Shown in pieces: positions 1 through 64,000 of a stretch of DNA of 64,000 nucleotides. Under the pieces are notes generated by a model. It saw only the letters and a program-made list of their open reading frames with translations, had not been told where the DNA came from and did not search any database. Each line of letters opens with the position of its first letter. Position 1 is the first letter of the stretch. The position numbers were made by a program, and so were the translations under genes. This DNA comes from Clostridia bacterium (GTDB lineage Bacteria; Bacillota; Clostridia; TANB77; CAG-508): the NCBI GenBank assembly GCA_022797145.1, contig JAAWKA010000001.1, forward strand, positions 125,745 through 189,744, in the 5' to 3' direction.

Positions 1-36
1 AATTACATATGGAACTAAACTATTTTTTTCTAACAT
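1..36 (-). CDS. clpP: ATP-dependent Clp protease proteolytic subunit, first 12 codons only (gene runs off the window)
   Basis: Reverse complement of 1-36 reads MLEKNSLVPYVI, resembling the ClpP N-terminus (LVPxVIE). GGAGG SD at 44-48, 7 nt upstream. tig-clpP synteny is classical. Confidence 0.55.
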   Translation of the reverse strand, partial: MLEKNSLVPYVI

Positions 37-157
37 AAAATTTCCTCCTTAAATATAACTATATTAATAATTTTTTAAACTAGAGAAAGTTGGTTAAATA
101 AGCTATTTAGAAAATCATATATTTATTTATAGCCTCCTATTACCAACTTTTATTTAA

Positions 158-1441
158 TTATTTTATTTTTGCATTTTCTACAATAAATTCTAGGACCTTT
201 TGATTTTTAATAGACATTTCTATATACTCTATAATCTCTTGATTTTTCTCTAATTCTTCTATTTTTCTGTTATATATATTTGACATTTCTTCTAATCTTT
301 TTGTTACTTCTTCTTTATCAGCTTCTATTTTTTCTGTTTTAATTATCTCTTCTAATACTAATTTATTTTTTACTGTTGTTTTGGCTTCTTCTTCATACTC
401 TTTTCTAAATTCTTCTTTTGTTTTTCCTATCATTTGTAAATAATTCTCTAAGTTCATACCTTGATATTTTAATCTTTGCTCTATTTCTTTGGTCATATTA
501 TCTATTTGTGTTTCTATCATTCCTTCTGGAATATCTATTTCAACATTTTCACATACTCTTTTCATTGCTTCTTCTTCTGTTTCATATTTCATTTTTTTCT
601 TATTTTCTTCTTCTAATTTTTCTTTTATACTTGCTTCTAATTCTTTTAATGTGTCAAATTCACTAACATCTTTTGCAAATTCATCATCTAGATTTGGCAT
701 TTCCTTTTTCTTTATTTCATGTAGTTTTATTTTAAATACTGCTTCTTTACCCTTTAATTCTTCTGAAAAGTATTCTTCTGGAAAAGTTACATTTATATCT
801 TTTTCTTCACCTGTTTTCATCCCTATAATTTGCTCTTCAAATCCTGGTATAAAAGTATTACTACCTATTGTTAACTCATGATTTGCTGCTTTTCCTCCTT
901 CAAAAGCCTTGCCATCAACAAATCCTTCAAAATCAATAACAGTTATGTCTCCGTTTTCTACTGCTCTGTCTTCTATTGAGACTAATCTTGCATTTTTCTC
1001 TTGCATATGTCCTAATTCATGTTTAATGTCTTCATCAGATACATTATACTCTATTTTTTTTATTTCTATACCTTTATATTTTCCAAGTTTTACTTCTGGT
1101 TTTATTTGTACTACTGCTGTAAATATTAAGTCTTGTCCTTTTCCTATTTGTTTTACATCTATATTAGGACGGCTTACTGCTTCTATTTTATTCTCTTTTA
1201 ATTCTTTTTCATATTCTTCTGGTACTACTTCATTAAATGCATCTTCATAAAATATTTCATTACCATAGTATTTTTCTACTATATTTATAGGAGCTTTACC
1301 TTTTCTAAAACCTGGTATATTAAAATATTTTACACTCTTTATATATACTTTTTTTATTGCTTCATCAAATTTTTTAGCTTCTATTATAAATTCTAATTTT
1401 AGTTCATTTTTGTTATCTGTTTTTTCAATTTTTATACTCAT
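158..1441 (-). CDS. tig: Trigger factor (peptidyl-prolyl isomerase chaperone)
   Basis: Length near 430 aa, with the N-terminal ribosome-binding motif GFRKGKAP and an FKBP-type middle domain. Start placed at the second ATG (1441) because AAAGGA lies 8 nt upstream; the ORF-track start is 1450. Confidence 0.9.
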   Translation of the reverse strand: MSIKIEKTDNKNELKLEFIIEAKKFDEAIKKVYIKSVKYFNIPGFRKGKAPINIVEKYYGNEIFYEDAFNEVVPEEYEKELKENKIEAVSRPNIDVKQIGKGQDLIFTAVVQIKPEVKLGKYKGIEIKKIEYNVSDEDIKHELGHMQEKNARLVSIEDRAVENGDITVIDFEGFVDGKAFEGGKAANHELTIGSNTFIPGFEEQIIGMKTGEEKDINVTFPEEYFSEELKGKEAVFKIKLHEIKKKEMPNLDDEFAKDVSEFDTLKELEASIKEKLEEENKKKMKYETEEEAMKRVCENVEIDIPEGMIETQIDNMTKEIEQRLKYQGMNLENYLQMIGKTKEEFRKEYEEEAKTTVKNKLVLEEIIKTEKIEADKEEVTKRLEEMSNIYNRKIEELEKNQEIIEYIEMSIKNQKVLEFIVENAKIK

Positions 1442-1536
1442 TTTTTTCATCCTTTCAAATATATTTATATTTTAGCTTTTACATTATATCATGTTTTTTT
1501 AATATTGCAAAGTCTTTTTTATAGTATTTATTAATA

Positions 1537-2331
1537 TTATACATATTTTTCTATTTCTATAATTTTTTTATCTTTTCGTGTATTTCCTATTTCTTCTATT
1601 ATTTGAAATCTTCCTTTTCCTCTAATTGTTACTATATCCCCTTGCTTTAATATTTTAGATAATTTTAATATATTTTCAAAATTAACAAATACTCTTCCCT
1701 TCAATATTATTTCTTCTGCTTTATTTCTTGATGTATTTGTAAGTTCTTTTACAAGATTGTCTAATCTTAATGAAGACACTATTAATTGTATTTTTTCTCT
1801 TTTAGTTTTTGCTTTACTTATTTTATTTATTTCTACAATTTCTACAATTGATTTTTTAAATCTTGTTAGTTCTACAATATTAGTTTTTACATATTCTGAA
1901 ATTTCTTTTAATATAATTATATCTGCTTCTTGGTCTTGTACTATTATATCTCCTATTTTTTCTCTTTTTATTCCAAGCCTGATTAATGAACTTAAATAAT
2001 CTCTATGTTTATATTTTTCTTTTAATTCTTTTGGTAGCTTTATATTTATTACTTTCATTATGTTTTTATAGTTCTTTTGTATTATATTATCACTATATTT
2101 TTTTGGATAGATAATTAATATCGTTCTTTCTGAATCCCTATATCCACCATAAAATATAACATTTTTTATTTGCAATATGCTTAACAGTTTTTGTATTATT
2201 TGTTTTTGATGTGGATCTAAAAAATCTGTATATGTTATTTTATTTTTTGACAACTCTATTTTATCTAAGACTTTTGCTACTAATATCTTATCTTCACCTA
2301 CATATTTATTTAAAATCTCTTGTTTTTTCAT
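1537..2331 (-). CDS. YlmH-like RNA-binding protein with C-terminal S4 domain
   Basis: 264 aa, with an S4-like C-terminus (SLRLDNLV...SRNKAEEIILKGRVFVN). Confidence 0.55.
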   Translation of the reverse strand: MKKQEILNKYVGEDKILVAKVLDKIELSKNKITYTDFLDPHQKQIIQKLLSILQIKNVIFYGGYRDSERTILIIYPKKYSDNIIQKNYKNIMKVINIKLPKELKEKYKHRDYLSSLIRLGIKREKIGDIIVQDQEADIIILKEISEYVKTNIVELTRFKKSIVEIVEINKISKAKTKREKIQLIVSSLRLDNLVKELTNTSRNKAEEIILKGRVFVNFENILKLSKILKQGDIVTIRGKGRFQIIEEIGNTRKDKKIIEIEKYV

Positions 2332-2347
2332 ATTTTACTTCCTAATT

Positions 2348-2995
2348 TTATATTAGCACTGAATAAATAAAAGAAGCTATTAATGGAACAAAAATATTAT
2401 CTGTTCCTTTTATAGATATTGCTTCAATAAGCATTATTATGAATCCTGCTACTAATACCTTAATGTACCAAAATTGTGTATTAATTAAAAATATAGATAA
2501 AATTATAGTAGTAACTATAAACATTGTAATAGAACCAGCTATTGTTTTTGTAGTACTTTTTCCAAATTTATATTTTTTACTTTTTATAGATTTTCCTATA
2601 ATTGGTGCTAATCCATCCCCATATCCCATTATTAAAATTCCTACTAATCCAATAGTTTTATTATCTAAAATTCCAAAACTAACTATTATTAATATAAATA
2701 AAGAAATTGCATAGTACACTGTTCCTAGTCCCTCTTCCTCTTTATCTTCTCTTTCCATAACAGCTATAAAACCATTTTTGTAGGATATATAATTAATTAT
2801 AATAAAGCTAAATGGAACAATGGCTGCCCATACTACATTTGTAAAAAAATGCATTGCTATAAACCACCAATTGCACAGTATAATGTGTATAAATTTTCTA
2901 CTTGCTTCCTTTCCTGCTTTTTCAAAAAACTTAGCAGCTACTATAATTACTCCTATAAATACATATGATATTATAATTCCTAAAATATTACTCAT
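2348..2995 (-). CDS. Polytopic membrane protein, CTP-dependent polyprenol/phytol/dolichol-kinase-like family
   Basis: Multiple TM helices and a GYGDGLAPIIGK motif typical of the DolK/phytol kinase/CdsA-related family. Confidence 0.5.
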   Translation of the reverse strand: MSNILGIIISYVFIGVIIVAAKFFEKAGKEASRKFIHIILCNWWFIAMHFFTNVVWAAIVPFSFIIINYISYKNGFIAVMEREDKEEEGLGTVYYAISLFILIIVSFGILDNKTIGLVGILIMGYGDGLAPIIGKSIKSKKYKFGKSTTKTIAGSITMFIVTTIILSIFLINTQFWYIKVLVAGFIIMLIEAISIKGTDNIFVPLIASFIYSVLI

Positions 2996-3152
2996 TTTTT
3001 TCCTCTTACATTTTTTCTAAATAATAACATAAAAAAAAACATTTTTCTATACTTATTTAAAAATTAATTTTATTCCCCCTTGAATATTATGTAGAATTAA
3101 TGTATAATATACATTAACAATAGTATAGTTTTCATTATGAAATGGGATTTTT

Positions 3153-3494
3153 ATGAGAGTTAATTTACAGTTACAACACAAAGCTATTGATTGGTACTTA
3201 TCAAAAATACAGCAATATTGTCAAAATATTTCTTGGAGACAAAAAACAAATTTTACTTGTGAATGTTTTAAACTTTTCGATGAACAAAACAAAGTATTGG
3301 GAATTAATCTTTTAGACAATATTGAAATAGACTATTCTAAATTCGATATACATATACGTCCTTTTAGAAATGTTATCAGTATTCTTGATATTTGTAATAT
3401 ACATACCAAAAATATGCCTATTTGCTCTGCTATAGTGCGTGAAAATATGGTATTAGTAGCAGAGGCTCCTCATAATTTAAGGAAATTACCTTAG
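3153..3494 (+). CDS. Hypothetical Cys-rich protein; weak call
   Basis: The only long plus-strand ORF here that is not antisense to a gene, and it ends just before a bidirectional terminator. No convincing SD. Confidence 0.3.
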   Translation: MRVNLQLQHKAIDWYLSKIQQYCQNISWRQKTNFTCECFKLFDEQNKVLGINLLDNIEIDYSKFDIHIRPFRNVISILDICNIHTKNMPICSAIVRENMVLVAEAPHNLRKLP

Positions 3495-3500
3495 AATCCT

Positions 3501-3531
3501 AAAAATGGCACAGTTTTTTCTGTGCCATTTT

Positions 3532-3532
<1 letters not shown>
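3501..3532. terminator. Bidirectional intrinsic terminator (eno / plus-strand ORF)
   Basis: AATGGCACAG-TTTTTT-CTGTGCCATT hairpin (3504-3529) flanked by an A-run and a T-run. Confidence 0.75.
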
Positions 3533-4806
<1,274 letters not shown>

Positions 4807-5228
4807 TTAAACCTCCTAATATATTTTATTAATATTATATACATAAAAAAAACTTTCTAAACCTATTTTAATTTATACATAGAAATTATTATATATATGC
4901 AATATATCCTTTACAGTTCCTTCTATTTTTTATTTAAAATTATTAATAAATACTACTTTAAAACATTTATAGGTTATATAGTTTTAGACAAAAAAACTGC
5001 AAAATAGTGCTTTTTCTTAAATTTTATATACATTTATTTTATAATTGTATTATTCTTTCAAATAAAGTTTCGAGTTATTCTGTAACTGGAAACTTTATTT
5101 GAAAAAAATTTTGAAGCTACATATACTAAAATTTTCTATGCTTGTGTGGGACTAGTATTTATTGGATATGGCGTATTATATGTTGTTTGTAAATTTCAAG
5201 AAATACTATAAAGTAATTTAAAATACTG

Positions 5229-5303
5229 TGGCTGGGGTACTAAGATTCGAACTTAGGAATGGTGGAATCAGAATCCACTGCCTTACCACTTGGCGATACC
5301 CCA
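5229..5303 (-). tRNA. tRNA-Gln (anticodon CTG)
   Basis: Minus strand reads TGGGGTATCGCCAAGTGGTAAGGCAGTGGATTCTGATTCCACCATTCCTAAGTTCGAATCTTAGTACCCCAGCCA. It forms a clean cloverleaf: 7-bp acceptor stem, anticodon stem GTGGA/TCCAC with loop TTCTGAT, T-arm CTAAG-TTCGAAT-CTTAG, and an encoded CCA. Confidence 0.9.
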
Positions 5304-5399
5304 TTGTTCATAGATTTTAAAGAGCCTATATTAATTGACTATTTTATGTTAATATGATATAATTTTGTTAACTAAAAAACTTTAAGGAGGTTCATTGAT

Positions 5400-5579
5400 A
5401 TGATTAAACTTTTTCAAATTTTTCTTCATTGTTTATTTTGTCGTCGGTTTTTAGAGTGTAAAATAAAATTTTATCCTTCAAAAAATACTGTTTTTCAAGA
5501 CTACAGTTTTGAAAATAACGAAATGCATTTGTTGAATCCTGTCGACTGTTCAAATCCAATGGAATCCTTTGATGACTGA
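5400..5579 (+). CDS. Small hypothetical protein, 59 aa, four Cys (not in the ORF track)
   Basis: AAGGAGG SD 8 nt upstream of ATG 5400. Reads MIKLFQIFLHCLFCRRFLECKIKFYPSKNTVFQDYSFENNEMHLLNPVDCSNPMESFDD. Followed by a plus-strand intrinsic terminator. Confidence 0.45.
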   Translation: MIKLFQIFLHCLFCRRFLECKIKFYPSKNTVFQDYSFENNEMHLLNPVDCSNPMESFDD

Positions 5580-5596
5580 TATTATTTTATCAGTGC

Positions 5597-5630
5597 GCCC
5601 ACTTCTCCAAAGAGTAGTGGGCTTATTTTT
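5597..5630 (+). terminator. Intrinsic terminator with a U-tract on the plus strand only
   Basis: GCCCACT...AGTGGGC stem (5597-5622) followed by TTATTTTTATTA. On the minus strand the hairpin has no U-tract. Confidence 0.6.
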
Positions 5631-5631
5631 A

Positions 5632-6633
5632 TTATTTCATTGCTTCTTCTATTGCTACTGCCACTGATACTGTCGCTCCAACCATTGGGTTATTTCCCAT
5701 TCCTATTAATCCCATCATTTCAACATGTGCTGGTACTGATGATGATCCTGCAAATTGAGCATCTGAGTGCATTCTTCCCATTGTGTCTGTCATTCCATAT
5801 GAAGCTGGGCCTGCTGCCATATTATCTGGATGTAATGTTCTTCCTGTCCCTCCACCTGAAGCAACAGAGAAGTATTTTTTTCCTTGTTCTATACATTCTT
5901 TTTTATATGTTCCTGCTACTGGGTGTTGGAATCTTGTTGGATTTGTTGAGTTACCTGTTATTGATACATCAACTCCCTCCATATGCATTATTCCTACTCC
6001 TTCTCTTACATCATTTGCTCCATAACATCTTACTTTTGCTCTTTCACCTTCTGAATATGCTATTTCTTCTACCACATTTACTTTTCCTGTAAAAAAGTCA
6101 AAATCTGTTTTCACATATGTAAATCCATTTATTCTTGAAATTACTTGTGCTGCATCTTTTCCAAGCCCATTTAAAATTACTCTTAATGGTTCTTTTCTTA
6201 CTTTGTTTGCAGATTTTGCAATTCCTATTGCGCCTTCTGCTGCTGCAAAAGATTCATGTCCTGCTAAAAATGCAAAACATTTTGTTTCTTCTGATAATAA
6301 CATAGATGCTAAATTTCCATGTCCCAATCCTACCTTTCTATCATCTGCTACTGATCCTGGTATACAAAATGCTTGTAAGCCTTCTCCGATTGCTTTTGCT
6401 GCATCTGCTGCTTTTACACATCCTTTTTTCACTGCAATTGCTGCTCCTAATGTATATGCCCAACATGCATTTTCAAAACAAATTGGTTGAACATTTTTTA
6501 CTAAATCATATGGATTAAATCCCTTTTCTTTACAAATATTTAGTGCATCTTCAAAATCTTCAATTCCGTACTTTTCCATTACGGGTTTAATTTGATCTAT
6601 TCTTCTTTCATAACTTTCAAATGTTACTGCCAT
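5632..6633 (-). CDS. GGGtGRT-family protein (conserved, function unknown)
   Basis: The translation contains the eponymous SGGGTGRT motif. 333 aa. Confidence 0.8.
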   Translation of the reverse strand: MAVTFESYERRIDQIKPVMEKYGIEDFEDALNICKEKGFNPYDLVKNVQPICFENACWAYTLGAAIAVKKGCVKAADAAKAIGEGLQAFCIPGSVADDRKVGLGHGNLASMLLSEETKCFAFLAGHESFAAAEGAIGIAKSANKVRKEPLRVILNGLGKDAAQVISRINGFTYVKTDFDFFTGKVNVVEEIAYSEGERAKVRCYGANDVREGVGIMHMEGVDVSITGNSTNPTRFQHPVAGTYKKECIEQGKKYFSVASGGGTGRTLHPDNMAAGPASYGMTDTMGRMHSDAQFAGSSSVPAHVEMMGLIGMGNNPMVGATVSVAVAIEEAMK

Positions 6634-6813
6634 TATTTATTCCTCCTTTTTCTTAAATAACCGTTTATAAATATGTATTCTTTTATAGATACTTATGAAA
6701 TTCAAAAAATATATTATATCAAATCTTAATATATAGTTTTTAAATTCATTCTATTTTATATTATTCACATTCTTTTACAAACTTCAGTCTAATTTTTATC
6801 ATTATACTATAAA

Positions 6814-7506
6814 TTACTCTTGTCTTGGATCTATTTTCTTTACTGCTTCATCAAATCTTCCATATTTTCCTGAAGCTTTTTCTATTGCTTCTGTTGCTTC
6901 TATTCCCTTTTTTATGTTTTCCATCATTTTTCCTAAGTTTACATATTTATAACCAATAATTTGATTATCTTTATCTAATCCTATTTCTACTATATAACCC
7001 TCTGCAAGTTCTAAATATCTTGGTCCTTTTGATAATGTACTATATATTGTACCAACTTGACTTCTGTGTCCTTTTCCTAAATCTTCAAGACCTGCTCCTA
7101 TAGGAAGTCCTCCCTCTGAAAATGCAGATTGTGTTCTTCCATATACTATTTGTAAAAATAGTTCTCTCATTGCTGTATTAATTGCATCACAAACTAGGTC
7201 TGTATTTAAGGCTTCTAATATTGTCTTTCCTACTAATATTTCTCCTGCCATTGCTGCTGAATGTGTCATCCCTGAACATCCAATTGTTTCAACTAATGCT
7301 TCTTGTATAATCCCTTCTTTTACATTTAAAGTTAGTTTACATGCTCCTTGTTGTGGGGCACACCAACCAATACCATGTGTTAATCCTGATATATCTTTAA
7401 TTTCTTTTGATTTTACCCATTTGCCTTCTTCTGGAATTGGTGCTGGTCCATGGTCTACTCCTTTTGCAACTGGGCACATTTCTTCTACTTCTTTTGAATA
7501 AATCAT
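6814..7506 (-). CDS. NifU/IscU-like iron-sulfur cluster scaffold-related protein
   Basis: Cys-containing NifU-N-like segment (GWCAPQQGACKLTL...ETIGCSGMTHSAAMAGE). Its usual partner is GGGtGRT. Confidence 0.6.
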   Translation of the reverse strand: MIYSKEVEEMCPVAKGVDHGPAPIPEEGKWVKSKEIKDISGLTHGIGWCAPQQGACKLTLNVKEGIIQEALVETIGCSGMTHSAAMAGEILVGKTILEALNTDLVCDAINTAMRELFLQIVYGRTQSAFSEGGLPIGAGLEDLGKGHRSQVGTIYSTLSKGPRYLELAEGYIVEIGLDKDNQIIGYKYVNLGKMMENIKKGIEATEAIEKASGKYGRFDEAVKKIDPRQE

Positions 7507-7574
7507 TTTAGTTTGCTCCTTTCAATATTAGATTTATATTTTTTTAACTTTAATAACATATTTGGAACTTTAAA

Positions 7575-8246
7575 TTATTCATTTATTTGTTTATAACTTA
7601 AAATTTGACTTTTGATTTGCTCTTGTTTTATTTCTTCTTCTGCTTCTTTTTGTATTTGTCGTTCTTCATGATTATATTCAATTATATTGCTATTTATCTC
7701 TTTTTTATATATTCCTTCTGTATATGTATATAAATTTTTATTTTTTTCTTTGTATCCTTCTAAGTATTTAATTATCATTTGCTTTTCTTTTCTATTATAA
7801 TTACTTAAAGGAATCTTTAAATATTTATGTCTCCATATTAAGTGTCTATCATAACTTGTATATTCTGTAGTAGTTAAATCTTCATAATCATATTCTACAT
7901 TAAATTTATAATTTTTTACTGATATTGTTATACTAGTAAATGGCTGTTCTTTTATTTTTATTAATTCATTTCTTAATTCTTTTATTTTTGCATATAACTT
8001 ATCTGCAAGTTTTAAATACGCTTCTTCATCTAAATTAAATTTATTAGGTATTTCATATACATTGATTGGTTTTTTTTGTAGAATACTTTTGGGATAGTAA
8101 TAAAAAAACATTTCTCCTGCATTTGTTTTACTATGTTCTATTATAGATGCATACAAATAGATACTATCCCATTTTTCTGGAATCATATAAAATAACTGTT
8201 TTTGTATTTGTGAATATACATTTCTTATATTAGATGTTGTTAGCAT
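7575..8246 (-). CDS. DUF600 / YezG-like (TIGR01741-type) putative immunity protein with a C-terminal extension
   Basis: The pattern ...IPEKWDSIYLYASI...GEMFFYYYP... resembles the YezG/DUF600 family. GGAGG lies 5 nt before ATG 8246. An upstream in-frame ATG at 8258 overlaps the gpmI stop (TAATG). Confidence 0.5.
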   Translation of the reverse strand: MLTTSNIRNVYSQIQKQLFYMIPEKWDSIYLYASIIEHSKTNAGEMFFYYYPKSILQKKPINVYEIPNKFNLDEEAYLKLADKLYAKIKELRNELIKIKEQPFTSITISVKNYKFNVEYDYEDLTTTEYTSYDRHLIWRHKYLKIPLSNYNRKEKQMIIKYLEGYKEKNKNLYTYTEGIYKKEINSNIIEYNHEERQIQKEAEEEIKQEQIKSQILSYKQINE

Positions 8247-8257
8247 TTTTGCCTCCA

Positions 8258-9790
8258 TTATTTTCTAACAATAATACTTTCACCTGTCATTTCTTCTGGT
8301 TTTTCTAATCCCATTATGTCTAGCATAGTTGGGGCAAGGTCTGCAAGTTTTCCTTGTTTCAAATTTATATTATCCCTTCCAATTAATACTAATGGTACTG
8401 GGTTTGTTGTATGTGCTGTATGAGGTTCTCCTGTTTTATAGTCTATCATTTGTTCTGCATTTCCATGATCTGCTGTTATTAGTATTACTCCCTCTTTTTT
8501 TATAACCTCATTTACTACTTTTCCAACACATTCATCTATTGCTTCTAAAGCTTTAATAGCAGCTTCTAAATTTCCTGTATGTCCTACCATATCAGGATTT
8601 GCATAGTTTAAGATAATGCAATCATATTTATTTGATGATATAGCTTCTAATACTTTATCTGTTACTTCATATGCACTCATCTCTGGTTTTAAATCATAAG
8701 TTTCTACTTTGGGTGAAGGTACTAGTATTCTGTCTTCTCCTTCATATTGTTTTTCTTCTCCTCCATTAAAGAAAAATGTAACATGGGCATATTTTTCAGT
8801 TTCTGCAATACGAAGTTGTGTATATCCTTGTTTACTTATATATTCTCCAAACGTATTTTTTAAACTTGTTGGTTTAAATGCAATATTCACATTTGGCATT
8901 GTTTCATCATATGATGTCATACAAACAAAATATAAATTTATTTTATTTGTGTTAAATTCATCAAAGTTATTATCTACTAATGTTCTTGTTATTTCTCTTG
9001 CTCTATCTGGTCTAAAATTAAAGAATATAACAGAATCATTATTTTTTATTGTAGCTATTGGGGTATCTCCATTACAAATTACTGTTGGTTCTACAAATTC
9101 ATCAAATACCTCTTTTTGATAAGAACTTTCAATAGCAGAAGTGGCTGTTAAAGCTTTTTGTCCTTCTCCTTCTACTAATGCTCTATATGCTTTTTCAACT
9201 CTTTCCCATCTTTTGTCTCTGTCCATTGCATAAAATCTGCCCATTATTGTAGCAATTTTTCCAATTTCTTTTTCCTTCATTTTTTCTTCTAGTTTTGTAA
9301 TATATGTCTCTGCTGATGCTGGTGGAGTATCTCTTCCATCTAAAAAACAATGTACATATACATTTTCAATTCCTTTTCTTTTTGCAAGTTCTAATAATGC
9401 ATATAAATGACGAATATGGCTATGAACACCTCCGTCAGACAATAAGCCCATTATGTGTAAATCAGATTTATTTTTATTACAATTTTCTATTGCTTCATTA
9501 AACTCTGGTATACTAAAAAAATCTCCACTTTCAATTGATTTTGTAATTCTTGTTAATTCTTGGTATACTATTCTTCCTGCTCCAATATTTGTGTGCCCTA
9601 CTTCCGAATTCCCCATTTGTCCTTCTGGTAATCCAACATCAAGTCCACTTGTATATATATTAGTCATAGGGTACATTTTCATAAATTTATCTAAATTAGG
9701 CGTACTTGCCATTTTTACTGCATTTGCCTTATCATTTGAATTTTCTCCAAATCCATCTAGTATCATTAACATAGTTAATTTATTTTTCAT
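8258..9790 (-). CDS. gpmI: 2,3-bisphosphoglycerate-independent phosphoglycerate mutase
   Basis: 510 aa with iPGM-type motifs ([28 protein letters not shown]). Confidence 0.95.
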
Positions 9791-9807
9791 ATACTAATTT
9801 ACCATCC

Positions 9808-10560
9808 TTATTTATCATAATTTACTATTTTTTCAAATTCTTCTGGTTTTAAGCTTGCTCCTCCTACTAATGCTCCATCTATATCTGATGTAGTAAATAG
9901 TTCTTGTGCATTTGAAGCTTTTACACTTCCTCCATATTGAATTATAACTCTGCTTGCTATGTTTTGTCCATATATTTTACTAATTTCTTCTCTAATAGAT
10001 ATTATACAATTATTTGCATCCTCAGAAGTAGCTGTTTTTCCTGTTCCTATAGCCCATATTGGTTCATATGCAATTATTATATTTTCTACTTGCTCTTGTG
10101 TTAATCCTTCTAAAGCAAGTTTTGTTTGATTTGTTATGACTTGATTTGTTATTCCTTTTTCTTTTTGTTCTAATGTTTCTCCTACACATACTATTGGTTT
10201 TAATTCATTATTTAATGCTGCTTTTACCTTTTTGTTTACTGTTTCATCTGTTTCTGCAAAATATTGTCTTCTTTCAGAATGTCCTATTATTACATATTCT
10301 ACTCCTATAGATTTTAGCATAGAACCTGATACTTCTCCTGTATATGCCCCTGTTTCTTCCCAATGCATATTTTGTGCACCTATCTTTATATTGGTTTTCT
10401 TTGTTATCTCTACTAGTCTTTCTAAATCTATATATGGAGCACAAATTATAACTTCACTTTGTGCATTTTTTATAAGTTCTATAAATTCCCTCATATACTC
10501 TTCTGCCTGTAATGGTTTCATGTTCATTTTCCAATTTCCTGCAATTACTTTTTTACGCAT
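9808..10560 (-). CDS. tpiA: Triosephosphate isomerase
   Basis: AGNWKMN, IIGHSERR, AYEPIWAIGTG, YGGSV motifs. Confidence 0.95.
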   Translation of the reverse strand: MRKKVIAGNWKMNMKPLQAEEYMREFIELIKNAQSEVIICAPYIDLERLVEITKKTNIKIGAQNMHWEETGAYTGEVSGSMLKSIGVEYVIIGHSERRQYFAETDETVNKKVKAALNNELKPIVCVGETLEQKEKGITNQVITNQTKLALEGLTQEQVENIIIAYEPIWAIGTGKTATSEDANNCIISIREEISKIYGQNIASRVIIQYGGSVKASNAQELFTTSDIDGALVGGASLKPEEFEKIVNYDK

Positions 10561-10714
10561 TTTTAATCCTCCTTTATTATATTTTACATTATTTCTTTAA
10601 ATTTTTCTCTTGTATTATATATTACTAAATTTTTTTATTTTGAATTAATTTATAATACGATTTTGCTAACAATATAGTAATCATTTTACCTTTGTTCCTT
10701 TTTATATACAATTA

Positions 10715-11236
10715 TTATTTAACTTCTTCTAACTCTGAACATTTAGATTTTTCTATATCTTTTAATTTTTCAAAAAATTTTTCCATTTTTTCTGTATATT
10801 TAAATCTAGTTTTTCCTTTCCTTATCATATCAAATAAATCCTCAAATGTTTCTAATTCTTCTGCTCTTTCAATTTCATTATTGGCTTTAATAATATTTAT
10901 ATTTATTTCATCTATATTTGATTCTACATAGATACAATATATTTCACATACAATATCTCTTTTCAACGCTGGATGATAAATTTTTATTATCCCAAGCTTA
11001 TGAACTTCCAAACTACTATATTTAGATATATTTAATTCTTCTTCTGCTTCCCTTCTTATTGCTAAATATGGAATTTCAAATTTCTCTATATGTCCTGAAA
11101 GTAAATCATTCATCCCTGAATCTAACTTTAAATCTTTTTTTCTTTTTAATATAACTGGTTTAGCTTCTTTATTTATTATAAAAGATGTTACAAATTGTGG
11201 TTTTTCTTCTTCTGCATTATTTAATACTGTTTTCAA
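10715..11236 (-). CDS. NUDIX-box protein inserted between pgk and tpiA
   Basis: GHIEKFEIPYLAIRREAEEELNI fits GX5EX7REUXEEXGU except for the last G. TTG start with AAGGAG 8 nt upstream, 14 nt after the pgk stop. Confidence 0.55.
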   Translation of the reverse strand: MKTVLNNAEEEKPQFVTSFIINKEAKPVILKRKKDLKLDSGMNDLLSGHIEKFEIPYLAIRREAEEELNISKYSSLEVHKLGIIKIYHPALKRDIVCEIYCIYVESNIDEININIIKANNEIERAEELETFEDLFDMIRKGKTRFKYTEKMEKFFEKLKDIEKSKCSELEEVK

Positions 11237-11250
11237 AAGTCTTACTCCTT

Positions 11251-12438
11251 TTACTTATTTTCTAAACATTCAATTCCTGGTAATTTTTTTCCTTCTATAA
11301 ACTCTAGTGACGCTCCACCTCCAGTAGAAATATGAGTCATTTTGTCTGCAAGTCCTGCCTTTTCTACTGCTGCTGCTGAGTCTCCTCCGCCTATTATTGT
11401 TATTGTTTCAGTTAATTCTGATAATGTTTTTGCTATTTCATTTGTTCCTATTGCAAATTGTTCAAATTCAAACAGTCCTACTGGCCCATTCCATATCACA
11501 GTTTTAGCAGTTTTTAATTCTTTCTTAAAAATCTCTATTGTTTTTTCTCCTATATCGAATCCTTCCCAATCTTCTGGTATTTGTGTCCATTCTACAGTTT
11601 TTGATTCTGTATCTTTTTTAAATTCTTTTCCTATTTTTGTGTCTACTGGTAATACTAATTTTACACCTTTTTCCTTTGCTTTTTTCATTGCATTTAAGGC
11701 TAAATCCAATTTATCTTCTTCACATAGTGAATTTCCTACATTATATCCTTGTGCTTTAAAGAAGGTATATGCCATTGCACCTCCTATCATTAATGTATCT
11801 ACTTTTTCTAATAAACTATCTATTACTCCTATTTTATCTGATACTTTTGCACCTCCTAATATTGCTATAAACGGTCTTTCTGGATTTTCTAATGCTTTGC
11901 CTATGAAATTAAGCTCTTTTTCTATTAAAAATCCTGATACTGCTGGTAAATAATCTGCTATTCCTGCTGTTGATGCATGTGCTCTATGTGCTGTTCCAAA
12001 TGCATCATTTACATAAATTTCTGCAAGACTTGCTAGTTCTTTTGCAAATTCTGGATCATTTTTTTCTTCTCGTTTGTCAAATCTAATATTTTCTAATAAT
12101 ACAATTTCTCCTTCTTTCATTGTATCTACTAATTCTTTTGTATTTTTTCCAATTATATCATTTGCTAATTTAACTTCTTTTCCCAATAATCTTGAAAGCT
12201 CTTTTGCTACTGGTTCTAAAGAAAATTCTTTTTTTACCTCTCCTTTTGGTCTACCTAAGTGAGAACATAAAATTATTTTTGCATTATTTTGCAATAAATA
12301 TTTTATTGTTTCTAATGCTGCAACTATTCTTCTATTATCTGTAATATTTTTATTCTCATCTTGTGGAACATTAAAATCACATCTCACCAATACTTTTTTT
12401 CCTTTTAGTTCAATATCTTTTACAGTTTTTTTATTCAT
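11251..12438 (-). CDS. pgk: Phosphoglycerate kinase
   Basis: 395 aa with a conserved PGK sequence ([34 protein letters not shown]). Confidence 0.95.
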
Positions 12439-12563
12439 AATAAACCTCCCATTTCCTTTTATTTTATTATACCTGTATGAACCAAACTTTATGCAAAAGG
12501 TATATATATTGACATTTATATATTAAAAATCAATATATATACTTTTTGTATTGAAGCTACTGA

Positions 12564-12608
12564 AAGTTAGATGTAATTTACTTAGGTACTTTTTAAACAT
12601 CTAACTTC
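12564..12608 (-). other. Intercistronic stem-loop between gap and pgk (no U-tract)
   Basis: 11-bp perfect arms AAGTTAGATGT / ACATCTAACTT with a 23-nt loop. Confidence 0.35.
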
Positions 12609-12629
12609 CAATTCTTCTACATTTTTTCT

Positions 12630-13634
<1,005 letters not shown>

Positions 13635-13707
13635 TTAAATTCCTCCACTTCTGATACCTATGGTATCTATAAATTTTAGTCTATACAAGACTATCACAAT
13701 TCTATAT

Positions 13708-13737
13708 CAAAAAAGAATACTTTTCAAGTATTCTTCC
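13708..13737 (-). terminator. Intrinsic terminator after dnaJ
   Basis: Minus strand reads AAGAATACTT-GAA-AAGTATTCTT followed by TTTTGAT. Confidence 0.7.
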
Positions 13738-13763
13738 AATATTTTTAAATCTTTTTGATAATT

Positions 13764-14912
13764 TTATCCAAATATTCCTCGCCTTTTTACTGGTGGTTGT
13801 TCATTCATTGTTTTTGCAAGTTGTATTAAAAGTTCTCTTTGTTCTTTTGATAATCTTTTTGGAGTTTGTATTTCTACTGTAAATATAAAATCTCCTTCAT
13901 AATTTCTATTTACTGCTTTAAATCCTTTACCTCTTATTCTAAATCTTGTTCCTGTTTGTGTTCCTTCTGGTATTTTAAAAGTCTCAATCTTTCCATCTAC
14001 CATAGGCACTTTTATTTCTGCTCCTAATGTTGCTTGAGTAAAAGTTATTGGTATATCACATAATACATTATAGTCTTGTCTTGTATATACATTATGTCTT
14101 TTTATATGTACTGTTATGTATAAATCTCCTTTAGGACCTCCCTTTGTTCCTGGAGCACCTTCTCCTCTTAACACTACTGTTTGATTTTCATCTATTCCCT
14201 GTGGTATTTTTACTGTTATTCTAGCTTGTTTTCTGACAGTACCCTTTCCTCTACATGTTTCACATGGTTCTTTTATAATTTTTCCTTCTCCATGACAATT
14301 AGTACATGTTCTTGTTGTTTGCATTTGTCCAAGTATCGTTGTTTGTACCTGTCTTATTTGCCCTGTTCCATGGCACATAGAACAAGTTTCTACTTTGCTT
14401 CCTACTTTTGCTCCTGTTCCATGGCATGTATTGCAGGTATCATCACGATTAATAGATATCTCTTTTTGTGTTCCTAAATAGGATTCCTCAAAAGTAATCT
14501 CCATATTGTAATGTAGATCTGCACCTTTGGTTGGTCCATTATTTGAGGTTTTTGAACTTCTGTTTCCTCCAAATCCACCTCCAAAGAAAGATGAAAAAAT
14601 ATCTCCTAAATCTCCCATATCAAAACCATCAAATCCTGAAGTATATGAATAATATCCTCCTTGTCCTCCTCCAAAACCTTGTGGCCCTTCATGCCCAAAC
14701 TGGTCATACATTCTCCTTTTTTGAGGATCTGATAAGTTTTCATAAGCTTCATTTACTTCTTTAAACTTTGCTTCTGCTTCTTTTTTATTATCTGGATTTG
14801 CATCTGGATGATATTTTTTTGCAAGCTTTCTATATGCTTTTTTTAGTTCTTCCTCAGTTGCACTTTTATTTACTCCAAGAACTTCATAATAATCTCTTTT
14901 TTGTTCTGCCAT
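13764..14912 (-). CDS. dnaJ: Chaperone DnaJ
   Basis: J-domain (DYYEVLGV...KKYHPD), G/F region and four CxxCxGxG zinc motifs. Start at the ATG with GGAGG 6 nt upstream. Confidence 0.95.
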
Positions 14913-14951
14913 TTTTTCCTCCAATATCTATTTATAAGTATTTTGAAGAGA

Positions 14952-14980
14952 TTGGAGGTTAGTTTTTGTCTAACCTCCAA
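14952..14980. other. dnaK-dnaJ intercistronic hairpin
   Basis: TTGGAGGTTAG-TTTTTGT-CTAACCTCCAA, an 11-bp GC-containing stem with no clear U-tract. Confidence 0.5.
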
Positions 14981-14991
14981 CTTCAACTATT

Positions 14992-16869
<1,878 letters not shown>

Positions 16870-16988
16870 TTATTATTCATATATACAATTTAAAATTGCA
16901 TAATTTATTTATTTTTTGTTTATCTAAGATAGATATTTTTTGTCTTTTGTTAATATATATAACCATGTAATAGTTTTTTATATCTCCA

Positions 16989-17483
16989 TTAATTTGCAAC
17001 TACAACCATTGAATGACGTATTACTTTGTCTCCAATTTTATAACCTTTTCTAAATTCCTCTTTTATTTGCTTTTCTCCTAAAGTATCATCTTGTACACTA
17101 CTTACAGCTTCATGATATTCTGGATTAAAAGTTTCTCCTATAGTTTTAATTTGTTCTACTCCTAAATTTAATAATGTTTCTGTAAACTGCTTTAGAACCA
17201 TTTCCACCCCTTGTTTGTAATTGTTATCTTGTGTTTCAACACTTACTGCTTTTTCTAGATTATCTAATATAGGTAAAATAGATGTTACTATTTGTGCTAT
17301 CAAGGAATTATACATTCCTTCTCTTTCTTTTAAACTTCTTTTTTTAAAATTATCAAATTCTGCCATTATTCTTTTATATCTATCTGTTGTATCTTCTAAT
17401 TCTTGTTTTACTTTTGTAATTTCATCTTCTTGTTTATTATCTATTTCTTGTTTTTCCAATTCTTGCTCTTTATTTTCTTCCAT
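16989..17483 (-). CDS. grpE: Nucleotide exchange factor GrpE
   Basis: Position in the hrcA-grpE-dnaK operon, acidic coiled-coil N-terminus, and RxxAEFDNFKKR motif. Confidence 0.9.
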   Translation of the reverse strand: MEENKEQELEKQEIDNKQEDEITKVKQELEDTTDRYKRIMAEFDNFKKRSLKEREGMYNSLIAQIVTSILPILDNLEKAVSVETQDNNYKQGVEMVLKQFTETLLNLGVEQIKTIGETFNPEYHEAVSSVQDDTLGEKQIKEEFRKGYKIGDKVIRHSMVVVAN

Positions 17484-17507
17484 ATTTTTCCCCTCTCTAA
17501 TTTTATT

Positions 17508-18518
17508 TTACATATCTTTTTCCTGCATTTTTTTGCTAATGTATTTCATAACAGATATTACCTTGGAATAATCCATTCTTTTTGGCCCTATAATTCCTAT
17601 TGTTCCTAATTCCTTATCTCCTACTAGATGTTTAAAAGTTACTATACTAAAGTCTTTTAGTTTTTCATTGTCATTTTCTTCTCCTATATATACATTTATA
17701 TCTTTTGCTACTCCTGAATTTAGCATATCTAATACAATTTCTTTAGTATCTAACACATTTACAAAATTTTTTGCTATTTCTAAACTTTTAAATTCTGGTA
17801 AATCAAATGCTTTTGTTGTTCCTTCTAAATATATATTTTCTTGCTCTTCTATAACTTTATTTATTTGTTCTATAATTGGTTTTATTACTTCTATACTATA
17901 TGTTATTTCTGAATATATATATTCTTCCATTGGTTTGTCTATTTTATTTAATGGCTTTCCTCGTAATTTACTATTAAATAAACTGTTTAATGTTTCTACT
18001 TGATTTTGATTAATATCTTCATCATACTTTATTATTGTTTCTTTTACCAAACCAGTGTCTGTTACAATAACTATCATTAACATTCTACTACCTAATAGTA
18101 TAAATTTTATTTCTTCTATTATCTGCCTTTCTGTTTTTGGGCCTATGGCAACTGTTGTATAATGTGTTATTTCTGATAATGTAGATGTAGCAATTTTTGT
18201 TAAATCTTCTATTTCATTCACTCTTGTTTCTAATTTATTTTGTATATATTTAATTTCGTCTAGTGAAATATTGTCTTCCTTAATTAATTCATCTACATAG
18301 AAACGATATCCTTTTTCAGATGGTATTCGTCCTGATGAGGTATGTGTTTTGTCTAAGTAGCCATTATTCTCTAATTCTGCTAATTCATTTCTAACTGTTG
18401 CACTACTATACTCTAATCCATATTTTTTTACAAGTGTTCCTGAACTTACTGGCTCTGCTGTATTTATATATTCATCTATAACTGCTTGTAAAATCTTTTT
18501 TTTTCTGCTGTCTAGCAT
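17508..18518 (-). CDS. hrcA: Heat-inducible transcription repressor HrcA
   Basis: Winged-helix N-terminus (RKKKILQAVIDEYINTAEPVSS...TVRNELAELE). ATG 18518 is preceded by GAGAGGTG. Confidence 0.9.
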   Translation of the reverse strand: MLDSRKKKILQAVIDEYINTAEPVSSGTLVKKYGLEYSSATVRNELAELENNGYLDKTHTSSGRIPSEKGYRFYVDELIKEDNISLDEIKYIQNKLETRVNEIEDLTKIATSTLSEITHYTTVAIGPKTERQIIEEIKFILLGSRMLMIVIVTDTGLVKETIIKYDEDINQNQVETLNSLFNSKLRGKPLNKIDKPMEEYIYSEITYSIEVIKPIIEQINKVIEEQENIYLEGTTKAFDLPEFKSLEIAKNFVNVLDTKEIVLDMLNSGVAKDINVYIGEENDNEKLKDFSIVTFKHLVGDKELGTIGIIGPKRMDYSKVISVMKYISKKMQEKDM

Positions 18519-18533
18519 ATTACTCACCTCTCA

Positions 18534-18560
18534 TTAGCACTTTATAAACAAGACTGCTAA
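18534..18560. promoter_or_regulatory. CIRCE operator (HrcA binding site)
   Basis: TTAGCACTT-N9-GACTGCTAA compared with the consensus TTAGCACTC-N9-GAGTGCTAA. Lies immediately upstream of hrcA. Confidence 0.85.
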
Positions 18561-18637
18561 TTTCTTTTAATATATTATATCCATTTTTAGCAAATGTCAA
18601 TACAGTTTGCTAAAATATTTTGTGAATTTTTTGTGAC

Positions 18638-19789
18638 TCATATAAACTTTTCCCAAACTATATTTGCAAAGTCTAGTCCTTTTTTTGTCAGTCTAATATT
18701 ATTTAAATCTATTTCTATCAAGTCTTTTTGTACCAATTCATTTAATTCATTTCTATATAAATATATCGGATTTTGTATAAATTTTTGTTTAAAGTTTTCA
18801 ATATTTATTCCTTCTAGCTTCCTTAATCCTAATAAAAAGTATTCTTTTTGTTCTTCTTCTTTTGTTTGTATTTCATGTATTGTTCTTAATTTAGATTTTT
18901 TAATTTCTTCTATATCCTTTATGTCTTTTAATGTATTTATGTATTCTTCTATATTGGTAGTATTAGAATATCTAATTTTATTTATATATGAATGTGCTGC
19001 AACTCCCAATCCTATATATTCTTTTTGCTCCCAACAATTCATATTATGTTTTGAATAACATCCTGTTTTTGCAAAATTTGATATTTCATAATGTATATAT
19101 TTATTGCTTTCTAATATCTGTTTTGTTCTCCAATACATTTGTCTTTCTAATTTTTCATCTACTAATTTTATTTCTTTGTTTCTTACTGATTTATATAGTA
19201 TTGTATCCTCTTCTAAAATTAAAGAATATATTGATATATGTTCTGGAGCTAACTTTACTATCTTTTTTACTGATTCTTCTAATATGTCAATGGTTTGATT
19301 TGGTAATGCTTGTATTAAATCTACATTAATATTATTAAACCCTACATTTCTTGCCTCCTCATAAGTTTTTAAAAACGTTTCATATGTATGAATTCTTCCT
19401 ATTTGTTTTAATAATTTATTATTCGTAGATTGTAAGCCTATACTCAATCTATTAATTCCTACCTCTAAATAATCTCTTAATTTTTCTTTATTAACTGTTC
19501 CAGGATTTATTTCAATACTTATTTGTACATCTTGTTGTATGTTATATTCTTTCAATTTATTCATTATTTCTTTTATGTATTTACTTTCAATACAAGATGG
19601 TGTTCCTCCCCCTATGTAGATTGTATCTATACTATAGTTTTTTTTGTATATCGTTAGCTCTATTTCTTTTTTTAAAGCTTTTATATACTCTTTTACTTTT
19701 TCTAATTTATCTACATATGATATAAAGTCACAATAGTAACATTTGTGTACACAAAATGGTATATGTATATAAATTCCTAATTGTTTCAA
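18638..19789 (-). CDS. hemW: Radical SAM heme chaperone HemW (HemN-like)
   Basis: IHIPFCVHKCYYCDF (CxxxCxxC) and the usual position upstream of hrcA. Confidence 0.85.
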   Translation of the reverse strand: MKQLGIYIHIPFCVHKCYYCDFISYVDKLEKVKEYIKALKKEIELTIYKKNYSIDTIYIGGGTPSCIESKYIKEIMNKLKEYNIQQDVQISIEINPGTVNKEKLRDYLEVGINRLSIGLQSTNNKLLKQIGRIHTYETFLKTYEEARNVGFNNINVDLIQALPNQTIDILEESVKKIVKLAPEHISIYSLILEEDTILYKSVRNKEIKLVDEKLERQMYWRTKQILESNKYIHYEISNFAKTGCYSKHNMNCWEQKEYIGLGVAAHSYINKIRYSNTTNIEEYINTLKDIKDIEEIKKSKLRTIHEIQTKEEEQKEYFLLGLRKLEGINIENFKQKFIQNPIYLYRNELNELVQKDLIEIDLNNIRLTKKGLDFANIVWEKFI

Positions 19790-19819
19790 TTTCTACTCCT
19801 TTTATATTAAACTATTTGT

Positions 19820-20710
19820 TTAATGTTTCTTTTTTAATTCTTGTGCCATTTCACATATCTTTTTCAATCTATGATTTACTCCTGATTTTCCTATAGGCTC
19901 TTTCAACATCTGTCCTAATTGTGTTAAAGTTGCTGATGAATTTTTTATTCTTAAATTTGCTATTTCTTTTAAATTATCATTTAATTTGTTAAATTGCTTT
20001 TTTTCTTTTAAATATTTTATCGCATTAACTTGTTCTACTGCTGCATTAATTGTTTTATTCAGATTCGCTGTTTCACAGTTTACCAATCTGTTTACATTAT
20101 TTCTTGTTTGTCTCAAAACTCTTATTTCTTCAAATGACAAAACTGCTCTATTGGCTCCTATAAAGGCTAAATATTTTGAAATTTCTTCAGCTTCTTTTAT
20201 ATATATCAAAAAGTTCTTTTTTCTTTTTAATGTTTTTACTTGTATATTATAATTTTTTAATATTTTTACAATAAAATCTAAATTTATTTTTGTGCTAAAT
20301 AATATTTCTAAATGATATTTACTATTAGGATCACTTATTGAACCTCCACCCAAAAATGTTCCTCTTACTATTGCTTTACTTTTTATTTCATCTTGTTTTT
20401 TTATTTCAAATATTGGCTTTATATTAATTTTATCTTTTATATATTCTAATATTTCAAAGTTTTGTTTTTTTAAGCTAATTGTATAAACTTTTCCTTGTAT
20501 ATCAATTTGATAATCAATATTTAAGTTTGTTAGAAGTTTATTAAATCTATTTATATTATACAAATTTTCTGTAGAATATTTTATTTTATTTTTTATTACT
20601 GTTGTATTTGTACTAATTAAATATCCAAAAAACTCCAATTTTAGAGCTTCTTTATTAGTTAGATTTGATAATTTACTTAATTCTTCTTTTATATTAGCTG
20701 AAAAAGACAT
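19820..20710 (-). CDS. whiA: Sporulation/cell-division regulator WhiA
   Basis: About 300 aa, with LAGLIDADG-like repeats and a C-terminal HTH (SGVNHRLKKI). Confidence 0.8.
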   Translation of the reverse strand: MSFSANIKEELSKLSNLTNKEALKLEFFGYLISTNTTVIKNKIKYSTENLYNINRFNKLLTNLNIDYQIDIQGKVYTISLKKQNFEILEYIKDKINIKPIFEIKKQDEIKSKAIVRGTFLGGGSISDPNSKYHLEILFSTKINLDFIVKILKNYNIQVKTLKRKKNFLIYIKEAEEISKYLAFIGANRAVLSFEEIRVLRQTRNNVNRLVNCETANLNKTINAAVEQVNAIKYLKEKKQFNKLNDNLKEIANLRIKNSSATLTQLGQMLKEPIGKSGVNHRLKKICEMAQELKKKH

Positions 20711-20731
20711 ATTTCTCTCCTAAAACATTTT

Positions 20732-21577
20732 TTAATTTCTCTTTGCTATTATTATTCTGTCATTTCCTCCTAAATCTTTCTTTGAATATATTTTATTATA
20801 CATTCTTGTTTCTTGTAGCAAGTTTATCACTTCTTCTTTCTGATTGTATCCAATCTCTAAGCATAAGTAACCATTTTTTTTTATAAATTTATAAGCTTCT
20901 TTCTGAATAATTTTATAGAATTTCAATCCATCTTCTCCACCATCTAAGGCAAGTTTTGGTTCATTTATTACTTCTTTTTGTAAATTCTTTATTTCATTAC
21001 TTTTTATATATGGTGGATTTGATACTATTATATCAAAATCTTTTCTTAGATTTTGGAACATGTTTTGGTTTATGAATTCTATATTTCTTATATTATTTCG
21101 TTTTGCATTTTGTTTTGATATCTTTAGTGCCTCTTCACTTATATCTAGTAATGAGATATGTGTATTTTTTGTATACTTTGAAATAGCTATACCAATAGCT
21201 CCACTTCCTGTGCATAAATCTAATATCTCACATTTATCTGGATATTGTAGGTTACATATTTGTATTACTTCTTCTACTAATATTTCTGTATCTGCTCTTG
21301 GGATTAAAACATTCTCATTGACATATAGGTCTAATTTCATAAATTCTTGATGATTTGTTATGTATTGAAGTGGTTGCTTTTTTACTAACTGTTCTATTTT
21401 TCCTTTATATTCCCTTATTATATTATCTTCTAAAATTCTATTTTCTTGTAATATAAGCTCTTCTTTAGTTATATTTAAAATACTTGAAAGTATTATTCTT
21501 GCTTTTAATATTGGAGATTCAATCTTTTGTTCTTTTAAAGTTTTAATTTCTTGTCTTAATATTTCTTGGACTGTCAT
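20732..21577 (-). CDS. prmC: Release-factor glutamine N5-methyltransferase
   Basis: SAM motif LDLCTGSGAIG and catalytic NPPY (VSNPPYI). Confidence 0.85.
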   Translation of the reverse strand: MTVQEILRQEIKTLKEQKIESPILKARIILSSILNITKEELILQENRILEDNIIREYKGKIEQLVKKQPLQYITNHQEFMKLDLYVNENVLIPRADTEILVEEVIQICNLQYPDKCEILDLCTGSGAIGIAISKYTKNTHISLLDISEEALKISKQNAKRNNIRNIEFINQNMFQNLRKDFDIIVSNPPYIKSNEIKNLQKEVINEPKLALDGGEDGLKFYKIIQKEAYKFIKKNGYLCLEIGYNQKEEVINLLQETRMYNKIYSKKDLGGNDRIIIAKRN

Positions 21578-21668
21578 TTCTATTTCTTCCTATCTATTTT
21601 CTCTTTTTGTAAATTTTAACATAAAACAAAAAAAAGTCAATTTCCTTATTAGAAAATTGACTCTCTTA

Positions 21669-22145
21669 CTATCCAAAGAAACATAAAAACACTACTGTTG
21701 TAAGAAGTATAGTAAATTTCATATCATCACTCATAAACTGTTCTTTTGTTACTTCTTCTTGTATATAATCTATTACATCTATTTTTGCATATGCAACATC
21801 TGTATATCTAAATCCGATTTTAAATTCACACATTTCTCCTTGTTTCCAATTTTTTAATTCTATATATTTAGTTCCTAATACAATATTTCTTGGTGAATAA
21901 AAATCAATTTTTATATATTTTGTTTCTTCATTTGCATTTATATTTTTTATATTTCCTCCTATATATCCATTTACATATGTTGCTTTTGCTTGTGTCATTT
22001 CTATTTCATACATATCTTTTTTAGTTACATATGAGGTAATTGGCTTATATGATGTTTTTATTGCTATTTCTATCATTACGTTTGAAAAAATAAAAAACAA
22101 TATTATTACTAATGCATATATTGCAAAGGTTTTCATTCTCTCCAT
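21669..22145 (-). CDS. Hypothetical membrane-anchored protein
   Basis: N- and C-terminal hydrophobic helices. No family recognised. Confidence 0.5.
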   Translation of the reverse strand: MERMKTFAIYALVIILFFIFSNVMIEIAIKTSYKPITSYVTKKDMYEIEMTQAKATYVNGYIGGNIKNINANEETKYIKIDFYSPRNIVLGTKYIELKNWKQGEMCEFKIGFRYTDVAYAKIDVIDYIQEEVTKEQFMSDDMKFTILLTTVVFLCFFG

Positions 22146-22245
22146 ATTTGTTTCCCCAATCTTATTTTCAAATTAATATACATAAATTATACTATACAGA
22201 TTAGTTTTTGTAAATATTTATGTAAATTTATTTTTTATTTTATTT

Positions 22246-25200
22246 TTAAATAACTTCTATGACTTCGTTCAAATATGTCGAATATATATATACCTTACTA
22301 ACTTTTGTTTGTAAAGCTTCTTCTAATGCTCTTTTATATAATAGTAATTGACTTTGATATTTATATATTAATTCATTTTTACCTTTTTTTATATAATCTG
22401 TTTTGTAATCTACTAATATAACTTCTCCATTTTTATCTATGTAATATAGGTCTATTACTCCTTGTACTAAAATTTTTTCTTCTATTTCTTCATTATATAT
22501 CTCTTTTGCAGGAATATTTATATAAAAAGGCTGTTCTTTATATATTTTTTTTGCTTTTTTTAAATCTTCCCATAATTTTGTTTTTGTATATTTTAATATT
22601 TTATCTATATCAATCTCATCTGCTTCTTTTTTTGTTATTAATTCTTTTTGTATTAATTGGTTTATTATATTTTGTATCTTTTCATAATCATATTCTTTAC
22701 TTTCATCTAATTTTTGTATACATAAGTGCATTAAAGTACCTATTCTTGCTTTGCTAGTTTCTTCCTCTTGTTTTAAAAATTTTGGTTTTAACATCTCTAT
22801 TTCATATCTATTCTTTTCTTCTACTTGCTCAGCTTGCTTTTGTTTCATTTCACTAACAGATGTTTTAGCTTCAATTTTTGATGCAAAATAATTTTTGTAA
22901 GTCCAATCTAATTTTTTTTGTATATCTTCTGATACTTTTTCATATTTCTTTGCTTTTTCTTCTATTTTTTCTATTATGTTTTCTGATTGTTTTTTGGTGA
23001 TATTGCTGGTTTCTATTATTTTATCGCTTTCTTGTATAAATATTTCCATAATTTTAGAGATTTCTTTTTTATTTTTTAAATATACAAGTTCTAACCAGTC
23101 TAAATAAGATTTGTATTTTTTTATTATGTTTGGATTAATGTTTTTTTCTTCATACATTTGTAATAATTCACCTTTTTTGTTTAGTTCTTCTTCTACATCT
23201 TTTGATATACCTGTTATTATTAATTTTTCTTTTGCTCTTGTTAAAGCAACATACAAAATTCTCATTTCTTCTGATATTGTTTCTATTTTTGTTTTATATG
23301 CTATTGCCTCTTTTGCTAGAGTATTATATTGTATACGTCTTTTATAGTTTATACATTTAGGTCCCAATCCTAGATCTTGATGTAATAATATATTGTCATT
23401 TAAGTCTTGCATGTTAAATTTCTTTGCTGTGCTTGATAGAAATACAACTGGAAATTCTAATCCTTTACTTTTATGAATACTCATAATTCTTACTACATTT
23501 TCATTTTCTCCAATTATTTTTGCAGAATCCATGTCAGAATTATTATTTTTTATCCTTTCTATAAAGTTTATAAAATCAAATAATCCTTTAAAACTTGCTT
23601 GTTCATATTGTTTTGCTTTATCAAATAACATTTTTAAATTTGCCTGTCTTAAATCTCCATTTGGCATAAGACTTACATAATTATAATATCCTGTATCATT
23701 ATATATTTTCCACAATAGCTCATCTAAAGGAATATATTCTTGTTGTTCTCTCCATATTTCTATATTCTCTAAAAATTTATTTATCTTATTTCTTAGTGGT
23801 TTTTCTACTTTTTGTCTTGCTTGTATTAATGTTTCATAAAAAGTCTGTTTTACTTTGTTGGTTTTCATCTTTATTTCAATTAATTCATTATCATCAAATC
23901 CTCCAATGCATGAACGTAATGCACTAACTAATGGTATGTCTTGTCTTGGATTATCTATTATTTTTAATATTGATATAATTGTTTGAATTTCTACTGTATC
24001 TAAATATTGTGTTCCTGTATCACTAAATACTGGTATTTCTAATTCATTCATTTCTTTTTCATAAATTGGGGCAAGTATTGATGTCGATCTTAATAGAATT
24101 ACAATATCTTTATATGTAATATCTCTATATCCTATCTTTTTATCATATACTTGATATTTGCTTTTTATTATATCTTTTATTTTTTTTGCAACAAATTTAG
24201 CTTCTAATTCTACATTCTCTATAATTTCTATTTCTTCTTGTTCCTCTGCTTTTTTCTTTAAGTCTATAATATGTAGCTCTGTTTTCCCAGCATAATTCAT
24301 TTGTCTTTTTGGTGTTTTGTAATCTGAACCTAAGTTCAGATATTCTTCTTTATTATATTCAATATCCCCTAAGGTTTTACTCATAATACTTTCAAATATT
24401 AAATTTGTTATATCTAATATATTTTGTCTACTTCTAAAGTTTTTAAATAATTGAATTTTTAGGTTATCTTTTTCTTTCTGTTCTTCTTTTATTTTATAAG
24501 TTTCATATTTTTTTATAAATAGTTCTGGTCTTGCTTGTCTAAACTTATATATACTCTGTTTTACATCCCCAACCATAAAAATATTATTTCCTCTTGATAT
24601 TGTTGATAATATATATTCTTGTACTAAATTGCTATCCTGGTATTCATCAATAGCTATTTCTTCAAAAACCTGCTGATATTTTTTTGCAATCTCTGTTTTT
24701 CCATATTTTCCTTCTTCATCTATTTTAAGTAATATTTTTAATGCAAAATGTTCAATATCATTGAAATCTATTATATTCTTTTCTTGTTTTTTTTGTGAAA
24801 ATTTTGTGCTAAACTTTAACACTATTTTCTTTATTATATTCAATATCTCATACATTTCATATATATCTTGATTTGCTGTTTTTGAATCAAATATCATAAT
24901 TTTTTCTTTTAGTTTATCAAAGTTCTTTTTTATTGTATCACGTTTTTGTTTTGCTATTTCCTTTTGTTCTATACTCACCTTTCTATCTATTGGCCATTTA
25001 TCAAATTGAAAGTTTATTATATTTTGGTAAGTTTCATCCCATAAGCTACAATTTTTTTTAATTTCTTCCATTTTTTCTCTATCTGAACATATTGTTTGAT
25101 AAAACTTCTCCAATTCGTTATACTTTTTTAAAATTTTTTCGATACTTTTTTGTTCAATTATTATAGCTGATATTTCATCCTCTACTGATTGTAACAAAAT

Positions 25201-25846
25201 TTCTCCCCAAATTGTATTTGAAAAATCTTTCTCTATATTTTCTTTTAGGTTAAAACTTTCTACCGCTGTTTCTAACCATTTTTCTGGAAAAGGATTACTT
25301 TGTATATATCTATATATTTTTAATATTATTTCTTTTAATGGCTCATCTTCTCTATATGTTGTATATGTATCTATTAATTGTAAAAATTCTTCATTTTTTT
25401 CAAAATAATTTTCCTCAAATAATTCCTCTAAAACCTCTTGTTTTAATAATTCTATTTCTGTTTGTTCACCTATTCTAAAGTTAGGCGATATATCTATTTC
25501 ATAAAAATTATTTTTAATAACATCTAAGCAAAATGAATGTATAGTACAAATATTTGCTTTTGAAATTAATATTATCTGTTTTTGTAGATGTTCATTATCT
25601 GGATTTTCTTCTAACTTTTCATAAATTGCATCTAATATTCTTTGTCTCATTTCAGATGCTGCTGCATTTGTAAAAGTTACTACTAATATTTTATCAATAT
25701 CTAAATTTTCATTAATAATTTTATTTATTATTCTTTCCACTAAAACAGCAGTTTTTCCACTCCCGTGCTGCTGCTGCAACTAATATATTTGAATTCTTTT
25801 CTTGTATAGCTTGTAATTGCTCTTTAGTCCATTTTACTTCTCCCAT
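22246..25846 (-). pseudogene. addA: AddA/RexA-type helicase-nuclease with a 1-nt frameshift just before the Walker A motif (or an assembly error)
   Basis: ATG 25846 (AAGGAG upstream) encodes MGEVKWTKEQLQAIQEKNSNILVAAAA. The frame then breaks at GCAGCAGCAGCA-C-GGGAGTGGAAAAACT, where GSGKT is in the other frame. A C-terminal RecB-type nuclease motif (LVDYKTD) is present. Confidence 0.8.
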
Positions 25847-25977
25847 ACTGTTCTACTCCTTAATATATTTATTCTAACACTTTTTTTTTTCTATGTAAAT
25901 TGCATCTTATATAATATTTAACTTATATTTTTCTTTTTCTTGTTTATACTACTATATAAATAACTTTGGAGGTTTTT

Positions 25978-26406
25978 ATGGATAAAAATATTAAAATTTT
26001 AAACGAGCTTCATAAAGGAGCTAAAATGGGAATGGATTCTATTTCTTTTGTTTCTGAAAAAGTAGGAGATGTAAATTTTAAGGATAATTTAAGTTTTCAA
26101 TACAATCAATATGGTGATATTCTAGACACTGTAAATTCAATTTATCAAAAACATGGTATTATTCCAAATGATAATAATATGAAAGATAAAATTATGAGTT
26201 GGAGTGGTATACAAATGAATACTATATCTGATAAAAGTAATTCTCATATTGCAGATATGTTAATTCAAGGAACTACTATGGGAATTATTGAAGGAAGAAA
26301 GTTGTTAAATCATAATCCTGATGCTGATAAAGAAATAGTTGATGTTTTAAACTCTTTTGTAAAAATGCAAGAAAATAATGTTGAAAAATTAAAAACTTTT
26401 TTATAA
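25978..26406 (+). CDS. Hypothetical helical protein (four-helix-bundle-like)
   Basis: GGAGG 5 nt upstream of ATG 25978. Followed by a strong hairpin. Family not confidently recognised. Confidence 0.55.
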   Translation: MDKNIKILNELHKGAKMGMDSISFVSEKVGDVNFKDNLSFQYNQYGDILDTVNSIYQKHGIIPNDNNMKDKIMSWSGIQMNTISDKSNSHIADMLIQGTTMGIIEGRKLLNHNPDADKEIVDVLNSFVKMQENNVEKLKTFL

Positions 26407-26409
26407 GAT

Positions 26410-26495
26410 AAAGAGATAGATGTTTTATTCTAACCTCCAATTATTAAACAAGAAAGTTTAATAATTGGAGGTTAGTTTACTTGTCTATCTCTTTA
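26410..26495. terminator. Nested composite palindrome / bidirectional terminator between convergent genes
   Basis: Inner 17-bp arms CTAACCTCCAATTATTA (26430-26446) / TAATAATTGGAGGTTAG (26459-26475). Outer arms AAAGAGATAGA (26410-26420) / TCTATCTCTTT (26485-26495). Confidence 0.65.
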
Positions 26496-26509
26496 TTTTA
26501 TATCAATTT

Positions 26510-26851
26510 TTAGTTTGATGCCCATCTTAAGACTTTGATATCTTTATACTTATTTAAAACTTCTCTATATTTTTGATATTCTTCTTCCCATAACATATTT
26601 GGGACCTTTTCAAATGCACTAAATACTTTTTCTGCTTCCATTAGAAAAATTACTTGTTCTTGTGAACTTAAGTCTCCTTTTTTATTAGCAAAAAAATATA
26701 GTTCATCTAATAATTCATTTGCTTTTACAAAACTCCAAAAATCTTTTATTTTCATTCCTGCTAAACGTATCTGCATTACTGCTACTGCTACCAATGTAAA
26801 AATTACAAATACTAATATATACACTATTGTTGCTAATGTCATAACAACCAC
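26510..26851 (-). CDS. Hypothetical single-pass membrane protein
   Basis: N-terminal TM helix. No family recognised. Confidence 0.5.
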   Translation of the reverse strand: MVVMTLATIVYILVFVIFTLVAVAVMQIRLAGMKIKDFWSFVKANELLDELYFFANKKGDLSSQEQVIFLMEAEKVFSAFEKVPNMLWEEEYQKYREVLNKYKDIKVLRWASN

Positions 26852-27339
26852 CTTCTTTTGAATTTTATTTATTTTTCTTTTGATATATGTATATATTATA
26901 TCATATTATAGTAAATAATGCAAATTTTGGTTTTTAAGGTTTTTATTGCTACTTAATAAAGTTAAAATTTAAATACTTTGGTTTTCTATTTTTTACTATT
27001 TTATAATAATTTATAGAATGTCAAAGTTCCATAATGGCAATTAGTAGTTTATATATTATCATATAAAATCTTTATTTTTACAAGCATATTATTATATCGA
27101 TTTTTACTAATAATGTTTTGTACAATAGCATATACATTTTATCTTCCTCATATATCTTTTCTATCATATATTGTTCATTTTATCTCGTTTATTCCTTTAT
27201 ATAATAATTTTACAATATTCTATATTCAAAAAATTCTATTTTGGGTTGAATAATTTAATTTTTTATTTTTAATACTTTTTTTCTTGTTTATGTGATATAA
27301 TTATATGATAATTATTTTTATAATGATTGGAGATGTTTT

Positions 27340-28197
27340 ATGGAAAGATATAATAGTACTAAAATAGCTGGTATTTTAGGTATATTGGGTAATATTTTCT
27401 TGCTTGTCATAAAATCAATTGTTGGTTTTTTTAGTAATAGTCAGGCCATGATTGCTGATGCTGCTAATAGTGCTAGCGATATTTTTGCTTCTGCTATGAC
27501 TTTTATTGGAAATAAAATCGCAAGTGAACCTAATGATAAAACTCATAACTTTGGACATGGAAAAGCTGAATATATATTTTCTCTTTTTATTAGTATTTCC
27601 ATGATTTTTGTGGCTACCAAATTATTTTTTGATTCTATAATTTCTTTAATTAATAAAGAACCTTTTATATTCTCTTGGTTTTTAGTTATTGTTTGTATTA
27701 TAACTGTTGTTATTAAATTTTCTTTGTATTTATATACAAAAACTTTAACTAAAAAATATAATAATATTCTTCTTGAAGCTAATATGAAAGACCATAGAAA
27801 TGATTGTATTGTAACTTCTTTTACATTAATTTCTATCCTACTTAGCTTTGCTAATATTTATTGGTTTGATGGCATTGTTGGAATTGGTATTTCTATATGG
27901 ATTTGTTATACAGGTTTTAAAATCTTTCTTGAAAGTTACAATATTTTAATGGATATTTCTATTGATGATGAAACTGAGCAATTAATTTTAGACTTGGCTC
28001 ACAGCTATAAGGAAATAAGAAAGATTGATAATATCTCTTCTTCTCCTGTTGGTTGCCAATATATTATTGTAATGACTATCTATGTTGATGGTAATATGTC
28101 TACTTTTAATAGTCACAATTTAGCTGATTCTTTAGAAAAGGATATTACTGCTATAGATAAAGTTTATAATACAATTATTCATGTAAATCCAATATAG
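27340..28197 (+). CDS. Cation diffusion facilitator (CDF) family metal efflux transporter
   Basis: Six TM helices, conserved motifs (ADAANSASD, HxFGHGKAE) and a C-terminal cytoplasmic domain. Confidence 0.85.
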   Translation: MERYNSTKIAGILGILGNIFLLVIKSIVGFFSNSQAMIADAANSASDIFASAMTFIGNKIASEPNDKTHNFGHGKAEYIFSLFISISMIFVATKLFFDSIISLINKEPFIFSWFLVIVCIITVVIKFSLYLYTKTLTKKYNNILLEANMKDHRNDCIVTSFTLISILLSFANIYWFDGIVGIGISIWICYTGFKIFLESYNILMDISIDDETEQLILDLAHSYKEIRKIDNISSSPVGCQYIIVMTIYVDGNMSTFNSHNLADSLEKDITAIDKVYNTIIHVNPI

Positions 28198-28198
28198 G

Positions 28199-28245
28199 CT
28201 AAAATAAAGGCTCTAAAACTTTTTGAGTTAGCCTTTATTTTAAAT
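28199..28245. terminator. Bidirectional terminator (CDF / clpC)
   Basis: AAAATAAAGGCT (28201-28212) / AGCCTTTATTTT (28230-28241). Confidence 0.65.
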
Positions 28246-28262
28246 TTAAAAAATTATAATTC

Positions 28263-30731
28263 TTATCCTTTTGCTAATTTAACAATAATTTTCTCGTCTT
28301 TTGCTACTATCTTTGCTTTGTCTCCACTTTTCAAGTTTCCATCTAAAATTTCTTCTGCTAATTTATCTTCTATTGTATTTTGGATTGTTCTTCTTAGTGG
28401 ACGTGCTCCAAATGCTTTATCTATCCCTTTGTTTGCAATAAGCTCTTTTACTGATTTATCCACCTTAATCTCTATATCATTTTCTTTTAACCTTTTTACT
28501 ACTTCATCTAACATTATTTCTATTATTTCTTCTATTTGAGTATCATTTAGTTTATGGAATACAATAATTTCATCAATACGATTAATAAATTCTGGTCTAA
28601 ATTGTTTTTTTAGTTCTGCCAATACTTCTTTTTTAGTTTCCTCATATTTTTTGTTTTCATCTTCATTATCTTCTTTATTGATATTTGTAAATCCTAAAGT
28701 TTTAACTTCTGTAATTTGTCTTGCTCCAACATTTGATGTCATTATAATAACTGCGTTTTTAAAATTTACTGTTCTTCCTGTTGAGTCTGTTAATCTTCCA
28801 TCTTCTAATATTTGAAGTAACATATTCATAACATCTGGATGTGCTTTTTCTATTTCATCAAATAATATAACACAATATGGTTTTCTTCTAACTTTTTCTG
28901 TTAATTGCCCTCCTTCATCAAATCCTACATAACCTGGAGGTGAACCTATTAGTTTTGATATAGAGTGTGCTTCCATATATTCAGACATATCAATTCTTAT
29001 CATAGCATTTTCATCTCCAAATAAACTTTCTGCTAATGCTTTTGATAATTCAGTTTTTCCTACTCCAGTTGGTCCTAAAAATATAAATGAACCTATTGGT
29101 CTTTTAGGATCTTTTAGTCCTACTCTACCTCTTCTAATTGCTTTTGCAACGGCTGTTACAGCTTCTTGTTGTCCAATCACTCTTTTGTGTAATACTTGTT
29201 CTAAATTTTTTAATTTTTCATTCTCATCTTGTGTTATTCTTTTAACTGGAATTTTTGTCCAACTAGCAATAACTTCTGCTATTTCTTCTTGAGTTATTTG
29301 TGTTATATTTCTCGTATTTTTATTCTTCCATTTCTCTTGCTCTTTTTCTAATTTTTCATTTAATTGTTGTTGTTTATCTCTCAATTTAGCAGCTTTTTCA
29401 AAATCTTGTACTTTAATTGCTTCTTCTTTTTCTGTTTTTGCTATTTCCATTTGTTGCTCTAATTTTTTCAAATTATCTGGTTGCATATATGTCCTCATTC
29501 TTGTTCTAGATGCCGCTTCATCTATCAAATCTATAGCTTTATCTGGTAAAAATCTATCATTAATATATCTTACTGAAAAATTCACTGCTGCTTTTATAGC
29601 TTCGTCTGTTATCTTTATATTATGATGTGCTTCATATTTATCTCTAATTCCATACAATATCTCTATTGTATCTTCTAAAGTTGGTTCATTTACATTAACT
29701 GGGCTAAACCTTCTTTCTAATGCTGCATCTTTTTCTATATATTTTCTATATTCATTTAATGTTGTTGCTCCTATTAATTGAATTTCTCCTCTTGCTAAAA
29801 GAGGTTTTAATATGTTTGCTGCATCTATTGCTCCCTCTGCTGAGCCTGCACCTACTATTGTGTGTATTTCATCAATAAATAGTATAACATCTCCTACTTT
29901 TTTTACTTCGTTTAAACACTTTTTTATTCTCTCCTCAAAATCTCCTCTATATTTAGCACCTGCTACCATACTAGATATATCTATACTTACTACTCTTTTA
30001 TTTTTTAACATCTCTGGTACATCTTCTAATATTATTTTTTGAGCAAGTCCTTCTACTACTGCTGTTTTTCCCACTCCTGGTTCACCAATTAATGCTGGAT
30101 TATTTTTTGTTCTTCTTGAAAGTATTTGTATTACTCTTTCTATTTCTTCTTTTCTCCCTACAATAGGATCTAATTTTCCTTCTGATGCTTGTTTAGTTAA
30201 ATCTGTTCCAAATTGATTCAATGTTGTTGTTTGATTATAACTTCCTAAAGTTTTTTTACTTTGTTTTTGCTGATTCTGATTTAAACTTGTTTCATCTTCA
30301 TTTATTACTTTAACTATTTCATTATATAACTTTTGAGGATTCGCCTCTAAATCTAATAAAATTCTTACTGCAACACTATCTCCTTCTCTCATAATACCTA
30401 TTAAAATATGCTCTGTTCCTATGTAATCAGAATTTAATTTTTTTGCTTCACGAAATGCATTTTCAATAACTCTTTTAGTTCTTGGTGTAAATCCTACTGT
30501 ACTTTCATCAACTACAGTATCTTCTTTTCCAATTAATTCTTCTATTTGTTTTAATATACTTTCTGGTGTAATATTTTGATTTTCTAAAACTTTTCCTGCA
30601 ACTCCTGTTCCTTCTTTTATTAACCCATATAGAAGGTGTTCTGTTCCTATATAGTTGTGTCCTAAAGAAATTGCTATATTATGTGCTATTTGTATTGTCT
30701 TTTCTGCACTATTTGTAAATTTATATGCCAT
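28263..30731 (-). CDS. clpC: ATP-dependent Clp protease ATPase subunit ClpC
   Basis: 822 aa, with Clp N repeats, two AAA+ modules (GEPGVGKT, GPTGVGKT) and a UVR linker. Confidence 0.95.
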   Translation of the reverse strand: MAYKFTNSAEKTIQIAHNIAISLGHNYIGTEHLLYGLIKEGTGVAGKVLENQNITPESILKQIEELIGKEDTVVDESTVGFTPRTKRVIENAFREAKKLNSDYIGTEHILIGIMREGDSVAVRILLDLEANPQKLYNEIVKVINEDETSLNQNQQKQSKKTLGSYNQTTTLNQFGTDLTKQASEGKLDPIVGRKEEIERVIQILSRRTKNNPALIGEPGVGKTAVVEGLAQKIILEDVPEMLKNKRVVSIDISSMVAGAKYRGDFEERIKKCLNEVKKVGDVILFIDEIHTIVGAGSAEGAIDAANILKPLLARGEIQLIGATTLNEYRKYIEKDAALERRFSPVNVNEPTLEDTIEILYGIRDKYEAHHNIKITDEAIKAAVNFSVRYINDRFLPDKAIDLIDEAASRTRMRTYMQPDNLKKLEQQMEIAKTEKEEAIKVQDFEKAAKLRDKQQQLNEKLEKEQEKWKNKNTRNITQITQEEIAEVIASWTKIPVKRITQDENEKLKNLEQVLHKRVIGQQEAVTAVAKAIRRGRVGLKDPKRPIGSFIFLGPTGVGKTELSKALAESLFGDENAMIRIDMSEYMEAHSISKLIGSPPGYVGFDEGGQLTEKVRRKPYCVILFDEIEKAHPDVMNMLLQILEDGRLTDSTGRTVNFKNAVIIMTSNVGARQITEVKTLGFTNINKEDNEDENKKYEETKKEVLAELKKQFRPEFINRIDEIIVFHKLNDTQIEEIIEIMLDEVVKRLKENDIEIKVDKSVKELIANKGIDKAFGARPLRRTIQNTIEDKLAEEILDGNLKSGDKAKIVAKDEKIIVKLAKG

Positions 30732-30750
30732 TTTGTCATCACCTTTCTTA

Positions 30751-31770
30751 TTATTTTTCTTTTATAATTTCTTTTATAATTTCCGCTCTTTTTATGTCTC
30801 TTTCATATGCATCTACTTTTTTGCCCAAATATTTTTGTAAGTTTGCTGGTTTTGTATATAATTCAAGTTTGTTTACCTTTAAATCATCTAATTCTTTTAT
30901 AATTCCTAAATCTGTTCCTAATCTTATTTCTGATAGTAGCTCTTTTGCTTCCTCTGAAGATATCTTTTTGCAATTATTTAAAATTCCAAAAGCTCTATAT
31001 ACTGTATCTTCTAATGTAATACTATCTTTTGCAATAATCTTTCTTGCAAGTCTTTCTTGTTCTATTATTTTTTCTGTAATTAATTTTATATTTTTTATTA
31101 TATCTTTTTCTGTAATTCCTAAAGTTTGTTTATTAGATATTTGATAAATGTTTCCTTGAGCCTTACTTCCTTCTCCATAAATTCCTCTTATATTCATACC
31201 AAAATTATTTATAACTTCTAAAATTTTAGGTATATTCCCTGTTTTTGTTAATGCTGGTAAATGAACCATAATAGAAGCTCTTAGTCCTGTTCCTGCATTT
31301 GTTGGACATTGTGTTAGAAAACCATATTTTTTGCTATATGCATATATAATATTATCTTGTATTTTTTCATCTAGCTCTATTGCTAAATTTATTAGACTAT
31401 CTAATTCTAGTCCTGAACCTAATATTTGTATTCTTAAATGATCTTCTTCATTTATCATAATAGATATATTTTCTTCATCATTTATTAGTACTACTCCTTC
31501 TGATGTTTCCTTCATTGCAAAATCAGGACTTATTATGTGTTTTTCTACTAATGACATTTTTGTTATGTCATCTATATCTCTTAATTTTAAAAATTTTATA
31601 CCATATCCTATATTGGGTAGTATCTGTCTTATTTTTTCTTCTATTTTTTCTTTTTGTTGCTTTGTACATTTGTTGACAAATGGAAATTCACTTAAATTTC
31701 TTGCAAGTCTAATTCTTGAACTTATAACTACATCCGAAGATTTACCACTTTGTAAATACCAATTTATCAT
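30751..31770 (-). CDS. mcsB: Protein arginine kinase McsB
   Basis: Guanidino-kinase domain (SRIRLARNL, NEEDHLRIQ, CPTNAGTGLRAS) within the ctsR operon. Confidence 0.9.
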   Translation of the reverse strand: MINWYLQSGKSSDVVISSRIRLARNLSEFPFVNKCTKQQKEKIEEKIRQILPNIGYGIKFLKLRDIDDITKMSLVEKHIISPDFAMKETSEGVVLINDEENISIMINEEDHLRIQILGSGLELDSLINLAIELDEKIQDNIIYAYSKKYGFLTQCPTNAGTGLRASIMVHLPALTKTGNIPKILEVINNFGMNIRGIYGEGSKAQGNIYQISNKQTLGITEKDIIKNIKLITEKIIEQERLARKIIAKDSITLEDTVYRAFGILNNCKKISSEEAKELLSEIRLGTDLGIIKELDDLKVNKLELYTKPANLQKYLGKKVDAYERDIKRAEIIKEIIKEK

Positions 31771-31785
31771 TTTTTCCCTCCTATT

Positions 31786-32319
31786 TTATTTATTTTCTAA
31801 CTTTTTTATCTCGTCACGAATTTTGGCAGCATCTTCATATCTTTCTTCCCTTATTGCTATTTTTAAATCGTTTTTTAGAACTTCTAATTTACTTTGCTCT
31901 ACTTTTTCTTCTTTTATTTCTTTTGTTTGCAACATTTTATTATTTTCTCTTGATATTGCTATTCTTCCTATGTGTCTATTTCCTCCTTGTATGTTCTTTA
32001 ATATACTATCTATTTTATCTGAAAAAGTACTATAGCAATTTTCACATCCAAATTTCCCAATCTTTGTAAATTCTTCATATGTCATTCTACATTTATCACA
32101 TATTATCTCTTTAGGTTTTATAAAGCTTGGTAATAACTCACTGTCTTCTAAAAATTCTCCCCAAAAGCTTGAAAGATTTATAGGCATATTAAACTCTATA
32201 TGTCCAATACCTAATTCTTTACTACAGCTTTGACAAAGTGCCATTTCTTTTTTTACTCCATTTATAATTTGTGTATATCTTACATTAGCTTCATTTTTTC
32301 CACAATTTTGACATAACAT
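31786..32319 (-). CDS. mcsA: McsA (zinc-finger / UVR-domain activator of McsB)
   Basis: Four CxxC pairs at the N-terminus and a C-terminal UVR motif (ERYEDAAKIRDEI). ATG 32319 has AAAGGAG upstream. Confidence 0.85.
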   Translation of the reverse strand: MLCQNCGKNEANVRYTQIINGVKKEMALCQSCSKELGIGHIEFNMPINLSSFWGEFLEDSELLPSFIKPKEIICDKCRMTYEEFTKIGKFGCENCYSTFSDKIDSILKNIQGGNRHIGRIAISRENNKMLQTKEIKEEKVEQSKLEVLKNDLKIAIREERYEDAAKIRDEIKKLENK

Positions 32320-32335
32320 ATTAATCAACTCCTTT

Positions 32336-32788
32336 TTAATCTTCTACTAAGTTTATTAACATATTTTTGAATATGTTTGCTCTTAACTCATCTTTTAAAT
32401 CTTTAGGAATGCAAAGTACTTTATCACTTGTTGCAACTTTCAATAACTTTGCTTCATTTTTATTCACAATATCATATGATAAAAAATTGCTTATATATAT
32501 GTCTACTTCTTGCGCTGTTATTTTTCGTTCCATATTAGAAATTATATGCATTAAATAATTACTTTTTGTAATATTTATTTTTTTTATTTTAATATGACCT
32601 CCGCCGCCTCTTTTGCTCTCTACATAATAGCCCTGTGAAGGTTTAAATCTAGTTTGTATTACATAATTTATTTGAGAAGGTACACAATTAAAATGTTCTG
32701 CAAGTTCATTTCTTTGTATTTCTATATATTCTTCTTCTCCTTTTAATAATTCTTTTATAAATTCTTCTATGATATCTGACATTCTCAT
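32336..32788 (-). CDS. ctsR: Class III stress-gene repressor CtsR
   Basis: MSDIIE...KRGGGGHIKI glycine loop. ATG 32788 has GAGGTG 6 nt upstream. Confidence 0.9.
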   Translation of the reverse strand: MRMSDIIEEFIKELLKGEEEYIEIQRNELAEHFNCVPSQINYVIQTRFKPSQGYYVESKRGGGGHIKIKKINITKSNYLMHIISNMERKITAQEVDIYISNFLSYDIVNKNEAKLLKVATSDKVLCIPKDLKDELRANIFKNMLINLVED

Positions 32789-32801
32789 ATGTATCACCTC
32801 T

Positions 32802-32824
32802 TTTGACTTTGACTTTCTTTGACC
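32802..32824 (-). promoter_or_regulatory. CtsR operator (tandem heptads)
   Basis: Minus strand reads GGTCAAA-GAA-AGTCAAA-GTCAAAA, compared with the consensus (A/G)GTCAAANAN(A/G)GTCAAA. Lies directly upstream of ctsR. Confidence 0.85.
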
Positions 32825-32930
32825 TATATTAATATTATATTATTTTTTTATCCTTTTACAAATTAGATATTCTTATATTTTCTTTTGTTATTTTTATTTT
32901 TCTTATTTTTTCTTTTGTTTTCTTTATTTT

Positions 32931-33092
32931 TTATTCATTTTTATTTTTAGTTATCTTTTGGAACTTTTCTGCTTTCTTTTTCTGTTCTTTAGGAGTTATC
33001 CAAGCAAAATACGATGATATGAATTCTCCATATTTTGTAGCATCCTCTCCAAGTTCAGTATTAAATTTCTTTAATTCTTCTTTTTCATTCAT
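32931..33092 (-). CDS. Small hypothetical protein, 53 aa (not in the ORF track)
   Basis: MNEKEELKKFNTELGEDATKYGEFISSYFAWITPKEQKKKAEKFQKITKNKNE. GAGGTG SD lies 5 nt upstream, inside a hairpin arm. Confidence 0.4.
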   Translation of the reverse strand: MNEKEELKKFNTELGEDATKYGEFISSYFAWITPKEQKKKAEKFQKITKNKNE

Positions 33093-33129
33093 AAGCACAC
33101 CTCACATATATAAGGTGTGCTTTTTTTTT
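33093..33129 (+). terminator. Hairpin with a T9 tract on the plus strand; also sequesters the SD of the minus-strand small ORF
   Basis: AAGCACACCT-CACATATATA-AGGTGTGCTT followed by a T-run (33121-33129). Confidence 0.5.
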
Positions 33130-33148
33130 ATTTTTATACTTATTTTTA

Positions 33149-35705
33149 TTATGCATTTTCATTTCTTAGGACATCTATTATGTTTTCTTTTTTTATTTTC
33201 CTGCTAGAATATATCATTGTTATAAATACTATAATATAAACAGAAATTACTGATATAATGATACTTTTCCAAGGAAGTTGATATACAAACTCTATCATAT
33301 TGGCAAAACCTTGATTTATGAAATAACATATAGCACTTCCTAATGGTATTCCATATAACAAAGACTTTGTGCCATAAAATATACATTCTAAGTTAAGCAT
33401 TTTTTTGAAACTCTTGTCTGTCATTCCTATTGATTTTAACATTGCAAATTCTCTTCTTCTTAAAGCTATATTAGTTGATATTGTATTAAATATATTAGAA
33501 ATTCCTATTAATGATATTAAAGTTATAAATCCATATAAAAATATTTGTATTATAAGTTTTAAGTTTTGTTGTTGTTGCATTTCCTCTTTTATATTTTGAA
33601 AATATATATCAGTATAGTTTTCCTCAAGTTTTTTTAATTCTTCTTCTAATATTTTATCATCTTTTGCTGTCATATAAACTGTAGTAATAATTTCTTGATC
33701 TTCTTCTTTTAATAATTGCTGCATTTGTTCTTGTGATATTATTATTATAAGACCTGGTACATTTTGATTTTTAATTGCAAATGGCATTTTATCTGTTACT
33801 TTTATAATTTCAATAGGAATTTCTTTATTTTCTTTTAATATATTTATTTTCTCTTTTTCTTGATGATTTGTAAGATTTCCTTCTATTTTTGCAGTTCGTA
33901 ACATATCTACATAATTTATTAATATTGCTTGATTATCTTTTAATTCTGATACTCCAACTTCCTTCTTATACTGTTGCAATGTTTCTTCTTCTAAGGCTAT
34001 TACTCTAACTTCAATATTATATTTATTTTGAGTTTCATCATATATATTTTTGAACATCAAAGATAATTCCTTATTATCTTTTGCTTGTAACATTTTCTTA
34101 CTAATTCTATCTTGTGTTACTTTGGTATATGTGTACATTCCATTTTGTATTGATAATTTTTCTATTGAGGGTAAATTTTTTATCTTATTTTTTATTTCTT
34201 CTTTTCTTTGTTCATCTTTTTCTCCATATATTAATATTGAATAATCATAGTCTACTGTAGCATATAGTGTATCAAATCCCTCATACATGTATTCTATAAA
34301 TCCACTAACAGATATAAATAGTACTATACTTATTATTAATGATATAACAGTTGTTCTATATCTTTTTTTACTTCTTTTTAAATTTTTTAATGCTATTTCT
34401 CCTTCTATTTTAAATAACTTTTTCATGAATTTAGGTATTCTCAATTTTTTTGATTTTATTTTTATATCATCATTTTGTCTTATTGCTTCTATTGGTGATA
34501 TTTTACTTGCTCTTCTTGCTGGAATTATGACTGATAGGTAAATTGTAATTGTAATTAAGAATATAGCTATTATTATTGCTTCCCAAGATATTACTAATTT
34601 TAACTCCCAATTTAGTAAATTGTCATTAAATAGTGGCTGTAAAAGATTATTTACTATTTTAAGTGTTACTCCCATTCCTCCTACTCCTGATATAATTCCT
34701 AAAGGTATTCCTATTATTCCAAGTATTGCTCCTTCATAAATGACAGCCTTCTTTATTTGCTTTTTTGTAGCTCCTACAGAAGATAACATTCCAAATTGTT
34801 TTTTTCTTTCAGATACAGATATTGCAAAACTATTATATATTACTAATATAGAACCTATTGCAATTACAGTTATTAATATTCCACTAACTGTGTATAGCAT
34901 TTTTGTAAATTCATCTGTACCATTTACTCCTTTGTACATTAGTACATACTTATTATATTTTATAGTTTCTTCAAGTTTTAGTTCTTTATGTACTTTTTCT
35001 GTATCTTTATATATATTCTTTGTTTTTTTATTAATTACTCCGATATCTATAGTTTCTGATGTAATTTGTTTATTTTCATCAAGTAAGCTAACGCCTGATG
35101 TATAAATGTCATTACTAGTTTCAAAATCTGGTTTACCGTATTATTCCACATATTGTATATGTTTTTTCTCCACTTTTTATAAATTCTTCATTTTCTTCAT
35201 ATTTATCTCCTATTAGTTCAAATCCTTCTGATATTCTTTTTCCTATATCTAGTTTTATTGTATCTCCAATTTTAGGCTCTGTTTGACTTCCATCAAAAAA
35301 TGTTATACTTAATACTATTTCATTGCTATTTTCTGGTAAACGACCTTTTGTAAGTTTTATTTTCATATTTTCTAAAGCTAATTTATCATATTCTTTTATG
35401 TATATATATTTATTTTCAGTATATGTATTTTTTGCCATTCCTACTGGTACCATAAGCATTGTTTTTTCAAAATTTTTATCTTTAGTTATTGTTTCTATAT
35501 CTTGTGTTTTTACATTTTTAAAAATAGCCTCCCAAGCTCCACTGCTTTGAATTTCCACATTTAGCATAAATGTTTTAAAAGATACTGCAAGAGTTGCCAC
35601 TGCTGTAATCATTGCACCTGATAGTATTATTCCTATAATTGTAACAATAGTTCTTTTCTTATTTAATTTTAGATAATTTAATGTTAATTTATTTAATATG
35701 TTCAT
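33149..35705 (-). pseudogene. Double-FtsX (MacB-type) ABC transporter permease split by a single frameshift (or an assembly error)
   Basis: ORF 35133-35705 (N-terminal TM plus periplasmic domain) ends in CGIIR*. The frame of ORF 33149-34939 stays open up to 35140 (YGKPDFETS...). The two frames overlap only at 35133-35140. The fused product would be about 850 aa. Confidence 0.75.
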
Positions 35706-35766
35706 TTTTTCCCCTTGTAAATAAACTTTATTTAGGTTTTTTTGAGGTTTTACCTATAAACCTTTA

Positions 35767-36444
35767 TTAATTTATCTCATCACTTGCAATTTTTCCATCC
35801 TTTATTGTTATTATTCTTTGAGCTTCTTTTGCAAGTTTTTGATCATGTGTTATCATTATTAAAGTTTGATTATATTCTTTATTTGAAAATTTTAGTAAAT
35901 CTAATATCTCTTTTGAGTTTTTACTATCTAAATTTCCTGTTGGTTCATCTGCAAGAATAATTGCTGGTTCTGTAATAAGGCTTCTTCCTATTGATACACG
36001 TTGTTGTTGCCCACCTGATAGTTGATTTGGTAAATGTTTTGTTCTTTTTTCTAGGCCTAAGTTTTTAATAATTTGTTCTAATTTTTTCTCATCTATTGGT
36101 CTGTGATCTAAAGATACTGGTAAAGAAATGTTTTCTTCTACATTTAATATTGGAATTAAGTTGTAAAATTGATATATCAATCCAATATTTCTTCTCCTAA
36201 AAATTGCAAGTTCATTATTATTTAAAGAGTATATATCTTGATTGTTTATATAAACTTTTCCTTTAGTGGGTCTATCTACTCCTCCTAGTATATGTAACAT
36301 TGTAGACTTTCCTGAACCTGATGGTCCAATTATTGATACAAATTCTCCTTTTTGTATACTAAAGGAGATATCATCTAATGCAACTACTTGTGTTTCACCT
36401 TTTCCATAAATTTTAGATAAATTTTCTACTTTTAAAATTTCCAT
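35767..36444 (-). CDS. ABC transporter ATP-binding protein (MacB/LolD-like)
   Basis: Walker A GPSGSGKST, signature LSGGQQQRV, Walker B ILADEPTGNLD. Confidence 0.92.
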   Translation of the reverse strand: MEILKVENLSKIYGKGETQVVALDDISFSIQKGEFVSIIGPSGSGKSTMLHILGGVDRPTKGKVYINNQDIYSLNNNELAIFRRRNIGLIYQFYNLIPILNVEENISLPVSLDHRPIDEKKLEQIIKNLGLEKRTKHLPNQLSGGQQQRVSIGRSLITEPAIILADEPTGNLDSKNSKEILDLLKFSNKEYNQTLIMITHDQKLAKEAQRIITIKDGKIASDEIN

Positions 36445-36498
36445 TCTTTTCCCTCCATACTTTGTTTAAATTATTATAATCTATTTTTTTTATTTTTT

Positions 36499-36549
36499 TA
36501 ATATCTTTAAGAATTTCTTAATATTTTTAATAAATTCTTAAAGATATTA
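36499..36549. repeat. Perfect 18-bp inverted repeat upstream of the ABC operon
   Basis: TAATATCTTTAAGAATTT (36499-36516) / AAATTCTTAAAGATATTA (36532-36549), with a 15-nt spacer and no U-tract on either side. Confidence 0.7.
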
Positions 36550-36583
36550 AAAACATTATTCAAGTATTGAATAATGTTTTTTT
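36549..36583. terminator. Bidirectional terminator
   Basis: AAAACATTATTCAA-GTA-TTGAATAATGTTTT with flanking A/T runs. Confidence 0.65.
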
Positions 36584-36591
36584 GATAAGTT

Positions 36592-36885
36592 TTATACCCT
36601 TTTTCCCTCTAATTTAAAATTTCCTTTGTTTGTATTTGCCATTAATTCTAATTTGTTTCCTGTTACAATACAAGTTGCACTATAGTCTATTGCTCCTAAT
36701 GGTGTATTAAATTTTCCTGTAAATTTACACTGATTTTCATTTAGTTTCTCTCCTTGAAAACTATTTTTCATTCCCATTGTTTCTATTGTACCTTGAACTT
36801 TATTTTCTCTGCACATTAAGGTAATATTTCCTGTAATTGCTCCCATTGGTGTGTTTAGTGAAGCTTGGTATTTTCCATCTAGCAT
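36592..36885 (-). CDS. Hypothetical 97-aa protein with an internal duplication
   Basis: Repeated NTPMGAI.../NTPLGAI... segments. No family recognised. Confidence 0.5.
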   Translation of the reverse strand: MLDGKYQASLNTPMGAITGNITLMCRENKVQGTIETMGMKNSFQGEKLNENQCKFTGKFNTPLGAIDYSATCIVTGNKLELMANTNKGNFKLEGKRV

Positions 36886-37004
36886 GTATTTACCTCCTAT
36901 ATTATTTATGTTTAAATATATTATATGATTTCAATTTTTATTCGTGATAATATTACTTTTTTAAATAAAAAATGCTCTATCCTAAATGATAAAGCATTTT
37001 TTAT

Positions 37005-37694
37005 TTATATAGCCTCTTTGTTTTCTTCTTCATTTTCCTCTTCTTTTTCAGTTATTATTTCTAAACTACCTATTGAAACTTCATATGCAATTCTTGTTTC
37101 TGTTGTTCCATTTTCAAGTTTCTTTTCATAACTCCTAGATTGAACTCTACCAGTTATTTTAACCTCTGTCCCTACTTCTAAATCTTGACAAAATCTTGCT
37201 GTTCTTCCCCATGCTATTGCTGGAATATAGTCTGATTTATTATATGCTCTGTTTACTGCTAATAATAAATCTGCAATTTCACGTCCAAATGGTGTTTGAC
37301 GATAAATTGGTTTTTTACATATATATCCAGTTAAAATAACTTCGTTTGATACATGTTCTTTAACCTCTTCTTGCTCTTTTAAGTTTTCTATTTCTTCTTG
37401 TAATAAGATGTCTTTTGCAAATACTGTCAATATCAATTTGTTTCTTTCATTTTCATAACTATTATATGATCTAAATTGTCCTTTTATTAATATCTTGCTT
37501 CCAATTTGTAAATCTTCTTTAATTAATCTTTCTGATATAGTTACTGGTATAATATCAGCATTACTACTTAGTCTTGCTACCTCCATATCAAATATGTAAA
37601 ATCTTTCTCCATAAATTTCGTGACTAAATCTTTTTTCACTTGTAACTTTCCCCATTAATACTAAATGGTTGTTATCTGCATAATTTATATTCAT
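37005..37694 (-). CDS. SSB-like protein with two OB-fold-like halves and an acidic tail
   Basis: Two similar halves (LMGKV...IKGQFRSY and LTGYI...ITGRVQSRSYE) and an acidic C-terminus EKEEENEEENKE. GGGAGG SD. Confidence 0.55.
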   Translation of the reverse strand: MNINYADNNHLVLMGKVTSEKRFSHEIYGERFYIFDMEVARLSSNADIIPVTISERLIKEDLQIGSKILIKGQFRSYNSYENERNKLILTVFAKDILLQEEIENLKEQEEVKEHVSNEVILTGYICKKPIYRQTPFGREIADLLLAVNRAYNKSDYIPAIAWGRTARFCQDLEVGTEVKITGRVQSRSYEKKLENGTTETRIAYEVSIGSLEIITEKEEENEEENKEAI

Positions 37695-37846
37695 GGTGCT
37701 TTTTCCTCCCTATTTTTTATTTTATCTATTGTATCTTATTCATTAGGTTATCATTTTAGAATATTTTTTTGTTCGTATGTTTCTATTATACTACTTTTTT
37801 TTGGTTTTGTCTACATAAAATGTTAAATTTGGAAAATTTTATATTT

Positions 37847-38350
37847 TTAAAGTTTAAAATCCTTTTTATTATATATTATAAATAGTGTAACCAAGCCCAT
37901 AAGTAAAGATATATTGGTTTTATTGTTATTTATCTTTACCATTAATTCTTGTTCTTCTATTAATTCTTTTTTTACATTTTCTACTGTTCTTTGTATACAA
38001 ATTAATATATTTTCTTCATTCACACTTGAAGCTGTTATTGTAGATTTTGAATTAAATCCAAAAGTTATAACTTTTATATTTATATTATCTAAAACTAGTA
38101 AATTAGTTTTTATATCAGCATTTATTATTAAATATTTTACTCCTGATATAATATTTTTTAATATATCTATTTTTTTTAGAATCTTTTCATTATTTCCAGT
38201 AATTAATAATGTTTCAAATCTTATATTTTTTATATTAGTTATGTTTTTTTCAGTTATATTTATTACAGTATCAGTAGAAAAGTTTTTGTTTATTACTTTA
38301 TTTACATATGCTTCATTTTTATTTTCAGATATAATTCCTATAAGAGACAT
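37847..38350 (-). CDS. Hypothetical protein with a C-terminal TM helix
   Basis: GGGAGA SD. Weak resemblance to a Mur-ligase segment (YLIINAD...VITFG); not assigned. Confidence 0.45.
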   Translation of the reverse strand: MSLIGIISENKNEAYVNKVINKNFSTDTVINITEKNITNIKNIRFETLLITGNNEKILKKIDILKNIISGVKYLIINADIKTNLLVLDNINIKVITFGFNSKSTITASSVNEENILICIQRTVENVKKELIEEQELMVKINNNKTNISLLMGLVTLFIIYNKKDFKL

Positions 38351-38415
38351 CTCATTTTCTCCCTTTTTTATTATGAGTTTATTATATCCTTGTTATAAAA
38401 TTTTATTCTTAATAA

Positions 38416-38464
38416 AAAGACTTAATACCAATAAGCAATTTTGCTATATTGGTATTAAGTCTTT
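38416..38464 (-). terminator. Terminator hairpin with an 18-bp perfect stem
   Basis: AAAGACTTAATACCAATA / TATTGGTATTAAGTCTTT with a 13-nt loop, immediately downstream of the lipoprotein gene. Confidence 0.6.
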
Positions 38465-38467
38465 TGC

Positions 38468-39187
38468 CTAATTTACTATTACTCTTAAAGTAGCATTTGG
38501 ATAAGCATTTTTTATCTGCATCAGCCAGTTTTTGTTAAAGTCTCCTGAGGTATATATAACTAGTTTAAAAGATTTATGATTTATAATACTTGTGTCTACC
38601 TCATTTTCATCTATTCCATTGTCAAATAGATAAATACTCTCTTTTCCTTCTTCTAATAGTTGTTCTATGATAGAACTAATGTTAATTTTTTCAGAATATT
38701 TTGATGACATTCTATATAATGCCTCTATTCCCTCGACTTTTTGCTGTATCTGCTGTTCTTCGTCACTATAAACATTAATCATCTCAAGTTTATTTCCTTC
38801 TTCAAGTCCTTTTGCCCAGTGTTTTGGAGTTCCTTCTTTAAATATTATTATTCCACCATCATATTCTTTTCTTTGTTCTTCGATAGAAAGAGTTTCTATT
38901 GGTGGTAATAATATATTTTGTTGTTGCGTTATTTTTTCAGTACTGTTTTCACTTTGTGTAATGGTACCATTCTTTGAATTTTTCAAGTTCTTTAGTTCAC
39001 TTTCTGTTTTCTCAATAATTTGCATATTTTCGTTAACTATTTCTGTTTTCTCTGAAGCTATTAGTGCTTCTAGTTTGTCAATTCTTTCTTCTAACCGTTT
39101 TATTTCTCTTTGCTCTTTTGTTCCACTACATCCAACTATACTTACTGTTAATAGTAACATAAAAATAATACTTATTATTTTTTTCAT
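38468..39187 (-). CDS. Putative lipoprotein
   Basis: Signal peptide with lipobox MKKIISIIFMLLLTVSIVGC|SG. GGAGG 9 nt upstream of ATG 39187. Confidence 0.7.
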   Translation of the reverse strand: MKKIISIIFMLLLTVSIVGCSGTKEQREIKRLEERIDKLEALIASEKTEIVNENMQIIEKTESELKNLKNSKNGTITQSENSTEKITQQQNILLPPIETLSIEEQRKEYDGGIIIFKEGTPKHWAKGLEEGNKLEMINVYSDEEQQIQQKVEGIEALYRMSSKYSEKINISSIIEQLLEEGKESIYLFDNGIDENEVDTSIINHKSFKLVIYTSGDFNKNWLMQIKNAYPNATLRVIVN

Positions 39188-39276
39188 ATTGCATTTCCTC
39201 CATTTTTCCACATTTTTTATATTTTTATTATACAATATCTGATATTTTTTGTCAATTTGTACAATTTTATGCTTTA

Positions 39277-39313
39277 TAAAAAAAATAGATAGAAACTTAA
39301 ATTTCTATCTATT
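39277..39313 (-). terminator. Intrinsic terminator
   Basis: Minus strand reads AATAGATAGAAA-loop-TTTCTATCTATT followed by a T-run. Confidence 0.7.
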
Positions 39314-39317
39314 TTGC

Positions 39318-40526
39318 TTAATTATTTATAAATTCATGCCCTGTTCCTATAAAGGTTCCTATTTTATTTACTTCTTCTTCTGATTTTAAAATTATATTCC
39401 TATATATATGTTCTGGATTAATTGTTACTTCCTCACTAAATAAGTCTAAATGTTTTACTTCTTGTTCTGTCATAGCTTTAGTCCATACTTTAAAACATGA
39501 CATTTCTCCATACATTCTTCTATCATAGCTCCTATCCCAAGATAATCCAATGAAAAACTCTGGGTATGCAGTTAAATTTGGTGAATATTCTCCAATAAAT
39601 TGTTGATCTATATATAATTTGGTTGTTCTATCTTTTCTTGTAACTATTATATCTATCCATTCATCATAATATGGTAAATAATTTAAAACTACTCCATCTA
39701 CATTTACTACTCCATATCCTCCAAATTGCATAAGAATGCCTTGTCCTGTTGTATGATTTCCAAAAACCCCCATATTAGCTTGTTGAAAATTACTAATCAG
39801 TTTTAATTTAAAGGCTATTGTACATTCATCTGCTATATCTGTTTGTTGTATATCTGTTTGTATATGTGATGTTCCATTAAATTTTAGATATTGTGTTGGT
39901 CCATCTATATAAAAATTAACATCTTTTGTATATTCTAATGTTTTTGTCTCTCCATTTTCCTTAGTTCCTGTTATTATAAATTTATAGCTACCATTATCAG
40001 TTATTTTATGTGGTAAACTTGGTTCTATTGTTACTTCTTTAAAGTCTCCTAATGTATCTACTTCAAAATTAATATATGTTTCTTTAGGTCTAGTTACTGA
40101 ATTTATTCCTACATTTCCTTGTATATCTCTTGTTACTTTAACTGAACCTTTTTTTATTTTTAATCCACTATCTGATATATATTCTCCTATGTATTCTATA
40201 TTTCTTTGTTCATCTAAAAGATATTCTCTATTTGTATCCTTATATATGACTGTTATAGTATTATCTCCATTGTCTATTACTTCTACATTAGAATTTGTTG
40301 ATGTTAATTTTTCTTTTAGTTGTTCTGCTGTAGCTATTTCATCTTTTTTATCTACTACATTATCCATTTTAGAATTGGCTACAGCTAATGTTATTTGTTC
40401 TTTTTCATTTGCTTTTTGCGTTTCTATTTGAGCCCTTTTAGCTATATTTATTATTCCATTTTCTCCCAATGTTAAATTTAATGCTATTCCTGCTAAGATT
40501 AGTAATATTATTATTGTAAATAGATT
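39318..40526 (-). pseudogene. 5'-truncated pilin-like LamG-domain paralogue (no signal/cleavage motif, no SD)
   Basis: The frame is open upstream of the TTG at 40469 back to a stop at 40527-40529. It reads NLFTIIILLILAGIALNLTLGENGII, that is, only the distal part of the pilin-like hydrophobic helix. One LamG-like module follows. Confidence 0.6.
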
Positions 40527-40613
40527 TTATATTTTTTATAACAACATTAAGTTAATTTATAGTACTTACTAGTTTAGTTATATATTAAAATTACTATAAG
40601 TTAGCATTAATAA

Positions 40614-40655
40614 CAAAAAAATAAAGATAGAATTTGTTCTATCTTTATTTTTTTA
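40614..40655. terminator. Terminator after the full-length LamG gene
   Basis: ATAAAGATAGAA-TTTG-TTCTATCTTTAT flanked by A and T runs. Confidence 0.75.
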
Positions 40656-42248
40656 TTAATGTCTTAAAACATATGTATAATTAGATCCTACAAAACTTCC
40701 AATTTCTGCTATTTTTTCATTGCTTTCTAATATTGCTTGACCATATATTTGTTCTTGGGCTACTCCCTCTTCTTGTAGCATATCTATTTGCTCTACTTCA
40801 TCTTTTGTTAATTCTTTTCTCCACATTTTTATTGAAGCAAATTCTCCTTTCATTGATCTTGAAGGACTTTCATATCCCAATCCAATCAATATTTTATATG
40901 TATAATTAAAATTAAAGTTAGCCTCATGTATAAATTCTTTATTAATATATAGTTTGTTTATTGTATTGTTATGAACATGTACAATATCTATCCATTGATC
41001 ATAATAAGGTGTATAATCAAGATATTTTGCAGCAATATTTAGTTGTGTTGAATTTGAATTAAATTGCCAAGTATATCCATTTGGATGATACCCCAAAATG
41101 TTCATGTGTGCCATTCCTGTTTGTTGAAGTTTGTTTATTTTAATTCTTGCGGCTATAGTATATTCTCCTGTTCCTGACATAAAGTCAGTTTGATTCCAAT
41201 TTGTATTAATATATGTACCACCTAAAAATTTTACTGCATATTTTAGTTCAAAATCTCTTAATTCGTATCTTTGTTCCCCTTTTATTTCTCCTATTTTTTG
41301 TACATCTTCTTCACTATCTAATATTGTTTGTAATTTTATGTTTGCACTTTTTATGCTTGTTGTATCTGTTAATAGATTTAATTTTTCTACTTCTTCTTGT
41401 TCTAGTGATTTATTCCATACTTTTACAGATGCTATCATACCTTTCATTCCTGTAGGTTGTGATGAATATCCTATTCCTATTAATAAGTTTCCATATGGTG
41501 TTATTGTATTTTCCTCTTCTTTTATTAGTTGTCCATTTATATATATTTTGTTTACTCCATTTTCATATGTTGTTACAATATCTATCCATTTATTATAATA
41601 GTTTTGATAATCTATATTTATCATTTTATTTTGATTACCTATTCCTAATTCTTGTGTTTTTTGATTAAATTGCCATACAAATCCTTGAGCACCTACTGAA
41701 TTTCCTAAAATTCCCATGTTATTTACTGCCTGTTGACCTACGTTACTTATCTTCACTCTTGCTCCTATTGTAAATCCTTTTGTTGTTTCTATAAAATTGC
41801 TTTGTTGTAAATTTGTTTCAATATATCCCTCTCCATCTAATACTATTGCTTTTTCCTTTTTAGTTACTTTTTCTTCTTCTGGCTCTGGCTCCTCTATTAC
41901 TCCTCCTGCAATTTTAGGTACACTTCTATCTATTTCAAATTTCCAGCCATCTACATTTACAAAATCCCCATTAACCGCTATTCCTTGTTCTATCAATTTA
42001 CTATTTATATAATCATTTTCATTGTATTCTGGATCTATATGTTTATCTGCTCCTATATCCATTAATATAATTTCTAATTTTTCTCTTGCTTGTTTTTCTT
42101 CATATATGTTTCCTGATTGTACTGCTTTATTTAATATTCCATTATCTCCAATCATAAAGTTTATTGTTATTCCTGCTAAAATTAAAAGTATTATTATTGT
42201 AATTATTAATGCTATTAATGTTATTCCTTTTTCTAAATTGCTTTTCAT
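40656..42248 (-). CDS. Prepilin-like N-terminal helix protein with two LamG (concanavalin-like lectin) modules
   Basis: MKSNLEKGITLIALIITIIILLILAGITI... (type IV pilin-like leader and helix). Two roughly 150-aa repeats carry W(I/V)DIV and KVW/KMW motifs. AAGGAGAG SD lies 7 nt before ATG 42248. Confidence 0.7.
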   Translation of the reverse strand: MKSNLEKGITLIALIITIIILLILAGITINFMIGDNGILNKAVQSGNIYEEKQAREKLEIILMDIGADKHIDPEYNENDYINSKLIEQGIAVNGDFVNVDGWKFEIDRSVPKIAGGVIEEPEPEEEKVTKKEKAIVLDGEGYIETNLQQSNFIETTKGFTIGARVKISNVGQQAVNNMGILGNSVGAQGFVWQFNQKTQELGIGNQNKMINIDYQNYYNKWIDIVTTYENGVNKIYINGQLIKEEENTITPYGNLLIGIGYSSQPTGMKGMIASVKVWNKSLEQEEVEKLNLLTDTTSIKSANIKLQTILDSEEDVQKIGEIKGEQRYELRDFELKYAVKFLGGTYINTNWNQTDFMSGTGEYTIAARIKINKLQQTGMAHMNILGYHPNGYTWQFNSNSTQLNIAAKYLDYTPYYDQWIDIVHVHNNTINKLYINKEFIHEANFNFNYTYKILIGLGYESPSRSMKGEFASIKMWRKELTKDEVEQIDMLQEEGVAQEQIYGQAILESNEKIAEIGSFVGSNYTYVLRH

Positions 42249-42454
42249 TTGTATTCTCTCCTTTTTAATTTTTTCCATTTTATAACATAATATTTTATTT
42301 GTAAACATTTAGTATATTACGATACATAATTTTGTTCATAATATTAACTTTAAAAATTTTACTCTTTTACTAAAATAGTATTAATTAAATATCTCCAGAA
42401 ACAAGTAATTAATTGTTTCTAGAGCACATATTATTTAAATTTTTATATCATATA

Positions 42455-43648
42455 TTATTCTATCTTTTTTCCACATTCTGAACAAAATTTATTTCCTAAG
42501 TTCAATTCTTTTCCACATTCTGAACAGAATTTTTTTGTTGGTTTACTCGCTCCACATTGTGAACAAAAACTTCCTGTTTCTTGTGTTTGACAGTTTGGAC
42601 ATTTCCATTGTAATGGTTTATTTAATGATGTGTCTTCTTTTGACTGTGAATTATTTCCAAATACTCCTTGAGCTACTTCATTCATGTTGCTTCCCATAAT
42701 TGAACCTATATTCATTCCCATAAATGTTCCTACTGTACCACCTTCATTTTTGGCAGCATCTTTCATAGCTTGAGCTGTTGCTGCTGTTAGTACTCCTTTT
42801 CCATTTTTTGTTGCTATATGTATTTCATCATATTTTCTTACATCTTCTTTTGATTGTTCCGTTAATGATACTGATGGTATTGCTACTGATATTACTTCAA
42901 TTCCCCTTGTTTGCAACCATTCTTCATCTAACTCATCATTCATTAATTTGGCTAATTGTTTTTGATATCTTGGTAACTCATTAAATGATATGCTTTCTTC
43001 ATGTGCAAGAGTTGCTAATGCTGATGTTAGACTTGTCATAAATTCCTCTTTTAGTTGTCCTCCATTAGTGAATATATCAGTAGTTACAATGTCTTGTGAT
43101 GCTGACCCTATAATATTTGAAATAAGTATTATTGGGTCTTTTACTTGAATTGAATATTTACCAAAAAATCTTAAATATAATGTTATATCATATTTAGGAT
43201 CCATAAATGGCATTGGCTCTGCTGTTCCAAAAGTAAGTCCTTGTATTTCTTTTGTATTTATGTAGTATACTCTTTGATCTGTTGCTGGCTGTCCTCCATA
43301 TTTAAAATTGTCTCCAATTTTTTTGACTGAATCTATTATTCCTTTTCCAAATCCTCCATAAAATATTGATGACTCTGTTGAATTATCATAAATAAATTCT
43401 CCTGGTTCTGCTGTAAATTCTGTAACTTTTCCTTGATCTATAATCATCATTGCCATTCCTTCTGGTACTGCTATTTTAGTTCCCTTTGTTAGTACTCCTT
43501 TTGTTGATTTTGTATTTGAACCATTTCTTTTAGGATAACCTCTTTGAACTAATATATTTGAACTTGTTTCTTCTACTGTTATATACTCTAACCACTGGTT
43601 AGCAAGTGTTGTTCCTAATGCATCTTTTGTAGCTTTTAATAATCCCAT
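42455..43648 (-). CDS. SPFH-domain protein with a C-terminal double zinc ribbon (YdjI/COG4260-like)
   Basis: About 330-aa SPFH-like body, then CPNCQ..CSQCG and CSECG..CSECG. Confidence 0.65.
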   Translation of the reverse strand: MGLLKATKDALGTTLANQWLEYITVEETSSNILVQRGYPKRNGSNTKSTKGVLTKGTKIAVPEGMAMMIIDQGKVTEFTAEPGEFIYDNSTESSIFYGGFGKGIIDSVKKIGDNFKYGGQPATDQRVYYINTKEIQGLTFGTAEPMPFMDPKYDITLYLRFFGKYSIQVKDPIILISNIIGSASQDIVTTDIFTNGGQLKEEFMTSLTSALATLAHEESISFNELPRYQKQLAKLMNDELDEEWLQTRGIEVISVAIPSVSLTEQSKEDVRKYDEIHIATKNGKGVLTAATAQAMKDAAKNEGGTVGTFMGMNIGSIMGSNMNEVAQGVFGNNSQSKEDTSLNKPLQWKCPNCQTQETGSFCSQCGASKPTKKFCSECGKELNLGNKFCSECGKKIE

Positions 43649-43667
43649 TTTTATTCCTCCTAAATTA

Positions 43668-44564
43668 TTATATTGATTCTAAACTTGTAAGTACCCAATC
43701 ATGTTCGCCTGTTGTTATAATACTTCCACAGTATTGACATTTTCCTGATGATGTAATTTCTGTTGGTGCACCACAATTTGGACAATTTGTAGTATTTATG
43801 TCATTTGTTCCCTCTTTTGTTTTTCTTCCTATTTTTCTTGCAAATACTAATCTATATGTCATATATTTGTCTTCTACTTTATTTCCCATTAATACTTCTT
43901 TTGTTTTTTCATCTATTATATAGTCTATCATTACTGCTTTTAATGTAATACTTAAAATTTCTTTATCTCCATCTATTAAAAAATCATGTAATTCTGCATA
44001 TGACACAGATATTCTTTCTATTATATTAATTTTATGGCTATCTATATACTCTTGTAATTGTGCTGAATGTTGTTCAAATAATTCATCACTTTCAAAAGGT
44101 CTTACTTCTGACCAATCTCTTTTAGTCCATGCCTTTTGTAATTTTATAAATACTTCCTTAGCCCATGCTAAAAATTTTTGTTCTGAAAAATTGGGGTCTA
44201 TTTGTTTTATTTCTTCAGCTATTTCTCTTGTATTGTCCTTAATATTATTATTTTTAATTATTGTATTAAAATCATTATTTCTATGTATTTGACTATTTTT
44301 CAGTATAGCTACTATTACCATAAATAGAATGAATCCCCCTATACTAATTGGAATGGGAATAGGTAATGTAGTACTTCCACTGCTGCTCCTGTATGTAGAA
44401 CCTGATGTACTTCTTCTATATGATGATGAACCGCTACTACTTGAAGAACTTTTATATCTTTGATGACTTCCAACATCTGCATGTTTTATTGTATGTATTG
44501 ATATTATGGCTAGTATTGTGAACGTAATTATAGATATTTTTAGAAATCTCTTTTGTTTCTCCAT
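43668..44564 (-). CDS. Tim44-like domain membrane protein with a Ser-rich linker and C-terminal zinc ribbon
   Basis: N-terminal TM helix, poly-Ser tract, second TM helix, Tim44-like region (FLAWAKEVF...WSEVRPF) and CPNCGAP...CQYCGS. Confidence 0.6.
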   Translation of the reverse strand: MEKQKRFLKISIITFTILAIISIHTIKHADVGSHQRYKSSSSSSGSSSYRRSTSGSTYRSSSGSTTLPIPIPISIGGFILFMVIVAILKNSQIHRNNDFNTIIKNNNIKDNTREIAEEIKQIDPNFSEQKFLAWAKEVFIKLQKAWTKRDWSEVRPFESDELFEQHSAQLQEYIDSHKINIIERISVSYAELHDFLIDGDKEILSITLKAVMIDYIIDEKTKEVLMGNKVEDKYMTYRLVFARKIGRKTKEGTNDINTTNCPNCGAPTEITSSGKCQYCGSIITTGEHDWVLTSLESI

Positions 44565-44632
44565 TTCTTACACTCCTTGTATTTTCTTATTATATTATAT
44601 CGATTTTTGAAATTTTTGTAAACCTTTTAATA

Positions 44633-45409
44633 TTATTTTATTTGCTTTTGAATTCCACTATTGTCTATTGTATAGTTTTCATTATATATTAATTCTGATA
44701 CTGGTACTATATTATATCCTTTTTGTATTATATTATATATTATTTTGTCTAAGCTATCTGCTGTATGTTTTGTTCCATTATGCATTAATATAATGCTTCC
44801 ATTTGTTAATTTATCCTTTATTCTATTCCACATTTGGTCTCCTGTTAACCCTGTGTAATCTAAAGTATCTATAGACCATTGTATTGTTTTATGACTTTCT
44901 TCTTCTGCAGCTTTTATTACAGTATTGTTATATTCTCCATATGGTCCTCTATAAAGATTAGTTTTTTGTCCTGTTATTTTCTCTATTCTATCACTACACT
45001 TCCTTATTTGTTCTTTATTTTTTTCTAATGATAGCTCATTTACATGTGGATGTGTATCTGAATGATTTCCAATACTATGCCCTGAATCAGCTATCTTTTT
45101 TACCTCTTTTGGAAACTTTTCTACCCAGTCTCCTACCATAAAAAAAGTTACATGTACTTTATATTTACTTAATGTATCTAAAATGCTGTCAATATCCTCT
45201 GCATTCCATGCACAATTTATTGTTAAGGATATATTTTTTTCATTTGTATCTACACTGTAAATTGGCAATAATTTACTTTGATTTGCAGATATCTGTATTG
45301 TATCTAAATTATGTGGCATAAAAAATGTAGCTCCACAAAACAATATAGCAACTGTTAATAATGCTATTACATATGAATATATTTTTTGCTTGTTAAATAT
45401 GATAAGCAT
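44633..45409 (-). CDS. Polysaccharide deacetylase (NodB homology domain)
   Basis: TFFMVGDW, GNHSDTHPH, LMHNG motifs, with an N-terminal TM anchor. Confidence 0.85.
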   Translation of the reverse strand: MLIIFNKQKIYSYVIALLTVAILFCGATFFMPHNLDTIQISANQSKLLPIYSVDTNEKNISLTINCAWNAEDIDSILDTLSKYKVHVTFFMVGDWVEKFPKEVKKIADSGHSIGNHSDTHPHVNELSLEKNKEQIRKCSDRIEKITGQKTNLYRGPYGEYNNTVIKAAEEESHKTIQWSIDTLDYTGLTGDQMWNRIKDKLTNGSIILMHNGTKHTADSLDKIIYNIIQKGYNIVPVSELIYNENYTIDNSGIQKQIK

Positions 45410-45476
45410 AATAAAACCTCCTATTATAAGCTGTTTAATTTTATGCTTATTTTAGAAGGTTTATGTTTAATTATTT

Positions 45477-45950
45477 TTATAATTTATTCTTATATTCCCC
45501 TATTAATTCTTTCATCTTTTCTCTTGTTACATTACTATATAATATATCATTTATTTTTACTGAAGGTCCTTTTGAACAATTTTTCAGACAATTCTGAGTT
45601 TTTAGTGTAAATTTATTGTCTTGTGTTGTTTGTTCTATTCCTATCTTTAATTCTTTTTTTATTATATCTATTATACTTCTTGCTCCATTTTTATAGCAAT
45701 TTTTCCCTAAACATACTGTTATTATATAATTTGCTTGTTTTTTGGTAACTAATCTTTTATTATATTTAATTGTAGCATTAATTTGTGATATTGGAAGTTC
45801 TAAATATGTTGCCACCTCTTTTATTGCTTCTTCTGATATATACCCATACTTTTCTTGTATATTTTCCAATATTAAAGTAAGGTTTCCCTCTTCTGGTCTA
45901 TATTCTAACAATATTTTTTTTAACTTATCAACTTCTATATTATCTCCCAT
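45477..45950 (-). CDS. NuoE/HndA-like thioredoxin-fold [2Fe-2S] ferredoxin
   Basis: CLGKNC ... CLKNCSKGPS cysteine pattern. About 157 aa. Confidence 0.6.
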   Translation of the reverse strand: MGDNIEVDKLKKILLEYRPEEGNLTLILENIQEKYGYISEEAIKEVATYLELPISQINATIKYNKRLVTKKQANYIITVCLGKNCYKNGARSIIDIIKKELKIGIEQTTQDNKFTLKTQNCLKNCSKGPSVKINDILYSNVTREKMKELIGEYKNKL

Positions 45951-46014
45951 TGGCTATCTCCTCTTTATAAATTTAAAATATATTATTCCATAAATTAATT
46001 AGCTTTATTACTGA

Positions 46015-46824
46015 TTACTCAATATTTATCTTTCTTATTTTTTCTTTTATATCTGGTTCTTGTAATATATTACTTGCAACTTTTATAAAGTTGCATTCTA
46101 TATCTGTTAAAAAATAACTACATTCTCCTCTTTTATTCATATTATTTTCTAAACCTTTTTCTTTTAAATACTCTTTTAAATAATTTGCCATCTTTTCACC
46201 AGTATTAATTATATCCACATCATTTCCTAATTCTTCTCTTATTATTTCCTTAAATAATGGATAATGTGTACATCCAAGTATAAGCTTACTAATGTTTTGA
46301 TTTATAAATGGTTTCATATATTCTTTTATTGTTTCTTTTGCTACATTATTTACTATCCAACCTTGTTCTGCCATAGGAGCTAATAATGGACAGGCTTGGT
46401 TTATTATTTCTATATTAGGTATATTATATTTTAATTCTTTTTCCCACTTTTTACTTCTAATTGTTCCCTCTGTTGCAATTATTCCTATTTTTTCACCATT
46501 TATTGTCTGTTTTTTTATGGCTTCAATTGTAGGAGTTACAATTCCTATGATTGGTATATTAAAAGTTTCTCTTAACTCTTCTATTGCCTGTGTAGTAGCA
46601 GTTCCACAAGCAATTACTATTAGTTTTACATTCTTATCAATAAAAAATTTTACACATTTCTTAGCAATTTTGATAATATTTTCTTTAGATTTATCACCAT
46701 ATGGAAAATTTTTAGTATCTCCCAGGTATATCAGCTCTTCGTTGTATAACGCTTTTGCAATCTCTAAAAGTACTGTAAGTCCTCCTACTCCAGAATCAAA
46801 AATTCCTATTGCCCTTGTATCCAT
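46015..46824 (-). CDS. murI: Glutamate racemase
   Basis: GIFDSGVGGLTV, IACGTA, LGCTHYP motifs. Confidence 0.92.
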   Translation of the reverse strand: MDTRAIGIFDSGVGGLTVLLEIAKALYNEELIYLGDTKNFPYGDKSKENIIKIAKKCVKFFIDKNVKLIVIACGTATTQAIEELRETFNIPIIGIVTPTIEAIKKQTINGEKIGIIATEGTIRSKKWEKELKYNIPNIEIINQACPLLAPMAEQGWIVNNVAKETIKEYMKPFINQNISKLILGCTHYPLFKEIIREELGNDVDIINTGEKMANYLKEYLKEKGLENNMNKRGECSYFLTDIECNFIKVASNILQEPDIKEKIRKINIE

Positions 46825-46860
46825 TGTTTTCCCTCCACAATTTGTAGTTAATTATTTTAT

Positions 46861-49224
46861 TTACTTTCTTAATTGTATGCCTTTTTGTTCCAAATTTGTT
46901 ATGACTTTTTTTATTTTTTCTAATATTTCCTCATCTGTTAAAGTTCTTTCTTGTGCTCCAAATGATAATGAATATGCTAAACTTTTTTTATTCTTCTGTA
47001 TTCCTTTTCCTGTATACAAGTCAAATAATTCTATATTAATTAATAAATTTCCTGCTGTTCTTTTTATTAAGTTTTCTATTTCTTGTGAAGTTATTTCATT
47101 ATCTGCTATTAATGCAATATCTTTTTTTATTATTGGATATTTGGATATCTCTTTATATTTCATTTTTCCTACTCTTTTTTGTAACAGTTTATCCAAATTT
47201 ATCTCAAATACATATACATCTTGTTTTGTTATTTCTGGATGTATTTTTCCTATTACTCCTACTATATCATTATTTACTACTATATTAGCTGTTTGCCCTG
47301 TATGAAATTCTTGTGGCATTTTTTTGTCTACTACAAAACTATATCTATTTTTATATCCCAAATAATCTAATAACTCTTCTGCTACTCCTTTTATTGTATA
47401 AAAATCACTCTGTTCCTTTTTAATATTTAAATAATAATCTCCTGTCATTAAAGCACCTATTTTTGTTTCTTCTCCATACTGTTCTTCTTTTTTATAAAAG
47501 CCCTTTCCTATTTCAAATATTGATATATCTTTTACATTTCTTGCTTGATTATATTCAAATATTTTCATAAGTGATGGTATTATACTATATCTTAATGTAT
47601 TTCTTTCTTCTGTCATTGGATCTAATAATTTTACTATTTCAAATTCATCTTTTGTATATTTTTTTGCTTCCTTATCATTTATTAATATATATGATAAAAC
47701 TTCATTTAATCCCAATGCTATCATTTTATTTCGTACTTCTCTTATAGTTTTATTATAACTTCCTACTTTTAGCGGTACTACTGGTAATTTTCCTTCTATT
47801 TTATCCACTCCATAAATACGTCCTACTTCTTCTATCAAGTCTTCTTTTATTTGTATATCTATTCTTCTTTTTGGAACTAATACCCTTATTGTATCTTTTT
47901 CTATTTTACACATGAAACCTAATCTTTCAAATATTTGTAATACTTCTTCTTTTGGTATATTAATCCCTAATGTTTTATTAATTTTTGATAACTCTATCTC
48001 TATTTTTTTATCTTCTAAATTTTCTTTATTATATTCTACAAGTCCTCCTACTATTGTTGCATTAGCATACTTTTCTAATAAATGACAAGCTCTTTCAATA
48101 GCCATATATGTTCTATTTGGATCTAACCCTTTTTCAAATCTGTTACTTGCTTCACTTCTTAATATCTTTTTTGAAGTTTGCCTTACTTTTAATGGGTTAA
48201 ATATAGCTGATTCTATTATAATGCTTTTAGTAGTAAGTTCTACTTCTGTTGTTAAACCTCCCATAACTCCTGCAAGTCCTATTGGTTTTTCACCATCTGA
48301 TATTATAATATCCTCCTTTGCTAGGGTTCTTTCTACATTATCAAGTGTTATTAATTTTTCGTTTTCCTCTGCCATTCTAACTTCTATTTTATCTTTTAAT
48401 GTATTTGCATCATAGAAATGTAATGGTTGCCCTAATTCCAACATAACATAATTACTAATATCAACTACATTATTTATTGGTCTTATTCCTGATGCTATCA
48501 ACCTATTTTTTATAAATGTCGGACTTTCTTTTATGATTACATTTTCTACTTTTTTTGCTAAAAATAATGTACAATTATCTGTTTTTATATCTATTTTAAA
48601 ACTATTATTTATATCTTCTTTAGTTTGTTGGTATGATAGCTCTACTTTTTTTACTTTTTTATTATAAATTGCTCCTATTTCATATGCCATTCCTAATACA
48701 CTTAATAAATCCCCTCTATTTGCTGTTAGCTCAAAGTCTATTACACTATCATCAAGTTCTAGTTTTTTTATTGGATCTTCTCCTATTATAGAGTCTTCTG
48801 GTAATTCATGTATTCCTTCTTTATCTTCTTTTGTTAGGAATTTACTTTCTATTCCTAATTCTTCCATTGAACACAGCATTCCATTTGATTCTACTCCACG
48901 TATATTTCCTTTTTTTATCTTAATATTTCCTGCTAGTTCTGCTCCTACTAATGCAACAATTACTTTCAATCCTTCTCTTACATTTGGTGCTCCACACACA
49001 ATTTGCAAAACTTCACTTCCTACATCTACTTTACATATATGTAAATGGTCTGAATCTGGATGCATTTTACATTCTTTTACCTCACCTATTACCAGGTTTG
49101 TAGCATTAATTAATTTTTCTGAACTATCATATTCATTACCTATTTGTGTCATATCTTCTGCAAGTTTTTTTGTCTCCACATCTACATCTATATAATCCTT
49201 TACAAAATTAGTACTTAATTTCAT
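46861..49224 (-). CDS. pheT: Phenylalanine--tRNA ligase beta subunit
   Basis: [11 protein letters not shown] start, tRNA-binding, B3/4, B5 and FDX-ACB regions. Overlaps the pheS 3' end. Confidence 0.93.
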
Positions 49225-50263
49225 TTTCTTCATCCTTTCTATCAAATTGTTTTAAAAACCTTACATCATTTGTATACAAAAGTCTAATATCAGTAATTCC
49301 ATATTTAAACATTGCAAGTCTATCAAGTCCTGTTCCAAAAGCAAATCCACTATATATTTCTGGGTTATATCCATTCATTTTTAGAACGTTTGGGTGAACT
49401 ATTCCAGAACCTAATATTTCTATCCAACCTGTTTGTTTGCATAAATTGCATCCCTTTCCTCCACATTTAAAACAACTTACATCCACTTCGTATGAAGGTT
49501 CTGTAAATGGAAAATAACTTGGTCTAAATCTTAATTTTGAATTTTCTCCCAACATCTTTTTTACAAATATTTCTAGAGTCCCTTTTAAATCTGCAAAAGA
49601 AATGTCTTTGTCTATAACTAAGCCTTCTACTTGCCCAAATTGATGTGAATGTGTTGCATCATCATCTCTTCTATAAGTTTTTCCTGGACATATTATTCTA
49701 ATTGGTGTTTTTTCTTTGTTATTCATCATTGTTCTTGCTTGTACTGCAGATGTCTGTGTTCTTAATAAATATTCTTTACTAACATAAAAACTATCTTGCA
49801 TATCTCTTGCTGGATGTCCTTTAGGTAAATTTAACCTTTCAAAGCAGTATTCATCTGTTTCTAATTCTGGTCCTTGTACAACATCATATCCCATAGATAC
49901 AAATAGATCTTCTATTTCTTCTATAACTCTATTTATTGGATGTTTACTTCCCCTTATTACTTTTTTACTTGGAAGAGTAATATCTATTTTTTCTCTTTCT
50001 AATTTATCTTGTAATTCCTTTTGTTTAAATGCTTTTTCTTTTTGTTCTATTTTTTCTTCTATCTCATCTCTTAATTTGTTTACAAGTTCTCCTATTTTAG
50101 GTCTTTCTTCTTTTGAAAGACTTCCCATCATTCTTAATACTGCTGTTAATTCACCTTTTTTTCCTAAATATTTTACTCTTATCTCATTTAGGTAGTTTAA
50201 ATCTACTACCTCTTCAATTTCTTGATTTGCTATTTGTGCAATTTCTTTTAATTTTTCTTTCAT
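49208..50263 (-). CDS. pheS: Phenylalanine--tRNA ligase alpha subunit
   Basis: Class II motifs ([23 protein letters not shown]). The true start is ATG 50263 (AAAGGA 8 nt upstream). The ORF-track N-terminal extension is the T-box leader. Confidence 0.93.
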
Positions 50264-50269
50264 TCTATT

Positions 50270-50540
50270 ATTCCTTTCCAGTTTATTAAAATATTTTACA
50301 TATATTTTGTACAAAAAATCCATTTCTTCCTTACTATATAGGACGAAATGGATCGTGGTACCACCTAATTTCATTAATCTAAAATTAACCTTAAAAGTTA
50401 TAACGTAACAACCGTTTAATTCTACTATTTTTTCAAATTAACACTAAAAAAGTGAACTTTCAATTAAACTATACAGTTTTAGGCTTTCAGCTATTGCCTA
50501 AATTCTCTTTACTGAAATGTTATTTAATCTACTTTGCTTT
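50270..50540 (-). promoter_or_regulatory. T-box riboswitch leader, Phe specifier (UUC)
   Basis: Minus strand shows an AGAGA box, the specifier context GAAAG-TTC-A (TTC = complement of 50454-50456), the T-box sequence AAATTAGGTGGTACCACG, and the terminator ATCCATTTC...GAAATGGAT followed by TTTTTT (50314-50354). Confidence 0.88.
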
Positions 50541-50627
50541 TTTATAAGTTTTTTGTTTTTATTATATTAGCATATATAATAAAAATATTCAAGTTTTTCT
50601 ACTCATTTTTAATTAAATTATTATATA

Positions 50628-50830
50628 ATCCCCACCTTAGCCGTTAGTATCAAGAAATTTTACGGACCTGTACTCATACAGGTGGGTGCTTACCTAGATA
50701 CTAATGGGTTTCTTACATAAATGCAAGCATACACGCCATATCTAGAGCTGGGCTCCCTTTCCGAAACTTGTAGGTTCTAAAATCTCTTGCTATCGAACTA
50801 CGCAGGGAATTTAGTGGTTTGTTCTTTTAT
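50628..50830 (-). ncRNA. ssrS: Candidate 6S RNA
   Basis: A roughly 200-nt GC-enriched block in an AT-rich spacer. The 5' AAUUCCCUGCGUAGUUCGAUAGCAAGAGAUUUU pairs imperfectly with the 3' AAAAUUUCUUGAUACUAACGGCUAAGGUGGGGAUU. There is a terminal stem CUAGAUAUGG...CCAUUAGUAUCUAG and a small hairpin CCUGUA-UGAG-UACAGG on the 3' side of a central bubble. TTGAAA-18-TAATAT promoter lies just upstream. Confidence 0.55.
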
Positions 50831-51007
50831 CATGTTTATATTAACATATTCTTTGTTTTTATTTCAAGTTTCTATTTTTTCTTTTTAGTTAGTTTATAGT
50901 TATTTAATTTTATTTTTCTTTATCTTTTCTAATATTCTCTTTACTATTTATGATTATTTATTATTTGATTTTTATATCTTTTTTTGGTAGAATATATTGG
51001 TTTGATT

Positions 51008-51790
51008 TTACCTTATAAAGTAGTATGCAATTACTATAATTCCTATTATTATTCTATATATTGAAAATATTTTAAAATTTCCTTTTTTTAGGTATTCTAA
51101 TAAAAATTTTATTACTAAAATTCCCACTAAAAAACTTATAATTACCCCTATAAAAAATGGTATATTAAATACAAAGTCTTTAAATTTGTATATGGTTGCT
51201 GCAAGCACTATTGGTGCTGATAGCATAAAAGAATATTTAGCAGTAGACTCTCTTTCTACTCCCATTAATCTTCCTGTTGTCATTGTTATTCCTGAACGAG
51301 ATACTCCTGGTATAAATGCTAAGGCTTGTGATAATCCTATTAAAAAAGTTTGTTTAAAAGTCATATCTTCATATTTAGTTTTATTTTTTGATGTTTTATC
51401 TACAATATATAAAGCAATTCCCATACAAATTAGAGCTATGGCTATTATTAATGGTTGTGTTAATATATTTTGAGCATATTTATCTAGTATAAATCCTATT
51501 GCTCCTCCTGGTATTGTAGCAATTACTATGTATATGAACATTGTTCCTTGAGTTGATTTTTCTTTTTTTATTATTTGTTTATATCCACCTTTTATTAGTT
51601 CAATCCAATCTCTGAAAAAGAATATTCCTATTGCTAATAGTGTTCCAAAATGTAAAGCCACATCAAAACTTTCTGGTATATTCCAGTTAAAAGCCCAAGG
51701 TATTAAAAATAAGTGTGCTGAGCTTGATATTGGTAGTAATTCTGTAAGTCCTTGGACTATTCCTAATATTATTGCTTGTATTATGGTCAT
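51008..51790 (-). CDS. uppP: Undecaprenyl-diphosphate phosphatase
   Basis: BacA/UppP motifs (LPISSSAHL, PGVSRSG) and 8 TM helices. Confidence 0.92.
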   Translation of the reverse strand: MTIIQAIILGIVQGLTELLPISSSAHLFLIPWAFNWNIPESFDVALHFGTLLAIGIFFFRDWIELIKGGYKQIIKKEKSTQGTMFIYIVIATIPGGAIGFILDKYAQNILTQPLIIAIALICMGIALYIVDKTSKNKTKYEDMTFKQTFLIGLSQALAFIPGVSRSGITMTTGRLMGVERESTAKYSFMLSAPIVLAATIYKFKDFVFNIPFFIGVIISFLVGILVIKFLLEYLKKGNFKIFSIYRIIIGIIVIAYYFIR

Positions 51791-51805
51791 AATTTCCTCC
51801 TTTGT

Positions 51806-52663
51806 TTATTTAGTCTCTTTAAATATGTTATCTAAAGTCTGTTTCATAAATTCTGCTGAAGTAACTGGTGATACTTTTCCTGGTAATGATAATGCCCATA
51901 CAAATTTTATTCCCGCTTCTTTTACCTCTTCTCTATTTACTCCTCCTGGGTTTGAAGCAAGGTCTATTATTAGTGCATCCTTTTTTACTTTTTGCAATTC
52001 TTCTTTTTCTAATACTACATAAGGTATTGTATTTATGATAATATCATATTTATGTAAATTTTCTTTTAAATCTACTAATTCTATTGGTTCATATCCATAT
52101 GCTTTTATCCAAGCAATATCTGTATTTTTCCTTGCTTCACATGCTACTTTTGCTCCTATTCCTTGTAACATTTTTGCAAGTACTTTTCCAACTCTTCCAA
52201 ATCCTAATATTAGTATATTATTTCCATGTAAATTTTTTGATGTTTCTTTTATTGCTATTTGAATTGCTCCTTCTGCTGTAGAAATAGCATTTAGTACTGC
52301 AAACTCTTCTCTTTTTGCAATATCTATCATTTCTATTTGTTTTTCTTTTGCTTGTTCAAATATATCTTGTCTTATTGCTCCTGCTACTACTATTTTTCCT
52401 TTTGCTGCTTCTATAAATTCTTGAATTTTTATTTTTTTATTTCCAAATGGTGTAGTTATATCTTCTTCATTGCTAAATGGTATTGGTCCAATTATAATAT
52501 CTGCTCCTTCTACACATTCTTGTAATGTGTTACACTTGTTCATTGGTATTGTAAAGTTTTTTTCTAATCCATATGTTGATATCTCATATTTATCTTTTTC
52601 TAACATCTCAATTAATTTTATAGTTCTTACATCTCCACCTATAATTGAAATTTTTTTTATCAA
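51806..52663 (-). CDS. Dipicolinate synthase subunit A-like NAD(P)-binding protein
   Basis: ISIIGGDVR N-terminus and GFGRVG Rossmann motif. About 285 aa. No dpaB follows. Confidence 0.5.
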   Translation of the reverse strand: MIKKISIIGGDVRTIKLIEMLEKDKYEISTYGLEKNFTIPMNKCNTLQECVEGADIIIGPIPFSNEEDITTPFGNKKIKIQEFIEAAKGKIVVAGAIRQDIFEQAKEKQIEMIDIAKREEFAVLNAISTAEGAIQIAIKETSKNLHGNNILILGFGRVGKVLAKMLQGIGAKVACEARKNTDIAWIKAYGYEPIELVDLKENLHKYDIIINTIPYVVLEKEELQKVKKDALIIDLASNPGGVNREEVKEAGIKFVWALSLPGKVSPVTSAEFMKQTLDNIFKETK

Positions 52664-52689
52664 TTAAATCACTATCCTTTCCTTATATT

Positions 52690-53892
52690 TTATTTTTCAT
52701 TTTCTTTTTCTATGTCTATTATTTTTGTATTTTTTTGTTCTCTTAATTTTAATTCATTTCTACTTAGTTTTCCAACTAATTTTGTTGTTTTTTCTAGATG
52801 CTGTTGTGCTTTTTTCTCTTTTTTAGTAAGTTTTGTTGTTATTTTCTGTTCCTCTTCCATATCAGGAAAATTAATATATGTTTTTATTGTTATAAATAGT
52901 GGTTCTTCTTCTGCCTTTTTATATAAACTATGATCAATGTCTATTGCAACATTTATATATTTTATTGCATTATCTTTATCTCCTTTTAATATACATATTT
53001 TGGCTAAATGGTAATATGCTTTTGGTTCTATATCTTCACTCATAGTACTTCTTAAGAAAAATTTCTCTGCTTCTTCTAAGTCATTATATATTAAACTTAT
53101 TTGTGCAAGTTTATAATATGAATTATATAATAATGTATTTATTTGAGCTGCTTTTTCATAACATATTTTTGCATTTTGAAAATCATTTAGCATTGTATAT
53201 ACCATTCCCATATTATAATATAGATCATAATCATTAGGATTATATTTTAGTGCTTCATTATAAATATTTATTGCTTCTTTGTATCTTTCTTGTTCATGAT
53301 ATATATCTCCTAATAGTTGAGTTGCTTCCTTAAAATCTGGCTTTTTTTGTAATAATGTTTCTAACATTTGTGAAGATTCTTCTTTTTTATCTAATTCATA
53401 CAATAAATATGATATCTTGTAATATGAGTTATAATCTTTTTTATTAATATCAATTACTTGTACATATTCATCTATTGCCTTTCTCATTCCTCCTTCTTTT
53501 TCATATAGTTCTGCAAGTAATTTATGGCCAAAATAGCTCTCTGGATATTTACTTACTAAATTTATTAAAAATTTTTTTGCCATTTTAGGTTTGTTTATAA
53601 ATATTGAAATTTTGGCTAATGACAGAAATATTAATTCTGAAAAATTAATATTTCTATGTTCAACTATTATTACTAATATTGGAATAATTACTGAACATAT
53701 ATATATAATAGATTTCATAAATATATTGATATTTATATTAAATATTATTTCTAAAAAATTTATTGTAATCCCTACTACTTGAATAACTAAAATAAAAAGA
53801 TAGTTTGTATCATTCTTTCTTATCATTTTAAAAAAAATAAATATAAAAAATGAAAATGCCAATACATTAAATATAATTTTCTCAATTAACAT
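52690..53892 (-). CDS. Membrane-anchored TPR-repeat protein
   Basis: Four or five N-terminal TM helices followed by repeated TPR-like units (YYxLAxxYxxxGxxxxAIxxY). Confidence 0.7.
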   Translation of the reverse strand: MLIEKIIFNVLAFSFFIFIFFKMIRKNDTNYLFILVIQVVGITINFLEIIFNININIFMKSIIYICSVIIPILVIIVEHRNINFSELIFLSLAKISIFINKPKMAKKFLINLVSKYPESYFGHKLLAELYEKEGGMRKAIDEYVQVIDINKKDYNSYYKISYLLYELDKKEESSQMLETLLQKKPDFKEATQLLGDIYHEQERYKEAINIYNEALKYNPNDYDLYYNMGMVYTMLNDFQNAKICYEKAAQINTLLYNSYYKLAQISLIYNDLEEAEKFFLRSTMSEDIEPKAYYHLAKICILKGDKDNAIKYINVAIDIDHSLYKKAEEEPLFITIKTYINFPDMEEEQKITTKLTKKEKKAQQHLEKTTKLVGKLSRNELKLREQKNTKIIDIEKENEK

Positions 53893-54061
53893 TTTCTGAG
53901 TTCTCCTCCTTTTTATTGATGCTACTATTTTATGATATTTTGTGGTAAAAGTCTAGTGCTATTGTTTATTTTTTAATAATAGTGTTGTATCTATGAGTAA
54001 ACAATATAACTGTTTGGATTTAGCTCAATTATTTATTCACATTTTTCGCATATTTTTATTT

Positions 54062-54268
54062 TTTTATTAATTCTTAAGGGTTTGTCCTTCAATGTATATA
54101 AGCGATATTTTAATACTGGCTTTCCTGCTCTCAATTCTAGTTGATGGATTTTAGGTTTTAATAGTCCTTGTGTCCACTTAATTAAATATGCTTATCTTAA
54201 CTCCTCTTAATTGAAAAAGAATGTGCTTTTAAAAATACATCAAGGTTATGCGATAGCACATTCATTTT
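54062..54268. repeat. Direct repeat, copy 1 (diverged homologue of 59367-59553)
   Basis: TTTTATTAATTCTTAAGGGTTTGTCCTTCAATGTATATAAGCGAT...CTTTCCTGCTCTCAATTCTAGTTGATGG...TTATGCGATAGCACATTCATTT aligns with copy 2. Confidence 0.75.
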
Positions 54269-54325
54269 AAGCTTGACTTGATTTTATAAAGCACATTACA
54301 ATTTTTATAGAGGATTTAATTTATT

Positions 54326-54881
54326 TTATAACCTCCAATTCAAAAGATTATATTTATCTTCTTTTTCTAGTAAATTGATTTGTCTTTTTATCTCTTCTAT
54401 ATCTTCATTATTAAATCTTTCAAATTTATCATAAAATCCTGTAGATTTATTAGGGAAAATTAATGCTTCTCCCCAAGTTTGAGTTGTTGAATCTTTTGTT
54501 CTACCATATAAGTGAATATGAAATTCTGGATTCATTCCTTTTTGGTATGCCCAGTTTCCATTTTCTTGATAATTTTTAGTAATATAAATATTTTCAAATT
54601 TTTGGGCTTTTTTGTAAATTATTTTTACTTTGCTTAGATTCTAGTTAGATGTTTTAGACATAACAGAATACTTACTATTTATAATATGGATTTAATGACT
54701 TATAATATTGAATACCTACTTTTGGAAATTCATACTTTTCTCCTTTTTCTACCTCATTAATAATTTTTGATGCAGGCTCTAAATAATTATCTATATTGTC
54801 ACTAATTATAATTACCTCTAACATTTTTGTTTTTACGAAAATTCCCTCTTCTCTAAACTCTTTCATATGATTTCCTATCAT
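54326..54881 (-). pseudogene. Fragmented ORF pair; the distal part has a weak HIT-like HxHxx motif
   Basis: ORF 54326-54535 has an in-frame start-less upstream extension (NLSKVKIIYKKAQKFENIYITKNYQENGNWAYQKG-MNPEFHIHLYGR). ORF 54675-54881 is in another frame. The family call is tentative. Confidence 0.3.
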
Positions 54882-54902
54882 ATGTAGAACTTGATTTTTA
54901 AA

Positions 54903-55326
54903 TTATTCATCAATTTCATATTTACTTAAATAATTATCCACAATATGTGTTCCTTCATATGAATGTCCCAATAATTCCGCTCCATTACCTTTTCTTGCTA
55001 TATAATCTTTACTTTCAGAAAAATCATTATACTCATTAGTTTTCCTATGTCATGTAATAAAGCACCAAATATGATTAAATCCATATCTATGTTTAAATTT
55101 GGATACATATTTGCAATATTATAAGAATTTCTAGTTACACAGTAAATATGATAAAGTAATCCCCCTTTGAAATAATGATGTCTACCTGGTGTTGCAAGTT
55201 TATTTATTAGTAGCTCTTTATAATCATTATATATTTCTCGACAACATTCTTTTAATATTGGATTTTTATCTTATTACAATATTCAATACAATTATTATAG
55301 CATTCTTCTATTTCTTTATCAGTCAT
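54903..55326 (-). pseudogene. HD-domain phosphohydrolase (YhaM-like HD core) with two frameshifts, both at A-runs
   Basis: Manual three-frame reading gives MTDKEIEECYNNCIEYCNKIK / ILKECCREIYNDYKELLINKLATPGRHHYFKGGLLYHIYCVTRNSYNIANMYPNLNIDMDLIIFGALLHDIGK / NEYNDFSESKDYIARKGNGAELLGHSYEGTHIVDNYLSKYEIDE. The frame breaks fall at 55263-55267 and 55040-55043. Confidence 0.7.
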
Positions 55327-55768
55327 TTGAATCTTCTCCTTTTTGGCTTATATAGTCCTCTAATATATATCTTTGATATTCATGAAAAAGTTTATCTTTA
55401 TATTCTCTTGGACTTACCCATAAAACCCTATGGTCTTTTTCTATAGGTTCAGTTATTTTTTTATCAAAATTTGCTATATAAAATGTCGCAGTTACATCTA
55501 ATGGACCTCTTTTTCCTCCATGTGCCCATGCAGTAACTTTATCAAAACATTTGATATTTTTTATGCTATATCCTGTTTCTTCTATTACTTCTCTTTTTAA
55601 TGCTTCAATTTCTGTTTCTTCATTTTCAATTCCTCCACCTAAAAAGAAATAAGTTTTTCCTTCTGTAGCTATTGCTATTTTTTTATCCTCTTTTCTTTCT
55701 ATTATTACATATGAAGCAGATCTTTTAGTATATATTACACCTTCTACTTTGTTTCCTATTCTTATCAT
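55319..55768 (-). CDS. NUDIX hydrolase
   Basis: Canonical NUDIX box GGGIENEETEIEALKREVIEETGY. The stop overlaps the start of the HD gene (ATGACTGA). Confidence 0.85.
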   Translation of the reverse strand: MIRIGNKVEGVIYTKRSASYVIIERKEDKKIAIATEGKTYFFLGGGIENEETEIEALKREVIEETGYSIKNIKCFDKVTAWAHGGKRGPLDVTATFYIANFDKKITEPIEKDHRVLWVSPREYKDKLFHEYQRYILEDYISQKGEDSND

Positions 55769-55793
55769 ATTTCTCTCCTATTCTAACTGTTAT

Positions 55794-56636
55794 TTATCTT
55801 TCTATGAAACTTAGTTCTTTTATTGTTTCTTTTCCTATAATCTCATTTGCTAATTCTATCAGTTCATTCCATCTTAATATTTGTACTTTACGATGGACAT
55901 CTATTCCATATAATACTTTTATATTATATTTTGTAGCAACTTTCCAAAACTCTTTGTTAGGATATGAAACTTTGTATAATTTCTTTTTTTGCTCTTCTAT
56001 AGAATCATTATTCAATTTTCTATTTTCGTAATATGTTCTATTAAATATTTGAGCTAAATTTATTTCTAGTGGTATATTGTATTTTTCAGCTGTTTCACAA
56101 ATTATGTTTGCTACTTTATTTTCTATCTTTCCAAAATTATTTCTATTAATCATATAAATATCTGGATGAACAATTATATCTGGTATATTCATTTCCATTG
56201 ATTTTTTTATATATTCTGCATATCTCATTAATTCTTCATCTGTAAAATAGTTGTTTCCAAAAAAAATCTTTAATTTTTTATCATTATCATATATAAAGTG
56301 CTGACCCAAAATAATTTTATCTGTTTCCTCTTTTAATTCTTTGAGATTATTTTCTTCTCCTGGTAAATACTCAACCTCAAATCCACTTTCAATTTGTATT
56401 TTATCTTTATATTTTTCTTTTAAAACATTTATGCTATTTAAATATTCATCTTTTTGACTATATTTCATTCTCATGTCTTTTCTTTTATCTATCTCATTTT
56501 TCTCTGGGCAGTGATCTGTAAATGCAATTTTCTCAAATCCCATTTTTATATATTCTTTTATATAATCTTCATCTTTCATATCCAAATCTGCATGTCCACA
56601 TCTATATGTATGTGAATGGTAATTAAATTTTTGCAT
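55794..56636 (-). CDS. PHP-family phosphoesterase (HisJ/histidinol-phosphatase-like)
   Basis: NYHSHTYRCGHA, FTDHCP and HPD motifs. GGAGG upstream of ATG 56636. Confidence 0.8.
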   Translation of the reverse strand: MQKFNYHSHTYRCGHADLDMKDEDYIKEYIKMGFEKIAFTDHCPEKNEIDKRKDMRMKYSQKDEYLNSINVLKEKYKDKIQIESGFEVEYLPGEENNLKELKEETDKIILGQHFIYDNDKKLKIFFGNNYFTDEELMRYAEYIKKSMEMNIPDIIVHPDIYMINRNNFGKIENKVANIICETAEKYNIPLEINLAQIFNRTYYENRKLNNDSIEEQKKKLYKVSYPNKEFWKVATKYNIKVLYGIDVHRKVQILRWNELIELANEIIGKETIKELSFIER

Positions 56637-56776
56637 CTTATGTATTCCTCCAATTCTTTTATTTATGCTAACTATACCATAAAAAATCAAAAAAACAAAG
56701 CATATAACAAATTAAATTGTTAAATACTTTACATTTTAAGTTTTATCTCCAAGCATTCATATATTTTATAATCAAT

Positions 56777-58645
56777 TTATACTACTCCACACACCATATC
56801 AACTTCTATTGTTACCCCTATTTCATGATTTTCTATTCTTTTAACCTTATTTTTGCCTTTTCCCTCAAAACTAATAAAATCCTTAAATACACTAAATTTA
56901 ACTATTGTATCAATTTTTTTAGATATAGCACCGAGCAACACTCGACGTGGCTTACATATAGGCTGTAGATAGTTTTTGCTAACCTCGTATGATGACTGTT
57001 GATTTTTGTCTTCTTTTTCATCCTCTTTGCATTTAATTTCATTGCCACTTTTTAAGATAAATGTTATGACTCTCGGATTAGTTTTCCCTTTACTGTCCTT
57101 TTCTCCTATTATAACTTTTTCTATCATTAATTCAAAAACATCTTTGTCAAATTCTGGCATAATTTCATTGTCTTTAAACAAAGTTTTAAACTTGTTTAAT
57201 CCTTGATTTAAACTAATTGAATCCTCTAATTCAATTTGTAAATGCTCTTGTTCTTTTTCTATTTGATTGATTTTGTTTTGTAGTTTTGCTTTCTTTTCTT
57301 GCAATGTTTCTAATGTTATTGTTCCATTTAAGTTTAAATCAATTAGTTTGTCTATCTTTTCTTTTAAAATTTGCTTTTCTTCCCCTAGTCTTTTAATAGA
57401 ACTTTCGTTACTTTCTTCTTGTATAATTTCTTCCATTTCATTTAAGAATGTTTGGATTAGTTATAAGTTATTATTACATAATAACTTATAACTTTCGGTA
57501 AATACTTCTTCTATTATGTTTTCTTTCATAGCTTTACAGTGTGGACAATTTTCCTTTCCATGTTTTACAAATTCCATACAATGCCAAACTGTAATGCTGT
57601 TTTTCGTTCCAGAATGCCAGTTTCTTCTTGTAAGTAAGCTACCACAGAAACCACAATATAATCTACTACTAAAAGGATATTTTCTACTAAAGTTGCCTTT
57701 TCTTCTTCCAGAACCTCGAACTCCTGCTCGCTTTTGCAAAATTTCTTGTGCTTGATTAAACATTCTTTCAGAGATGATTGGCTCATGATGTTCTTGTATA
57801 TAATATTGATTTTCTTCTCCCATATTGACTACTCTTCTATGTGAGATTGGATCTGTTGTATATGTTTTTCCTTGCAAGACATCTCCTTTGTATTCTTCGT
57901 TTTTCAAAATACCTCTTATGGTTGATTCGTGCCATTTCTTTTTACCTGTTGGAGTTTTGTATTTCATATTTGTTAGTTCTTTTGCTATTGTTGTACAGCC
58001 TACTCCTTGGCAGTATCTTTCAAAGATATATCTTACTATTTCTGCTTCTTCGTAATTAATTGAGATTTCTTTTGTGTCTTTATGATATACATATCCTAAA
58101 CATCCATTATATCCAATTAGTTCTCCTCTTTTCTGTTTCATTTGTAAACCCAATTTTACATGTGAAGAAATATTTTCGCTTTCTTGTTGTGCCATTGCAC
58201 TTAATACTGTTAGCATGATTTCTCCTGATATTTCTAAAGTATTTATTCTTTCTTCTTCAAAGTAAATAGCAATTCCTTTTTCTTTTAACCCTCTTACATA
58301 TTTTAAGGTATCAACTGTGTTCCTTCCAAATCTTGATATTGATTTTGTAATTATCATATCAAATTTGTTATTTGTAGCATCTTGCATCATTTTCATAAAG
58401 CCATCTCTTTTATAGTCTAGTGTTCCTGTTATTCCTTTATCCGCATAAATACCAACATATTTCCAATCACTATTTGCTTTTATCTTTTCTTCATAATACT
58501 TTAGTTGGAAATTATAACTGTTTATTTGTTCTTCTTTTTCTGTACTTACTCTTGCATAGGTACATACTCTTAAGTTTCCTTTTATTTCTTCTCCTGTTGT
58601 TCTATTAATTCGACCTTTTTTCTTCTCTATAACTTGTACTTTCAA
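56777..58645 (-). pseudogene. Large serine recombinase interrupted by one in-frame TAA (394 aa + stop + 227 aa in the same frame)
   Basis: The N-terminal resolvase domain has the catalytic YARVST. It is followed by a recombinase domain, a zinc ribbon (CGFCG...CMEF...CPHC), a coiled coil and a DUF4368-like tail. 58645-57436 = 1209 nt, so both ORFs share one frame and are separated by the TAA at 57461-57463. Confidence 0.8.
57459..57493. repeat. Perfect 16-bp-arm palindrome inside the recombinase gene, containing the premature stop
   Basis: AGTTATAAGTTATTAT-TAC-ATAATAACTTATAACT (plus strand). Confidence 0.9.
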
Positions 58646-58712
58646 AATTAACCTTCCTTTCTCAAGTTTAGAGAATCTTTATGTGCTTATTATACATCAA
58701 AAGTTAAATTTT

Positions 58713-58898
58713 TCAAATACCTATGTGAGTTAAATTGTATTCTTGTAGGATATTTTGCTTTAATTCTAAATATCTCTTTTCTTTAATTAGTCCTGCTTTA
58801 AATGTTTTGTTTAATATTGCTATTTTTATACTGCAATTAAATATATTTTTGTTTAACTTGATGTTTTTCGTATTATCAAAATTGACTTCATATAACAT
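58713..58898 (-). CDS. Small hypothetical protein (61 aa) immediately upstream of the recombinase
   Basis: Strong SD GGAGGAG 7 nt upstream of the ATG. Basic and Lys-rich. No family recognised. Confidence 0.55.
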   Translation of the reverse strand: MLYEVNFDNTKNIKLNKNIFNCSIKIAILNKTFKAGLIKEKRYLELKQNILQEYNLTHIGI

Positions 58899-58943
58899 AA
58901 AAATTCTCCTCCTTGAATAATTTAGATTTCAAAAAAGGCAACA

Positions 58944-58974
58944 GAAAAAGCCAGTCGGCTAGCTTCGACTGACT
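58944..58974 (-). terminator. Strong GC-rich intrinsic terminator about 45 nt upstream of the small-ORF start
   Basis: Minus strand reads AGUCAGUCG-AAGCUAGC-CGACUGGCU (9 bp including one G-U), followed by UUUUUCUGUUGCCUUUUUU. Confidence 0.75.
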
Positions 58975-59086
58975 TGATTGTTTTACATTTTTTGATAATA
59001 CGATTATATTATGCTATTCTATAAAGTTCAATTCCCGTTTTTTTCCCTTTTTTCTATTTAAATTTATAAAATATTGATTTCTAGGT

Positions 59087-59336
59087 AAGTACACTAAGTG
59101 TACTTGCATAAAAAACTTTGAAAATTTATTTTTATAATCCTTATTTGTGCGTTCACTTAGTGTACTTTTTGCTAATTTTTTTGAAATTTTAAGTTCACTT
59201 GGTGTACTTTATTTTAAATTTCAATCAAATTCAAGTACACTTGGTGAACTAATCTATGTATTTTTATAAAATTTAGTACATTTAGTGAACTTTAGCACTA
59301 TAATAGGCATTTTTTAACCATTCACTCGGTGAATTT
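59087..59336. repeat. Phased array of six 19-bp palindromic repeats (iteron/operator-like)
   Basis: Copies: AAGTACACTAAGTGTACTT (59087), GCGTTCACTTAGTGTACTT (59149), AAGTTCACTTGGTGTACTT (59191), AAGTACACTTGGTGAACTA (59233), TAGTACATTTAGTGAACTT (59274), CCATTCACTCGGTGAATTT (59318). Centre-to-centre spacing is 62, 42, 42, 41 and 44 bp. Confidence 0.85.
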
Positions 59337-59366
59337 TCACATCGAATTTGCTTAAAATTTTTGTTC

Positions 59367-59553
59367 TTTTATTAACTCTTGAAGGCTTGTCCTTCAATGT
59401 GTATAGGCGATGTGTGAACACTCGCTTTCCTGCCCTCAATTTTAATTGAGGTATTTCTGTTTTTATAGTATTTATGTATACTTAATTAGATATACTTATT
59501 TTTACAATCTTCATTTAAGATTTTATTAAAATTATGTGACAGCATATTCATTT
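59367..59553. repeat. Direct repeat, copy 2 (homologue of 54062-54268)
   Basis: TTTTATTAACTCTTGAAGGCTTGTCCTTCAATGTGTATAGGCGATGTGTGAACACTCGCTTTCCTGCCCTCAATTTTAATTGAGG...TTATGTGACAGCATATTCATTT. Confidence 0.75.
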
Positions 59554-59580
59554 CTAAATTCCTATATATTTTTGAATCTA

Positions 59581-62500
59581 TTAAATAGATCTTTTTAATT
59601 TTAAAACTTCTTTTATTGGTACATTTTTCATATCTGATGGTATTATAGGATCATCATCTTTCAAAATTGCTGCTGACTCTAAATCATATTTACTGATTTC
59701 ACAAGCTTGCATAATATTAACTTTTTTAAGACATATCTCATATTCTAACAAAGGAACTATTTGTTGGTTAGATATTACCATTGGTAAAAGAGTAATTTTA
59801 GGATTATTTTCATTACGGATTATCTCTTCCAAAATTCTTATATTTTTATCGTCAGTACAATTCATCTGATGAAAACGTGTAGCACTATTAATAATAATAT
59901 TTTCAGAATTGTCTTTTGGAATTTTTACTTTTCCTGTAATCATAACCCTATAGTCATAAATATTTGTTTTACTAATTCCTTTTATAAATGAAACTACAAT
60001 ATTCCCATCTATATCTTCTTTAGTAGCATTATCTATTAGGTCTTGAAAAACCTTTTTAGCTCCTTCCTCATTTTCAAATAAAAAACCTATTTTAATAAAC
60101 TCTTTATTTATTACATCTCCTAAATACACGACTCCTTTCCATTTAGCAACATCCCAATGATTACATTTAATCATTCCGGAAGAATAAATGTTTCTATGTG
60201 AAATATTTTCAAATGGATTATTTTCTGGAACTCCATATATAATATCTTTTTTCTCTGCAAAGGGTTCAATCGTTTCTTCCTTTATCTTATATTTTTTTAC
60301 ATTTGTATACCATTCTTTATCTCTGCTAATACTACAATTAGGTATGTCTATATCTTCCTCTTTACCAAATATTTTATTAAGATTATATAAACTATTTGTA
60401 TGATTTAAACTTCTTTCAAAACTCTTATCATCTTCAAATATTTCTTTAAAAGTTTTTTCATAATCTTCATATATAAAATTAACCGCCAATATATTCGTTA
60501 ATAACTTAAATAATATATCCGTTATTAAGTTATGATTTTCTACAGAAATATCATACATTTCAAATGAATCTAAAGTTATTGTATAAGTGTCTATTCCATC
60601 AAATGAATAATTAATATCAAACTTTCCAGTATTTTTTTGTTGTAATAGTATAACAATATCTCCACGCATATAAGTATGATGAGTATGAATTGTAGCAAAG
60701 GTATTTTCTAATAATGCTATTAAAAATTCAACAAATCTATGCATTAATTTTGAAGATATAAAGACTATCTTTATTTTATTACCACACAAAAATGAATAAA
60801 TTGTCCTTTCGCTTCCATTATTATAAACTGGTAATGGAAGCTTTTGATTTAGTGAATCTTTATAAAATTCTTCTATTAATTTATCTACTTTTCCTTTATC
60901 ACCATTACATTCTTCTAATAATTGATTATCATACTCACCTATTGCATACTTAGCCATAACTTCTGAAGTTACTAATCCATTTTTATGACACATCTCAATT
61001 ATTTTTGGCAAAAGATGAAAATCTGACATTTTTGTATTCAATATTTCTGAAGAAATTAATGCATCTCGTTGTAAAAAATAGTCATTTTCTTCATCAAAGT
61101 TTATATTTTCATTACTTTCATATAAAATACTTAATAAAATATGTTTAATAGAAAACCATTCTATTACTTCCTCTATATTGCCATTACTAATTTCTAAATC
61201 TATAATTCTATTTATTACTTTAAGTGAAAATGAATCTAAATATCTATCCTTTAAATAAATATCTATAAACATTGTAATAGCTGCTATATAATAGTTTTTA
61301 GCAACATAATGTAATCCTATAGATTCAAAATTGCCACCAATATTAACATAGGCTTCTACTAACTTGCCATCTGTTTCCTCTTTATACAGGAATGTTAAAC
61401 ATTTACCCAAAATATTAATTGCTTCATAATATTTTTTATTAGATACCAACATTTTAGATTTTTTTAAGTACATTTCCGCTCTTTGTATTTCACAATTTCT
61501 ATTTGATAATTTGTCTGTTACTAATTCATACAGCTGATTATACTTATCATTATTGCAAAATATTGGTAACATATTTTCAACCATTTTTGATAAAGTAAGG
61601 AAATCGTATTCTTTAAATCTTGTTGCTTCTTCAACAATAGCTATAAGATTATCAAATTGTTTATCTATATTCTCTTCTAATAAAATATTTATAATACACA
61701 TTTGAGTTTCTGCCTTTAATTGCGTAACTCTACTTTGAGATTTTTCTTTTTCATTTAAAAGATTTAATAATATATTTGTTTCATCTTTCACTTCATTTTT
61801 ATTTCTATTTTTTCTCGTATATAGTAATGTCCATAATGTAGCTAATTTTAATATTTCTTCTATTTTTTTATCTTTGATAACTTCATTTTGATATTCTATG
61901 TAATACTTTTCAAAATTAGTATCATCGTTTAACCACCAATTGTAGTACCATGCTAAATCATACAAAATATTTCTTTTATCTACAATATTATTTTTTTCTT
62001 TTGCCAATCTTAATGCACGTTCAAACTTTCCTACAACTGTTGCTTCATCCTCTTCTAAATCTCTACTCAAAATAGCTGACTCTATAGAGAGATCTATAAC
62101 ATCTTGATTTACTATTTTTTTTAAACAATAATCCTGCAATTTCTTTTCTATTTCTTCTACTTGCCTATGTTTCTTTAAATCGTTTGGACCAATTTGATTT
62201 TCTTTTAGTGGTTGAGTAATATTTATTATTTTTAGCAAATCCAAATTTTTAACATTGAGTGCTTTGTCTAATATCCATGTTTTATCTAAAACTCTTATTT
62301 CTACTCCTGTTTCTTTGCTCTTGTTATCTTGATATTCCAATTTTTTATCATTTTTAATTGCTTGATTCGTTATAAAGAAAATCTTTGTATAACCCCTGTT
62401 TGTTTCTATAATCTTTTTTATATCTCCATCACATTTTGATTTCCAAGCTTTTTTTAAACTAACTGCAAATGCCCATCTATCATTTTTTTCATTTAAACCA

Positions 62501-62781
62501 TACCACCAATAATTTTGAATATCTCTTGATACTGGATAATTTTCTGTATCAATTTTCCCATCTCCTCCTCCAGCTGGTCCAGTTTCTTCTATTAAATTAG
62601 GGCAAATCTCTCTTTTTAACAAATTTCTTATAAAATCTTCAAAATCAAAATGTTTATTTTGTTCTGCCAACTTTGATAAATGAAAATCTAGTAATTCTCT
62701 TGGACATTCAATCTTATCTATAATCTTTGAATCTGAAAATTGATTAGGATGTAACTTCCTTAATAAATCTTTAGGTTCCAT
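59581..62781 (-). CDS. 1066-aa protein: N-terminal Mrr/PD-(D/E)xK-like nuclease motif, central TPR-like helical repeats, unassigned C-terminal domain
   Basis: Pattern FEDFIRNLL...EE(65-66)TGPAGGGDGKID(71-78)...AFAVSLK(110). Helical repeats run roughly over residues 230-620. No Walker A/B. AAGGAGAG SD. Confidence 0.6.
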   Translation of the reverse strand: MEPKDLLRKLHPNQFSDSKIIDKIECPRELLDFHLSKLAEQNKHFDFEDFIRNLLKREICPNLIEETGPAGGGDGKIDTENYPVSRDIQNYWWYGLNEKNDRWAFAVSLKKAWKSKCDGDIKKIIETNRGYTKIFFITNQAIKNDKKLEYQDNKSKETGVEIRVLDKTWILDKALNVKNLDLLKIINITQPLKENQIGPNDLKKHRQVEEIEKKLQDYCLKKIVNQDVIDLSIESAILSRDLEEDEATVVGKFERALRLAKEKNNIVDKRNILYDLAWYYNWWLNDDTNFEKYYIEYQNEVIKDKKIEEILKLATLWTLLYTRKNRNKNEVKDETNILLNLLNEKEKSQSRVTQLKAETQMCIINILLEENIDKQFDNLIAIVEEATRFKEYDFLTLSKMVENMLPIFCNNDKYNQLYELVTDKLSNRNCEIQRAEMYLKKSKMLVSNKKYYEAINILGKCLTFLYKEETDGKLVEAYVNIGGNFESIGLHYVAKNYYIAAITMFIDIYLKDRYLDSFSLKVINRIIDLEISNGNIEEVIEWFSIKHILLSILYESNENINFDEENDYFLQRDALISSEILNTKMSDFHLLPKIIEMCHKNGLVTSEVMAKYAIGEYDNQLLEECNGDKGKVDKLIEEFYKDSLNQKLPLPVYNNGSERTIYSFLCGNKIKIVFISSKLMHRFVEFLIALLENTFATIHTHHTYMRGDIVILLQQKNTGKFDINYSFDGIDTYTITLDSFEMYDISVENHNLITDILFKLLTNILAVNFIYEDYEKTFKEIFEDDKSFERSLNHTNSLYNLNKIFGKEEDIDIPNCSISRDKEWYTNVKKYKIKEETIEPFAEKKDIIYGVPENNPFENISHRNIYSSGMIKCNHWDVAKWKGVVYLGDVINKEFIKIGFLFENEEGAKKVFQDLIDNATKEDIDGNIVVSFIKGISKTNIYDYRVMITGKVKIPKDNSENIIINSATRFHQMNCTDDKNIRILEEIIRNENNPKITLLPMVISNQQIVPLLEYEICLKKVNIMQACEISKYDLESAAILKDDDPIIPSDMKNVPIKEVLKLKRSI

Positions 62782-62813
62782 ATTCTCTCCTTCTTTATAT
62801 AATATACTTATTG

Positions 62814-63815
62814 TTAATCTTTCTTCTCAATCTTACTATTTATTTCTTTTAGTGCTTTTAAATATTCCTTTTCAACAGGACTAATAGTTTTAACTTGATA
62901 TTTTTTATATTCCGATTTTGCTTTTTCAATTGCTTGTTCATGGCTAACCGTACCTGCACCTATTAATAATTTTTCTCCTGTAGAAGAAAGAATTGTGTCT
63001 AATTGTTTAATATAATCTTCCATATACATTGGATTATGTCTTATTGCTTGTATTTCTGCAAAATCGAAATACCCTGATACTAAATTACTTAAAACTTTCA
63101 ATTCTTCTTCACTTAAATAATTTTTAGCAATTACTACATCACTCAATATTGGAATATCTCCTTTAAAAGTTGTTAATCCCATAAAAGGCTTTTCAGAATC
63201 TGCTCTTTCATATATTACTTCTGAAGCAGTATGTCCATGTGTCGCATAATGTAATTTATTTTGAACAATTTTAAAAAATTTAATTGATTTTTCATCTTTT
63301 GGATTATAATCTACTGCTGTTGCATATAAATCAAGAACTTGCCTATAAAGTACCTTTTCTGATGATCTAATATCCTTAATTCTGGCAAGTAATTCTCTCC
63401 AATAATTTCCTCCACCATTTCCTTTAAGTCTTTCATCATCCATAGTAAAACCTTTTATCATATATTCTTTTAATCTTTCTGTCGCCCATTTTCTAAAATT
63501 AGTAGCAACTTTAGATTTTATTCTATATCCCAACGAAATTATCATGTCTAAATTATAAAAGGGAATTTCTCTTGAAACATTTCTATTTCCCTCTTTTCGA
63601 ACTTGTCGGAAATTCTGACAAGTTGAATTCTTATCAAGTTCCTCTTCTAAATAAATATTATTTATATGTTCTATAACATTTGTTCTTGAAGTACAAAATA
63701 ATTCTGCCATTTGTTGTTGTGATAACCACACGCTTTCATTTTGAACTTTAACATCTATTTTTGTTAATCCATCGTCTGTTTGGTATATTATAATATCTCC
63801 ATTTTCATTATTCAT
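62814..63815 (-). CDS. RhuM-family protein
   Basis: N-terminus ...IIIYQTDDGLTKIDVKVQNESVWLSQQQMAELFCTSRTNVIEHINNIY and a body typical of RhuM-family proteins. Lies 32 nt upstream of the 1066-aa ORF. Confidence 0.7.
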   Translation of the reverse strand: MNNENGDIIIYQTDDGLTKIDVKVQNESVWLSQQQMAELFCTSRTNVIEHINNIYLEEELDKNSTCQNFRQVRKEGNRNVSREIPFYNLDMIISLGYRIKSKVATNFRKWATERLKEYMIKGFTMDDERLKGNGGGNYWRELLARIKDIRSSEKVLYRQVLDLYATAVDYNPKDEKSIKFFKIVQNKLHYATHGHTASEVIYERADSEKPFMGLTTFKGDIPILSDVVIAKNYLSEEELKVLSNLVSGYFDFAEIQAIRHNPMYMEDYIKQLDTILSSTGEKLLIGAGTVSHEQAIEKAKSEYKKYQVKTISPVEKEYLKALKEINSKIEKKD

Positions 63816-64000
63816 TACGAATTTCTCCTTTCTTTTGCGAACATTTGTATTGTATCATGTTTCTTAATAACATTCAATGTTTTTAGCAAAATTTGTAAAA
63901 TTTTATTGATACTACAGATAAATTATATTATAATAATTTTACATTAATTGTTGCACACTTATAAAGTGTGGAGTTTGTTTCATCTTTTATAAAGATGCTT

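Follow-up and report, generated by a model that had tools for sequence, protein, structure and literature searches.

The six palindromes that lie upstream of a serine recombinase gene in the window (the whole stretch of DNA analysed here, 64,000 nucleotides) form an evolutionarily conserved array that, judged from its sequence, looks like a docking array for a DNA-binding protein. The reading that we favour, tentatively and at somewhat less than an even chance, is that the array provides operator or architectural sites for a dimeric binder within the gated control region of an excision switch. The preliminary description of this DNA had offered two options: a cooperative operator, or a centromere-like or iteron-type site, for a dimeric protein that might be the basic 61-aa product encoded downstream (p61), and a leader in which terminator read-through gates the large serine recombinase (LSR). 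The cooperative operator became our best reading on account of helical phasing, cores conserved above spacers and the W position of the half-sites, but p61 as its binder and the centromere or iteron variant were not supported. The leader stood as architecture, its order being kept in two clades, but the gated product would primarily be p61, as the LSR has its own promoter-like element.

The six palindromes and the distances of 62, 42, 42, 41 and 44 bp given for their centres were confirmed (centres at 59096, 59158, 59200, 59242, 59283 and 59327). Of the copies of AAGTWCACYNARTGWACTT that make up the array, five are strong and one is degenerate. The five strong copies, slots 2 to 6 below, were found by a pattern search allowing up to three mismatches, against a chance expectation of 0.08 sites per window, and their number was matched by 0 of 100 shuffles. 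The sixth copy departs from the 19-mer at 5 positions, its 13-bp core being palindromic nevertheless, and this degenerate copy occupies the slot with the strongest conservation in related loci, its consensus AAATTCACCgAATGAAC being found in 64 of 66 A-type loci. Outside the array, the 64-kb window held 0 sites with one mismatch or fewer in the 15-bp core, and the sole other matches carried two. The slots, which span about 65 to 300 bp upstream of the −35 hexamer of the downstream promoter, are as follows.

59318 to 59336, no strand: slot 1 palindromic site, degenerate, core TTCACTCGGTGAA, abutting the end of the conserved block
59274 to 59292, no strand: slot 2 palindromic site TAGTACATTTAGTGAACTT, from the pattern search
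59233 to 59251, no strand: slot 3 palindromic site AAGTACACTTGGTGAACTA, from the pattern search
59191 to 59209, no strand: slot 4 palindromic site AAGTTCACTTGGTGTACTT, from the pattern search
59149 to 59167, no strand: slot 5 palindromic site GCGTTCACTTAGTGTACTT, from the pattern search
59087 to 59105, no strand: slot 6 palindromic site AAGTACACTAAGTGTACTT, promoter-proximal, its centre about 65 bp upstream of the −35 hexamer

A search of other genomes showed that the array recurs and is conserved together with p61 and LSR genes, which is the opposite of the outcome that would have spoken against the preliminary description, namely an array not conserved with these genes. A two-site pattern was found in 109 stretches in genome contigs, nearly all of them uncultured Clostridium or Clostridia MAGs, with carrier genomes often holding two to three array stretches each; the family is abundant in uncultured gut Clostridia of human, mouse and rabbit. 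The same pattern had 0 matches in 2.9 million viral contigs, and blastn of the region 58650–59600 against phage and plasmid collections gave no match. Across the family, arrays contain 2–8 sites, with spacing peaks at 41–43, 31–33 and 60–62 bp, and these spacings are helically phased (n = 359; for 10.5 bp per turn, the circular resultant is 0.66 and the mean phase 0.016 turn), which bears out family-wide the earlier proposal that the sites fall on one face of the DNA.

We observed that in 115 of 120 loci the array adjoins the same non-coding block of about 100–180 nt, in fixed orientation, and that block and array are usually followed by a promoter, a terminator, a 58–61-aa gene (p61) and the LSR. 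Block and array precede p61 and LSR both in clade A (at least 90% identity) and in clade B, with the same palindrome, while identity between the two clades is about 65% for the LSR and 33–41% for p61 (36–41% in full-length alignments). The between-clade conservation of block and array exceeds that of the proteins, which could stem from recombination among co-resident elements rather than from selection. No such array was found in a more distant LSR clade (58% identity). The block lies in the window as follows.

59337 to 59451, minus strand: conserved non-coding block, which always precedes the array; homology reaches about 59510 in some loci

Many columns of the block are at least 90% identical across clades. 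It contains a hairpin CCTCAATTAAAATTGAGG (59434–59451), GGCAGGAAAGCG, a small GCGA...TCGC hairpin and a 19-bp dyad TTGAAGGACAAGCCTTCAA (59379–59397), and the half-site of the array is found at its left edge in many loci as the direct repeats GTGAAC-N4-GTGAAC. A 41-aa basic ORF within the block was rejected as a hidden gene; its reading frame ends after 5 codons in B and C types, and a start codon is often missing. Rfam searches of the region at gathering and E-value thresholds returned no family match, only chance matches at the level of miRNAs. Several short sequences may resemble known motifs: AAGGACAAGC in the block loop may be SpoIIID-like, AGTAC...GTACT may be FapR-like, there may be a likeness to a DnaA box or parS, and CACACTTTATAAGTGTG in the left-end region may be MOBV-oriT-like.

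A block conserved more strongly than coding genes and rich in hairpins, as oriT and sso elements are, raises the question of whether the array instead serves in cis to maintain or transfer the circle formed on excision (as a centromere-like site, as iterons or an origin, as an oriT accessory, or for terminase pac docking via a helper). A hitch-hiking signal would be sensible for islands that have no transfer genes of their own, and a dyad repeated about every 42 bp resembles F sopC, as the half-site TTCAC resembles ParB box A and parS half-sites. We consider this reading unlikely. When all ORFs from 112 non-redundant loci were clustered, just two families recurred inside the element, the LSR in 73 loci and p61 in 60, and no ParA/ParB, Rep, relaxase or terminase gene did so, which removes the partner that the centromere or iteron variant of the preliminary description needed. 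The two-site pattern is also absent from the viral contigs, the region has no phage or plasmid match, and the array is attached to the block in nearly every locus, with no helper element seen to carry the same array.

The pattern of substitutions within the sites bears on what kind of molecule they serve. The spacers had been called merely AT-rich, which is so within one array but not between related loci, where spacers align; mean pairwise identity between related loci is 0.93 for cores and 0.76 for spacers. At the W position, the arms are complementary in only 40% of unique sites (TA 100, AA 96, TT 83, AT 19), and this non-complementarity favours protein half-sites over hairpins. The array thus has what is expected of a generic protein-bound operator: half-site conservation independent of pairing, helical phasing and cores constrained more than spacers.

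The array could alternatively work as single-stranded nucleic acid, either as RNA hairpins (in a cargo 3′ UTR, or in a divergent ncRNA from a symmetric −10 region) or as ssDNA, in a REP/BIME- or attC-like manner. Six of the seven stem positions are paired in 89–99% of unique sites if plus-strand G.U pairs are allowed, and the asymmetry favours the plus strand (87% vs 82% of cells paired). Dyad deviations are likewise strand-biased, with 153 G.U-compatible changes on the window plus strand vs 41 on the minus strand, and the site centre is C-N-A in at least 8 slots vs T-N-G in 1; such strand-biased deviations are not predicted by a purely double-stranded protein-site model. A plus-strand promoter-like site (58982–59010) also points into the array, and a terminator-like site on the same strand lies at 59434–59451. 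Against this, the arms are non-complementary at the middle stem position in 60% of sites, which is less pairing than W would give by chance, the stems are short and AT-rich, and the asymmetry disfavours the sense strand, in which the cargo 3′ UTR would lie. The −35 element of the plus-strand site is not conserved in clade B, and we rejected the site as a divergent promoter driving an array RNA. Together with the lack of an Rfam match and of REP-like dispersal in the 64-kb window, these observations leave the single-stranded reading quite doubtful.

Between the array and the recombinase, the minus strand carries the following features.

59032 to 59047, minus strand: GGGAA direct repeat, two copies 11 bp apart (GGGAAAAAAACGGGAA), adjoining the −35 hexamer
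59003 to 59031, minus strand: sigma-70-type promoter TTGAAC-17-TATAAT, 10/12 consensus matches, reading towards p61
58990 to 59003, minus strand: IR-L TCGTATTATCAAAA, 5′ arm of a long-range helix, 14/14 complementary
58948 to 58975, minus strand: intrinsic terminator hairpin, 10 bp, with a U tract down to about 58925
58906 to 58934, minus strand: Shine-Dalgarno (SD) sequence GGAGGAG and the U-rich tail pairing with it (RBS masking; RNAalifold)
58713 to 58898, minus strand: p61, conserved 61-aa gene, candidate recombinase partner or directionality factor; contains IR-R
58689 to 58716, minus strand: promoter-like TTGAAA-16-TATAAT in the p61-LSR spacer, 11/12 matches
56777 to 58645, minus strand: LSR, with Pfam Resolvase, Recombinase and Zn_ribbon_recom

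The preliminary description had seen no room for a promoter ahead of p61; this is correct for the interval between terminator and ATG, but TTGAAC-17-TATAAT lies between array and terminator. Both hexamers are conserved in clade A, and clade B has TTGATT-17-TATAAT despite differing surroundings. The −35 hexamer lies within ATTGAACTT, which agrees with the right half-site AGTGAACTT at 8/9 positions. No full site overlaps the promoter, from which we concluded that simple steric repression is not the mode of action. The adjoining GGGAA-N6-GGGAA is conserved in the A and B clades and could be an UP element or an activator site.

The terminator described ahead of the p61 ORF was found again, as a hairpin of 10 pairs, 5 of them G-C, running from 58975 to 58948 on the minus strand and followed by TTTTTCTGTTGCCTTTTTT. 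It folds at −15.1 kcal/mol (z = −3.9) and ends 49 nt ahead of the ATG at 58898; given the A-rich tract on its upstream side, it may be bidirectional. Clade B has a different hairpin at this position, with compensatory changes. In one locus of the family, L019, the terminator is naturally deleted. We applied RNAalifold to 36 A-type and 25 B-type leaders, and it recovered the terminator, the pairing of the U tract with the SD sequence and the long-range helix in both clades, whose sequences differ; the logic of U-tract to SD pairing is common to both. The clade A helix pairs columns 1–13 with columns 130–142, and pair 2-141 is CG in 20 leaders, UG in 6, UA in 4, GC in 2, CA in 3 and GG in 1. In clade A this pair shows double changes, as do pairs 27-52 and 31-48 in the leaders of clade B. 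The partner arm of IR-L, IR-R, lies within p61 (58868–58881, codons 6–10), and IR-L begins directly 3′ of the −10 box, so that the full arm is present only in transcripts that start upstream. The region as predicted therefore has the architecture of an attenuator or fold-back leader, with promoter, terminator hairpin and U tract, RBS and compensatory changes.

The protein behind this leader is conserved and short. We found 184 homologues of p61, nearly all of exactly 61 aa, and a sister family of 538 members, some of which match Pfam SHOCT_2 or SHOCT. The window's own p61 had no Pfam match even at E = 10, while clade-B homologues scored 24.1–29.4 bits on SHOCT_2 (PF20612; cut-off 24) and 20–24.5 on SHOCT (PF09851; cut-off 27). 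SHOCT has been described as a probable oligomerisation module (PMC3581485). The AF2 model of p61 is a two-helix hairpin (helices 17–34 and 40–53, pLDDT 78.7) without a significant match among PDB folds (best E = 2), and p61 had no PADLOC or Pfam toxin match. Taken with this model, the SHOCT matches and net acidic character of clade B p61, which nonetheless stands behind the same palindrome, led us to reject p61 as an RHH or HTH binder, and leave unsupported the earlier suggestion that the basic 61-aa product might bind the array. The model and the profile matches suggest a SHOCT-like helical hairpin for which DNA binding is unlikely, and recombinase partner is the better candidate role, a role that we infer from position, conservation and tight gating.

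Repeats, terminator and small ORF follow one another here in an order superficially identical to that of a Type III toxin-antitoxin locus, in which the repeats would be an antitoxin RNA, the terminator would limit read-through and the ORF would be the toxin, and genuine AbiQ toxins are present as cargo in sister loci. The anatomy differs, however: the promoter lies between repeats and terminator and not upstream of the repeats, the conserved part of each 42-bp unit is only 15–19 bp, and p61 models as a SHOCT-like hairpin and not as an endoribonuclease of the ToxN/AbiQ fold. We rejected this reading on these grounds and regard it as highly improbable.

The window LSR is split by an in-frame TAA at 57461–57463 into ORFs of 394 aa and 219 aa, whereas the LSR of a related locus (L017) is an intact 622-aa ORF. 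TTGAAA-16-TATAAT in the p61-LSR spacer, which is conserved in A-type loci and has an analogue in B type (TTTACT...TATAAA), is likely to be the recombinase's own promoter. Homology between several loci breaks off after GAGCCATGTGGA, which places the att crossover, as a likely position, near 56950 within the LSR 3′ end; an att core TTATTTATAG at the left junction was not supported by these breakpoints, and on its left side the island runs on past position 64000, the end of the window. The islands are small, LSR-borne and tandem, in uncultured gut Clostridia. Their cargo upstream of the control region varies and consists mostly of anti-phage genes, with PDC-S05/RhuM, PDC-S22, AbiQ, AbiEi/AbiEii and AbiLi among the defence-related products; that of the window includes a gene for a large unannotated 1066-aa protein.

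The position of the crossover bears on a further reading, in which the array, perhaps with the block, is an architectural accessory site that builds a synaptic complex or topological filter controlling LSR direction or choice of partner. In favour of it, a phased, same-face array of about 250 bp occupies a res-like position immediately ahead of a serine recombinase module, both clades keep array and block together with the LSR, and tandem islands need partner discrimination. The breakpoints, however, place the crossover about 2.1–2.4 kb away, no GTWCAC half-sites surround it except for AGTGAAC in two loci, and the LSR has the standard Resolvase, Recombinase and Zn-ribbon domains with no extra HTH. 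LSR integrases are not known to need accessory DNA sites, which also counts against this reading, and we consider it unlikely.

Variation in the cargo suggested yet another role for the palindromes, as a recombination hot spot or platform for cassette exchange of the kind seen in integrons or pdif modules. At least three types of cassette lie within or beside arrays: in L001, an 82-aa gene and an SDR gene stand precisely in the place of slot 5, with junctions at the end of slot 4 and the start of slot 6, and bring their own site; an AbiQ cassette in L049, L081 and L106 lies between 3–5 sites and 2 sites; and a cassette encoding 119-aa and 308-aa products follows the last site in L058, L089 and L096. 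The junctions differ, however: in L058 the insertion falls after the last site but ahead of the promoter, and another, of 166 nt, interrupts the terminator U tract. The contrast between L001 and L058 left a uniform cassette crossover at the palindromes unsupported. Most arrays are intact, no second recombinase recurs, and the pattern could just as well come from exchange, homologous or illegitimate, among co-resident arrays, all of which makes an exchange platform improbable.

Under the operator reading that we favour, the six palindromes would be putative sites (half-site GTWCAC, 15–19-bp dyad) of a dimeric sequence-specific binder, lined up along a single face of bendable AT-rich DNA about 250 bp long. 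The control region, in the order block, array, GGGAA repeats, promoter, fold-back arm, terminator and masked RBS, would sit between the variable cargo and the recombination module of p61 followed by LSR. As far as its architecture can be read from the DNA, transcription of the cargo genes would run towards the recombination module; a strong p61 promoter would feed a leader with three OFF devices, namely the intrinsic terminator, the pairing of the U tract with the SD sequence and a long-range helix like that of IS10 fold-back inhibition; and the LSR would be expressed from its own promoter, which makes p61 the tightly gated product. A protein complex assembled cooperatively on the array, at centres between about 100 and about 330 bp ahead of the predicted start of transcription, would then set the firing of the p61 promoter and may also be a roadblock or insulator against cargo read-through. 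p61 would act on the LSR as a directionality or partner factor, and the array would thereby determine the timing of island excision.

As for the binder, neither p61 nor the LSR is a likely one, and the ORF clustering of the 112 loci revealed no HTH or RHH gene conserved in the element. Most likely the binder is encoded by the host, perhaps as an Lrp/AsnC-like or Xre-like dimer, or is some other factor that acts in trans. A more speculative extension, which we think has a small chance of being correct, is that block and array act as the sensor of a new kind of excision switch, an infection- or stress-dependent host or phage protein loading the palindromes and triggering or freeing the gated p61 promoter so that p61 flips the LSR to excision, or that the array is a shared cassette-swap platform of co-resident islands; if the sensor is real, defence cassettes would be mobilised on demand. 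LSRs are important genome-engineering tools and movers of resistance and defence cassettes, and the way in which native elements switch them is known only from a few phages and from SCC. A compact conserved control region of about 700 bp is described here in which several layers are stacked (a phased operator-like array, a near-consensus promoter, a leader terminator, RBS masking and an IS10-style fold-back helix), and the 58–61-aa SHOCT-like protein is a candidate new type of LSR partner; a literature search for SHOCT together with serine recombinases returned nothing. The islands are also a guide to new defence genes, holding known and candidate anti-phage systems and large unannotated cargo proteins such as that of the 1066-aa gene, and knowing the binder of the array would tie island mobility to a host or phage signal.

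We compared the region with known systems. A full-text literature search with a few spellings of the motif GTWCAC-N3-GTGWAC (GTTCACNNNGTGAAC and variants) returned nothing. F-plasmid sopC is likewise built of tandem units, each about 43 bp long and containing an inverted repeat, and P1 box A and parS have a TTCAC-type half-site, but in sopC the whole 43-bp unit is conserved and here only the core. Chromosomal parS is a contiguous 16-bp site, whereas the half-sites here are split by a 3-bp centre, and no ParA or ParB genes were found in the 112 non-redundant loci or by Pfam among the window neighbours, so that neither a cognate gene nor a full-length unit or 16-bp parS marks a centromere. Iteron-type origins, with direct repeats beside a Rep gene and an AT-rich DUE, differ as well, the sites here being inverted repeats with no conserved Rep gene. 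REP/BIME elements occur in many dispersed intergenic copies, often together with a RAYT transposase, unlike the block-attached arrays; integrons have one structured attC per cassette and a tyrosine integrase (IntI), as against one array per island, a serine enzyme and non-uniform junctions here; and the ToxIN/AbiQ type of Type III system is set apart by promoter position, core-only repeats and the p61 fold.

Accessory sequences at cer and psi serve Xer, and res subsites II and III serve resolvases. The array resembles Tn3 or gamma-delta res and Sin resH in having several dyads directly upstream of a serine recombinase and a possible regulatory and architectural role. It differs in its six sites with a 42-bp period, as against three subsites within 114 bp in res, in an inferred crossover about 2 kb away in the LSR 3′ end and not in a subsite of the array, and in an LSR without the C-terminal HTH of resolvases.

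SCC/SCCmec-like cassettes are tandem islands mobilised by an LSR (Ccr) and enriched in anti-phage defences (PMC11470126). The islands described here are likewise small chromosomal cassettes moved by an LSR, tandem at one hot spot and with variable, defence-enriched cargo. They differ in having a single LSR with a SHOCT-like mini-protein instead of CcrAB, and this LSR belongs to a different clade, its nearest solved relative being the C. difficile conjugative-transposon recombinase 3g13 and phage LSRs being at most 46% identical to it. SCC is not known to have a conserved block-array control region of this sort.

Fold-back and leader attenuators in IS10 and IS50 protect mobile-element genes from outside transcription, fold-back inhibition in IS10 having reportedly been described by Davis, Simons and Kleckner in 1985. 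The leader shares with these elements an arm that is complementary to the translation-initiation region, lies just ahead of and across the element's own transcription start and is combined with a terminator, and a full inhibitory helix that is possible only in read-through transcripts. Here, however, the helix guards a 61-aa gene upstream of a serine recombinase and not a transposase, and it encloses a complete terminator and a second RBS-masking pairing.

Phased multi-site operators that wrap DNA round an oligomeric regulator include those of Lrp/AsnC type at pap or ilvIH and those of phage CI-type switches. These share with the array dyads of 15–19 bp with a short W-rich centre, a cooperative same-face geometry, and 3–8 sites at integral helical turns in 150–300 bp of AT-rich DNA upstream of a promoter; their commonest spacing is three turns, whereas here it is four (41–43 bp), and the array has neither a linked regulator gene nor core promoter overlap. 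The module downstream can be compared with SPbeta SprA-SprB and other pairs of an LSR and a recombination directionality factor (RDF). No resemblance of p61 to SprB or other known RDFs was seen in sequence or fold. SprA is a detectable relative (E = 4e-18), and both systems would have an LSR expressed from its own promoter and a small, separately controlled partner that decides excision.

The preliminary description of this region had reported six regularly spaced palindromes on one face of the DNA, upstream of the genes for a 61-aa protein (p61) and a large serine recombinase (LSR). The genes lie in the following order:

RhuM-family gene, minus strand
59581-62781, minus strand, gene for a 1066-aa protein
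Intergenic region, with the palindrome array at 59087-59336
p61, minus strand, 61-aa gene
LSR, minus strand, gene encoding Resolvase, Recombinase and Zn-ribbon domains
219-aa ORF, minus strand
PHP gene, minus strand
NUDIX gene, minus strand

Using a pattern search and a reading of 58500-59700, we recovered five sites within three mismatches of the consensus (59087, 59149, 59191, 59233, and 59274; chance expectation, 0.08 per window) and a sixth, weaker copy with the palindromic core TTCACTCGGTGAA at 59321-59333. Centre-to-centre distances were 62, 42, 42, 41, and 44 bp, as originally described, and a 15-bp core model allowing at most one mismatch found no further site elsewhere in the 64-kb window. 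Among species-representative genomes, a two-site DNA pattern matched 109 stretches, often two or three per genome, nearly all in MAGs of uncultured Clostridium/Clostridia from the guts of humans, mice and rabbits. Across 120 loci we counted 562 sites (2–8 per array), with spacings that peaked at 41–43 bp (234 cases), 31–33 bp, 39–40 bp, and 60–62 bp. Expressed as angles on a 10.5-bp helix, these spacings gave a resultant of 0.66 (mean phase 0.016 turn, n = 359), indicating that the same-face arrangement is a family property and not peculiar to the window copy. Other contigs encoding p61 homologues had the same order of array, promoter, terminator, p61 and, 68 nt downstream, LSR; the genes upstream of the array varied, one set encoding a NACHT protein and another KilA-N, CHAT, and SDR proteins. 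The array thus travels with p61 and the LSR, and it is real, conserved and functionally constrained. A less likely alternative is that it serves as a centromere, oriT or pac site; the two-site pattern had no match among 2.9 million viral contigs. The window, of about 26% G+C, is chromosomal, as shown by its 6S RNA (50625-50811, 83 bits) and tRNA-Gln (5229-5303).

When the other loci were mapped onto the window, their coverage was sharply bounded, being zero over the cargo, 107–115 of 120 loci over 59200-59440, about 60 over p61 and the LSR gene start, 21–27 at the LSR 3′ end, and near zero past about 56700. The most widely shared part comprised the array and an adjoining non-coding block (59337 to about 59510), found in 115 of 120 loci in constant relative orientation, with a degenerate first array site abutting the block end. 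Measured from this end, site centres in canonical arrays of type A, to which the window copy belongs, fall at +3, +47, +88, +131, +173, and +233, followed by the promoter (about +297), terminator (about +364) and p61 (about +430). In a sister clade, B, whose LSR is about 65% identical and whose 58-aa p61 homologue is only 33–41% identical, the block is retained and so is the palindrome, at different spacings (+3, +98, +141, +173, +212, +245, and +287). Upstream of a more distant LSR clade (58% identity; locus L076) we found no GTWCAC array; in its place a direct repeat, TTTTCAAaCGCTGTTATA, occurs twice at a distance of about 87 bp (L076 1-130), which may represent another operator, recognised by another regulator. 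A 41-aa ORF in the block was rejected as coding, as it is stopped in B and C types. Within the block, a 19-bp dyad, TTGAAGGACAAGCCTTCAA (59379-59397), is perfectly conserved; its loop, AAGGACAAGC, matches the SpoIIID consensus, a possible link to sporulation-controlled excision.

Among 300 unique sites, six of seven arm positions were near-invariant, and in 14 canonical arrays identity was 0.93 in the cores versus 0.76 in the spacers. At the W position, the two arms were complementary in no more than 40% of unique sites (T/A 100, A/A 96, T/T 83, A/T 19), as expected of two independent GTWCAC half-sites and worse than a stem would tolerate. The half-site also occurred as a direct repeat, GTGAAC-N4-GTGAAC, at the left block edge in many loci. 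Single-strand hairpins are a less likely alternative. G.U-compatible departures from dyad symmetry numbered 153 on the plus strand versus 41 on the minus, and centres of the form C-N-A were far commoner than T-N-G in several independent slots, a strand bias for which a plain duplex-binding model gives no account. Judged by these sequence patterns, the array appears to be an operator-like docking site for a putative protein, not a set of hairpins. A cassette-exchange platform is another less likely reading; cassettes lie in or beside arrays in at least three independent cases, but the cassette junctions are not uniform. In L058, L089, and L096, a cassette encoding 119-aa and 308-aa proteins lies between array and promoter. 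In L049 (727-1855; also L081 and L106), an AbiQ (type III toxin) cassette separates a 3–5-site array from two further sites 19 bp apart, and the recombination module is absent from the 7 kb of downstream sequence.

Only p61 and the LSR recurred inside the element when ORFs were compared across loci. p61 is a real gene, with 184 homologues of 80–97% identity, almost all exactly 61 aa long. The window protein had no Pfam match; clade-B homologues, which align with those of clade A end to end, scored 24–29 bits against SHOCT_2 (cut-off 24) and just below the cut-off against SHOCT, a probable oligomerisation module (PMC3581485). An AlphaFold2 model from the joint A/B alignment gave a two-helix hairpin (residues 17–34 and 40–53, pLDDT above 90 in the core) preceded by a disordered N-terminus, instead of the RHH or HTH fold considered earlier. 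Foldseek returned nothing significant for this model; its hits were generic helical hairpins, among them the coiled coil of the Listeria LSR. We therefore rejected the earlier suggestion that p61 binds the array: it is a predicted SHOCT-like hairpin, and the clade-B proteins are net acidic by sequence count behind the same palindrome. That the array is accessory architecture for recombination is a further, less likely reading; we found neither an extra DNA-binding domain in the LSR nor a half-site in the conserved stretch flanking the crossover inferred for it. With p61 unlikely and the LSR lacking these features, the binder is most likely a putative dimer, host-encoded or otherwise trans-acting. 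From its position, conservation and extreme gating, we propose p61 as a candidate partner or directionality factor that would serve the LSR.

A strong minus-strand terminator had been described so close before p61 that an obvious promoter would not fit between the two. The terminator was confirmed by a terminator scan (58975..58948, 10 pairs plus a T tract) and by folding (-15.1 kcal/mol, z = -3.9), and terminator gating is supported as architecture. A promoter is nevertheless present further upstream: a near-consensus TTGAAC-17-TATAAT (59031..59003) lies between array and terminator, with two GGGAA repeats, spaced 11 bp, in front of it. Clade B has TTGATT-17-TATAAT and the same GGGAA-N6-GGGAA in otherwise different surroundings. 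RNAalifold, run independently on 36 A-type and 25 B-type leaders, recovered three elements in each: the terminator hairpin and U tract, with differing stems and compensatory changes in clade B; predicted base pairs between the U-rich tail and the Shine-Dalgarno sequence; and a long-range helix of 12–13 bp, whose 5′ arm starts directly after the -10 box and whose 3′ arm covers p61 codons 6–10 in clade A and the start codon in clade B. In clade A, the outer variable pair changes along with the third, synonymous position of the Thr10 codon (CG 20, UG 6, UA 4, GC 2, 4 mismatches). In L019 (4935-5003), a clade-B leader variant, the whole terminator is naturally deleted and both long-range arms are kept, and in L058 (5267-5432; also L089 and L096) a 166-nt insertion falls precisely within the U tract of the terminator.

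A perfect 14-bp inverted repeat in the window (58990-59003/58868-58881) encloses the terminator, RBS and start codon. In IS10 fold-back inhibition, the full inhibitory arm is carried only by transcripts arriving from upstream, and the long-range helix of the p61 leader follows the same logic. By this analogy the repeat looks like an IS10-style device: its 5′ arm straddles the predicted start site, and only transcripts from upstream would carry the full arm. Action at the DNA level, as an inversion switch, is a possible alternative for the same repeat. A second strong promoter-like element, TTGAAA-16-TATAAT (58716..58689, minus strand), lies in the p61–LSR spacer, conserved in clade A and with an analogue in clade B, which implies that the leader primarily controls p61 and need not control the recombinase, whose transcription may be independent of p61. 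The terminator thus reads as one of several layers in an OFF leader that controls a SHOCT-like mini-gene beside the recombinase. Operator array and terminator leader, initially offered as alternatives, prove to be two layers of a single control region.

An in-frame TAA (57461-57463, minus strand) splits a single LSR gene into the 394-aa and 219-aa ORFs. The gene is intact (622 aa) in L017; the window copy is probably inactive, or dependent on read-through. Conservation of the LSR 3′ ends extends to ...GAGCCATGTGGA, past which the sequences split into a small number of related arms; this suggests that the att crossover likely lies near 56950, inside the gene, where integration would alter the enzyme's C-terminus. 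Orphan C-terminal LSR fragments (last ~55 aa) lie left of the cargo in many loci. In L007, L013, L043, L066, L068, L094, and L118, conservation ends at GAGCCA(T/C)GTGGA (window about 56940-56960). One island lineage (L007-L010, about 6725-8400) has an IS91-family element (Y2_Tnp, Zn_Tnp_IS91) inserted in the LSR gene, and in L001-L006 the gene is cut after about 69 codons, with a tyrosine-integrase gene and two more genes about 500 bp beyond.

The units are arranged in tandem as LSR, cargo, block-array, p61, and LSR. The main cargo of the window island, the 1066-aa protein adjoining the RhuM/PDC-S05 gene, had no Pfam or PADLOC match and is a candidate uncharacterised defence protein. Sister-locus cargo matched the PADLOC models PDC-S05 (RhuM), PDC-S22 (KilA-N), PDC-S66/CHAT, AbiQ, AbiEi/AbiEii, and AbiLi. 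The left island boundary falls beyond the window; a left-end segment with a promoter (63820-64000) is common to 12–13 other loci. Ahead of the cargo it contains a promoter-like TTGAAT-17-TACAAT, and it has two 17-bp palindromes, CATCTTTATAAAAGATG and CACACTTTATAAGTGTG. The second resembles the array sites, though its centre is longer, and also MOBV-type oriT hairpins.

SCC organisation is not known to include a control region of the block-array kind. The LSR defence-island family described here is previously undescribed, and its regulation is a variation on known kinds. In form (6 + 3 + 6, W-rich centre, phased, AT-rich bendable spacers, 100–330 bp upstream of the promoter), its sites come closest to Lrp/AsnC-type or phage-repressor-type arrays, a resemblance and not membership. 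The SprB-SprA pair, in which SprA is a detectable relative, offers a model for p61 and its recombinase. As a whole, the family resembles the tandem defence cassettes of SCC-like type that Ccr LSRs mobilise (PMC11470126), but it differs from them in LSR clade.

Follow-up and report, generated by a model that had tools for sequence, protein, structure and literature searches.

The 1066-aa ORF analysed here, which lies on the minus strand of a 64,000-nucleotide stretch of DNA from a Clostridia bacterium (the window), is a member of a family of stand-alone proteins, widespread and unnamed, in which a predicted nuclease domain of restriction-enzyme type is combined with a region of helical repeats and a tail that matches no structure in the PDB or BFVD. 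We judge it somewhat better than an even bet (a probability of roughly 0.55) that this protein is a self-contained, NTPase-free sensor-effector of a defence or mobile island, a reading that draws on gene context and predicted structure. The sequence-only reading had joined the ORF with the RhuM-family gene upstream of it in a two-gene module; this proposal was not supported, as the adjacency is limited to close relatives and Fic, AbiE or integrase genes are found in its place elsewhere. We therefore treat the protein as a stand-alone candidate for defence rather than as half of a conserved two-gene system. The features of the locus are as follows (coordinates are those of the window).

58948..58975, minus strand: terminator-like hairpin with a T-run, ~600 nt 3' of the 1066-aa ORF
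59581..62781, minus strand: 1066-aa ORF with an ATG start, member of an unnamed family conserved at full length
59584..60834, minus strand: C-terminal two-lobed alpha/beta module, residues ~650-1066 (AF2 model; without detectable relatives)
60862..62136, minus strand: TPR-like helical repeat region, residues ~216-640 (weak profile matches)
62212..62664, minus strand: Mrr-like PD-(D/E)xK nuclease core, residues ~40-190 (AF2 model, Foldseek and invariant residues)
62782..62813, minus strand: 32-nt spacer between RhuM and the 1066-aa ORF, holding the Shine-Dalgarno site AAGGAGAG
62814..63815, minus strand: RhuM-family gene, 333 aa, with an ATG start, presumably co-transcribed with the 1066-aa ORF in this subclade (Pfam PF13310 and PADLOC PDC-S05)
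63849..63877, minus strand: promoter-like site, TTGAAT-17-TACAAT with an extended TG, 5' of RhuM (consensus match only)

The layout of the locus is as it had been described from the sequence, i.e. two co-directional minus-strand ORFs 32 nt apart, the second preceded by a strong Shine-Dalgarno site (AAGGAGAG, ~5 nt 5' of the ATG), with a recombinase module (a large serine recombinase) directly downstream of the pair. The upstream gene also proved to be correctly assigned, being a full-length, high-scoring member of the RhuM family (PF13310, E 6.7e-108, profile positions 1-248 of 252; PDC-S05, E 4.9e-157); this assignment concerns the upstream gene and not the giant ORF. The promoter-like site is possibly an operon promoter; the count of sites of this type equals the shuffle expectation. 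Terminator-like hairpins number 8 in the scanned region, compared with 0.6 expected, and a search of Rfam with positions 54000-64000 gave no match.

At the N-terminus of the large protein an Mrr/PD-(D/E)xK-like pattern had been noticed, with a structure search named as its check. The residues then quoted (F47-E48-D49-F50, E65-E66, G71-G72-G73-D74-G75-K76-I77-D78 and S108-L109-K110) carry those numbers in the translation, and the structure search upheld the fold. The AF2 model of residues 1-215 (pLDDT 80) has the element order alpha-beta-beta-beta-alpha-beta, with helices at 44-58 and 113-126, strands at 103-108 and 133-138, and short paired stretches at ~64-65 and 79-80 that fall below the strand-listing length. 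When this model was compared with the PDB using Foldseek, the best match was Avs4 (8dgf_A, E 2.1e-4, prob 1.00), followed by EcoT38I, MspJI, AspBHI and FokI; the six best matches were all REase-fold proteins (prob 0.82-1.00), with modest TM-scores of ~0.42. By AF2 and Foldseek together, residues 1-215 have the core fold of the PD-(D/E)xK superfamily.

The core motifs of this domain are E48, D74-x-K76-x-D78, S108-x-K110, K116 and FFITNQ. Across 87 homologues, with identity down to ~24-30%, D74, K76, D78, S108, K116, D120, R129 and Y131 are invariant; position 48 is E in 86 of the 87, with a gap in the remaining one, and position 110 is K in 82, R in four and M in one. With this invariance at such low identity, the nuclease-type features are more than a chance resemblance. 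The end of beta3, S108-x-K110, has an invariant Ser where E or Q is usual, K116 is invariant on the next helix, and the glycine-rich loop 67-75, which carries D74, has a pLDDT below 50 in the AF2 model. The model supports a PD-(D/E)xK/Mrr-like fold and a predicted nuclease, for which active-site geometry and catalysis are putative because of the low-scoring D74 loop and the Ser in place of E or Q.

The domain shares the REase fold with Mrr (Mrr_cat, PF04471), MspJI and AspBHI and, judged by eye, its motif order parallels that of E. coli Mrr (FE / GxGDGxID / hhhXxK / hFITx, the third motif being hhh(S)xK in the 1066-aa protein). However, profile-level similarity to these enzymes was not detected: Pfam Mrr_cat matched neither the window protein nor any of 38 homologues, and hhalign of the N-terminal profile against the single sequence of E. 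coli Mrr gave a probability of 0.3%, with the FITT/FITN strand alone aligned. The protein also differs from Mrr in the Ser that replaces Q/E before the Lys and in ~20 additional residues between the D and S-x-K motifs, and from Mrr and the Type IV enzymes in that its nuclease is N-terminal and is accompanied by no recognised DNA-reader domain. G71-K76 was also considered as a P-loop and rejected: it lies within the REase fold and matches the GDGGID of Mrr, and over the family the stretch departs from the pattern [AG]x4GK[ST].

The middle of the protein had been described as TPR-like, and the strings quoted for it are present in the translation. A TPR-like character over ~400 aa is supported by weak profile hits, with TPR_8 matching residues 435-463 of the window protein (E 0.021, 15.4 bits, below the Pfam cut-off of 25.7), Pfam TPR models matching among the 38 homologues (TPR_8 5, TPR_12 5, TPR_1 3 and TPR_2 2; best E 1.5e-6, for TPR_1) and the family profile matching HOP TPR2A at E 0.003. 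Beyond residues ~390-530 the helical region presumably continues.

The last ~430 aa, in which no motif had been recognised, form a well-modelled module (pLDDT 84.7 and pTM 0.81 for the AF2 model of residues 596-1066) with invariant residues G667, E692, W876, W881 and Y944. Foldseek searches with the C-terminal model returned nothing below E 0.1 from the PDB and nothing below E 0.03 from BFVD, and the C-terminal profile returned nothing below E 0.69 from PDB sequences. Recurring weak Foldseek matches (prob <= 0.6) to zincin-type peptidases (M1 aminopeptidases, SprT-like and IrrE-like proteins) were rejected because the HExxH motif is absent and the scores are at noise level. Alternative architectures of the module were sought among 1.84 billion representatives, in which the C-terminal profile matched 1,872 clusters at 50% identity (E <= 0.001). 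For the 150 best matches the layout was identical in every complete protein and the module was always C-terminal; the shorter entries are apparently fragments cut off at the ends of contigs, since their match always reaches the C-terminus of the protein.

The sequence-only reading had found no Walker A/B and had set the protein apart from the nuclease-STAND-TPR layout. This was borne out, as no P-loop is conserved in the 87 homologues: a regex search for Walker A gave sporadic matches in 5 of them, at unrelated positions, and the AAA, NACHT and NB-ARC models of Pfam matched neither the window protein nor the 38 homologues. Searches of Pfam, NCBIfam, PADLOC and PHROGs with the 1066-aa protein gave no family match above threshold. 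PADLOC, one of the checks that had been proposed, assigned RhuM to PDC-S05 and left the 1066-aa protein unmatched at E up to 0.1, Avs and Upx included (we take PADLOC-DB 2.0.0 to include a Upx model). Single-sequence and profile comparisons of the full-length protein with PDB sequences gave weak TPR matches only.

We found 208 homologues, most of them 1045-1130 aa long and all named 'hypothetical'. Relatives occur in 389 of 185,579 species genomes, a sparse and broad distribution over many phyla that takes in Clostridia, Bacillota, Bacteroidota, Pseudomonas, Xanthomonas and cyanobacteria; they are also present on 13 plasmids, conjugative ones among them, and on 16 IMG/VR contigs, with some prophage contigs. 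The three-part architecture and the length of ~1070 aa are constant across many phyla. The nuclease domain is the best conserved portion, with identities between the window protein and distant homologues of 45% for the effector, 21-25% for the helical region, 19% for C1 and 31% for C2.

Avs4, the best structural match of the N-terminus, is an antiviral STAND NTPase whose N-terminus carries an Mrr-like nuclease. The match (PDB 8dgf) has 20% identity over 194 columns, and from the known architecture of Avs4 the aligned part of the 1541-residue chain is presumably the nuclease domain. The two proteins share the N-to-C order of effector followed by helical/TPR repeats, as well as a single-gene, defence-island setting. 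In contrast to Avs4, the 1066-aa protein has no STAND or other NTPase and no PADLOC Avs match, carries an additional ~420-aa C-terminal alpha/beta module with no Avs4 counterpart, and is 1066 rather than ~1540 aa long. Upx, reportedly from Gao 2020, is the closest precedent for a possible mode of action. Upx, too, is one large protein and has no STAND NTPase; a large unannotated sensor is joined in it to a divergent PD-(D/E)xK nuclease, and it senses terminase (PMC13601566). It differs from the 1066-aa protein in its reversed domain order (the nuclease is C-terminal in Upx), in showing no sequence similarity, as judged by the lack of a PADLOC match, and in a sensor described as working by beta-augmentation and not by TPR (PMC13601566).

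Judged from family counts, the homologues lie among mobile and defence genes, as had been anticipated, with integrase, R-M, Abi, HerA and toxin neighbours. The 141 immediate neighbours match 90 Pfam families, of which the most frequent or informative are Phage_integrase, DEAD, Abi_C, MmeI, HerA, RhuM, Resolvase, ToxN and AbiEii; wider neighbours include DNA methylases, ResIII, AIPR and DarT1-NADAR, and many neighbours are housekeeping genes (secA, prfB, PTS, biotin synthase). Clustering of the ±5 neighbours of 80 loci, used to look for a conserved partner, revealed lineage-restricted synteny only, with a 239-aa protein shared by 6 Pseudomonas/Xanthomonas loci and Abi_C shared by 3 loci of Bacillaceae.

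These neighbourhoods bear on the idea of an obligate two-gene system, with RhuM working alongside the nuclease protein as another effector, as its regulator or in an antitoxin-like role. Such a system would fit a co-directional pair with a spacing of 25-32 nt and a second gene with its own Shine-Dalgarno site, and the pair recurs in at least five flanking contexts (the window, secA-RhuM-big gene in P0003, L007, L010 and P0019), which argues that it moves as a cassette. In addition, RhuM has been proposed to be a protein-modifying toxin, and RhuM and DOC/Fic to be interchangeable toxins (PMC3710099), and Fic occupies the RhuM slot, 11 nt upstream, in two equally close relatives (L009 and L103). 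However, RhuM adjoins the big gene only at identities of at least 72%, within one Clostridia subclade (the window, P0003, L007, L010, L016 and P0019), and at 60-66% identity AbiEi/AbiEii, an integrase or a DUF3991-like gene stands upstream instead. A tblastn search with RhuM over the loci matched only L002, L003, L007, L010, L016 and the window copies, and RhuM had no match in the ~10-kb flanks of 70 more distant loci. Together with the spread of immediate neighbours over so many families and the listing of RhuM alone as a single-gene candidate (PDC-S05), this makes an obligate pair unlikely; the pairing is not conserved across the family. Since RhuM is restricted to close relatives and absent from the 70 distant loci, the big gene is the unit and RhuM a neighbour. 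RhuM is, by its catalogue entry, an independent putative toxin/defence gene and a local travelling companion, which would have been captured with the big gene into one operon-like cassette in a single Clostridia subclade, the two moving together.

The structural neighbours MspJI, AspBHI and EcoT38I and the Mrr-type motifs would also fit a restriction endonuclease that is directed by the DNA, whether Type IV-like (modification-dependent) or of another kind, in which the C-terminal module directly reads a feature of the DNA and the Mrr-like domain cuts; the invariant W876, W881 and Y944 of the last domain might line a pocket for a base, and no methyltransferase partner is conserved, as expected for Type IV. 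We think this improbable, as Foldseek found the C-terminal model similar to no DNA-reader fold, be it SRA, EVE, winged-helix or another, a TPR-like repeat region of ~400 aa would be unusual for a restriction enzyme and is typical of protein recognition, and the best structural match overall is the Avs4 chain, an immune sensor rather than a restriction enzyme. Less probable still is that the protein works for the mobile element rather than in host immunity, either as a nuclease for addiction or exclusion or as an accessory in the DNA processing of integrative elements and plasmids. The most frequent neighbours are recombinases, and the gene occurs on conjugative plasmids and beside conjugation-related DUF3991, TrwB, DUF961 and a DprA-like gene, but neither a particular type of MGE nor a partner is conserved, at many loci a recombinase is lacking within 10 kb, and defence genes often show the same MGE association.

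For the sensor-effector reading, a function in defence is what we infer from gene context, and the protein is probably a new single-protein anti-phage sensor. Modelled by analogy on Avs and Upx, the scheme would have the variable TPR and C-terminal part bind a cue that comes from the invader, a phage protein being the most plausible; speculative as this sensor role is, binding would set the nuclease domains free or bring them together, and these domains would then cut DNA, leading to abortive infection or to destruction of the invader DNA. There are precedents for an NTPase-free nuclease sensor in Upx (PMC13601566) and for sensors common to STAND and non-STAND proteins (PMC13581612). More tentatively, and with the odds somewhat against it, the family may constitute a new, widespread class of NTPase-independent pattern-recognition nucleases, in which the bilobed C-terminal module, as a sensor fold without a match in the PDB or BFVD, would act with the TPR solenoid to recognise a phage component that is conserved, and an Avs4-type Mrr nuclease would be activated with no need for oligomerisation driven by nucleotides.

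Because the family is missing from Pfam, NCBIfam, PHROGs and PADLOC, current defence-annotation pipelines overlook it. The locus also allows a clean test of whether RhuM or Fic genes that lie tightly against defence genes work as their partners or are island neighbours only. If the inference of a defence function is right, the family would represent an immune sensor that combines an Avs-type effector with TPR logic, dispenses with the STAND ATPase and adds a ~420-aa module without structural precedent in the PDB or BFVD, and one would have to ask what controls activation when assembly is not driven by nucleotides.

The two open reading frames that had been proposed from the sequence alone as a two-gene module of defence type were confirmed at the following positions, and the residues quoted for the larger product all bear the numbers assigned to them. 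A downstream hairpin is listed with the ORFs.

62814-63815, minus strand, RhuM-family ORF (333 aa)
59581-62781, minus strand, giant ORF (1066 aa)
58948-58975, terminator-like hairpin 3' of the giant ORF

The spacer between the two ORFs is 32 nt, with AAGGAGAG ~5 nt 5' of the giant-ORF ATG. The upstream product belongs at full length to the RhuM family (Pfam PF13310, E 6.7e-108) and matches PDC-S05, the single-gene candidate under which PADLOC carries this family (E 4.9e-157). A large serine recombinase (domains Resolvase, Recombinase and Zn_ribbon_recom) lies downstream; because this is followed in order by PHP, NUDIX, a TPR protein, dpaA, uppP and pheS, the pair forms the edge of an island abutting core genes.

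The recombinase gene (56777-58645, minus strand) is in two pieces, an ORF of 394 aa with Resolvase, Recombinase and Zn ribbon domains and one of 219 aa that is the integrase C-terminal part (phrog_95), parted by one in-frame TAA at 57461-57463; a JGI contig, L001, has the same two-ORF pattern. The window integrase is probably nonsense-inactivated, which would leave the island immobile. The ~600 nt from the giant-ORF stop to the hairpin (58976-59580) are apparently non-coding, an Rfam search of this stretch gave no match, and a 61-aa ORF (58713-58898) comes after the hairpin. The 400-aa protein adjoining dpaA (52690-53892, minus strand), hydrophobic in its N-terminal region and rich in TPRs throughout the C-terminal half, has no relation to the giant ORF.

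An AF2 model of residues 1-215 (35 sequences, pLDDT 80) contains a helix at 44-58 bearing E48, then two short paired stretches near 64-65 and 79-80, one on either side of the Gly-rich D74/D78 loop, followed by a strand at 103-108 ending in S108, a helix at 113-126 and a strand at 133-138. When residues 1-215 were compared with the PDB using Foldseek, the top match was Avs4 (8dgf_A, E 2.1e-4, probability 1.00, 20% identity), with EcoT38I, MspJI, AspBHI and FokI next, all of them PD-(D/E)xK nucleases. The model and these restriction-endonuclease-type matches support the PD-(D/E)xK call made earlier for the N-terminus. D74, K76, D78, S108, K116, D120, R129 and Y131 are invariant in 87 sequences, E48 is conserved in 86/87, the remaining sequence having a gap, and position 110 holds K in 82/87 and R in 4/87. 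In a side-by-side comparison of sequences four motifs were collinear with E. coli Mrr, i.e. the FE motif (Mrr RFEVIVLDVL, giant ORF DFEDFIRNLL), the Gly-rich Asp loop (GGTGDGGIDG, GPAGGGDGKID), the hhhXxK motif (VYVQAK, FAVSLK) and the strand after it (VFITTSGF, IFFITNQA). We accordingly assign the domain to the PD-(D/E)xK fold, with the label 'Mrr-like'. Membership of Pfam Mrr_cat was rejected, as profile methods miss the Mrr correspondence: hhalign against E. coli Mrr gave a probability of 0.3% with the last motif alone aligned, and none of the homologues examined matches Mrr_cat. Since a Ser stands at the usual E/Q position of the active-site motif and AF2 confidence is low in loop 67-75, the nuclease activity is putative and catalytic competence unproven.

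The TPR-like middle suggested earlier is supported by weak profile matches: TPR_8 lies below threshold at residues 435-463 of the window protein, TPR_8, TPR_12, TPR_1 and TPR_2 each match 2 to 5 of 38 homologues (best E 1.5e-6), and the family profile matches the HOP TPR2A domain (E 0.003). The conserved W/Y/A/G pattern across residues 230-640 looks like further degenerate repeats. A Walker A pattern occurs sporadically, in 5/87 sequences and at unrelated positions, and there is no NTPase, as had been proposed.

The C-terminal part, in which no motif had been recognised, gave a confident AF2 model (residues 596-1066, 29 sequences, pLDDT 84.7, pTM 0.81) comprising two alpha/beta lobes, ~655-805 and ~865-1066, with a variable linker between them. 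Foldseek returned no match below E 0.1 in the PDB and none below 0.03 in BFVD for this model, and the C-terminal profile had no match among PDB sequences. Residues G667, E692, W876, W881 and Y944 are invariant and near-invariant positions include E685, T697, R790, H862, D923, R969 and N980. The module is the new element of the family, without detectable relatives. Compared with distant homologues, the window protein is 45% identical over its nuclease core and 31% over lobe 2, and the values for the helical region, lobe 1 and the linker are 21-25%, 19% and 15%; a conserved effector with a diverging remainder is a pattern known from immune sensors, a parallel that is suggestive only.

The giant ORF has no match among the models of Pfam, NCBIfam, PADLOC and PHROG. 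A collection of 5.8 billion proteins contains 208 homologues, nearly all of 1045-1130 aa and aligning end to end, and any name given to them is 'hypothetical protein'. When the C-terminal 470-aa profile was searched against 1.84 billion representatives it matched 1,872 clusters (50% identity), of which 843 reach E <= 1e-30. Among the 150 best of these matches, all complete proteins are 1045-1141 aa long and have the module at ~residues 600-1100. In a pattern scan with each species represented by a single genome, 389 species had relatives, including Clostridia, Bacilli, Negativicutes, Bacteroidota, Pseudomonas, Xanthomonas, Alpha- and Betaproteobacteria, Cyanobacteria, Acidobacteriota, Verrucomicrobiota, Planctomycetota, Chloroflexota and others; 13 plasmids (10 predicted conjugative or mobilizable) and 16 IMG/VR contigs also carry the family. 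Its architecture is fixed and its distribution broad yet sparse. Two truncated relatives, on Pantoea sp. At-9b plasmid pPAT9B02 (L087) and an IMG/VR contig (L116), are likely decay or insertion products, one being an 837-aa protein without the nuclease domain and the other a 412-aa N-terminal fragment beside a tyrosine integrase and putative phage structural genes. On Agrobacterium tumefaciens plasmid pAt2 (L088) a 1067-aa homologue has as neighbours a radical SAM gene and, in divergent orientation, an 883-aa gene annotated 'SMEK domain-containing protein'.

The 141 immediate neighbours of the homologues fall into 90 Pfam families, the commonest or most telling being Phage_integrase (4), DEAD (3), Abi_C (3), MmeI Type IIG R-M (2), HerA (2), RhuM (2), Resolvase (2), ResIII (2), ToxN and AbiEii; the next ring holds Resolvase, integrases, six DNA methyltransferases, ResIII, AIPR and DarT1-NADAR, and housekeeping genes too. 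These counts agree with the defence and mobile neighbourhood expected for the homologues, and judged from them the context is one of mosaic defence and mobile islands with no conserved partner. In three Bacillaceae loci (L033, L034, L044) the +1 gene encodes an Abi_C protein (abortive infection C-terminus) of ~285 aa. All six Pseudomonas and Xanthomonas homologues (L067, L070, L071, L075, L076, L083) are preceded by a conserved protein of 239 aa (187 aa in L071, position -2 in L067) that matches no Pfam model, at a gap of 121-193 nt in the loci where the two genes are directly adjacent; this protein could be a partner specific to the lineage or reflect shared synteny only.

The proposed conserved pairing with RhuM did not hold. 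Over all fetched loci, RhuM tblastn matches were confined to the window copies, L007, L010 and L016, and none was found in the flanks (up to 10 kb) of 70 distant loci. Look-up of close relatives showed secA-RhuM-giant ORF-RNase_T protein in P0003 (91% identity) and RhuM-giant ORF between integrases in P0019 (72%). The RhuM-giant ORF cassette occurs in at least 5 different flanking contexts, with spacing always 25-32 nt, so within this Clostridia subclade the two genes move together. Elsewhere the position immediately upstream is held by a Fic protein 11 nt away, after an integrase (L009, L103; 73% identity), AbiEi/AbiEii (L012, L013), integrases (L015, P0025) or a 259-aa DUF3991-like protein (L011, P0035). 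Given these varied occupants, we consider it unlikely that RhuM or Fic is an obligate partner. In related Clostridia (L090-L093, i.e. P0003, and L009 and L103) the cassette lies directly downstream of secA, as secA-RhuM-giant ORF or as SecA / SEC-C-motif gene-integrase-Fic-giant ORF, and the site resembles a hotspot for integration whose cargo varies; in the window the cassette occupies another locus, beside the dpaA/uppP/pheS region. RhuM of L010 is ~90% identical to that of the window and the adjacent giant proteins only ~72%; either the pair has been recombined or the giant gene is evolving at a much higher rate.

The giant gene combines an N-terminus of restriction-endonuclease fold, in which acidic and lysine residues are invariant, with TPR-like repeats and a C-terminal module lacking detectable relatives; it has no NTPase, is inherited stand-alone and resides in islands where mobile-element and defence genes abound. 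We propose that the TPR and C-terminal parts would sense an invader cue, and that this sensing would switch on DNA cleavage. For such a function the closest precedents are Avs4, which agrees in effector type and order but depends on a STAND ATPase, and Upx, which like the giant ORF is without a STAND NTPase and in which a large unannotated terminase sensor is coupled to a divergent PD-(D/E)xK nuclease (PMC13601566). Sensor domains common to STAND and non-STAND defence proteins have been reported (PMC13581612). Given its Mrr-like domain, the giant ORF might instead be a Type IV-like, DNA-directed restriction enzyme, a reading to which we give little weight; that it serves a mobile element, given the plasmids and integrases, is similarly improbable.

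The family, one among many uncharacterised defence-island families, is unannotated and missing from the defence catalogues searched. It would place known parts, a Mrr-like nuclease and TPR repeats, in the known logic of a single-protein sensor-effector; an NTPase is absent, and a domain without detectable relatives is added. The giant ORF is a well-defined, testable candidate and poses a real structural question.
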